Both the position numbers and the translations under genes were made by a program. Shown one piece after another: positions 1 through 10,768 of a stretch of 10,768 bases of DNA. How positions within the stretch are numbered: position 1 is the first letter of the stretch; every line of letters begins with the position of its first letter. The notes under the pieces were generated by a model. That model was given only the letters and a program-made list of their open reading frames with translations. It searched no databases and was not told the origin of the DNA. The stretch is from a virus (taxonomy: Duplodnaviria; Heunggongvirae; Uroviricota; Caudoviricetes), in the IMG/VR virus record IMGVR_UViG_2671180279_000005; one strand, given 5' to 3'.

Positions 1-276
1 GTGGCTTCTGTTTCTATCAGCTGTCCCTCCTGTTCAGCTACTGACGGGGTGGTGCGTAACGGCAAAAGCACTGCCGGACATCAGCGCTATCTCTGCTCTC
101 ACTGCCGTAAAACATGGCAACTACAGTTCACTTACACCGCCTCTCAGCCCGGTACGCACCAGAAAATCATTGATATGGCCATGAATGGCGTTGGATGCCG
201 GGCAACCGCCCGCATTATGGGCGTTGGCCTCAACACGATTTTCCGCCATTTAAAAAACTCAGGCCGCAGTCGGTAA
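1..276 (+). CDS. insA: IS1 InsA (transposition inhibitor / N-terminal part of transposase), GTG start
   Basis: 91-aa [43 protein letters not shown]... with a C4 zinc-finger-like CxxC...CxxC and HTH region characteristic of IS1 InsA. Confidence 0.9.
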
Positions 277-698
277 CCTCGCGCATACAGCCGGGCAGTG
301 ACGTCATCGTCTGCGCGGAAATGGACGAACAGTGGGGATACGTCGGTGCTAAATCGCGCCAGCGCTGGCTGTTTTACGCGTATGACAGGATACGGAGGAC
401 AGTTGTGGCGCACGTTTTCGGTGAACGCACTCTGGCCACACTGGAGCGTCTTCTGAGCCTGCTGTCGGCCTTTGACGTGGTGATATGGATGACGGATGGC
501 TGGCCGCTGTATGAATCCCGCCTGAAGGGAAAGCTGCACGTAATCAGCAAGCGTTACACTCAGCGCATTGAGCGACATAATCTGAATCTGAGACAACATC
601 TGGCAAGGCTGGGACGGAAGTCACTGTCGTTCTCAAAATCGGTGGAGCTGCATGACAAAGTCATCGGGCATTATCTGAACATAAAACACTATCAGTAA
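195..698 (+). CDS. insB: IS1 InsB reading frame; expressed as InsAB' transposase by programmed -1 frameshift at the A6C motif (252-258)
   Basis: 167-aa frame overlapping the insA 3' end in the -1 frame; slippery AAAAAAC at 252-258; sequence ...[21 protein letters not shown]... typical of IS1 InsB. The M at 195 is an ORF-track start, not necessarily an independent initiation site. Confidence 0.85.
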
Positions 699-713
699 GT
701 TGGAGTCATTACC

Positions 714-820
714 GCCGATTCGTAGAACTGTTTCTGCTGAGTGTCGCTGAGACAGGAAAAGAGCGACGTTACGATGATTTTATTAATTGCATTATCAAGT
801 TCTTTTTCATCAAAAGTCAT
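714..820 (-). pseudogene. 5' fragment of an ORF truncated by the IS1 insertion (36 native codons, then the frame runs into the IS1 terminal IR and stops at about 692)
   Basis: ATG at 820-818 (minus) preceded by AAGGAAAA Shine-Dalgarno 5-6 nt upstream; open frame MTFDEKELDNAINKIIVTSLFSCLSDTQQKQFYESA reads directly into the IS1 end at 713. Product not recognised. Confidence 0.3.
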
Positions 821-1120
821 TTGATTTTCCTTTTATGTATACGGGCTTAAAAGGATACCACCGAGCCTGAAGTGGTGAAAAGACAGGCACATAACAGCTA
901 AGTATTTTCAACCAAAGAGAATCCTTAGCGTTGTGGTGAATGCGGCTCAGCGCACGCGGGTTAAGGTTGAGGCTGACAGTCGACCTTCTGTGGATACCCA
1001 CCCGTCTGGTGTGCAACCTTCGCCAGGCACCGGGAGGCACCCGGCACCACAACTTTATGCTGTGTGTAGTCCTGGCGGTACCAGTTTGTACCATTGCTTC
1101 CGGCTGATACCGTCCTTTTT

Positions 1121-1209
1121 ACAAAACAGAGAAGAGCATCACCGGACGACGGGCTCATAACCCAATCCATCCGGGCGGCAGTCACCGCAGGTGTTCTTCT
1201 CTGTTTTGT
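1121..1209. repeat. 15-bp perfect inverted repeat (1121-1135 ACAAAACAGAGAAGA / 1195-1209 TCTTCTCTGTTTTGT) flanking a 59-nt GC-rich spacer; potential long stem-loop, function unknown
   Basis: Directly read from sequence; inner extension CACC (1140-1143) / GGTG (1190-1193) after one mismatch. Lies 49 bp upstream of the yfdP-like start codon in an otherwise non-coding GC-rich stretch (about 930-1210). Confidence 0.75.
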
Positions 1210-1257
1210 GGAGAAACTAACCGACCTTGCAGGGTCGATATGATGAGGAGCAGCAAA

Positions 1258-1620
1258 ATGGCTAGCGAACGCAGTACTGATGTGCAGGCATTTATCGGGG
1301 AGCTGGACGGCGGCGTATTTGAAACCAAAATCGGCGCAGTTCTCAGTGAAGTCGCTTCCGGTGTGATGAACACGAAAACCAAAGGTAAGGTCTCGCTCAA
1401 CCTGGAAATCGAACCGTTTGATGAGAACCGAGTGAAAATCAAACACAAACTCTCATATGTTCGCCCGACTAACCGCGGGAAAATTTCCGAAGAAGACACC
1501 ACCGAAACGCCGATGTATGTCAATCGCGGTGGTCGCCTGACTATTCTGCAGGAAGACCAGGGACAGTTACTGACTCTTGCCGGTGAACCTGACGGAAAAC
1601 TCCGCGCAGCAGGTCGTTAA
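1258..1620 (+). CDS. yfdP: Prophage protein of unknown function, YfdP-like (120 aa)
   Basis: ATG at 1258 with GAGGAG Shine-Dalgarno 8 nt upstream (the ORF-track start at 1240 lacks an RBS); 120 aa; first gene of a P-Q-R-S-T series whose sizes (120/274/178/120/101 aa) and order match the E. coli CPS-53 (KpLE1) yfdP-yfdT genes as I recall them. Symbol assigned from that operon context, not from sequence-level recognition. Confidence 0.6.
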   Translation: MASERSTDVQAFIGELDGGVFETKIGAVLSEVASGVMNTKTKGKVSLNLEIEPFDENRVKIKHKLSYVRPTNRGKISEEDTTETPMYVNRGGRLTILQEDQGQLLTLAGEPDGKLRAAGR

Positions 1621-1685
1621 TATCGTTTTTAATTAACTGATTATTTATCTCATCACTGAATATCTTTATATAGTGAGGACTTATT

Positions 1686-2510
1686 ATGTCTCAGAACTTA
1701 GACGCAACCGCAATTAATCAAATCCATGCCCTTATTTCTGCTCAGGGTGTTAATGAAATTATCAGTAAGATTGGTGCCGATGCTGTGGCATTGCCTGAGA
1801 ATTTCCGCATTCATGATCTGGAAAAATTTAATTTAAATCGCTTCCGTTTCCGTGGTGCGCTTTCCACTGCCAGCATCGATGACTTTACCCGTTATTCTAA
1901 AGATCTTGCAGATGAAGGCACCCGCTGCTTTATCGATGCTGATAATATGCGTGCCGTCAGTGTGCTTAACCTGGGTACTATTGATGAACCAGGTCACGCA
2001 GATAACACCGCCACACTCAAACTGAAAAAGACAGCACCGTTCTCTGCTCTGTTGTCTGTTAACGGCGAGCGTAACTCCCAGAAGTCACTGGCAGAATGGA
2101 TTGAAGACTGGGCCGACTATCTTGTGGGCTTTGATGCTAATGGTGACGCTATTCAGGCAACAAAAGCGGCTGCGGCTGTCCGTAAAATCACGATTGAAGC
2201 AAACCAGACCGCTGATTTTGAAGATAATGACTTCAGCGGCAAACGCTCCCTGATGGAGTCTGTCGAAGCGAAGACCAAAGACATTATGCCAGTGGCATTT
2301 GAATTTAAATGCGTTCCGTTTGAAGGTCTGAAAGAACGTCCGTTTAAATTACGCCTCAGTATTATCACTGGCGATCGTCCTGTACTGGTTCTACGCATTA
2401 TTCAGCTGGAGGCGGTGCAGGAAGAAATGGCTAACGAATTTCGTGATCTGCTTGTTGAGAAATTCAAGGACAGCAAAGTAGAAACCTTTATTGGTACTTT
2501 CACCGCCTGA
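1686..2510 (+). CDS. yfdQ: Prophage protein YfdQ-like (DUF2303 family), 274 aa
   Basis: ATG at 1686 with GAGGA Shine-Dalgarno 7 nt upstream; 274-aa ORF; size and operon position match yfdQ. Followed by an intrinsic terminator. Confidence 0.65.
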
Positions 2511-2524
2511 TTTCATTACTGCAA

Positions 2525-2546
2525 ATGCCCCTGCGGGGGCATTTAT
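2525..2546 (+). terminator. Rho-independent terminator after the yfdQ-like gene: 7-bp GC-rich stem ATGCCCC / GGGGCAT, 4-nt loop TGCG, then TTTAT
   Basis: aaATGCCCCtgcgGGGGCATtta at 2523-2545, 15 nt after the stop codon at 2508-2510. Confidence 0.6.
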
Positions 2547-2637
2547 GGAAACGTAATTTACTCAATAATCGCCGGATGGTGAGGGATTCTTTTTACCAGA
2601 ATTCAGCGCGGTGCAGCGCATATACGTGGAGAACAAA

Positions 2638-3174
2638 ATGTCATTTATTAAAACTTTTTCCGGGAAGCATTTTTATTATGACAGGATAAATAAAGACGAC
2701 ATCGATATTAACGATATCGCGGTTTCCCTTTCAAATATCTGTCGCTTTGCCGGTCATCTTTCGCACTTCTACAGCGTCGCCCAACATGCGGTTCTTTGCA
2801 GCCAGCTGGTGCCGCAGGAATTTGCTTTTGAAGCGTTAATGCATGATGCAACAGAAGCGTATTGCCAGGACATTCCCGCACCACTGAAACGCCTTCTTCC
2901 TGACTATAAACAAATGGAAGAAAAAATAGACGCCGTAATCCGTGAGAAATACGGGTTACCCCCAGTTATGAGTACGCCCGTGAAATATGCCGATCTCATC
3001 ATGCTGGCAACCGAACGCCGCGATCTCGGGCTTGATGATGGCTCTTTCTGGCCTGTACTGGAAGGTATCCCGGCAACAGAGATGTTCAACGTGATTCCAC
3101 TGGCTCCGGGCCATGCCTACGGGATGTTTATGGAACGCTTTAACGAGTTATCGGAGTTACGCAAATGCGCATGA
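2638..3174 (+). CDS. yfdR: HD-domain phosphohydrolase (5'-deoxynucleotidase-like), YfdR-like, 178 aa
   Basis: ATG at 2638 preceded by GGAGAA Shine-Dalgarno (preferred over the ORF-track ATG at 2611); HD-domain signature residues in ...SVAQHAVLC... and ...LMHDATEAY...; 178 aa, the size of YfdR. Confidence 0.7.
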   Translation: MSFIKTFSGKHFYYDRINKDDIDINDIAVSLSNICRFAGHLSHFYSVAQHAVLCSQLVPQEFAFEALMHDATEAYCQDIPAPLKRLLPDYKQMEEKIDAVIREKYGLPPVMSTPVKYADLIMLATERRDLGLDDGSFWPVLEGIPATEMFNVIPLAPGHAYGMFMERFNELSELRKCA

Positions 3175-3527
3175 ATGTTTTCGAAATGGAAGGGTTTCTT
3201 CGTGGGAGATGTGTACCGCGAGATCTGAAAGTAAATGAAACAGATGCTGAATACCTAGTGCGTAAATTCGATGCGCTTGAAGCTAAATGTGCAGCACAGG
3301 AAAACAAAGTAATACCAGTGTCAACTGAACTGCCACCAGCAAATGAAAGTGTTTTGTTATTCGATGCTAACGGAGAAGGCTGGCTAATTGGCTGGCGTTC
3401 TCTCTGGTACACCTGGGGACAAAAAGAAACCGGAGAATGGCAGTGGACATTTCAGGTCGGGGACCTTGAAAACGTCAATATCACTCTCTGGGCAGTAATG
3501 CCAAAAGCACCGGAGGCTGGAGCATAA
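3165..3527 (+). CDS. yfdS: Prophage protein YfdS-like (DUF551-like), 120 aa
   Basis: Start ATG at 3165 (or in-frame ATG 3171 forming an ATGA overlap with the yfdR stop at 3172-3174); 120 aa; translationally coupled within the operon. Confidence 0.6.
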   Translation: MRMNVFEMEGFLRGRCVPRDLKVNETDAEYLVRKFDALEAKCAAQENKVIPVSTELPPANESVLLFDANGEGWLIGWRSLWYTWGQKETGEWQWTFQVGDLENVNITLWAVMPKAPEAGA

Positions 3528-3832
3528 TGACCACTTTTACCGACAAAGAACTGATTAAAGAAATTAAAGAGCGTATCAGCAGCCTTGACGTGCGAGACGA
3601 TATTGAGCGCCGTGCTTATGAAATCGCACTCCTATCTCTGGAAGTAGAACCAGATGAACGCGAAGCTTATGAATTATTCATGGAAAAGCGTTTCGGTGAC
3701 TTAGTAGATCGTCGGAGAGCAAAAAACGGCGATAACGAATACATGGCATGGGATATGACTCTCGGTTGGATCGTCTGGCAGCAACGAGCTGGTATCCATT
3801 TTTCAACAATGTCACAGCAAGAGGTGAAATAA
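3527..3832 (+). CDS. yfdT: Prophage protein YfdT-like, 101 aa
   Basis: TAATG overlap with the upstream stop (3525-3527); GGAGG Shine-Dalgarno upstream; 101 aa. Confidence 0.6.
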   Translation: MTTFTDKELIKEIKERISSLDVRDDIERRAYEIALLSLEVEPDEREAYELFMEKRFGDLVDRRRAKNGDNEYMAWDMTLGWIVWQQRAGIHFSTMSQQEVK

Positions 3833-4182
3833 TGGAGCCATACAGCCTCACACTCGATGAGGCCTGTCATTTTCTCAAGATATCCAGACCGACTGCCATT
3901 AACTGGATACGCACAGGGCGTCTTCAGGCAACACGCAAAGATCCCACTAAGAATAAATCTCCTTACCTCACAACACGACAAGCCTGCATTGCGGCTCTTC
4001 AGTCTCCGCTGCATACTGTCCAGGTGAGCGCGGGTGATGGCATAACAGAGGAAAGAAAATGTCACTCTTCCGCAGAGGTGAAATATGGTACGCCAGTTTC
4101 ACATTGCCGAACGGTAAAAGATTTAAACAGTCTCTTGGAACAAAGGACAAAAGGCAGGCGACAGAACTCCATGACAAGCTAA
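3832..4182 (+). CDS. xis: Excisionase / recombination directionality factor-like HTH protein (Xis); the 3' end as drawn overlaps int by 124 nt in another frame, so the true C-terminus is uncertain
   Basis: ATG at 3832 in a TAATG overlap with the yfdT stop, GAGGTG Shine-Dalgarno; N-terminal segment [28 protein letters not shown] resembles the winged-HTH of AlpA/Xis-type excisionases; located immediately upstream of the integrase gene as in lambdoid phages. Confidence 0.55.
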
Positions 4183-5222
4183 AGGCTGAAGCATGGCGGG
4201 TCAGCAAACTTGGTGAAATACCTGATATAACGTTCGAGGAAGCGTGTGTCAGGTGGCTTGAAGAGAAAGCACATAAAAAATCACTGGACGATGATAAAAG
4301 CCGGATCGGATTCTGGCTTCAACATTTCGCAGGAATGCAACTAAGAGACATTACTGAATCAAAAATTTATTCAGCAATGCAGAAAATGACGAACCGGCGT
4401 CATGAGGAAAACTGGAAACTCAGGGCAGAAGCATGCAGAAAAAAAGGGAAACCTGTTCCAGAATACACGCCAAAACCAGCGTCCGTTGCAACGAAGGCTA
4501 CGCATCTTTCATTTATAAAGGCCCTACTAAGAGCCGCAGAGCGTGAATGGAAAATGCTGGATAAGGCACCAATTATTAAAGTGCCCCAACCAAAGAATAA
4601 ACGGATCCGCTGGCTGGAGCCCCATGAAGCACAAAGGCTGATTGATGAATGTCCGGAGCCATTAAAGTCTGTTGTTGAATTTGCACTGGCAACAGGCCTA
4701 AGACGCTCGAACATCATCAACCTTGAATGGCAACAAATAGATATGCAGCGCCGGGTGGCATGGATAAACCCGGAAGAGAGTAAATCAAACCGCGCAATTG
4801 GCGTTGCGCTGAATGATACTGCATGTCGCGTATTGAAAAAACAAATCGGGAATCATCACCGTTGGGTATTTGTGTACAAGGAAAGCTGTACCAAACCAGA
4901 CGGAACGAAAGCGCCAACAGTCAGGAAGATGCGGTATGACGCAAACACAGCCTGGAAAGCGGCGCTGAGACGGGCTGGTATTGATGATTTCAGATTTCAC
5001 GACTTGAGACACACCTGGGCAAGTTGGCTGGTTCAAGCCGGAGTCCCGTTGTCAGTGTTACAGGAAATGGGAGGCTGGGAGTCTATCGAAATGGTTCGTC
5101 GATATGCTCACCTTGCACCTAATCACCTTACCGAACACGCACGGCAAATAGACTCGATCCTGAACCCATCGGTCCCAAATTTGTCCCAGTCAAAAAATAA
5201 GGAAGGTACTAATGATGTGTAA
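4059..5222 (+). CDS. int: Lambdoid-prophage tyrosine integrase (DLP12 IntD / phage 21-type), 387 aa
   Basis: N-terminus [28 protein letters not shown] typical of this integrase family; C-terminal catalytic region with [10 protein letters not shown] and MVRRYAHL (Tyr nucleophile); stop at 5220-5222, 15 bp from the tRNA-derived att core. Confidence 0.9.
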
Positions 5223-5236
5223 CTTATTGATTTAAA

Positions 5237-5282
5237 TGGTGCCGATAATAGGAGTCGAACCTACGACCTTCGCATTACGAAT
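5237..5282 (-). other. 46-nt copy of the 3' end of tRNA-Thr(CGU) (thrW-type), anticodon loop through CCA; interpreted as a phage/island attachment-site core (att junction), not a functional tRNA gene
   Basis: Minus-strand sequence ATTCGTAATGCGAAGGTCGTAGGTTCGACTCCTATTATCGGCACCA matches the anticodon-loop-to-CCA portion of E. coli tRNA-Thr (thrW) as I recall it; the upstream minus-strand sequence (GGAAAGTGATATTTTTGG) does not continue into the D-arm or acceptor stem. Confidence 0.75.
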
Positions 5283-5377
5283 CCAAAAATATCACTTTCC
5301 ACAATGTTTCATCGACTTCCATTTCATCACATAAAAACAATATATATCAATAAATTAAGACAAAAACACCTTTCACG

Positions 5378-5406
5378 TTGTTTCATGCCATTTCGCCTTA
5401 TACAAT
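5378..5406 (+). promoter_or_regulatory. Putative sigma70 promoter for the P4-type integrase: -35 TTGTTT (5378-5383), 17-bp spacer, -10 TACAAT (5401-5406)
   Basis: Hexamer match and spacing only; 40 bp upstream of the int start codon; overlaps repeated motifs (see findings). Confidence 0.3.
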
Positions 5407-5446
5407 GCTAAACAAGTACGCCAAAAAGTACGCGGGATGAGAAAAA

Positions 5447-6769
5447 ATGGCAACAGTGATAACTCAGGATCGACAGATAGCAAGCCTTGTTCCCCCTGTA
5501 GGAAAAAACCGGATTGTCGTCAGCGTCAAATCAAAAGCAGGTGCGGGGTTGTATATCGAATCCCGATCAGGGAGCCAAACAAAGAGTTGGCTCTACCGTC
5601 CCTACCTCAACGGCAAGCAGATAAAAATTACCCTGGGAGCTTATCCTGCAATGACGCTGGCCCAGGCTCGTGAAGCACATGCTGAAGCCATTGAGTTAGT
5701 GAAGCAGGGAATTGACCCCAGATACGTTCGTAAAACTGAAAAATCGAATAATGAGCAGATGCCCATATTTTCTGAATTGTGGGAAAACTGGTTGTCATTC
5801 AGAGAAACCAGCAAGCCAATAGGGGCTCGTACACTGGCTGATTATAAGGGAACGTATCGTCGCCATCTTGAGCAGGGGCTAGGCTCCGTGAGAGTGTGCG
5901 ATTTATCGCGTTCATATTTGTTTGCACACCTGAGCAAAGTCCGACAATCCAGCGCTGAAGGTGTGCGCAAAGGGCTTATCATCCTGAATATGACACTTGA
6001 CCATGCCACACTTCAGGGATTAATCGAGCTCAACCCTGCCCGTCTGTTAAAACCGGCGATGTTTGGTGCTTCCATGGCTAAACCGCGTGAGCGCTGGTTA
6101 TCGCAGGATGAGCTTCAACGGCTCTGGAAAACACTAGAAGAAGCTACTGCTGGTGGCGGTTCAGTTAGCACCGGTGGAAAAGGTATCGCTTCCAGTGTCG
6201 TTTTATCCCATGCGATAGCTAACACACTGAAGCTGATTATTCTGACCGGCGTTCGCCGCTCTGAAGCGGTTAAAATGCGCTGGGATCAAATCAACGGCGA
6301 TCGCTGGACAATACCGGAAACAAAGAATGGTAAAAGTCATGTAGTAACACTGCATCCGCTGGCACTGTCTATCCTGAAGAAACAGCGAATTATCTCCGAA
6401 GGCGCATTTGTCTTTGAGTCCACCAGCAACCAGGGATTCCCTATAACCGGAGACGCTGTCACACGAGCACTGGAGCGCCTGCGTAAAAAATATCTGGCAG
6501 AGCTGGAGCCATTTTCTCCCCATGATTTACGCCGCAGTGTCGCTACTGGTTGCGCTGAATATCTGGATGCCCCGGAGCGCCTGATTGAGCGATTGTTAAA
6601 CCACATTCCTAAAGACCGCCTGATCAGAACCTATCAGGTCGGGCAGCAGGCGGAAAAATTGCGTAGTTTGTTTTTGAGCTGGGGGGATTTTGTGGAGCGG
6701 TATGTAGCGCAGTCTGCCAGCCATGAGGTGACGGATAATGTTGTTCAGGTTAAGTTTGGCGGCAGATAA
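5447..6769 (+). CDS. P4-type tyrosine integrase (DUF4102-like N-terminal arm-binding domain plus phage-integrase catalytic domain), 440 aa
   Basis: N-terminal pattern ...GAGLYIESRSGSQTKSWLYRPYLNGKQIKITLGAYPAMTLAQAREAHAEAIELVKQGIDP typical of P4/CP4-type integrases; C-terminal HDLRRS...RLIRTYQ region consistent with the catalytic R-H-R-Y tetrad. Confidence 0.85.
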   Translation: MATVITQDRQIASLVPPVGKNRIVVSVKSKAGAGLYIESRSGSQTKSWLYRPYLNGKQIKITLGAYPAMTLAQAREAHAEAIELVKQGIDPRYVRKTEKSNNEQMPIFSELWENWLSFRETSKPIGARTLADYKGTYRRHLEQGLGSVRVCDLSRSYLFAHLSKVRQSSAEGVRKGLIILNMTLDHATLQGLIELNPARLLKPAMFGASMAKPRERWLSQDELQRLWKTLEEATAGGGSVSTGGKGIASSVVLSHAIANTLKLIILTGVRRSEAVKMRWDQINGDRWTIPETKNGKSHVVTLHPLALSILKKQRIISEGAFVFESTSNQGFPITGDAVTRALERLRKKYLAELEPFSPHDLRRSVATGCAEYLDAPERLIERLLNHIPKDRLIRTYQVGQQAEKLRSLFLSWGDFVERYVAQSASHEVTDNVVQVKFGGR

Positions 6770-6886
6770 CGTAATACTCGCTCTGATGGCGTTCAATGAA
6801 CAAAAAACTCTCATATCAGTCGGTCAACTCGATACTAATAGTGGGTATCAGCGATAGATTTCATGGTAAGAGTAAATGGGTAAATT

Positions 6887-6912
6887 AAAAGCAGTTACAG
6901 TGTACTGCTTTT
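6887..6912. terminator. Bidirectional intrinsic terminator between convergent genes: 9-bp stem AAAAGCAGT / ACTGCTTTT, 8-nt loop, A-run on one side and T-run on the other
   Basis: aaattAAAAGCAGTtacagtgtACTGCTTTTaattcatttt at 6882-6922; sits directly after the stop (6923-6921) of the minus-strand operon and about 120 bp after the plus-strand integrase stop. Confidence 0.6.
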
Positions 6913-6920
6913 AATTCATT

Positions 6921-7739
6921 TTACGGTTTACTTTGCTCGCTAATTTCCTGCAACTTCCAAAGTAAAGCCAACACGAGCCGAGGAGCACCTTTATATCCCT
7001 CGTAACCTTCATGTTCTGAGACAGAGCTCATCGCATCAAGTAGCCTGTAAGCTGGGCCATTTACATCAAATAACTGGTCCCCAATCCTTTTAACATCAAT
7101 AGTTACCAACCTACCACCGTCTTGCATCACCTGTGAAATTTCATGGAGAGCATCCGTCCAGTATGGTTGTCTCCCCCACCACTCGCCACGAGATTGACCA
7201 GCCTTCGTTATGGGAAGAGGAAAATGGGGATTACTTTGCGAAATGACGGATTTATTACCAATCCAATTGAAATTATCCTGACCTTCAACCCAGACTGGCA
7301 AAGTTGTTAAATTTTCCGGGAGCCCTTCCATCTCCTCCCAGCAAACGGTTGGGACCATGTCACCTTGCTCAAGAAAACCAATGAGTTCAGATAACCAACC
7401 AGCATACCCCCAGTCACGTCCCTTGCCAGTAAGGGCAATATCCGGAAAACGGGTGATAAATTTCTCTGCCAGGGTGCGAGCATCATTACCGTCAGTATCT
7501 GTCCAACTGAAATAGTGACCCGCACCAGTGATAGCGACTAAGGAGTCGGAAAGCTTGTCGGTCGGAATCGCAATACCATTGTCGGCAAAATAATCTCGCG
7601 GGGCGATTGCGAATCTGAACCCCTGTGCATTGAAGTAAGACATACCCCGCAGTTGTTGGTAGCCAAGACGATGTAGCTCTGAAAGCATCCGCAGGCATCG
7701 TTGCGCTTTACGTACCCATTCAAATTTCGACTTCATCAT
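6921..7739 (-). CDS. Hypothetical protein, about 272 aa, Trp-rich, no recognisable domain; second gene of a helicase operon
   Basis: Open frame on minus strand; preferred start ATG 7739-7737 (or 7736-7734) preceded by GCAGGAGAG Shine-Dalgarno and forming an ATGA overlap with the helicase stop codon TGA (7738-7736); the ORF-track start at 7763 would give 280 aa with a 28-nt overlap. No Walker A, HNH, Toprim or other catalytic signature detected by eye. Confidence 0.7.
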   Translation of the reverse strand: MMKSKFEWVRKAQRCLRMLSELHRLGYQQLRGMSYFNAQGFRFAIAPRDYFADNGIAIPTDKLSDSLVAITGAGHYFSWTDTDGNDARTLAEKFITRFPDIALTGKGRDWGYAGWLSELIGFLEQGDMVPTVCWEEMEGLPENLTTLPVWVEGQDNFNWIGNKSVISQSNPHFPLPITKAGQSRGEWWGRQPYWTDALHEISQVMQDGGRLVTIDVKRIGDQLFDVNGPAYRLLDAMSSVSEHEGYEGYKGAPRLVLALLWKLQEISEQSKP

Positions 7740-10700
7740 CTCTCCTGCATGATCGCTGTACATTGTTTTGCGGCATCGACTCTCCGCTCGTACTCCTCAA
7801 GTGTGATGTTCTCATAACAACAGTCAGCTTCGTCCCGGCGATAGCGATTGCAGCCATAGAAAACACCACCATCCTTATTTTTCCGCTTAAGCATTGTGCC
7901 AAGACCACAGCGTCGGCAGACAATTTCTATCTCCTGACATTCTGGGTTCGCGCATATTCTTTGCAAACCATTATGCATCACCATCGGAGAACTACATTGC
8001 TTGCAGGCACTAGCCATATAATCACAGGCAGGAGAGTGCGAGCAGACATAGAATTTTTTATCATAGCGACTCACTTTACCCGTTAAGCAGCCTGATTCAC
8101 AATCGGGGCAATGCCACTGACCGATTTCAAGAGAATCACTTTTAGTGATGAGCTGTTGACCCATTCTGGCAATCTCCTCAACAAACGCTGAGGTGTTTTG
8201 GCTATCAAAGATCATAAATACATAGTGCCGGGCGCGGGTAACGGCGACGTAAAACAAACGGCGCTCTTCGGCAAACAAATATGGCTCTTGCTCCGGGAGA
8301 AGAAGATCTATCAGTTCGTCATTTTCCTTTGCCGATGGAAAACACCCTTTCTCAAGACCAAGGAGTAGCACGTAATTCGCTTCCAGGCCTTTACTGGCAT
8401 GCGCGGTCTGGTATTGAATATCCAGCAGAGGAAATTCAGCCATTAGCGCCTGAACATCCATATCCTTAAGCTCTCGCATATTTTCCAGACGATAGCGGCC
8501 AATAAGCATTACTGGTGCCCGCCTGGTACTGTTGAGTCTCACTTCCCGACGATGACAACGAGTAAGCGCTCTCTTGATTTGCAGACGATAAGCTTCAGCC
8601 TTTCTTTGGTTGCGATCGGATAGGTCAATACCGTGCATTTGTTCCTGAATATCAAGCAGCTGTACTGCAGCATGCTCCACCTGTGAGAGCGTAGTAATCT
8701 CTTTCTTCAATTGTGCTGGATTACGGGTGACAAAGGCAGAGCTGAGTTCATGTATGCGATTATTAAAACGATAACTCTTGTCAAGAGGCAACATTTTCGC
8801 TGGCGAAAATTGATGATCAAAGCGGGTAAAAAATCTTAGATCAGACCCGTTAAAACGATAAATGGCTTGCCAATCATCTCCTACCGCAAATAACCGCATA
8901 TTATCCCGGGTTGCCAGTAATGCTTTTAACAACTTGCCTCGTCCACCGGAAAGATCCTGGAATTCATCAACCAGTACGTAGTCATATCGGTGATGAAATT
9001 GTCCCTCCTGAAGCGCTGTTGTTGCTTCCGCGATCATATCGCTGAAGTCCATCTCGCGCTGCTCTTTAAGGTGAGCTTCATAGGCATCGTATACTGGTTT
9101 GAATAATTCGATAAATGCCTGAGTACGCCCCATGTCTATTCGTTGAGGGGATGCCAGGAGGTCTGAAAAAGAAAATTGCCCTTCTTTGAAAAGCCCAAGA
9201 AAGCGGAGCATCAGATCGATAAATCCTTGCCACGGCGATGAACTGGAGTTTTTAAGTTCATCCAGAAGCGTATCAGTATCACGCAAATGCTGTGGTTCAC
9301 TTACCCGATTAAGTATATCGAGTAAATTATTCTCAAGTATTCCTTCGGCTAGCTGATAGCTATATAACTCTTCCAGTCGGGTATTATGTTGTTGATGCAA
9401 CTTCCGCTTCCAGGCGACTCCTTCAAGGTATGCAGCCTGATTAACAAAAGGGGCCGTTCTCATTTGCCGATCCACGCCCAGGTATTCAATATAGGTCTTG
9501 CTTCTCGGCAGGTAAAAATCAGGTTTATACTGGCGGCGCTCAATCGTTGCTGTATTTACCTCATAATTCGCTTCGTATTCGAATGGAACAGAATACAAAT
9601 ATAAATAGTTGGCAACTCTCAACTCCCCCACACTCTTTACCCACTGCCCCGTCAGCGTAATCAGGCGACAACTTTGCAGAAACTCATGATATTCTTCAAT
9701 AGCATTGAAGTCATATTCACAACGTCCTGGCGTGCTATAACAAACAAAATATTTAACTAGTTGAGTTTTATAATCATCGTTGACACTTATTTCTGACTCT
9801 AATTTCGCCTCAATAAAATGGCGCAGTTCATTATTTTGCTCTGCAAAACGTGTAAGAGAACGCTTGACGCCTACACTTTCAGCAACGACACGGTTTCCAA
9901 AAGCATGAAAGGTCGTTGCTTTTAGCTTGCCGCCACTTTCTGGCAATCGTTCTGTGATACGCTCAGCCATTTCCCGTGCTGCTTTATTCCCGAAAGCCAG
10001 CATTAATATATTTTCAGGCTGAGCTAAACCTGCTTGCAATAAATACCCTGCTTTACCAATTAATGTCGACGTTTTTCCGGTACCCGCACCAGCAACGACC
10101 AAAGTATGATCTTCATTGGTAACACAGGCTTTACGCTGAGGGGCACTAAGCGGTTGAGATTCGATCTGTTCAAAGAAAGTCTGATAAGCTGACAATAACT
10201 GTGGGATAACTTTCTCGTTGAAGTGGCTCCTGGCAGATTCTGAAACATCGTCCATGGATAACTTCAGCGCCAGTTGTGCTATGGGGTTATTACCTTCATG
10301 AGCAATAAAATCTGCATCAATCGCAAGATCCAGCAATCGTTTCTTTACCTGCATTAACTGTGACAAAGATCGCCATTCCCACGAAGAAAAATAGTGTCCC
10401 CCTTTTTGATAACGTTTTACTAGCTCCAGCAATTCCCTCCACTCATTGCTGTGCTGGAAAATATCTAAAGCTGTACATTGGATTTTTTTGATAAGCGTTT
10501 CCAGCTGTTGCAGATTGAAACCATTTAATTGATATATCTTACTCTCCAAACCAATAACAATCTCAGAGTACAACCATTTTTTATTTATTTTAACATTTTT
10601 AATATCACCGATGGGCAATTGCACACTCACCCCATGATGGATGAAAGTCAATTGGCCTGGAGACAATAATATTTTATTAGCACGTCGACGCCAAATACCC

Positions 10701-10768
10701 CACAGATCGTAAAGCGGATGCGTGCTGAGGTTATGTTCACATTGCAACTGTGGAGTTAATTTTTTCAT
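7736..10768 (-). CDS. Helicase IV (HelD)-like UvrD/Rep-family SF1 helicase, 1010 aa, with an internal PD-(D/E)xK / Vsr-DUF559-like nuclease-like insert and three C-terminal topoisomerase-type C4 zinc ribbons
   Basis: Walker A GAGTGKTS (aa 227-234, nt 10067-10090); motif II LVDEFQD (aa 599-605, nt 8954-8968); FAVGDDWQAIYRFNGSD, KSYRFN, TAHASKGLEANYVLLLG and YVAVTRAR motifs collinear with E. coli helicase IV as recalled; insert GELRVANYLYLYSVPFEYE...YKPDFYLPRSKTYIEYLGVD (aa 378-432); Zn ribbons CPDC...CSHSPAC, CKQC...CANPEC, CRRC...GCNRY...C (aa 887-985, nt 7814-8110). Start codon is the last 3 nt of the window, so an upstream in-frame start cannot be excluded. Confidence 0.85.
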   Translation of the reverse strand: MKKLTPQLQCEHNLSTHPLYDLWGIWRRRANKILLSPGQLTFIHHGVSVQLPIGDIKNVKINKKWLYSEIVIGLESKIYQLNGFNLQQLETLIKKIQCTALDIFQHSNEWRELLELVKRYQKGGHYFSSWEWRSLSQLMQVKKRLLDLAIDADFIAHEGNNPIAQLALKLSMDDVSESARSHFNEKVIPQLLSAYQTFFEQIESQPLSAPQRKACVTNEDHTLVVAGAGTGKTSTLIGKAGYLLQAGLAQPENILMLAFGNKAAREMAERITERLPESGGKLKATTFHAFGNRVVAESVGVKRSLTRFAEQNNELRHFIEAKLESEISVNDDYKTQLVKYFVCYSTPGRCEYDFNAIEEYHEFLQSCRLITLTGQWVKSVGELRVANYLYLYSVPFEYEANYEVNTATIERRQYKPDFYLPRSKTYIEYLGVDRQMRTAPFVNQAAYLEGVAWKRKLHQQHNTRLEELYSYQLAEGILENNLLDILNRVSEPQHLRDTDTLLDELKNSSSSPWQGFIDLMLRFLGLFKEGQFSFSDLLASPQRIDMGRTQAFIELFKPVYDAYEAHLKEQREMDFSDMIAEATTALQEGQFHHRYDYVLVDEFQDLSGGRGKLLKALLATRDNMRLFAVGDDWQAIYRFNGSDLRFFTRFDHQFSPAKMLPLDKSYRFNNRIHELSSAFVTRNPAQLKKEITTLSQVEHAAVQLLDIQEQMHGIDLSDRNQRKAEAYRLQIKRALTRCHRREVRLNSTRRAPVMLIGRYRLENMRELKDMDVQALMAEFPLLDIQYQTAHASKGLEANYVLLLGLEKGCFPSAKENDELIDLLLPEQEPYLFAEERRLFYVAVTRARHYVFMIFDSQNTSAFVEEIARMGQQLITKSDSLEIGQWHCPDCESGCLTGKVSRYDKKFYVCSHSPACDYMASACKQCSSPMVMHNGLQRICANPECQEIEIVCRRCGLGTMLKRKNKDGGVFYGCNRYRRDEADCCYENITLEEYERRVDAAKQCTAIMQER

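Follow-up and report, generated by a model that had tools for sequence, protein, structure and literature searches.

A probable three-module RNA leader ahead of yfdP in an e14/ST64B-like lambdoid prophage

Introduction

Long RNA helices that act as RNase III stalks are known from rRNA precursors, from the lambda N-leader and sib sites and from the early mRNA sites of T7. Among the RNAs of lambdoid prophages, the PasD RNAs, which Zhu et al. related to STnc100, are terminated, Hfq-bound sRNAs seen on northern blots. DicF originates either by termination together with RNase E or by the action of RNase III on read-through RNA (PMC9438474); the RNase III-dependent form of 72 nt is 19 nt longer than the terminated form of 53 nt (PMC9438474). 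The put RNA of HK022 is a 73-nt V made of two stem-loops (PMC9378689). In the prophage e14, the counterpart of the locus described here is annotated as ymfH, and DNA damage induces its transcription along with the e14 operon (PMC11228462); the literature that we searched contained nothing on ymfH as an RNA or on RNase III sites in e14.

We have compared with these systems one segment of a 10,768-nt stretch of caudoviral DNA (IMG/VR record IMGVR_UViG_2671180279_000005, henceforth the window). With moderate confidence, we read positions 897-1257 as the non-coding, + strand RNA leader of yfdPQRST-xis-int, the early-left operon of a lambdoid prophage of the e14/ST64B kind, built of three mobile modules: an sRNA domain (A), a terminator (B) and a probably tRNA-derived junction that would serve as an RNase III stalk (C).

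Results

The locus and its boundaries

The following features delimit the leader.

1-713, + strand: IS1 copy, cut by the window start, recognised by its insA/insB ORFs and by the IS1 end ...GTTGGAGTCATTACC at 713.
1222-1237, + strand: small hairpin CGACCU-UGCA-GGGUCG in the yfdP leader, found by folding and variable among relatives.
1245-1620, + strand: Shine-Dalgarno sequence GAGGAG (1245-1250) and yfdP (ATG at 1258, 120 aa, to 1620), from the PGAP annotation of the identical locus L001.

The initial annotation, made from the sequence alone, had described a GC-rich non-coding segment between an IS1 and the first prophage gene. Both neighbours are as described, with IS1 ending at 713 and yfdP, the first gene of yfdPQRST-xis-int, downstream. 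The composition is GC-rich only modestly so, the GC fraction being 0.52–0.58 over 900-1275 against 0.37 in 676-900. Homology to uninterrupted prophages begins at 714, evidence that the IS1 has inserted into the prophage; the RNA domain follows 217 bp further downstream. As it severs the leader from its normal promoter, the leader may be wholly silent in this IS1-bearing copy; a promoter scan of the + strand returned no sigma-70-like candidate for an independent sRNA promoter. At the other end, the alignment places the onset of sequence divergence among relatives around 1220-1243. DNA matching this segment is present in about half of the complete E. coli genomes (2779 of 5426), where it is annotated as a hypothetical protein, as a pseudogene, as ymfH or not at all, and its recognition as RNA would correct these annotations.

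Absence of coding constraint

That the segment is non-coding is borne out by reading frames that are not conserved across E. coli, K-12 e14 and ST64B. Its predicted ORFs had been said to lack ribosome-binding sites, and indeed neither GTG 933 nor ATG 940 has a good Shine-Dalgarno sequence, whereas yfdP has GAGGAG. A contrary reading would make the region a decayed gene, either a frameshifted homologue of the e14 ymfH, as PGAP has it, or an N-terminal extension of yfdP. PGAP calls a frameshifted hypothetical protein at the equivalent of 933-1243, K-12 has an intact ymfH ORF of 103 codons with 89% nucleotide identity, a stop-free frame of at least 300 nt exists in 53 of 59 unique W-type sequences (the subtype of module A defined below), and in most copies no stop interrupts the yfdP-phase frame over 318 nt upstream. 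At first sight the PGAP pseudogene and ymfH therefore look like a protein-coding homologue of the kind that would speak against an RNA, but this resemblance fails when frames are compared. The E. coli window differs from K-12 twice by a 1-nt indel and, because of these two 1-nt deletions, the K-12 ymfH ORF runs through all three window frames. Between E. coli and ST64B there are indels of 1, 1, 20 and 1 nt, while the structured modules align closely. The E. coli, K-12 and ST64B translations do not align before the YfdP start and share nothing there except a 21-aa stretch with K-12 YmfH; what is conserved is the nucleotide sequence and the RNA pairs of the modules. In phages LLS and Eeyore the same RNA element is followed by a stop codon that precedes the yfdP ATG by 3 nt, and other scaffold cassettes (D and X) swap out the supposed N-terminal half wholesale. 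The translations of the region had no match in Pfam or NCBIfam, and in ST64B and SfV no gene is annotated at the equivalent place. On this frame, domain and stop-codon evidence we reject the protein-coding reading, which we consider highly improbable, and as the reading frames are not conserved the PGAP pseudogene and K-12 ymfH calls appear, from the sequence comparisons, to be spurious.

Module A, an STnc100/PasD-type domain

The first module and the hairpin that precedes it consist of the following elements.

897-929, + strand: 5' hairpin GCUAAGUAUUUUC / GAGAAUCCUUAGC, an inverted repeat directly before P1; the Rfam STnc100 alignment covers it from 908 onward.
930-1053, + strand: STnc100/PasD-type domain (module A), divergent W subtype, identified by Rfam RF02076 and covariation.
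930-938/1045-1053, + strand: closing helix P1 of module A.
941-954, + strand: hairpin A of module A, UGCG-GCUCAG-CGCA.
963-969 (AAGGUUG) with 1014-1020 (CAACCUU), + strand: pseudoknot, its second strand in the loop of hairpin B.
1006-1026, + strand: hairpin B, whose loop bears the pseudoknot partner.
1030-1044, + strand: hairpin C, stacked directly on the 3' strand of P1.

Module A is a compact domain, cloverleaf-like and with a pseudoknot, that belongs to the STnc100/PasD family of prophage sRNAs as a divergent subtype. At its gathering thresholds Rfam found nothing in the window, and matches to STnc100 and DicF appeared only in E-value mode. There, the covariance-model search that had been proposed as a check gave a full-length match of RF02076 (STnc100), model positions 1-206 to window positions 908-1123, with an E-value of 1.2e-5 when 1 kb was searched and of 5.4e-6 when 451 nt were; its 34.6 bits are significant yet below the Rfam gathering threshold of 47 bits. 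The CA-rich and GU-rich arms might suggest pairing of the GcvB/AgvB type; Rfam gave no match to AgvB. Several hallmarks accompany the score. The 22-nt core CACCGGGAGGCACCCGGCACCA, common to more than 120 phage contigs, is present exactly at 1028-1049, and GAAU is found at 938-941, adjoining the UGGUG...CACCA closing helix. The hairpin A consensus of STnc100 (CCCCCU-nnGCGG-nGGGG) is absent and UGCG-GCUCAG-CGCA is present instead, a replacement that recurs in Qin, ST64B, L013 and L081. As to hairpin C, the initial annotation had already recognised CCGGG-AGGCA-CCCGG as a hairpin but had put it 3 nt too far to the right, at 1033-1047.

Folding of 925-1123 alone was not better than that of shuffled sequences (z = −0.89), and since thermodynamics alone gives no support, comparative evidence was required for this module. 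P1 is paired in 100% of the alignment cells, with 3 compensatory pairs, and hairpin B has 6. The pairing of the segment behind hairpin A with the loop of hairpin B is our own reading of the family and is not annotated in Rfam. MAFFT misaligned the columns of this pseudoknot, 42.5% of whose cells came out as paired, and we therefore used an alignment-free test on 15 sequence types, in which cognate runs averaged 7.07 compared with 4.58 for non-cognate ones, a value reached in none of 100000 permutations. The W subtype is also found in the dicB leader of Qin, with 34.4 bits to STnc100 and a compensatory CCUGG/CCAGG change in hairpin C. Across relatives, the interior of the scaffold is swapped as a cassette between constant P1 arms; relatives collected through YfdP have proteins that are 99–100% identical only, and are informative for these upstream cassettes and not for divergence. 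With module A, the STnc100/PasD family, known from the late region, also reaches into early-left operons. Its paired ...CACCA end may make the scaffold an RNase P substrate like the C4 RNA of P1, which is a lead only.

Module B, a DicF-like terminator

Downstream of the scaffold there is a single hairpin.

1074-1120, + strand: DicF-like intrinsic terminator (module B) with stem 1074-1084/1104-1114, a 19-nt loop and a U-run at 1116-1120, identified by folds, alignment and a weak DicF match.

The short hairpin GGTAC-CAGTTT-GTACC had been pointed out here and does lie at 1077-1092, but the pairing that is conserved is instead the longer stem listed above. A simple promoter/terminator scan missed this terminator because its loop is longer than 8 nt. 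An A at 1107 creates a C-A mismatch in the stem of the window, a position that is G in all other aligned copies except the identical L001. The Rfam STnc100 alignment has its 3' end at 1123, next to the terminator stem and its U5. The DicF model (RF00039) gave 16.8 bits at 1061-1115, under its threshold of 48 bits; the K-12 e14 copy reached 28.5 bits and genuine DicF 76.7 bits. The equivalent terminator position follows a sister scaffold in O104:H4 and Qin. Transcripts stopping at B would yield an A+B sRNA of about 190–220 nt, a predicted product that by analogy matches both the layout of the Rfam STnc100 model and the way in which DicF is produced in Qin. This suggests that a DicF-type sRNA may form the 3' end of a modular unit, which comprises a scaffold with an exchangeable, cassette-like interior, a terminator and a processing helix.

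The closeness of scaffold and terminator allows another interpretation, namely that module A is a cis-acting processive antiterminator like HK022 put, which would let RNA polymerase read through B and other terminators, the apparent sRNA being the unmodified fraction. The intrinsic terminator is found some 20–60 nt past the scaffold in the window, in ST64B and in most phage variants listed, and in the early-left cases it lies within an operon whose distal genes need expression. Moreover, the ST64B leader from pL to the yfdP homologue (about 700 nt) holds two terminators and no annotated gene, and therefore encodes no N-like protein; the repressor of ST64B is annotated as similar to HK022 cI. 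On the other hand, blastn (word size 7) against HK022 27500-30100, the expected putL and putR regions, gave only short chance matches, and the 73-nt V of two stem-loops differs from the four-way junction with a pseudoknot found here. The absence of significant blastn similarity and the different architecture led us to reject homology to HK022 put. The PasD RNAs, being terminated and Hfq-bound, also argue against such a role, as does Qin, where the W subtype comes after the terminator and directly before dicB. We consider an antiterminator unlikely, and favour termination at B of an RNA carrying module A.

Module C, a three-way junction

The third module begins at the U-run of module B.

1116-1214, + strand: tRNA-like three-way-junction RNA (module C), identified by fold, covariation and a covariance model.
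1121-1140/1190-1209, extendable by 1116-1120/1210-1214, + strand: outer stem of module C, which is the inverted repeat.
1142-1174, + strand: arm 2 of module C, with GGG-CUCAUAA-CCC at 1151-1163.
1175-1188, + strand: arm 3 of module C, GCGG-CAGUCA-CCGC.

A repeat search recovered, exactly as first noted, a perfect 15-bp inverted repeat (1121-1135/1195-1209) enclosing 59 nt. The full arms of this repeat (1121-1145/1185-1209) are 25 nt long, 84% complementary and 39 nt apart; as an RNA helix, the stem has 25 consecutive pairs (20 Watson-Crick and 5 G-U) over 1116-1140/1190-1214. Both of the further checks suggested for the repeat, folding and comparison of related prophages, came out in its favour. 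The + strand of 1116-1260 folds at −59.5 kcal/mol, far beyond the shuffle mean of −35.7 (z = −6.26; none of 200 shuffles as good). Among 23 variants of module C, 94.4% of cells are paired, with 11 pairs changed on both sides, versus 37–54% in slid controls. Covariation supports each of the three helices in phages of Escherichia, Salmonella, Klebsiella and Pantoea, module C being conserved in ST64B, in Klebsiella and Pantoea phages and in many IMG/VR phages. In most relatives one or two mismatches interrupt the central part of the stem (alignment columns 12/114 and 16/110). A U-run directly precedes the element in 189 of 207 unique copies, and in 150 of the 207 the YfdP homologue starts 40–59 nt past the 3' arm.

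The initial annotation had left open whether the repeat belonged to a structured RNA or was a protein-binding palindrome, and the two readings part on strand. A covariance model of the element (R1) gives 111 bits on the + strand and 40 bits on the − strand; together with the Rfam match and with the covarying helices and pseudoknot, this asymmetry favours RNA. A DNA site, be it an operator, a recombinase or excisionase site or a protein-bound cruciform, would agree with the perfect 15-bp arms and with a location in a prophage regulatory region near xis-int, next to xisE in K-12 e14. Yet the arms are 59 bp apart, unlike those of dimer operators, and the stem has many G-U pairs, which would turn into A-C mismatches if the opposite strand were read or the element were a DNA palindrome; its variation is compensatory in the RNA sense, and the internal arms and loop, rather than the repeat arms, are what is conserved. 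The chance that the repeat is a DNA site seems to us very small. We take it as an RNA element, which could function in processing, in antitermination or as an sRNA.

A tRNA-like arm in module C

Over all its 13 nt, GGG-CUCAUAA-CCC matches the anticodon arm of initiator tRNA (tRNA-fMet) without a difference, and positions 1151-1163 have the 7-nt loop, the U33 and the purine at 37 of an anticodon arm. Of 92 variants that were collected without the loop as bait, 90 retain CAU. It is lost in the K-12 e14 copy, whose loop is UUAAUAA, and so the loop is not indispensable in a decaying prophage. In Klebsiella phages, copies that model R1 finds at E-values of about 1e-8 come directly after tRNA-Asn and tRNA-Arg, downstream of Q, where they carry an acceptor-like stem of 6 bp and terminate 3' in RCCA. 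These copies within tRNA arrays, and the anticodon-arm identity, point to a tRNA derivation of module C. It does not, however, pass for a tRNA gene, a status that we reject on negative detection: ARAGORN recognised only a tRNA-Thr (5237-5316) in the window, the Rfam tRNA model gave no match to module C at E-values up to 10, and next to one relative genuine tRNAs were found and the relative itself was not. Module C likewise had no matching Rfam family, and we found no phage tRNA-like CAU mimic in the literature searched; this tRNA-like RNA is widely conserved, with the CAU arm resembling that of initiator tRNA as its invariant feature.

The same data could describe a dead tRNA gene, a functionless relic of a phage tRNA(CAU), in keeping with the traces of a tRNA origin, the rejection by ARAGORN and the Rfam tRNA model, and the loss of CAU in K-12 e14. 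Compensatory changes in three helices and four genera are not expected of a relic, though, nor does GGG-N7-CCC with its CAU, retained while the flanks vary, or the constant position behind a U-run and ahead of a gene start suggest one, and we judge a relic distinctly improbable. A more speculative proposal, for which we would claim only a small chance, is that module C represents an undescribed class of phage RNA that mimics the initiator/Met-tRNA anticodon arm, is excised by means of an RNase III stalk in early operons or by tRNA-type processing in late arrays, and would serve, in lytic growth, as a ligand of or a decoy for a reader of CAU arms. Candidate readers would be a VapC-type anticodon nuclease cutting tRNA-fMet, MetRS or TilS, and the 30S P site with IF3. 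The lead is testable, and it bears on how temperate phages may use tRNA mimicry outside ordinary tRNA genes.

Proposed processing by RNase III

Module C would be present only on transcripts that read through terminator B, and its long outer helix is most likely an RNase III processing stalk. Cutting of the stalk would detach the sRNA from the message of yfdP and set free the tRNA-like core, which would then display its look-alike of the initiator/Met-tRNA anticodon arm. We infer this cleavage from helix length, the 25 consecutive pairs at 1116-1140/1190-1214 being compared with a criterion of about 20 or more uninterrupted bp, and from analogy with Qin, where a 21-bp helix begins about 8 nt past the U-run of DicF. 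That helix, together with the 72-nt DicF (PMC9438474), would constitute the RNase III precedent for module C.

Comparison with known systems

HK022 put, too, is a cis-encoded structured RNA in a lambdoid early-operon leader, upstream of terminators, but without sequence similarity to module A and with an unlike architecture. Known RNase III stalks share with module C a helix of at least 20 bp and a position flanking structured RNA or between phage early cistrons; they differ in that most relatives of module C have one or two internal stem mismatches and that cleavage is here predicted. With tRNA-fMet/tRNA(CAU) and viral tRNA-like structures, module C has in common the anticodon stem-loop and relatives that reside in Klebsiella tRNA arrays. 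Unlike a tRNA, it has neither a D arm nor a T-loop consensus, an internal loop (GA / AAUCCA) and a second helix lengthen its anticodon-like arm, and in the window a 25-bp stem without a CCA end replaces the acceptor.

Module A resembles STnc100/PasD in its closing helix beside GAAU, in the CACCGGGAGGCACCCGGCACCA hairpin, which is invariant and stacks on that helix at its 3' strand, in the pairing of the segment after hairpin A with the loop of hairpin B, in the Rho-independent terminator some tens of nt further on and in its residence in lambdoid prophages. It departs from them in score (34.6 versus 47 bits), in its different hairpin A, in that a promoter of its own is not evident here, and in location, the element of the window lying in the early-left operon behind the repressor gene while STnc100/PasD are usually reported from the late region, near Q, stx or holin genes.

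The dicB operon of Qin offers the parallel for the whole arrangement: at the same operon position there follow one another a scaffold, a terminator hairpin with a large loop and a U-run, a long helix and the first gene. Qin has the sister (D) scaffold before DicF and the W subtype of the window after it. The terminator of the window has only 16.8 bits with the DicF model and its loop sequence differs, so that its targets, if any, would differ as well. The helix that follows the terminator belongs to a tRNA-like junction here and to the P1 of a scaffold in Qin.

Organization of the operon leader

Three conserved RNA folds lie on the operon strand ahead of yfdP, with a terminator between the first and the last: an STnc100/PasD-type scaffold (module A), the DicF-like terminator itself (module B) and a tRNA-like three-way junction (module C). 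Of the two readings offered by the initial annotation, a structured RNA or a protein-binding palindrome, the first is right. The DNA comes from E. coli and begins, behind an IS1, with the early-left arm of an e14/CPS-53/ST64B-like lambdoid prophage. The flagged segment has a GC content of 0.52-0.58, against 0.37 just upstream.

Features of the window
1-713, IS1 copy, truncated by the window start; its insertion in the prophage lies 217 bp upstream of the RNA domain
930-1053, + strand, module A (5' hairpin 897-929)
1074-1120, + strand, module B, intrinsic terminator: stem GGCGGUACCAG/CUGAUACCGUC, 19-nt loop, five U; 3' end of the Rfam alignment
1116-1214, + strand, module C
1258-1620, yfdP, first in the order yfdP, yfdQ (DUF2303), yfdR, yfdS, yfdT, excisionase-like gene, integrase
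4059-5222, prophage integrase, after the excisionase-like gene
5237-5316, - strand, tRNA-Thr, after the integrase

In a prophage locus (L001) that is identical to the window over 714-1300 and has no IS1, the operon is preceded by ymfK, which encodes a LexA-type cI-like repressor, and by two small genes. In the window, the IS1 stands between the leader and the repressor gene and pL region found in such uninterrupted relatives, and because it separates the leader from its pL-type promoter, the whole unit may be silent in this strain. The same insertion truncates a small - strand ORF (692-820). At the other end, 5237-10768 resembles a second island, perhaps a defence island, located at the same tRNA; besides another integrase (5447-6769), which contains an Arm DNA-binding domain, it has on its - strand a 280-aa ORF without Pfam match and a 1010-aa UvrD-like helicase ORF running to the window end.

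The inverted repeat is the stem of a three-way junction

The perfect 15-bp inverted repeat noticed initially at 1121-1135/1195-1209 is real, and a repeat search lengthens its arms to 25 nt with 84% complementarity. As RNA it makes 25 consecutive pairs (1116-1140/1190-1214), the outer stem of a three-way junction with CCGGA-CGA-CGGG-CUCAUAA-CCC-AAUCCA-UCCGG as arm 2 and GCGG-CAGUCA-CCGC as arm 3. Folding and comparative alignment, both proposed in the initial annotation, bear out the RNA. The 1116-1260 stretch folds at -59.5 kcal/mol versus -35.7 for shuffles (z = -6.26), and in an alignment of 23 variants pairing holds in 94.4% of cells, compared with 37-54% once partners are slid; eleven pairs, spread over all three helices, have changed on both sides (e.g. 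CG 12 / GC 11; AU 18 / GC 5). A DNA palindrome is disfavoured by the frequent G-U pairs of these helices and by the covariance model made from the alignment (R1), which gives 111 bits for the + strand against 40 for the -; together, these settle both the strand and the RNA nature of the element. The perfect 15 bp are peculiar to the E. coli variant, most relatives having a mid-stem mismatch or two.

Distant blastn against phage genomes recovered module C in SfV, SfII, SfIV, mEp460, cdtI and Stx2c phages, and also in Salmonella ST64B, Klebsiella and Pantoea phages. Its placement is regular: in unique early-operon copies a U-run directly precedes it in 189 of 207, a YfdP homologue (56-100% identity) follows 40-59 nt later in 150 of 207, and about half have a recognisable scaffold no more than 260 nt upstream. 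Where the downstream gene is different (xisE in K-12; others in L097, L108 and L111), similarity stops at ~1220-1243, indicating that the element travels with the terminator. In Pantoea phage PA-1 (L211 1493-1620, lysis-gene region) the start of a GUUGUGGUGAAU-type scaffold comes immediately after the tRNA-like element, so the two modules occur in the opposite order too. The long stem (1121-1140/1190-1209) and its relatives have a CA/purine-rich 5' arm (ACACAACA-like) and a GU-rich 3' arm (UGUGUUGUGU-like), resembling GcvB-target and GcvB-seed sequences; the Rfam search gave no AgvB match.

A new subtype of the STnc100 family precedes the terminator

The covariance search, likewise suggested at the outset, matched RF02076 (STnc100) over its full length at 908-1123 (34.6 bits, E 5e-6 to 1e-5, cmscan in E-value mode), but below the gathering threshold of 47 bits. 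STnc100 is a prophage sRNA that Zhu, Shabalina and Storz related to the Hfq-bound PasD sRNAs of EPEC, reporting that both lie for the most part close to Q, stx, esterase and lysis genes (bioRxiv 10.64898/2026.05.13.724894). This known family is represented in part of the region by a subtype that is new, as is its context. Its 22-nt core CACCGGGAGGCACCCGGCACCA occurs in >120 IMG/VR contigs, ~20 of them window-like and the remainder alike in scaffold only.

In the scaffold, GAAU comes after the closing helix P1; then come hairpin A, a variable middle portion, and hairpins B and C, the latter (CCGGG-AGGCA-CCCGG) stacked directly on the P1 3' strand. Hairpin C had been seen before but placed at 1033-1047; it lies 3 nt to the left, at 1030-1044. 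Across 22 aligned sequences, pairing in P1 is complete (100% of cells); compensatory pairs number three in P1, six in hairpin B and one in hairpin C (CCUGG/CCAGG in prophage Qin). The loop of hairpin B also pairs with the segment following hairpin A, through sequences wholly different between types: AAGGUUG (963-969) with CAACCUU (1014-1020) in the window, and elsewhere AUCAGC/GCUGRU, CCAGUC/GACUGG, CUGGUGU/ACACCGG, GCCAGGUC/GACCUGGC and AGACUGACAAA/UUUGUCAGUCU. Complementarity is 7.07 for cognate versus 4.58 for non-cognate partners, a value reached in 0/100000 permutations. A few variants carry the partner before hairpin B, giving a nested helix and no pseudoknot. The window has the divergent W subtype, with UGCG-GCUCAG-CGCA as hairpin A.

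Module B, in which the GGTAC hairpin is present at 1077-1092 as first described, scores 16.8 bits with the DicF model, and the K-12 e14 copy 28.5. Position 1107 is A in the window and its identical twin L001, and G in other aligned copies. The A produces a C-A mismatch that weakens the terminator stem, and also the TGA closing an ORF that starts at 940; in most genomes this ORF continues in phase into yfdP.

Scaffold exchange and the DicF neighbourhood

Upstream of yfdP (loci L127-L206), the interior between constant P1 arms GUUGUGGU/ACCACAAC takes at least three forms (W, D, X) and is absent from some loci; it is exchanged as a cassette, which suggests recombination at the helix arms. Many E. 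coli matches span 1073-1245 only, marking a module boundary. The D interior of O104:H4 is the sequence ahead of DicF in K-12 Qin, where a W-subtype scaffold (Rfam STnc100, 34.4 bits) directly follows the DicF terminator and ends 26 nt before the dicB ATG; the order in Qin is therefore D scaffold, DicF, W scaffold, dicB (L126 10755-11100, - strand). The STnc100/PasD paper does not mention DicF, and we did not find this arrangement described in it (bioRxiv 10.64898/2026.05.13.724894). Related prophages have above-threshold matches to the C4 antisense RNA and isrK families (L124 341-539; L125 414-615, - strand), within or beside a Rha-family regulator gene in the other arm of the immunity region.

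DicF is made by termination and RNase E, or alternatively by RNase III acting on read-through RNA, the product in that case being 72 nt long and exceeding the terminated form by 19 nt (PMC9438474). In the Qin W scaffold P1 is extended to a 21-bp helix beginning ~8 nt past the DicF U-run, a position that fits the published RNase III-dependent end. By analogy, transcripts stopping at 1120 would yield an sRNA of modules A and B, and in read-through transcripts module C would fold and its 25-bp stalk could be cut by RNase III, freeing the sRNA end and the tRNA-like core and giving the yfdP mRNA a new 5' end. DNA damage induces the e14 operon and, with it, the e14 counterpart annotated as ymfH (PMC11228462).

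Module A might instead be a put-like antiterminator. The scaffold is placed before terminators within an operon, and the ST64B leader (L208 1376-2147), ~700 nt from the pL/operator region to sb37, its yfdP homologue, contains two intrinsic terminators, a W scaffold and the tRNA-like junction, and no annotated gene. Against this possibility, module A has no similarity to HK022 put and differs from it in architecture.

No coding constraint across the region

A protein-coding reading has annotations behind it: PGAP labels the equivalent of 933-1243 'hypothetical protein, frameshifted', and ymfH, a 103-codon ORF of K-12 prophage e14, is 89% identical to the region. Most E. coli copies hold a long stop-free frame, which happens to be in phase with yfdP. 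The translations, however, are not conserved. Two 1-nt deletions relative to the window take the K-12 ORF through all three window frames, and a comparison of E. coli, K-12 e14 and Salmonella phage ST64B shows close nucleotide alignment of the structured modules, yet indels of 1, 1, 20 and 1 nt. Upstream of the YfdP start their translations share no sequence except a 21-aa stretch with K-12 YmfH; phages LLS and Eeyore, which have the same RNA element, carry after it a stop codon 3 nt ahead of the yfdP ATG. Pfam and NCBIfam searches gave no matches. Coding constraint is thus absent, the coding reading is disfavoured, and we conclude that the ORFs are by-products of GC-rich structured sequence.

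Likeness to tRNA

The inverted repeat is part of a conserved tRNA-like RNA of which we found no description in the literature searched; one may exist outside it. ARAGORN and the Rfam tRNA model do not detect module C, which, in contrast to tRNA, has neither D arm nor T-loop consensus, and we rejected it as a tRNA gene; no further Rfam family matches it. The tip of arm 2, GGG-CUCAUAA-CCC (1151-1163), is nevertheless identical to the anticodon stem-loop of the E. coli initiator tRNA, whose sequence was confirmed at 100% identity in 5426/5426 genomes (median 4 copies). Among relatives gathered by the 3' arm only, with the loop left out of the bait, all 92 parsed variants keep the GGG-N7-CCC hairpin and 90 have CAU at loop positions 3-5 (CUCAUAA 50, CUCAUUC 25, UUCAUAA 7, others). 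Covariation, loop conservation and fixed placement all contradict a functionless tRNA relic. Whatever reads the initiator/Met anticodon arm could take the CAU arm as a decoy or ligand; pairing of the CAU arm with an AUG is another possibility.

In Klebsiella phages the same core, matched by R1 at E ~1e-8 over inner positions, sits immediately behind tRNA-Asn and tRNA-Arg, downstream of the Q gene, the long stem being replaced by an acceptor-like stem of 6 bp and an end that reads ACCA or GCCA. Klebsiella phage GZ7 (L207 2500-2575) and similar IMG/VR loci carry such an unannotated tRNA-sized RNA, with CAU loop, acceptor-like stem and RCCA end, which might undergo tRNA-like processing or even charging.

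Follow-up and report, generated by a model that had tools for sequence, protein, structure and literature searches.

The thrW gene of Escherichia coli is a well-known target of integrative elements and is found among the listed integration hotspots (PMC7545054). Tandem integration of the phages SfI and SfX at thrW was shown experimentally in Shigella flexneri (PMC3306764): the lysogens carry two elements on one thrW core, head to tail and with an att copy at each junction, and the array sits between proA and the downstream chromosome. The phages SfI, SfII, SfIV, SfV, SfX and P22, which integrate at thrW, share an xis gene overlapping the start of int and an identical 46-bp core 14 nt past the int stop codon, with int converging on the CCA end of the core. 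The SfI record annotates these 46 bp as attP core, and the 23-bp core annotated in the P22-pbi record falls inside them. The island CP4-6 of strain K-12 (thrW ... intF-ptwF) is located between intact thrW and a displaced 3' fragment beside yagP', and its integrase gene lies at the distal end, divergent from the fragment. Such a divergent geometry of integrase and tRNA has been published as the 'OD' class, the rarer one, and autorepression of intF was shown by Panis et al. 2010 (PMC2951348). For P4, which uses leuX, the core lies ∼150 bp upstream of int and has paired arm repeats with a 12-bp period on both sides, one pair being located just upstream of the int ATG.

Here we describe a stretch of 10,768 nt (IMG/VR record IMGVR_UViG_2671180279_000005; in the following, the window), in which a Shigella-phage-type (SfV-like) prophage and an anti-phage defence island occupy thrW consecutively. 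We assign a probability of about 90% to the reading that the window covers the inner boundary between two independent integrative elements arrayed in tandem at E. coli thrW. The arrangement is an ordinary further example of a well-known kind; its features are compiled in Table 1. The window contains one core copy and no intact thrW, and the array around this core is inferred from near-identical genomes instead of the flanks of the window itself. Since an IS1 copy sits at the left end of the window, no genome of the collection spans it completely; the best match covers 93%.

Table 1. Features of the junction region, with positions in the 10,768-nt window
Feature	Position	Strand	Basis
IS1 copy, running off the left edge of the window	1-713	+	InsA/InsB matches, PHROG transposase family
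Early-left genes yfdP, yfdQ, yfdR, yfdS-like, yfdT	1258-3832	+	RefSeq annotation of CP157243, PHROG matches
xis, prophage excisionase, overlapping the int1 start	3832-4182	+	HTH_17 domain; annotated position in relatives
Int1, P22/SfV-type tyrosine integrase, 387 aa	4059-5222	+	Phage_integrase domain, E 3e-48
thrW trailer, 17 nt, TAACTTATTGATTTAAA on the + strand	5220-5236	-	Alignments and att-site table
att core, 46 nt = thrW nt 31-76	5237-5282	-	Exact thrW match
Island P arm = int2 upstream region	5283-5446	+	Identical in island-only E24377A
Putative Int2 arm-type sites TAAACAAGTACGCCA-AA-AAGTACGCGG	5409-5435	+	Block repeated at the other island end
Int2, P4-like tyrosine integrase, 440 aa	5447-6769	+	Arm-DNA-bind_3 and Phage_integrase
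280-aa protein, first island cargo	6921-7763	-	No family match
UvrD/helicase IV-like protein, 1010 aa, island cargo	7736-10768	-	28-nt overlap with the 280-aa gene

A preliminary description of this DNA had recognised a 46-nt 3' copy of a tRNA-Thr on the minus strand, with a lambdoid integrase converging on its CCA end at 15 bp and a P4-type integrase transcribed away from its other side at 165 bp. Both integrase assignments hold, and its coordinates and distances are correct within one base, the actual spacing being 14 and 164 nt. The plus strand of the core reads TGGTGCCGATAATAGGAGTCGAACCTACGACCTTCGCATTACGAAT and is the exact reverse complement of the part of thrW from the anticodon loop to CCA, which accounts for 46 of the 76 nt of this tRNA-Thr(CGU). 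The core occurs a single time in the window, and none of 200 shuffles contained a match. It is a hybrid junction, with the attR side of the island on one flank and the attL side of the prophage on the other.

ARAGORN extends this fragment to an 80-nt 'tRNA-Thr' at 5237-5316. We rejected a functional or full-length tRNA, intact or decayed, at this position and consider the call a false extension: the Rfam scan revealed no tRNA at the gathering score over the fragment, the best tRNA match in a permissive Rfam scan was tRNA-Sec with 16.4 bits (E ∼1), and the 5' part of the call is not significantly similar to thrW, as 1938 of 5000 shuffles score equally well. On its other side the core is followed by the 17-nt trailer of thrW, which holds the int1 stop codon and is common to every att site at the thrW locus with few polymorphic positions. 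The allele of the window is also present in unoccupied chromosomal sites at 100% identity. Island-only genomes carry trailer allele b beside yagP' (K-12: allele c), for which an odd crossover or past phage occupancy had been considered. Since empty sites with allele b occur at 100% identity, b is a chromosomal polymorphism, by which this point is mostly resolved; the trailer alleles are uninformative on the order of arrival.

On the prophage side, Int1 is 90% identical to P22 Int over its full length (348 of 387 residues). At the DNA level int1 shares 98.9-99.7% identity with SfIV, SfV and SfII, the highest value being that for SfIV, and this phage identity spans int1 and ends exactly at 5282, the end of the core. 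The stop codon of int1 precedes the CCA end of the fragment by the 14 nt mentioned above, in the 'OC' geometry of the thrW phages. The excisionase domain TIGR01764 was detected in the xis ORF with 25.8 bits, below its cut-off of 28.8, and xis is annotated at the equivalent position in SfI, SfV and P22. The early-left genes are transcribed towards xis and int; this stretch is 99.6% identical to CP157243 and, from 3500 onward, 99.7% identical to SfIV. Further upstream IS1 interrupts the early-left region. The window begins at the insA start codon, ORFs of 91 and 167 aa match InsA and InsB as well as a PHROG transposase family (E 2e-78), the terminal inverted repeat extends to ∼713, and matches to relatives of the prophage start at 714 or 854-858. 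Given this insertion, the prophage in the genome of the window may be truncated or defective. Compared to the Sf phages and P22, the window differs in what lies on the other side of the core, which is the island arm and not the P arm of a phage or the 5' half of thrW.

The identity to the island of E24377A (100%) begins at the core, at whose end (5282) the phage identity is lost, and continues rightward, so that the core indeed stands between two tandem thrW elements, as the preliminary description had proposed. Int2 combines PF13356 (Arm-DNA-bind_3, DUF4102; E 9e-17) with PF00589 (E 7e-18) and is related to P4 Int (25% identity in a 416-aa alignment, E 2e-20). It is no IntF orthologue (23% identity, E 6e-18). 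Starting 164 nt beyond the core, int2 is transcribed away from the fragment in the 'OD' geometry; the STI geometry, with tRNA and int following each other on the same strand, is absent, and int2 is located at the island end opposite to intact thrW. From this orientation it had been suspected that the second element uses a different att or was rearranged. Against this, both the island-only strain E24377A and K-12 CP4-6 (ptwF-intF) show the same geometry, and the two ends of the island carry common paired arm-type repeats.

These repeats deserve attention with regard to P4. The region upstream of int2 is unrelated to phage attP past 5282 and contains AAGTACGC at 5414-5421 and 5426-5433, i.e. with a 12-bp period and 14-33 nt upstream of the int2 ATG. 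In TW10722 the same repeat block recurs at the island end next to thrW, at a distance of 57-82 nt from the core, so paired AAGTACGC repeats are found in both reconstructed island arms. The number of 9- to 11-mers common to both arms was reached by 0 of 300 shuffles. Judged from the sequence, the block at 5409-5435 comprises putative arm-type binding sites for Int2. The P4 attP has paired 12-bp arm repeats in the same layout, and the island attP would thus resemble that of P4, in which int follows a core framed by two arm-repeat pairs. The difference lies in polarity: in P4 the tRNA segment reads towards int, which places int beside the intact tRNA, whereas in the island it reads away, which places int2 at the distal fragment. 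No consensus sigma-70 promoter was found in the int2 upstream region (5283-5446), and a promoter and terminator consensus scan of 5100-5500 gave no match. A SAM_alpha riboswitch match at 5367-5445 is weak (17.8 bits compared to a gathering score of 36) and was treated as chance.

The junction of the window is present at 99.4-99.7% identity in six complete-genome records representing five strains, and intact thrW beside proA is located ∼25-28 kb to the right in genomes sharing the junction. The full array is seen in TW10722 (junction 99.7% identical), where proA is followed by intact thrW, a 28-kb defence island, a core, a 38.5-kb SfV-like prophage, a further core and yagP'. The island of this strain ends in the P4-like integrase, and its intact thrW carries the island P' arm. 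The third 46-nt core lies at the far end of the prophage and leads via a ∼125-bp phage P arm, which is almost identical to SfIV attP, into the chromosomal yagP' flank. Thus, the tandem occupation of thrW put forward in the preliminary description is borne out in a close relative, in which both an intact thrW and additional cores are present. In CP157243, which shares this junction, intact thrW follows 25.2 kb to the right. A third full core at the prophage far end was not found in CP157243 or SL124, because the far ends of these prophages were rearranged by IS elements; in CP157243 a further CP4-like island ends in a 16-17-nt core remnant adjoining yagP'. The prophage bodies next to the junction differ, with lambda-like siphovirus structural genes in CP157243 and SfV-like myovirus genes in TW10722 and SL124. 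Unlike the Sf phages, the related prophage bodies are therefore mosaic, either lambda-like or SfV-like, and no gtr O-antigen genes, as known from Sf phages, were seen at the far end of the TW10722 prophage. For comparison with an unoccupied locus we used a reconstructed query of the empty proA-thrW-yagP' site; between 948 and 1579 of the 5426 complete genomes matched, varying with the query, at identities of up to 100%.

The predicted junction of the reverse order (island P' arm, core, phage P arm) was also found in six genomes. The array of 101EVA reads thrW, prophage, core, island, core, yagP'; here, the two inner cores were directly located and the distal core beside yagP' was deduced from a match starting at 5219. 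Both orders are equally frequent (six genomes each), and in total 12 of ∼34 island carriers have the island and an SfV-type prophage in tandem.

These arrays can be explained by the following scheme. Both integrases would recombine inside the 3' part of thrW, a copy of which is carried by each attP. The first integration would rebuild an intact thrW on the proA side, and the 46-nt 3' copy, which remains complete as a core site, would be moved to the distal end of the element. A second integration into either copy would then result in three direct cores in the order thrW, element 1, core, element 2, core, yagP'. For the window, element 1 on the thrW side would be the defence island of ∼25-28 kb with the P4-like Int2 at its far end, and element 2 a lambdoid prophage with the int-xis-attP module of SfIV, SfV and SfII (P22 type) and int1 beside the core. 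The 46-nt fragment would accordingly serve as a hybrid site, flanked by the island P arm and the phage P' arm. Separate excision of each element should be possible through its own integrase and directionality factor, namely Xis for the phage and probably the AlpA-family protein annotated at the other end of the island. Compared to the SfI/SfX lysogens, which harbour two phages with the same type of integrase, one partner here is a non-phage defence island, whose P4-like integrase is unrelated and has the opposite polarity.

Since arrays occur in both orders, either element may have arrived first. The island may have been first, with the SfV-type phage integrating later into the displaced 46-nt fragment, i.e. 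the attR of the island acting as a pseudo-attB, and not into intact thrW. We consider this sequence of events somewhat short of an even chance. It is in line with the finding that the island usually occurs alone, only 6 of the ∼34-36 genomes with int2 having the junction of the window, and with the unlike prophage bodies neighbouring it (CP157243 compared to TW10722 and SL124), which suggest separate phage arrivals. Moreover, the 46-bp core is complete in the fragment, and the 23 bp annotated as core in P22 are part of it. However, in the sole experimental case the incoming SfI took the attL, and hence the intact thrW, of the SfX lysogen (PMC3306764), and the distal prophages, carrying IS insertions, seem older and degraded, in contrast to the apparently intact proximal prophage of 101EVA.

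The same two observations favour the opposite course, a lysogen (thrW, prophage) being present first and the island integrating later into intact thrW, by which prophage and core were pushed outward. The newcomer would then take the intact, proA-proximal copy by the rule seen in the SfI/SfX experiment (PMC3306764), and the IS damage in distal prophages together with the intact proximal prophage of 101EVA would follow; the equal frequency of both array orders also agrees with it. On the other hand, neither transfer nor packaging genes are annotated in the island, which is therefore probably less mobile than a phage, and independent arrivals of the island in several different lysogens would be needed. 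For the lysogen as first occupant we likewise see a probability just below one half.

In both courses of events the two elements are independent. We regard it as very improbable that they form one composite element with two integrases, for instance a satellite of the P4 type together with its helper phage. Phage satellites typically have P4-like integrases, no more than 224 bp separate the two integrase genes here, and Int2 and P4 Int are alike in length (439-440 aa) and domain layout. Nevertheless, the separate occurrence of each element has largely refuted this possibility already: the island stands alone in E24377A and in most carriers, and the int1 module is part of free phage genomes. Furthermore, the reverse order of the two elements exists, a core copy stands between them, and the annotation of the island lacks the P4 primase, sid, psu and delta. 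Least credible of all is an assembly misjoin or homologous recombination between dispersed thrW-like repeats, since the junction recurs at 99.4-99.7% identity in the six complete-genome records and its breakpoints lie exactly at the att core boundaries with arms as predicted for site-specific integration, even though core and trailer together form a 63-nt repeat that is long enough to confuse short-read assemblers.

The island, as one of the two independent elements, can be characterised further from its relatives. At an identity of at least 99%, int2 is found in about 36 of 5426 complete E. coli genomes, and the island is 99.6-100% identical across genomes, usually without a neighbour. In E24377A no prophage accompanies it: thrW and the same 3' fragment, beside yagP', form its boundaries, and int2 is placed as in the window. 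The 280-aa protein had no match in family and solved-structure searches; in relatives, a type I restriction-modification system and type I Zorya come next after its gene and the helicase gene. The annotation of the island includes no P4 replication or capsid-hijack genes, unlike the P4 record, and judged by this annotation the alpha primase, sid, psu, delta and epsilon are all absent from the islands of E24377A, TW10722 and CP157243. A literature search for thrW and defence hotspots revealed nothing specific to this island. It shares with CP4-6 the position between intact thrW and displaced fragment and the divergent distal integrase. CP4-6 differs in its integrase, which has 23% identity to Int2, in its repeat of 49 nt instead of 46 nt, and in its cargo of toxin-antitoxin and metabolic genes compared to Zorya, a type I restriction-modification system and a helicase. 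A decayed version of the same junction design is provided by GI-thrW of E. coli ST131 (EC958 and relatives), present in ∼288 complete genomes. It consists of a 144-nt 3' stub of a P22-type int, 45 of the 46 core positions, a divergent int2-like gene, and a defence cargo of AbiE and a type I restriction-modification system. Its identity is ∼82-83% only, both integrase genes have decayed to pseudogenes, and the prophage body has been lost.

For the thrW island with type I Zorya in E24377A-like strains, our analysis delimits the ends, identifies the integrase and points to the likely arm sites, and it shows that tandems of island and prophage, in either order, occur in about a third of the island carriers. 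For annotators it holds a warning, since ARAGORN reports the displaced 46-nt core as a tRNA-Thr. The biology at large is little changed, and the textbook behaviour of tRNA-targeting integrases is confirmed at a known E. coli hotspot. A more far-reaching idea, which we consider rather unlikely, is that the inverted polarity of the island attP always leaves a fully competent 46-nt pseudo-attB at the outer edge of the island, that SfV/P22-type phages choose freely between this fragment and thrW, and that island and prophage thereby become physically coupled, so that prophage induction could mobilise the island. If this were true, the free choice of the core copy would explain the equal numbers of both array orders (6 and 6), and the island could be mobilised through aberrant excision or through lateral or specialised transduction after prophage induction. 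An otherwise transfer-less island with Zorya, type I restriction-modification and helicase genes would in this way gain a vehicle. The locus could also be a natural system for the question of which of two identical cores is used by an incoming phage.

Nucleotides 31-76 of thrW, the tRNA-Thr(CGU) gene of E. coli, which run from the anticodon loop to the CCA end, are copied exactly on the minus strand at window 5237-5282. This 46-nt copy occurs only once within the window and was matched in 0 of 200 shuffles. As stated in the preliminary description, it lies between two integrase genes: int1, of the lambdoid prophage, converges on the CCA end with its stop codon 14 nt away (15 bp in that description), while the P4-type int2 starts 164 nt beyond the fragment (165 bp) and is transcribed away from it. 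The 80-nt tRNA-Thr(CGU) called by ARAGORN at 5237-5316 consists of the displaced 46-nt core and 34 nt of island sequence. Its supposed 5' half is no more similar to thrW than shuffled sequence, Rfam reports no tRNA at the fragment at the gathering score, and a permissive Rfam scan yields a 16-bit tRNA-Sec match and nothing more. A functional tRNA gene at 5237-5282 was therefore ruled out, and ARAGORN calls on displaced cores probably give rise to spurious tRNA annotations at att sites. The 17 nt past the thrW CCA end (window 5220-5236), compared with the matching positions in loci L001, L002, L004, L009, L011 and L015 from other genomes, are conserved at every att site compared, so that the shared block is really ~63 nt. 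Between them, the alleles of this trailer have three variable positions; the K-12-type and E24377A-type alleles are both present in unoccupied chromosomal sites, and the int1 stop codon lies inside the trailer.

The phage module is that of the well-studied Shigella and P22 phages. Window 3500-5282 aligns at 98.9-99.7% identity with the int-xis-attP region of the Shigella phages SfIV, SfV and SfII and at ~80% with P22, Int1 is 90% identical to P22 Int, and every phage match ends exactly at position 5282. The SfI record annotates the attP core as the same 46 bp, 14 nt past the int stop codon, and the 23-bp core annotated in the P22-pbi record falls inside it. Starting at the core and continuing to the right, the window matches E. 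coli E24377A and many further strains at 100% identity. Judged from these alignments, the fragment is a hybrid of the phage P' arm, the core and the arm of the other element. An IS1 copy interrupts the early-left region of the prophage ~3.3 kb upstream of int1, hence the prophage of the source genome may be defective; this copy also accounts for the thousands of E. coli genome matches to the whole window.

Features of the integration junction and its surroundings
Feature	Window position	Location	Description
IS1 copy	1-713	extends past left window edge	window start = insA start codon
Excisionase-like ORF	3832-4182	overlaps int1 start	
int1	4059-5222	left of fragment	387 aa; tyrosine integrase
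Arm block, copy 1	5409-5435	directly upstream of int2 ATG	
Arm block, copy 2		57-82 nt from core, thrW-proximal island end	
int2	5447-6769	right of fragment, transcribed away from it	440 aa; Arm-DNA-bind_3 + Phage_integrase
Two-gene operon	6921-10768	minus strand, adjoins int2	

The int1-core-int2 junction was found at 99.4-99.7% identity in six complete-genome records of five strains. In TW10722 the order is proA, intact thrW, 28-kb island, 46-nt core, 38.5-kb SfV-like prophage with int1 adjoining the junction core, second 46-nt core, yagP' and paoD; the far core adjoins ~125 bp that match the SfIV P arm almost perfectly, and beyond these the chromosomal flank begins. The island of this strain carries the gene of an AlpA-like regulator, a YagK-like gene, type I Zorya, a type I restriction-modification system, a helicase pair and int2. 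In 2024CK-00535 (CP157243), an intact thrW lies 25.2 kb right of the junction, and the far end of the prophage is broken by IS elements. E24377A carries the island alone, flanked by thrW and the same 46-nt fragment at yagP'. Of 5426 complete genomes, 948 matched an empty site rebuilt from the two K-12 halves (coverage of at least 80%, identity up to 100%) and 1579 a shorter query with the E24377A trailer allele, so that the unoccupied proA-thrW-yagP' site is present in 17-29% of complete E. coli genomes, depending on the query. The remaining ones, which lack a contiguous site, most likely have an element inserted there. Junctions, layouts of relatives and empty sites are thus as tandem site-specific integration predicts, and the proposed double occupation of one tRNA site holds. 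In agreement with this, thrW is a listed E. coli integration hotspot (PMC7545054), and tandem lysogeny at thrW was shown experimentally (PMC3306764).

Strain 2024CK-00535 carries a third element, a CP4-like island between prophage and yagP' (L003/L005) with CbtA/YeeU toxin-antitoxin genes, Ag43 and a type I restriction-modification system. It ends at yagP' in a 16-17-nt thrW 3' remnant with a 1-nt deletion (L005 32396-32412), as if its integrase used a core of far smaller length; its junction with the prophage was erased by IS903B and ISKpn26.

From the orientation of int2 it had been suspected that the second element uses a different att or was rearranged. This does not stand, since K-12 CP4-6 shows the same design (thrW, island, opposite-strand intF, 49-nt thrW fragment ptwF at yagP') and the arm repeats are paired as in the annotated P4 attP, where paired 12-bp repeats flank the core, one pair directly upstream of int. 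P4 departs from this layout solely in its tRNA segment, which reads towards int. The geometry is therefore native to the island, and the divergent form is already published for K-12: Panis et al. 2010 sorted integrase-tRNA pairs into four shapes, with thrW-intH as an example of the convergent OC and ptwF-intF of the divergent OD shape, OD and SIT jointly making up <8% of 1273 pairs, and also showed intF autorepression (PMC2951348). With int1 convergent and int2 divergent, one fragment at the junction takes part in both an OC and an OD pair. The integrases themselves differ; at 23% identity, Int2 was rejected as an IntF orthologue, and P4 Int is only a distant relative of it (25% identity, E 2e-20).

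When the island attP was rebuilt by joining the two island ends, both arms contained the block TAAACAAGTACGCCA-NN-AAGTACGCG, in which AAGTACGC recurs in tandem at a spacing of 12 bp; 0 of 300 shuffles gave as many 9- to 11-mers common to both arms. A second repeated motif in the arm upstream of int2 (CACAATGTTTCATCG and CACGTTGTTTCATGC, window 5305-5312 and 5379-5386) could be another, candidate protein-binding site. The operon next to int2 encodes two proteins, whose genes overlap by 28 nt. For one, of 280 aa, searches of Pfam, NCBIfam, PHROGs, PADLOC and PDB sequences gave no match. The other, of 1010 aa, is UvrD/helicase IV-like; its best PADLOC matches are to the DRT 'RTasHel' and GajB models, and no family match covers its first ~200 residues. 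In relatives the two genes have int2 on one side and, on the other, a type I restriction-modification system and type I Zorya, which makes them candidates for a defence pair not characterised so far.

For the opposite order, a junction of island P' arm, core and phage P arm was predicted. A search showed it to be present in six other genomes (99.2-99.7% identity), equal in frequency to the six genome records with the order of the window. In 101EVA (CP138393, L015 8890-47502), proA and thrW are followed by int1 and the SfV-like prophage, core, island, core and yagP'. As int2 occurs at ≥99% identity in about 34-36 genomes, an SfV-int prophage stands in tandem in ~1/3 of island carriers, both array orders counted. 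The final structures are compatible with either order of arrival, and the trailer alleles do not discriminate. Possibly the phage integrated into the displaced fragment with the island already present, as suggested by near-identical islands beside differing prophage bodies; however, in the sole experimental precedent the newcomer SfI took attL, the intact copy, of an SfX lysogen (PMC3306764). The same precedent is in line with the equally tentative reading that the island entered thrW of an existing lysogen, and IS damage in distal prophages fits this newcomer rule, although the near-identity of the islands, given how their neighbouring prophages vary, speaks against it.

The ST131 GI-thrW, exemplified by strain H105 (L012 6015-7704), shows the same junction design in a decayed state in ~288 complete genomes. 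Of the P22-type int, a 3' stub of 144 nt is left; next to it are a 45/46 core and a divergent int2-like pseudogene with an internal stop, and beyond these AbiE and a type I restriction-modification system. The finding of the preliminary description is correct and soundly interpreted but ordinary. The advance is small: the att site of this island is delimited, its likely arm sites are put forward, and both array orders are documented.

Follow-up and report, generated by a model that had tools for sequence, protein, structure and literature searches.

The integrase end of a thrW defence island

The window (the whole 10,768-nucleotide stretch of DNA that was analysed) covers that part of the E. 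coli E24377A thrW island (the thrW / CP4-6 site) in which the integrase lies. The att site at this end is a pseudo-tRNA (5237–5316, minus strand), which ARAGORN called as an 80-nt tRNA-Thr(cgt), for which Rfam gave no tRNA match, and which duplicates the 3′ half of thrW, matching the E24377A gene only from the anticodon loop to CCA. Beyond it lie the island integrase (5447–6769, plus strand; 440 aa), whose Pfam domains, Arm-DNA-bind_3 and Phage_integrase, are of P4 type, and two minus-strand genes encoding a 272-aa orphan protein (6921–7739) and a 1010-aa helicase-nuclease (7736–10768). As the first-pass annotation had described, the integrase and orphan genes are convergent, with a gap of 151 bp, and a strong AT-rich hairpin between them (6881–6918; 15-bp stem, −16.5 kcal/mol by RNA folding, z = −5.75, as stable in 0 of 200 shuffles) is a candidate bidirectional terminator that closes the gene pair.

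The window stops at the helicase start codon, so that the promoter of this gene would lie outside it. Past the helicase, E24377A carries hsdR, a DUF4268 gene, hsdS, hsdM and zorABCD, in that order, placing a type I restriction-modification (RM) operon and Zorya I directly beyond the window, so that the locus sits in a genuine defence island, as had been supposed. Matches to the region are patchy in E. coli, occurring in 43 of 5426 complete genomes (0.8%). Hotspots for defence cargo beside the integrases of P4 and P2 satellites have reportedly been described by Rousset and colleagues in 2022. The earlier proposal that the present slot is such a P4 hotspot holds for the domain content of the integrase, but not for satellite membership; because no P4 satellite genes are present in the annotated E24377A island, the comparison is one of analogy. 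The likeness is that a P4-type integrase adjoins a slot whose cargo is swapped among related elements, one carrying RM, helicase and Zorya and another BREX and PARIS, whereas the conserved gene flanking the slot is here the 272-aa orphan itself.

A helicase IV-like protein with an inserted nuclease domain

Profile searches and structure prediction, as recommended by the first-pass annotation, resolved the domains of the larger protein and bore out its description as a HelD-like SF1 helicase with a nuclease motif. Pfam matches comprise UvrD-helicase (1.2e-46), AAA_19, UvrD_C and Zn_ribbon_Top1, PDB sequence matches are to UvrD, PcrA and Rep, and the AF2 model has a mean pLDDT of 74. The best whole-protein family is DNA helicase IV (NF008276; in E. 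coli HelD, PF12462 with PF00580 and PF13361), although the score of 420 bits lies below the equivalog cut-off of 543. Like HelD, the protein has a UvrD-type SF1A motor, with the Walker A motif GAGTGKT at aa 227–233 (10070–10090) in invariant columns of a 16-sequence alignment and its lysine, K232, where it had been placed. The N-terminal region (aa 1–205; 10154–10768), modelled as a beta-rich domain (aa 12–84) followed by a helical bundle, has no Pfam match in the window protein; the precomputed PF12462 call on several full-length homologues flags a comparable region there. Unlike HelD, the gene is island-borne and rare in E. coli, and its product is about 330 aa longer owing to a nuclease insertion of about 150–250 aa and four C-terminal zinc ribbons. 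These topoisomerase I-type Cys4 ribbons (aa 887–984; 7817–8110) are marked by the invariant cysteine pairs 887/890, 909/915, 922/925, 939/944, 951/954 and 973/984, are modelled as beta-hairpin repeats, and match Zn_ribbon_Top1 at 9.6e-8 when the C-terminus is searched in isolation.

The insertion, a PD-(D/E)xK domain at aa ~335–490 (9299–9766), lies within the first motor domain, between two Pfam UvrD-helicase stretches, and is modelled with an alpha-beta-beta-beta-alpha-beta order. Three acidic residues, E382, D417 and E428, are invariant in the 16-sequence alignment; the aspartate is the one numbered D416 earlier. Against PDB, the insertion profile aligned across the catalytic motifs with T7 endonuclease I (3cae, E = 5.7e-4; 2pfj; 1m0d), a junction-resolving PD-(D/E)xK enzyme, the helix Glu, the PDF motif and the hhhE motif corresponding to the three invariant residues. 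Only about 55 residues align, however, and the domain is part of a helicase, whereas the phage enzyme is a free dimeric resolvase. In place of the ExK lysine the domain has L or F, and because this canonical residue is missing, nuclease activity is not assured. Weak matches to PHROG endonucleases were also obtained, and PADLOC models of candidate defence proteins matched the insertion (PDC-S69, 4.8e-10; HEAT_CxxC_PD-DEXK, 1.9e-8; PDC-S68, 1.7e-4), the homology being limited to their nuclease domains of ~80–115 aa, with the rest of each protein unrelated.

Neither the helicase nor the orphan is matched over its full length by any PADLOC v2 system, in agreement with the earlier statement that the gene pair resembles no named system; on the full helicase, PADLOC matches were confined to the shared SF1 core, with GajB and RTasHel models scoring no higher than 176 bits. 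In Gabija, GajB is the UvrD-like helicase that works with GajA, an ATPase-Toprim nuclease. Resemblance to it extends to the SF1 core and the defence-island setting, but the GajB matches (at most 169 bits) are partial and fall in three stretches, no GajA-like ATPase-Toprim gene lies nearby, the neighbouring gene is without a PADLOC match, and the nuclease is here built into the helicase.

Close relatives of the helicase (at least 45% identity) are found with type I RM and Zorya I in E. coli, Lelliottia, Leclercia and Pectobacterium, divergent from brxR-BREX in a Vibrio mobile element, next to TmtA and a resolvase in Aeromonas, and near ArdC and a transposase in Pseudoalteromonas. Distant relatives (28–41% identity) occur on 84 plasmids, in one case beside a multiubiquitin/ThiF cluster. 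These contexts bear on whether the protein is an immune gene at all, since it might instead be a HelD-type repair, recombination or RNA-polymerase-recycling helicase-nuclease carried for the DNA processing or maintenance of the mobile element. Helicase IV is after all its best family match; nuclease-bearing HelD-like helicases at 30–40% identity reside among housekeeping genes, on a Vibrio plasmid one copy has transfer genes (type IV secretion and pilus) around it, and a Pseudomonas graminis copy occupies a non-island context with no obvious defence neighbours. On the basis of the housekeeping and P. graminis contexts, the family could be a repair or recombination type that is sometimes island-borne. 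Nevertheless, its patchy occurrence in E. coli, which already has a canonical helD, its recurrent position between or beside RM, Zorya, BREX and TmtA, and the nuclease domain that it has in common with PADLOC candidate defence proteins make a non-immune role unlikely, if still deserving of serious consideration, and a stand-alone defence function, unnamed in PADLOC, is plausible from domain content and neighbourhood.

An orphan protein of mobile elements

The longest ORF of the orphan gene (6921–7763, minus strand) encodes 280 aa, and 272 aa are encoded from the ATG at 7739. That it lacks a recognisable domain, as noted on first inspection, was confirmed by searches of Pfam, NCBIfam, PADLOC, PHROGs and PDB sequences, none of which returned a match. 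Alignments and pLDDT divide it into an N-terminal domain (aa 1–177; 7209–7739), modelled at pLDDT ~85–95 and bearing the conserved motifs ELH..G.Q..R, YF.W.D..ARxLA.KF..RFP and G.DW.YAGW..E..G..E, and a C-terminal domain (aa 178–272; 6924–7208), modelled at a low-confidence pLDDT of 40–70. The latter is variable and missing in many homologues, those of 178–200 aa stopping at an FPLPP motif; alone, it forms ~80-aa ORFs on Acetobacter plasmids. A profile search with the N-terminal domain recovered 826 representative clusters, 528 of them below 1e-10; many of the 826 have several domains, and by this homology the orphan is a member of a large uncharacterised family associated with mobile elements. 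The only lead on its role comes from a few proteins in which the N-terminal domain is fused to ADP-ribose- or nucleotide-processing enzymes, namely ADP_ribosyl_GH and DSP-PTPase (P0282, P0250) and NUDIX (P0192).

As a component of the island backbone, the orphan might serve counter-defence or immunity, acting on ADP-ribose or nucleotide conflict molecules or binding a toxin, which would aid establishment of the element or shield the host from its own cargo. Both the fusions and its travelling with the integrase module and with ICE, plasmid and primase backbones are consistent with such a role. We regard it as doubtful, however: of 60 multi-domain relatives, no more than a handful have an identifiable partner, phage records and viral contigs yielded no relatives, no catalytic motif was identified and the fold search gave no match, the pI of 5.5 does not indicate a strongly acidic protein, and its gene has decayed repeatedly (see below).

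Independent distributions of two adjoining genes

A larger unit might be formed by the six genes hsdM-hsdS-DUF4268-hsdR-helicase-orphan, with the helicase-nuclease, the orphan or both modulating or backing up restriction. Their order is kept in E. coli, Lelliottia, Leclercia, Pectobacterium and at least 8 metagenome loci, and the spacer between hsdR and the helicase is only 106–176 bp across the block (176 bp in E24377A, where a scan found no consensus promoter in it). In Polaromonas, a homologue of the orphan N-terminal domain on pPNAP05 lies inside a type I RM operon and overlaps an hsdR 56% identical to the island's; another N-domain homologue (L123) lies 2.6 kb from RM of the same lineage (hsdR 55–56% identical), and in a Bacteroidia MAG a related helicase has a DUF4268 gene directly adjoining it. 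Such conservation may reflect only co-inheritance in one family of closely related islands. Copies of the helicase in Aeromonas, Pseudomonas, Vibrio and Pseudoalteromonas have no RM, nor does the orphan at L118, L010, L012 and L002, leaving a functional six-gene block rather improbable.

At the junction of the two genes, ATGCAGGAGAGATGATGAAG, the helicase stop TGA (7736–7738) and the orphan ATG (7737–7739) form an ATGA overlap, preceded by a Shine-Dalgarno sequence, AGGAGA (7741–7746, minus strand), inside the last helicase codons (MQER*). A second ATG at 7734–7736, giving 271 aa, may be the true orphan start, since most homologues begin MKSK. The 4-nt overlap is kept in E. coli, Lelliottia, Leclercia and six metagenome loci, and the overlap and internal Shine-Dalgarno had been interpreted as translational coupling. 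The elements themselves are as described, but the same ribosome-binding site and start, CAGGAGAGATGATGAA, are invariant both in helicase-bearing loci and in a helicase-free BREX island, L118, which is at odds with coupling. Between L118 and the Lelliottia locus L008, the orphan, a 102-aa ORF and the integrase share 97.5% nucleotide identity, and this homology begins 8 nt upstream of the orphan ATG, with BREX and PARIS as cargo in L118 in place of the helicase. It follows that the orphan has a ribosome-binding site of its own, and the apparent coupling arises because the helicase ORF reads into that site.

The wider distributions of the two genes are likewise independent. Relatives of the orphan with at most 70% identity are in no case accompanied by the helicase. 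Helicase-free settings of the orphan comprise an ICE of Propionivibrio, the vicinity of Zorya or of an integrase fragment, a position behind an AEP primase, the edge of an island, and plasmids; the helicase clade in turn is without the orphan in the four genera in which it also lacks RM. Beside intact helicases the orphan has been frameshifted or truncated three independent times, in Pectobacterium and two metagenome loci (L095-98, L119, L121), and one locus (L111) shows the converse. These observations, with the cargo swap in L118, rule against the originally proposed dedicated system, an obligate two-gene anti-phage or anti-mobile-element unit with a translationally coupled orphan as sensor, regulator or effector: the pair fails to co-occur in other genomes. 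That the orphan adjoins the helicase in 36 of 36 orphan-bearing E. coli genomes, that all orphans of at least 76% identity except that of L118 follow a helicase with the 4-nt overlap, and that both genes are under purifying selection (dN/dS 0.03–0.07; 0.05–0.07 for the helicase against its orthologues) could be cited in its favour, yet the E. coli copies are a single clone with at least 99% identity, and we consider the obligate pair very improbable. A functional link confined to the Enterobacteriaceae lineage is conceivable. Both genes are real, yet they are not a dedicated pair.

We propose, with a probability of roughly 0.6, that two independent modules abut by chance at the integrase end of the thrW defence island. 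One would be the orphan, tied to that end rather than to the helicase; it is assigned to the integrase module because it has its own ribosome-binding site and start codon and stays with the integrase when the cargo is swapped. The other would be a self-contained helicase-nuclease with a helicase IV-like N-terminus, a UvrD-type SF1A motor, an inserted nuclease and four zinc ribbons, which in Enterobacteriaceae is the last cargo gene behind hsdM-hsdS-DUF4268-hsdR, possibly co-transcribed with them. Judging from its domains, the zinc ribbons and N-terminal region may engage single-stranded or branched DNA, the motor would then translocate 3′–5′ on ATP, and the inserted nuclease may cut the DNA of phages or plasmids entering the cell, where that DNA is branched or being tracked. 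Nhi, Hna and DruE (Druantia III) are single-protein helicase-nuclease defence effectors (bioRxiv 10.64898/2026.05.13.724313). The present protein would resemble them in coupling a DNA motor with nuclease activity against replication-type or forked DNA, and differs in helicase lineage and in the placement of the nuclease, the present motor being HelD-like SF1A with an internal T7-endonuclease-I-like insertion; PADLOC gave no sequence-level membership in any of the three. If the mechanism suggested here is correct, the island helicase would itself be a single-protein helicase-nuclease effector.

The locus and its island

We conclude that the helicase-nuclease and the small orphan protein encoded immediately behind it are adjacent modules, not one system. 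The reading that we favor, with a probability of about 0.6, is that of a stand-alone helicase-nuclease followed by an unrelated backbone gene; the enzyme would load on single-stranded or branched DNA, translocate 3′ to 5′ and then cut, invading DNA being its probable target. The helicase open reading frame (7736-10768, minus strand) comprises 1010 codons, and its TGA stop codon (7736-7738) overlaps, as ATGA, the ATG (7737-7739) that gives the 272-aa orphan product. The orphan frame as a whole (280 codons) occupies 6921-7763, a second ATG lies at 7734-7736 and a Shine-Dalgarno sequence, AGGAGA, at 7741-7746, all on the minus strand; the stop codon, both start codons and the Shine-Dalgarno sequence are read in ATGCAGGAGAGATGATGAAG. 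The helicase frame, the ATGA overlap and the Shine-Dalgarno sequence within the helicase 3′ end, as described in the first-pass annotation, are thus all present. So are the P4-type integrase that it placed in convergent orientation at about 150 bp, and a hairpin in the spacer. The integrase gene (5447-6769, plus strand) encodes Arm-DNA-bind_3 (PF13356, former DUF4102; 9e-17) and Phage_integrase (PF00589; 6.7e-18) domains, the combination of a P4-type tyrosine integrase; it lies beside a tRNA-derived att site, a duplicated 3′ half of thrW 130 bp upstream, and is separated from the orphan gene by 151 bp that include a 15-bp hairpin (6881-6918; -16.5 kcal/mol, z = -5.75). The 80-nt tRNA-Thr(cgt) that ARAGORN calls at 5237-5316 (minus strand) is this duplicated att site, which bounds the island on the integrase side; its 3′ half is identical to thrW. 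A true tRNA was rejected at this position, where identity to thrW extends only from the anticodon loop to CCA and no Rfam match was obtained; we take the duplicate to be analogous to ptwF of K-12.

The window derives from an E. coli chromosome. The 4-kb region of the two genes matches 43 of 5426 complete E. coli genomes, every time in the chromosome, and no plasmid in PLSDB. The first part of the window (1-5222) is the end of a lambdoid prophage with yfdP/Q/R/T-like genes, inserted in tandem at the secondary att site and carrying its own 387-aa integrase (4059-5222); only 6 of the 5426 genomes cover 80% or more of the prophage-att junction. In E. coli E24377A, thrW is followed by a few genes of the island and then by zorABCD (type I Zorya), hsdM-hsdS-DUF4268-hsdR, helicase, orphan, integrase and paoD, and the locus therefore sits within a bona fide defense island. 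Judged by its RefSeq annotation from thrW to the integrase, which lists no core gene of P4 (alpha primase-helicase, psu, delta, sid or cos), this island is not a P4-like satellite. The DUF4268 gene between hsdS and hsdR (27310-28497 of the E24377A locus, just outside the window) is kept in that position in four genera; one study reports DUF4268 in MdgA and MdgB, two proteins active against phages, and connects it with type IV restriction (10.1101/2025.02.28.640651). In three E. coli genomes (NZ_CP183123.1, NZ_CP183117.1 and NZ_CP183138.1) the helicase gene is split by the IS4-like element ISVsa5, the rest of the region being 100% identical.

A HelD-like helicase with an inserted putative nuclease domain

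Pfam recognizes UvrD-helicase, AAA_19, UvrD_C and, weakly, Zn_ribbon_Top1 in the helicase, and the scores for PF00580 (1.2e-46) and PF13361 (7.7e-16) place it in the SF1A UvrD/Rep/PcrA type; among PDB sequences, UvrD, PcrA and Rep are matched at about 1e-32. Its best NCBIfam model is that of DNA helicase IV (NF008276), with 420.4 bits spread over three stretches, below the curated cut-off of 543, which makes it a homolog of HelD but not an equivalog. In an alignment of 16 sequences of 35-88% identity, the Walker A motif GAGTGKT (K232) and VDEFQD (aa 600-605) are invariant, paired cysteines form four zinc ribbons (aa 887-984), and an inserted block, VKSxxExxxANxL...YEYE...Y.PDFYLP....YIE(Y/H)(L/F)G...WKR..H, is conserved, with E382, D417 and E428 invariant. 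The nuclease-motif aspartate, originally given as D416, is thus D417, the sole slip in the description of the genes. When the C-terminus is searched alone, it reaches the cut-off of Pfam's topoisomerase zinc-ribbon model. Structures of T7 endonuclease I are matched over the helix-Glu, PD and hhhE motifs (E = 5.7e-4) by a profile built from the insertion, which also matches the PADLOC PD-DEXK domains PDC-S69 (4.8e-10), HEAT_CxxC_PDDEXK (1.9e-8) and PDC-S68. Measured against the PD-(D/E)xK superfamily, with its alpha-beta-beta-beta-alpha-beta core and E...PD...(D/E)xK residues, the insertion is a candidate member: E382, D417 and E428 align with the motifs of T7 endonuclease I, and the order of secondary structure in an AF2 model (pLDDT 74) is the expected one, the canonical lysine of ExK being replaced by L or F. 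The overall layout of that model agrees: a beta domain at the N-terminus is followed by a helical bundle, a motor into which the putative alpha/beta nuclease is inserted, and the four ribbons. As a candidate helicase-nuclease effector, the protein represents a new architectural variant of this known kind.

The claim that the gene pair matches no named system held in a full-length comparison with PADLOC v2.0, whose named and candidate systems include Hachiman, DISARM, Nhi-like, Hhe, PD-T4/T7/Lambda, HEC and PDC: none was matched at full length by either protein. The best helicase matches, RTasHel (176 bits) and GajB (at most 169 bits), cover the SF1 core only. Gabija was rejected on this partial match and on context: GajB adjoins the ATPase-Toprim nuclease GajA, whereas the helicase lies between a PADLOC-unmatched orphan and hsdR. 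Searches of literature and libraries by accession, DUF4268, UvrD/HelD defense genes and "Swiss Army Knife" ADPr proteins found neither protein named or described, and the cluster names of homologs were uninformative. The defense reading of the helicase, which is that of a candidate, therefore rests on the context of its gammaproteobacterial clade and on shared domains, not on a named family; it is a candidate defense gene by association, of which defense islands hold many.

That the helicase is instead a non-immune repair or maintenance enzyme we regard as unlikely. Distant HelD-like helicases of many bacterial and archaeal phyla share the insertion; a Pfam scan of the neighbors of these genes returned housekeeping-like genes, and tblastn with RM, Zorya, BREX, PARIS and TmtA proteins found almost nothing at their loci. 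A genome-wide neighborhood census by back-translated patterns of generic SF1 motifs consisted, among the matches listed (at least 80 loci), mostly of ordinary HelD and distant relatives and is for this reason not quantitative for the close clade. Plasmid-borne relatives are common (84 records), one lying on a Vibrio plasmid amid transfer genes (type IV secretion and pilus) and another adjoining a multiubiquitin/ThiF cluster. Within the close clade, an Aeromonas locus (L099, 11494-16023) has a full-length TmtA gene (PADLOC PDLC03968, 1421 bits) convergent with the helicase-nuclease gene and followed by a resolvase gene. In Pseudoalteromonas (L106, 2352-10988; also L107 and L108) a 47%-identical helicase-nuclease ends a tight six-gene operon, behind products of 316, 216, 361 and 389 aa and an HSP70/MreB-like protein of 595 aa. 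None of these five partners has a PADLOC match and four have no Pfam match; the operon could be an undescribed multi-gene system.

The orphan and its domain family

The small partner had been described as lacking a recognizable domain, and the protein indeed has no match in Pfam, NCBIfam, PADLOC, PHROGs or PDB sequences. Its separate domains likewise match no PADLOC family, and the N-domain is covered by no Pfam, NCBIfam, PHROG or PADLOC model. A dN/dS of 0.03-0.06 identifies the orphan as a real, constrained gene, and the protein belongs to an uncharacterized family. The N-domain carries the motifs ELH..G.Q..R, YF.W.D..ARxLA.KF..RFP and G.DW.YAGW..E..G..E within some 130-170 aa (alignments A2 and A5 of the family), and its profile retrieved 826 clusters from 1.84 billion representatives (528 below 1e-10), many of them multi-domain. 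At one locus (L115, 8004-8561) the orphan ends after 185 codons, just beyond the N-domain, as does a 185-aa database entry (P0018), and natural homologs of 178-200 aa are many, which suggests that the N-domain alone is the functional core. The two domains are also found apart on plasmids: the N-domain downstream of HU and WGR genes in Neokomagataea, and the C-domain as ORFs of about 80 aa in Acetobacter. Few fusions were identifiable among the 60 multi-domain members scanned, namely to ADP-ribosylglycohydrolase plus DSP-PTPase (P0282, P0250), to NUDIX (P0192), and one each to Exo_endo_phos and DUF6508. To judge from these partners, the domain may act in ADP-ribose or nucleotide chemistry, a lead and nothing more.

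A role of the orphan as a counter-defense or immunity factor is doubtful. We consider equally doubtful the joint proposal that the orphan founds an undescribed family (at least 800 clusters at 50% identity) that marks the edge of defense-cargo slots nearest the integrase, takes part in ADP-ribose or nucleotide conflict and may counter defense or protect its own element, and that, separately, the HelD-like helicase, by virtue of its internal T7-endonuclease-I-like domain, may act against phages or plasmids as a new effector encoded by one gene. A DNA-mimic anti-restriction role was rejected because the protein has a pI of 5.5 and 34 acidic against 28 basic residues. A phage origin was likewise rejected, with no tblastn match in 50,697 phage records and none in IMG/VR.

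Adjacent modules at a cargo boundary

The two genes of a functional pair should occur together more widely than recent common descent accounts for, and failure to do so had been set in advance as the refuting outcome; helicase and orphan were found together only in one Enterobacteriaceae island lineage. In E. coli the pair is a single clone (at least 99% identical), so that the E. coli copies add no independent information. Homologs of the orphan form only 41 clusters: those of at least 76% identity follow the helicase and the same RM system in Lelliottia, Leclercia and eight metagenome contigs, and those of 70% identity or less never do. Orphans without the helicase occur among the genes for a VapE-like primase, HU and TrwC of a Propionivibrio ICE, next to an integrase fragment, a transposase and Zorya, downstream of an AEP primase-helicase, at the edge of an AlpA/RepO/DnaB island, and alone in Mucilaginibacter. 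The helicase clade is far larger, and its members without the orphan adjoin TmtA and resolvase genes (Aeromonas), stand alone (Pseudomonas graminis), diverge from brxR-BREX on a mobile element (Vibrio splendidus) or form the final gene of an operon (Pseudoalteromonas). The two genes also decay independently: in Pectobacterium and at two metagenome loci (L119, L121) an intact helicase of 1010 codons precedes a frameshifted, interrupted or truncated orphan, and at locus L111 an intact orphan lies beside a damaged helicase. A toxin-antitoxin arrangement, with the orphan as antidote to a toxic helicase-nuclease, was rejected, since the helicase stays intact where the orphan next to it has decayed.

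The most telling evidence on the pair question is a breakpoint in a helicase-free island (L118), which shares 2755 bp at 97.5% identity with the Lelliottia island (L008). Homology starts 8 nt ahead of the orphan's ATG and takes in the orphan gene, an ORF of 102 aa and the integrase gene; upstream of it, PglX-AriA-AriB-PglZ-BrxL, a BREX system with embedded PARIS, stands in place of RM and helicase. This cargo (L118, 11-7973) is a type 1 BREX operon in which a PARIS-like AriA/AriB pair separates pglX from pglZ; the operon immediately precedes the orphan-integrase module. Because the string CAGGAGAGATGATGAA is invariant in helicase-bearing and helicase-free islands, the Shine-Dalgarno sequence and start codon are the orphan's own; in the helicase-free island CAGGAGAGATGATG lies at 7985-8006, downstream of brxL across a 28-nt spacer. 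The last four helicase codons (MQER*, window 7736-7750) are encoded by the orphan's ribosome-binding site, and the helicase frame simply reads into that site and start codon.

A larger unit, in which the six genes from hsdM to the orphan would function as one RM-centered block, is quite unlikely. Its gene order is conserved, the hsdR-helicase spacer has no consensus promoter, and two N-domain homologs are RM-linked, but helicase and orphan are each also found RM-free. One of these homologs, of 305 aa (L102, 6890-7807), lies on the Polaromonas plasmid pPNAP05 inside a type I RM operon (hsdM-hsdS-PDDEXK-LprI-homolog-hsdR), where it overlaps the start of an hsdR 56% identical to that of the E24377A island; the other (L123) lies 2.6 kb from an RM system of the same lineage and adjoins a DndB/DpdB-like gene. 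An obligate two-gene system of helicase and orphan, as first proposed, is very improbable given the separate occurrences, the independent decay and the swap of cargo at the orphan start.

As the breakpoint analysis illustrates, a 4-nt overlap and a shared Shine-Dalgarno sequence are no proof of partnership: when cargo is swapped, whichever gene ends the cargo can become fused to the first gene of the backbone. The orphan domain family, a large one that the curated libraries searched do not contain and that is now and then fused to enzymes processing ADP-ribose, is a tractable lead toward new functions of mobile elements. Should restriction of phages or plasmids by the helicase-nuclease be borne out, the known helicase-nuclease defenses would gain an effector of the HelD lineage, and a conserved, unnamed gene of the much-used Zorya island of E24377A would be explained.

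Follow-up and report, generated by a model that had tools for sequence, protein, structure and literature searches.

Extra genes embedded in restriction operons are already known, and a few of them have turned out to act as immune modules, either independently or as guards. PrrC (EcoprrI), TgvAB (V. cholerae VPI-2) and BrxU (BREX) are treated in this way, as second lines of defence (PMC12707154, PMC11411939). Type II Gabija (Liu-DS1) combines a GajB-like UvrD helicase carrying an extra domain with the small protein GajC, and has been validated as an abortive-infection defence (PMC13069673). ARG-centric ADP-ribose conflict systems have accessory TY-Chap1-3 and ARPP domains, and helicases and restriction-fold nucleases are among the proteins that they recruit (Iyer et al. 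2022, PMC9503650). The TY-chaperone fold is a five-stranded meander with two helices, and ARPP has an absolutely conserved cysteine and glutamine (PMC9503650).

We analysed a window of 10,768 nt (the whole stretch of DNA), in which a small gene, here called the partner, follows a UvrD-like helicase gene (Table 1). The order of the E. coli cassette is hsdM-hsdS-DUF4268-hsdR-UvrD-like helicase-partner, with the partner last, and the cassette is mobile. Type I RM and type I Zorya adjoin the helicase-partner pair in its defence island. The helicase carries C-terminal Zn ribbons and, possibly, a nuclease-like insert. Like PrrC, TgvAB and BrxU, the partner is a small extra gene carried on a mobile island and co-transcribed with a restriction operon, either inside it or as its last gene. 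Unlike that group, it has no recognisable nuclease or ATPase domain, and its family enters type I RM, McrBC and BREX alike; it resembles neither PrrC nor GmrSD/TgvAB nor any PADLOC model in sequence or fold.

Table 1. Positions of the partner gene and associated features in the window
Feature	Coordinates	Strand	Description
P4-type tyrosine integrase of island	5447..6769	+	convergent with partner
15-bp hairpin	6881..6918	-	3 nt past partner stop, between convergent partner and integrase genes
Partner CDS	6921..7736	-	271 aa from ATG 7736 (MKSK...); stop TAA 6923-6921; 272 aa from ATG 7739
C-terminal helical extension	6924..7205	-	aa 179-272; variable; absent from many homologues
N-terminal domain	7206..7739	-	aa 1-178 (272-aa numbering); conserved core of uncharacterised family
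ATGA stop/start overlap	7736..7739	-	helicase TGA 7738-7736; partner ATG 7739 or 7736
Shine-Dalgarno AGGAGAG of partner	7740..7746	-	inside last codons of helicase
Upstream helicase	7736..10768	-	1010 aa; SF1A UvrD/helicase IV-like; Walker A K232/T233

The open reading frame enclosing the partner (6921-7763, minus strand) has 280 codons, and the preliminary description had left the start undecided between 7763 and 7739/7736. Of these, 7763 proved to be the wrong option. No Shine-Dalgarno sequence was found upstream of ATG 7763, and every partner homologue compared begins with MKSK or MMKSK. This comparison largely settles the start, which is placed at ATG 7736 (or 7739). The spacing from the GGAG core is 5 nt to ATG 7736 and only 2 nt to ATG 7739, and the Leclercia orthologue has the second ATG only. 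The PGAP annotation of 272 aa uses 7739, and another NCBI record gives 271 aa. The helicase TGA overlaps ATG 7739, and its final A also belongs to ATG 7736.

Partner dN/dS, calculated with the orthologues from Lelliottia and Leclercia, was 0.03-0.09, similar to that of the helicase (0.05), and the homologues comprised 41 close clusters and 823 representative clusters. By these measures, the partner ORF is a real gene under strong purifying selection. That it might instead be a chance ORF overlapping the helicase 3' end has one point in its favour, its annotation as a mere 'hypothetical protein'; we regard this as a negligible prospect, refuted by hundreds of homologues, by the selection on them and by a confident structure prediction. 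The frame at 6921-7736/7739 (minus strand) encodes a translated, constrained, soluble two-domain protein.

Tryptophan typically accounts for about 1.5% of residues in E. coli proteins. The partner contains 11 (4.0%), about 2.6 times the typical E. coli level (binomial P ~0.004); the 13 counted previously were too many, but the Trp-rich label still holds. The pI is 5.4-5.6, with 28 K+R against 34 D+E, and the N-terminal helix is basic. Neither a Walker A motif nor a hydrophobic stretch was present (maximum 19-aa Kyte-Doolittle mean, 0.76). Searches of Pfam, PADLOC, NCBIfam and PHROGs gave no significant match (best Pfam E 0.055, below the cut-off). Remote homology was searched, as had been proposed, with profiles of the partner family against the PDB, and nothing meaningful was returned. 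The earlier view of an orphan with no known catalytic signature was thus upheld, the partner being a soluble, Trp-rich protein without a family match. We found no published description of it in the literature searched by accession numbers and by context.

In the predicted structure, the N-terminal domain apparently has a new alpha+beta fold. This domain of ~175 aa represents a large uncharacterised family for which no sequence or structure relative was found. No Pfam match recurred on the core of 144 relatives, even at E values up to 5, and 10 fused relatives had no PADLOC match. PDB profile searches with two recurrent fused domains of the relatives (~290 aa, N-terminal, and ~120 aa, C-terminal) also gave nothing meaningful. 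An extra domain was absent from 123 of 188 family proteins. The C-terminal extension was modelled with low confidence (pLDDT 36-73); homologues of ~180 aa exist without it, and its own relatives are few apart from C-domain-only matches on Acetobacter plasmids. A tandem second copy of the domain had been suspected by eye in some relatives, but the family HMM detected none even at E 10.

Many polar and charged residues are invariant across the family, and a conserved aromatic and charged surface is made up of H23, Q28, R31, R42, F77, W79, D81, R97, D109, Y112 and W115. Invariant charged residues in such number would fit a new enzyme equally well. A HEPN ribonuclease (Rx4-6H, all-helical) was considered and rejected: the E. 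coli protein has R17-x5-H23, but position 17 is unconserved in the family and the predicted fold is alpha+beta. Rare fusions (5 of 144 members) link the family to ADP-ribosylglycohydrolase plus DSP phosphatase, NUDIX or EEP. Since these fusion partners are enzymes, a targeting or sensing role is suggested. A recognition/adaptor or ligand-binding role is proposed from the conservation pattern and the rare fusions.

The core of ARG-centric systems (ADP-ribosylglycohydrolase plus rhodanese/DSP-type phosphatase) is fused to, or lies beside, some family members, and a separate phosphatase-glycohydrolase gene adjoins one stand-alone homologue. However, this link is rare, with fusion in only 2 of 144 members and linkage at one of ~27 loci, and the locus of the window has no glycohydrolase. 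Unlike ARPP, the partner family has no invariant or near-invariant cysteine.

The resemblance to type II Gabija lies in the two-gene E. coli layout, a UvrD-family helicase followed by a small hypothetical protein. The Walker A residues are K232/T233 in the window helicase and K252/T253 in the type II Gabija helicase, and the window helicase matches both GajB models (E 1e-50) and helicase IV/HelD (420 bits, below the 543-bit cut-off). The partner did not show the split MazF-like fold, with its functional beta1-beta2 loop, that characterises GajC. Canonical Gabija was rejected, as no GajA/TOPRIM-OLD gene is present: the gene before the helicase is hsdR, and the one after it, the partner, lacks an ATPase or TOPRIM signature.

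A full-length partner orthologue with 84% identity is found in another element (L057), 27 nt downstream of the BREX gene brxL. Between this locus and the window, DNA homology sets in precisely at the partner Shine-Dalgarno sequence, and the sequence farther upstream is unrelated; the leader CAGGAGAGATGATG precedes the partner in both places. This boundary indicates that the ATGA overlap is supplied by the leader of the cassette. The hairpin downstream of the partner (dG -17.6 kcal/mol, z -7.2) is probably a two-way terminator and the 3' end of the cassette. It was not flagged by a consensus terminator scan, and the consensus promoter/terminator scan around the partner gene was uninformative. 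A different hairpin occupies the equivalent position after the partner in L057 and L035. The partner gene is a discrete unit, with its own leader, CDS and terminator-like hairpin. All partner-linked helicases end in ...IMQER or ...IMQEK, and the tails of solo orthologues are unrelated to these. In E. coli X14-3 the helicase is a mosaic, but it does not document a breakpoint at the helicase-partner junction, as its breakpoint lies within the helicase, near window position 8520.

In unrelated bacteria, members of the family repeatedly occupy type I RM, McrBC and BREX operons, reading in the same direction as the neighbouring genes and lying close to them. Type I RM occurs together with the helicase in Enterobacteriaceae, and further type I RM contexts are hsdMSR-Mrr-Fic-homologue in Rugamonas, hsdR-M-S-NucS-like-homologue in Falsiroseomonas, and hsdM-S-PDDEXK-LprI-homologue-hsdR, with a 4-nt overlap, on a Polaromonas plasmid. 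Niveibacterium and Ramlibacter have McrB-McrC-homologue, and McrBC is convergent with the homologue in Brevundimonas. The BREX contexts are PglZ-homologue-BrxL in Maliponia and the BrxL-orthologue arrangement in L057. Restriction association was seen at ~8 of 22 independent loci, a raw count that may owe something to how densely genes are packed in defence islands generally. Clustering of all flanking ORFs revealed no conserved neighbour across loci beyond the family itself, and homologues at L014 and L043 had no recognisable defence gene nearby. The family is also found in integrative and conjugative elements.

The partner had previously been described as stoichiometrically coupled to the helicase, perhaps as its sensor or effector. 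The ATGA overlap and co-expression in a defence island were supported, but a dedicated stoichiometric partnership was not. A two-gene helicase defence system in which the partner is the obligate sensor or effector subunit, held at a fixed ratio by translational coupling, would fit the overlap, the Shine-Dalgarno sequence within the helicase 3' end and the similar dN/dS of the two genes, as well as the retention of the pair in E. coli, Lelliottia, Leclercia, Enterobacter and several metagenomes; type II Gabija offers a validated precedent for a UvrD-type helicase with a small unknown protein (PMC13069673). We nevertheless consider this quite unlikely. The helicase family is large, and no partner follows the orthologues with 66-67% and 47% identity (Aeromonas, Pseudomonas, Vibrio), while ~25 other species have a partner homologue with no helicase within 10 kb. 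Some lineages keep the N-terminal domain alone, the partner is frameshifted beside an intact helicase in E. cloacae M-7, and the brxL-linked orthologue is homologous only from its own Shine-Dalgarno sequence onwards. Co-occurrence of the helicase and partner families across lineages, as for an obligate two-gene system, was not found. The ATGA overlap is not a mark of an obligate two-subunit machine. Within Enterobacteriaceae, the conserved junction and the similar constraint on both genes make a local functional partnership possible.

The partner could instead be a single-gene defence or abortive-infection module in its own right, its N-terminal domain a new enzyme or toxin hitch-hiking in restriction operons as PrrC, BrxU and TgvAB do. 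The mostly stand-alone gene of ~180 aa, with its own Shine-Dalgarno sequence and terminator, its numerous invariant polar residues and the precedents for genes inside type I RM loci (PMC11411939, PMC12707154) are consistent with such a module, yet it seems unlikely given that a known catalytic motif or fold and a conserved antitoxin-like cognate neighbour are both absent, that loss of the gene is apparently tolerated in E. cloacae M-7 and that the fusions join the family to enzymes. Service to the mobile element itself, as an establishment, anti-restriction or restriction-alleviation factor of integrative/conjugative elements encoded beside the integrase, appears very unlikely. A P4-type integrase does adjoin the partner in E. 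coli, and a related one flanks orthologues in Lelliottia and in the BREX context (L057), with a further case at L006; conjugative elements with TrwC/TraG, VirB4 or primase genes carry the family, and fusions removing ADP-ribose look like counter-defence enzymes. However, no homologue was found among 50,697 phage records or in IMG/VR, and only 3 N-domain matches among 72,556 plasmids. Leclercia and other contigs keep the helicase link with no integrase nearby, the gene is co-transcribed inside host-protective operons, and the partner, with its pI and basic N-terminal helix, is not acidic like DNA mimics. On the same grounds, we rejected a DNA-mimic anti-restriction protein (Ocr/ArdA type) and a leading-region anti-defence gene of conjugative plasmids, although one ICE context fits the latter.

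On balance, we favour the partner as a mobile plug-in accessory of restriction-type defence, probably a recognition/adaptor protein, and not a dedicated helicase partner. As such an accessory, it would use its conserved aromatic and charged surface to bind either a modified macromolecule or a ligand derived from a nucleotide, perhaps one with a link to ADP-ribose. It would then tune the activity of any nuclease or translocase expressed alongside it, which in E. coli would be the helicase and the type I enzyme. A rather improbable reading makes the N-terminal domain a new-fold sensor, plugged into type I RM, BREX and McrBC, that detects a phage counter-measure and licenses the co-encoded nuclease. 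[quoted passage not shown] Such a portable guard cassette would follow PrrC-like logic but be transferable between systems.

The partner family is large, previously undescribed and without structural relatives, and behaves as a portable add-on to three mechanistically different restriction systems; the E. coli version is joined to a putative helicase-nuclease. If the family senses a common cue, such as inhibition by a phage protein or modification of DNA or protein, it would reveal a general back-up layer for restriction, and a new ligand-binding or catalytic fold would also be gained. For cloning of the locus, the partner start lies at 7736/7739, and the gene brings its own ribosome-binding site.

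The ORF at 6921-7763 on the minus strand (hereafter the partner gene) was present as predicted, and comparison with Lelliottia and Leclercia orthologues gave dN/dS values of 0.03-0.09 (0.05 for the helicase). The partner is thus a genuine, constrained protein-coding gene, and the view that it is not a gene is refuted. Three start codons had been considered. Because all homologues begin with MKSK or MMKSK, the GGAG core has a spacing of 5 nt to ATG 7736 against just 2 nt to ATG 7739, and ATG 7763 has no Shine-Dalgarno sequence upstream, 7736 is the most likely start; 7739, the PGAP annotation, is possible, and 7763 was discarded. The protein (pI ~5.5) contained 11 Trp (4.0%) instead of the 13 counted in the preliminary description. 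As that description had stated, neither a Walker A motif nor a transmembrane-like stretch was detected, and its orphan status held against Pfam, PADLOC, NCBIfam and PHROGs, where there were no significant matches. Facing the convergent integrase, a hairpin with a perfect 15-bp stem (dG -17.6 kcal/mol, z -7.2) starts 3 nt past the partner stop.

Positions of the partner gene, the helicase gene and neighbouring features in the window
Feature	Position	Strand	Remark
Partner ORF	6921-7763	-	directly downstream of 1010-aa helicase ORF
Helicase stop TGA	7738-7736	-	overlaps ATG 7739, abuts ATG 7736
Shine-Dalgarno AGGAGAG of partner	7746-7740	-	
Helicase ORF	7736-10768	-	1010 aa
Helicase insert	9434-9646		aa ~375-445
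Helicase C-terminal zinc-ribbon modules	7799-8122		aa ~883-990
P4-type integrase	5447-6769	+	
tRNA-like gene, called tRNA-Thr(CGT)	5237-5316	-	80 nt; immediately ahead of P4-type integrase
CPS-53/KpLE1-like prophage remnant, with the tRNA-like gene after it	1240-5316		yfdP, yfdQ, yfdR and neighbours
Second integrase	4059-5222	+	at end of prophage remnant
IS1-type transposase fragment	1-700		
InsB-like ORF	195-698	+	

The partner comprises two domains, a conserved N-terminal ~175 aa (N-domain) and a helical C-terminal ~95 aa (C-domain). Across 144 diverse members, residues H23, Q28, R31, R42, F77, W79, D81, R97, D109, Y112 and W115 were each retained in 90% or more. An exhaustive profile search recovered 823 representative clusters (E up to 1e-3; 528 at 1e-10), and 123 of the 188 proteins examined were essentially N-domain alone. 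The C-domain, helical in a low-confidence model, was variable or missing among homologues. Neither in sequence nor in fold does the family have relatives, and modelling suggests that the N-domain fold is apparently new. Fusion partners in a few family members were ADP-ribosylglycohydrolase with DSP-type phosphatase, NUDIX, and an EEP nuclease/phosphatase; further recurrent fusion domains are themselves uncharacterised. Small ORFs of the C-domain only (~40% identical) occurred on Acetobacter pasteurianus plasmid pAPA12-014 (L044, 8001-8291) and 18 other Acetobacter plasmids; the pAPA12-014 ORF (~79 aa) is flanked by IS elements and adjoins a YhaV/PrlF toxin-antitoxin pair.

Clustering of neighbours across loci revealed no single conserved neighbour. 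The recurrent theme was a family gene on the same strand as DNA-restriction genes, a few to a few hundred nt away. Type I RM contexts were hsdM-S-R-Mrr-Fic-homologue in Rugamonas, hsdR-M-S-NucS-like-homologue in Falsiroseomonas, hsdM-S-PDDEXK-LprI-homologue-hsdR on a Polaromonas plasmid (4-nt overlap with hsdR) and hsdM-hsdS-DUF4268-hsdR-helicase-partner in Enterobacteriaceae. McrBC contexts were McrB-McrC-homologue in Niveibacterium and Ramlibacter and a convergent homologue in Brevundimonas, and BREX contexts were PglZ-homologue-BrxL in Maliponia and BrxL-orthologue on a metagenomic contig (L057). Zorya with BrxR, Thoeris, a DISARM-like operon and a WYL regulator accounted for the remaining defence contexts, and genes of integrative/conjugative elements (TrwC/TraG, VirB4, primase) also lay near family members. 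Searches of 50,697 phage genomes and of IMG/VR yielded no homologue, and 72,556 plasmids gave only 3 N-domain matches. The family is therefore repeatedly embedded in restriction-type operons and absent from phages: a new, uncharacterised protein family in a known genomic role, that of restriction-operon accessory gene.

The partner is not obligately tied to the helicase, which the preliminary description had taken as its stoichiometric companion. Solo helicase orthologues in Aeromonas (67%), Pseudomonas graminis (66%) and Vibrio splendidus (47%, adjoining BREX) had no partner-like gene downstream. Conversely, only one of 27 genome loci, that of Enterobacter cloacae, carried the helicase within 10 kb of a partner relative; loci without it include orthologues in Dechloromonas (71% identity) and Propionivibrio (64%). 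On contig L057, which has neither helicase nor type I RM, a full-length 272-aa orthologue (84% identical) lies 27 nt 3' of brxL and adjoins a related P4-type integrase. DNA homology between L057 and the window begins exactly at CAGGAGAGATGATG and stops past the terminator region; hence the gene travels as an autonomous cassette, ribosome-binding site included, and is independent of the helicase. Partner-linked helicases all end in ...IMQER or ...IMQEK, the C-terminal tails of solo orthologues being unrelated, and the cassette leader supplies both the ATGA overlap and the helicase's last codons. In E. cloacae M-7 (L011, 10001-10802) the partner orthologue is frameshifted beside an intact helicase, and in several metagenomic lineages (L037/L038; L041, 10001-10560) it is reduced to the N-terminal 180-185 aa, with a leftover 68-75-aa ORF in L037/L038. 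The C-domain can thus be lost, as can the entire gene in one strain, with the helicase kept. Despite the shared layout in Enterobacteriaceae, a dedicated helicase subunit is quite unlikely in view of the solo helicases, the 26 of 27 loci without helicase, the brxL-linked cassette and the M-7 frameshift.

We lean slightly towards a portable accessory of restriction-type defence, probably a recognition or adaptor module. A domain joined to many enzymes and present in three mechanistically different restriction systems fits recognition better than an effector. An independent single-gene defence enzyme or toxin, compatible with the autonomous cassette, is unlikely. A role for the mobile element itself, or in anti-restriction, is very improbable; integrase and conjugative genes lie nearby, and the family is embedded in restriction operons and absent from phages. 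Under the accessory reading, the conserved aromatic and charged residues might bind a nucleotide-derived ligand or modified macromolecule, a step that is much less certain. The ligand hint comes from two fusions (P0126, P0159) of DSP-type phosphatase and ADP-ribosylglycohydrolase to the family domain and from a divergent gene for both enzymes beside a stand-alone Brevundimonas homologue (L020, 7658-9259, minus strand), which point to ADP-ribose processing. This enzyme pair is also the core of ARG-centric systems, predicted to counter viral ADP-ribosylation (Iyer et al., PMC9503650). In E. coli, the partner may work with one or both of the co-translated putative helicase-nuclease and the type I enzyme. 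The preliminary observation was thus partly confirmed and its interpretation partly supported; the partner is a well-defined, testable candidate, unusual in its portability and apparently new in fold.

Closest in logic are PrrC, TgvAB and BrxU, accessory genes embedded in restriction loci (PMC12707154, PMC11411939). The recently validated type II Gabija, UvrD-like GajB with small GajC (PMC13069673), resembles the E. coli pair in layout but differs in its Walker A position (K252/T253 versus K232/T233 in the window's helicase; Liu-DS1 was compared by reported features) and in reported E. coli prevalence. Canonical Gabija was rejected because GajA is absent. Also rejected were a DNA mimic, a HEPN protein and any PADLOC-modelled component.

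The partner's region has an identical counterpart in E. coli E24377A, where the P4-type integrase is followed on the opposite strand by partner, helicase, hsdR, DUF4268, hsdS and hsdM, and then type I Zorya. Among complete E. coli genomes the region is present in only 36-43 of 5426, with essentially identical partner copies. That its neighbours differ (tRNA-like gene and CPS-53-like remnant in the window; paoD and a LysR fragment in E24377A) shows the island to be mobile. The block of six genes recurs in Lelliottia, Leclercia, Enterobacter and several metagenomic contigs, where it is flanked by other sequences. The window holds a tandem pair of integrative elements at a single site. The DUF4268 gene between hsdS and hsdR (L001, 21280-22467) has equivalents in all Enterobacteriaceae copies, and a NucS_C/DUF4268-like gene occupies the equivalent position relative to the Falsiroseomonas homologue (L021, 8636-9961). 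A conserved Cys-rich 102-aa ORF lies between partner and integrase in Lelliottia (L035, 10863-11171) and L057 (9765-10073) and is missing from the E. coli window.

The helicase is a true SF1A UvrD/Rep/PcrA-type enzyme, nearest to helicase IV, and belongs to a large family (1610 matches at E<1e-30). Its insert weakly matched homing-endonuclease and Holliday-junction-resolvase PHROGs, and the YKPDFYL...IEYLG stretch is a possible PD-(D/E)xK-like motif; its C-terminus carries several topoisomerase-type CxxC...C modules. Given the solo ~1000-aa orthologues in Aeromonas, Pseudomonas and Vibrio, one beside BREX, the helicase may by itself be a candidate for a one-gene helicase-nuclease defence. IS4-like ISVsa5 splits the gene in three complete E. 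coli genomes (strains 613, 571 and 774) with the partner intact. In E. coli X14-3 (L084), the 5' two-thirds (window ~8520-10768) is mostly ~73-90% identical to the window, and the last ~800 nt, partner and integrase are ~100% identical, placing the recombination breakpoint of this mosaic within the helicase gene.
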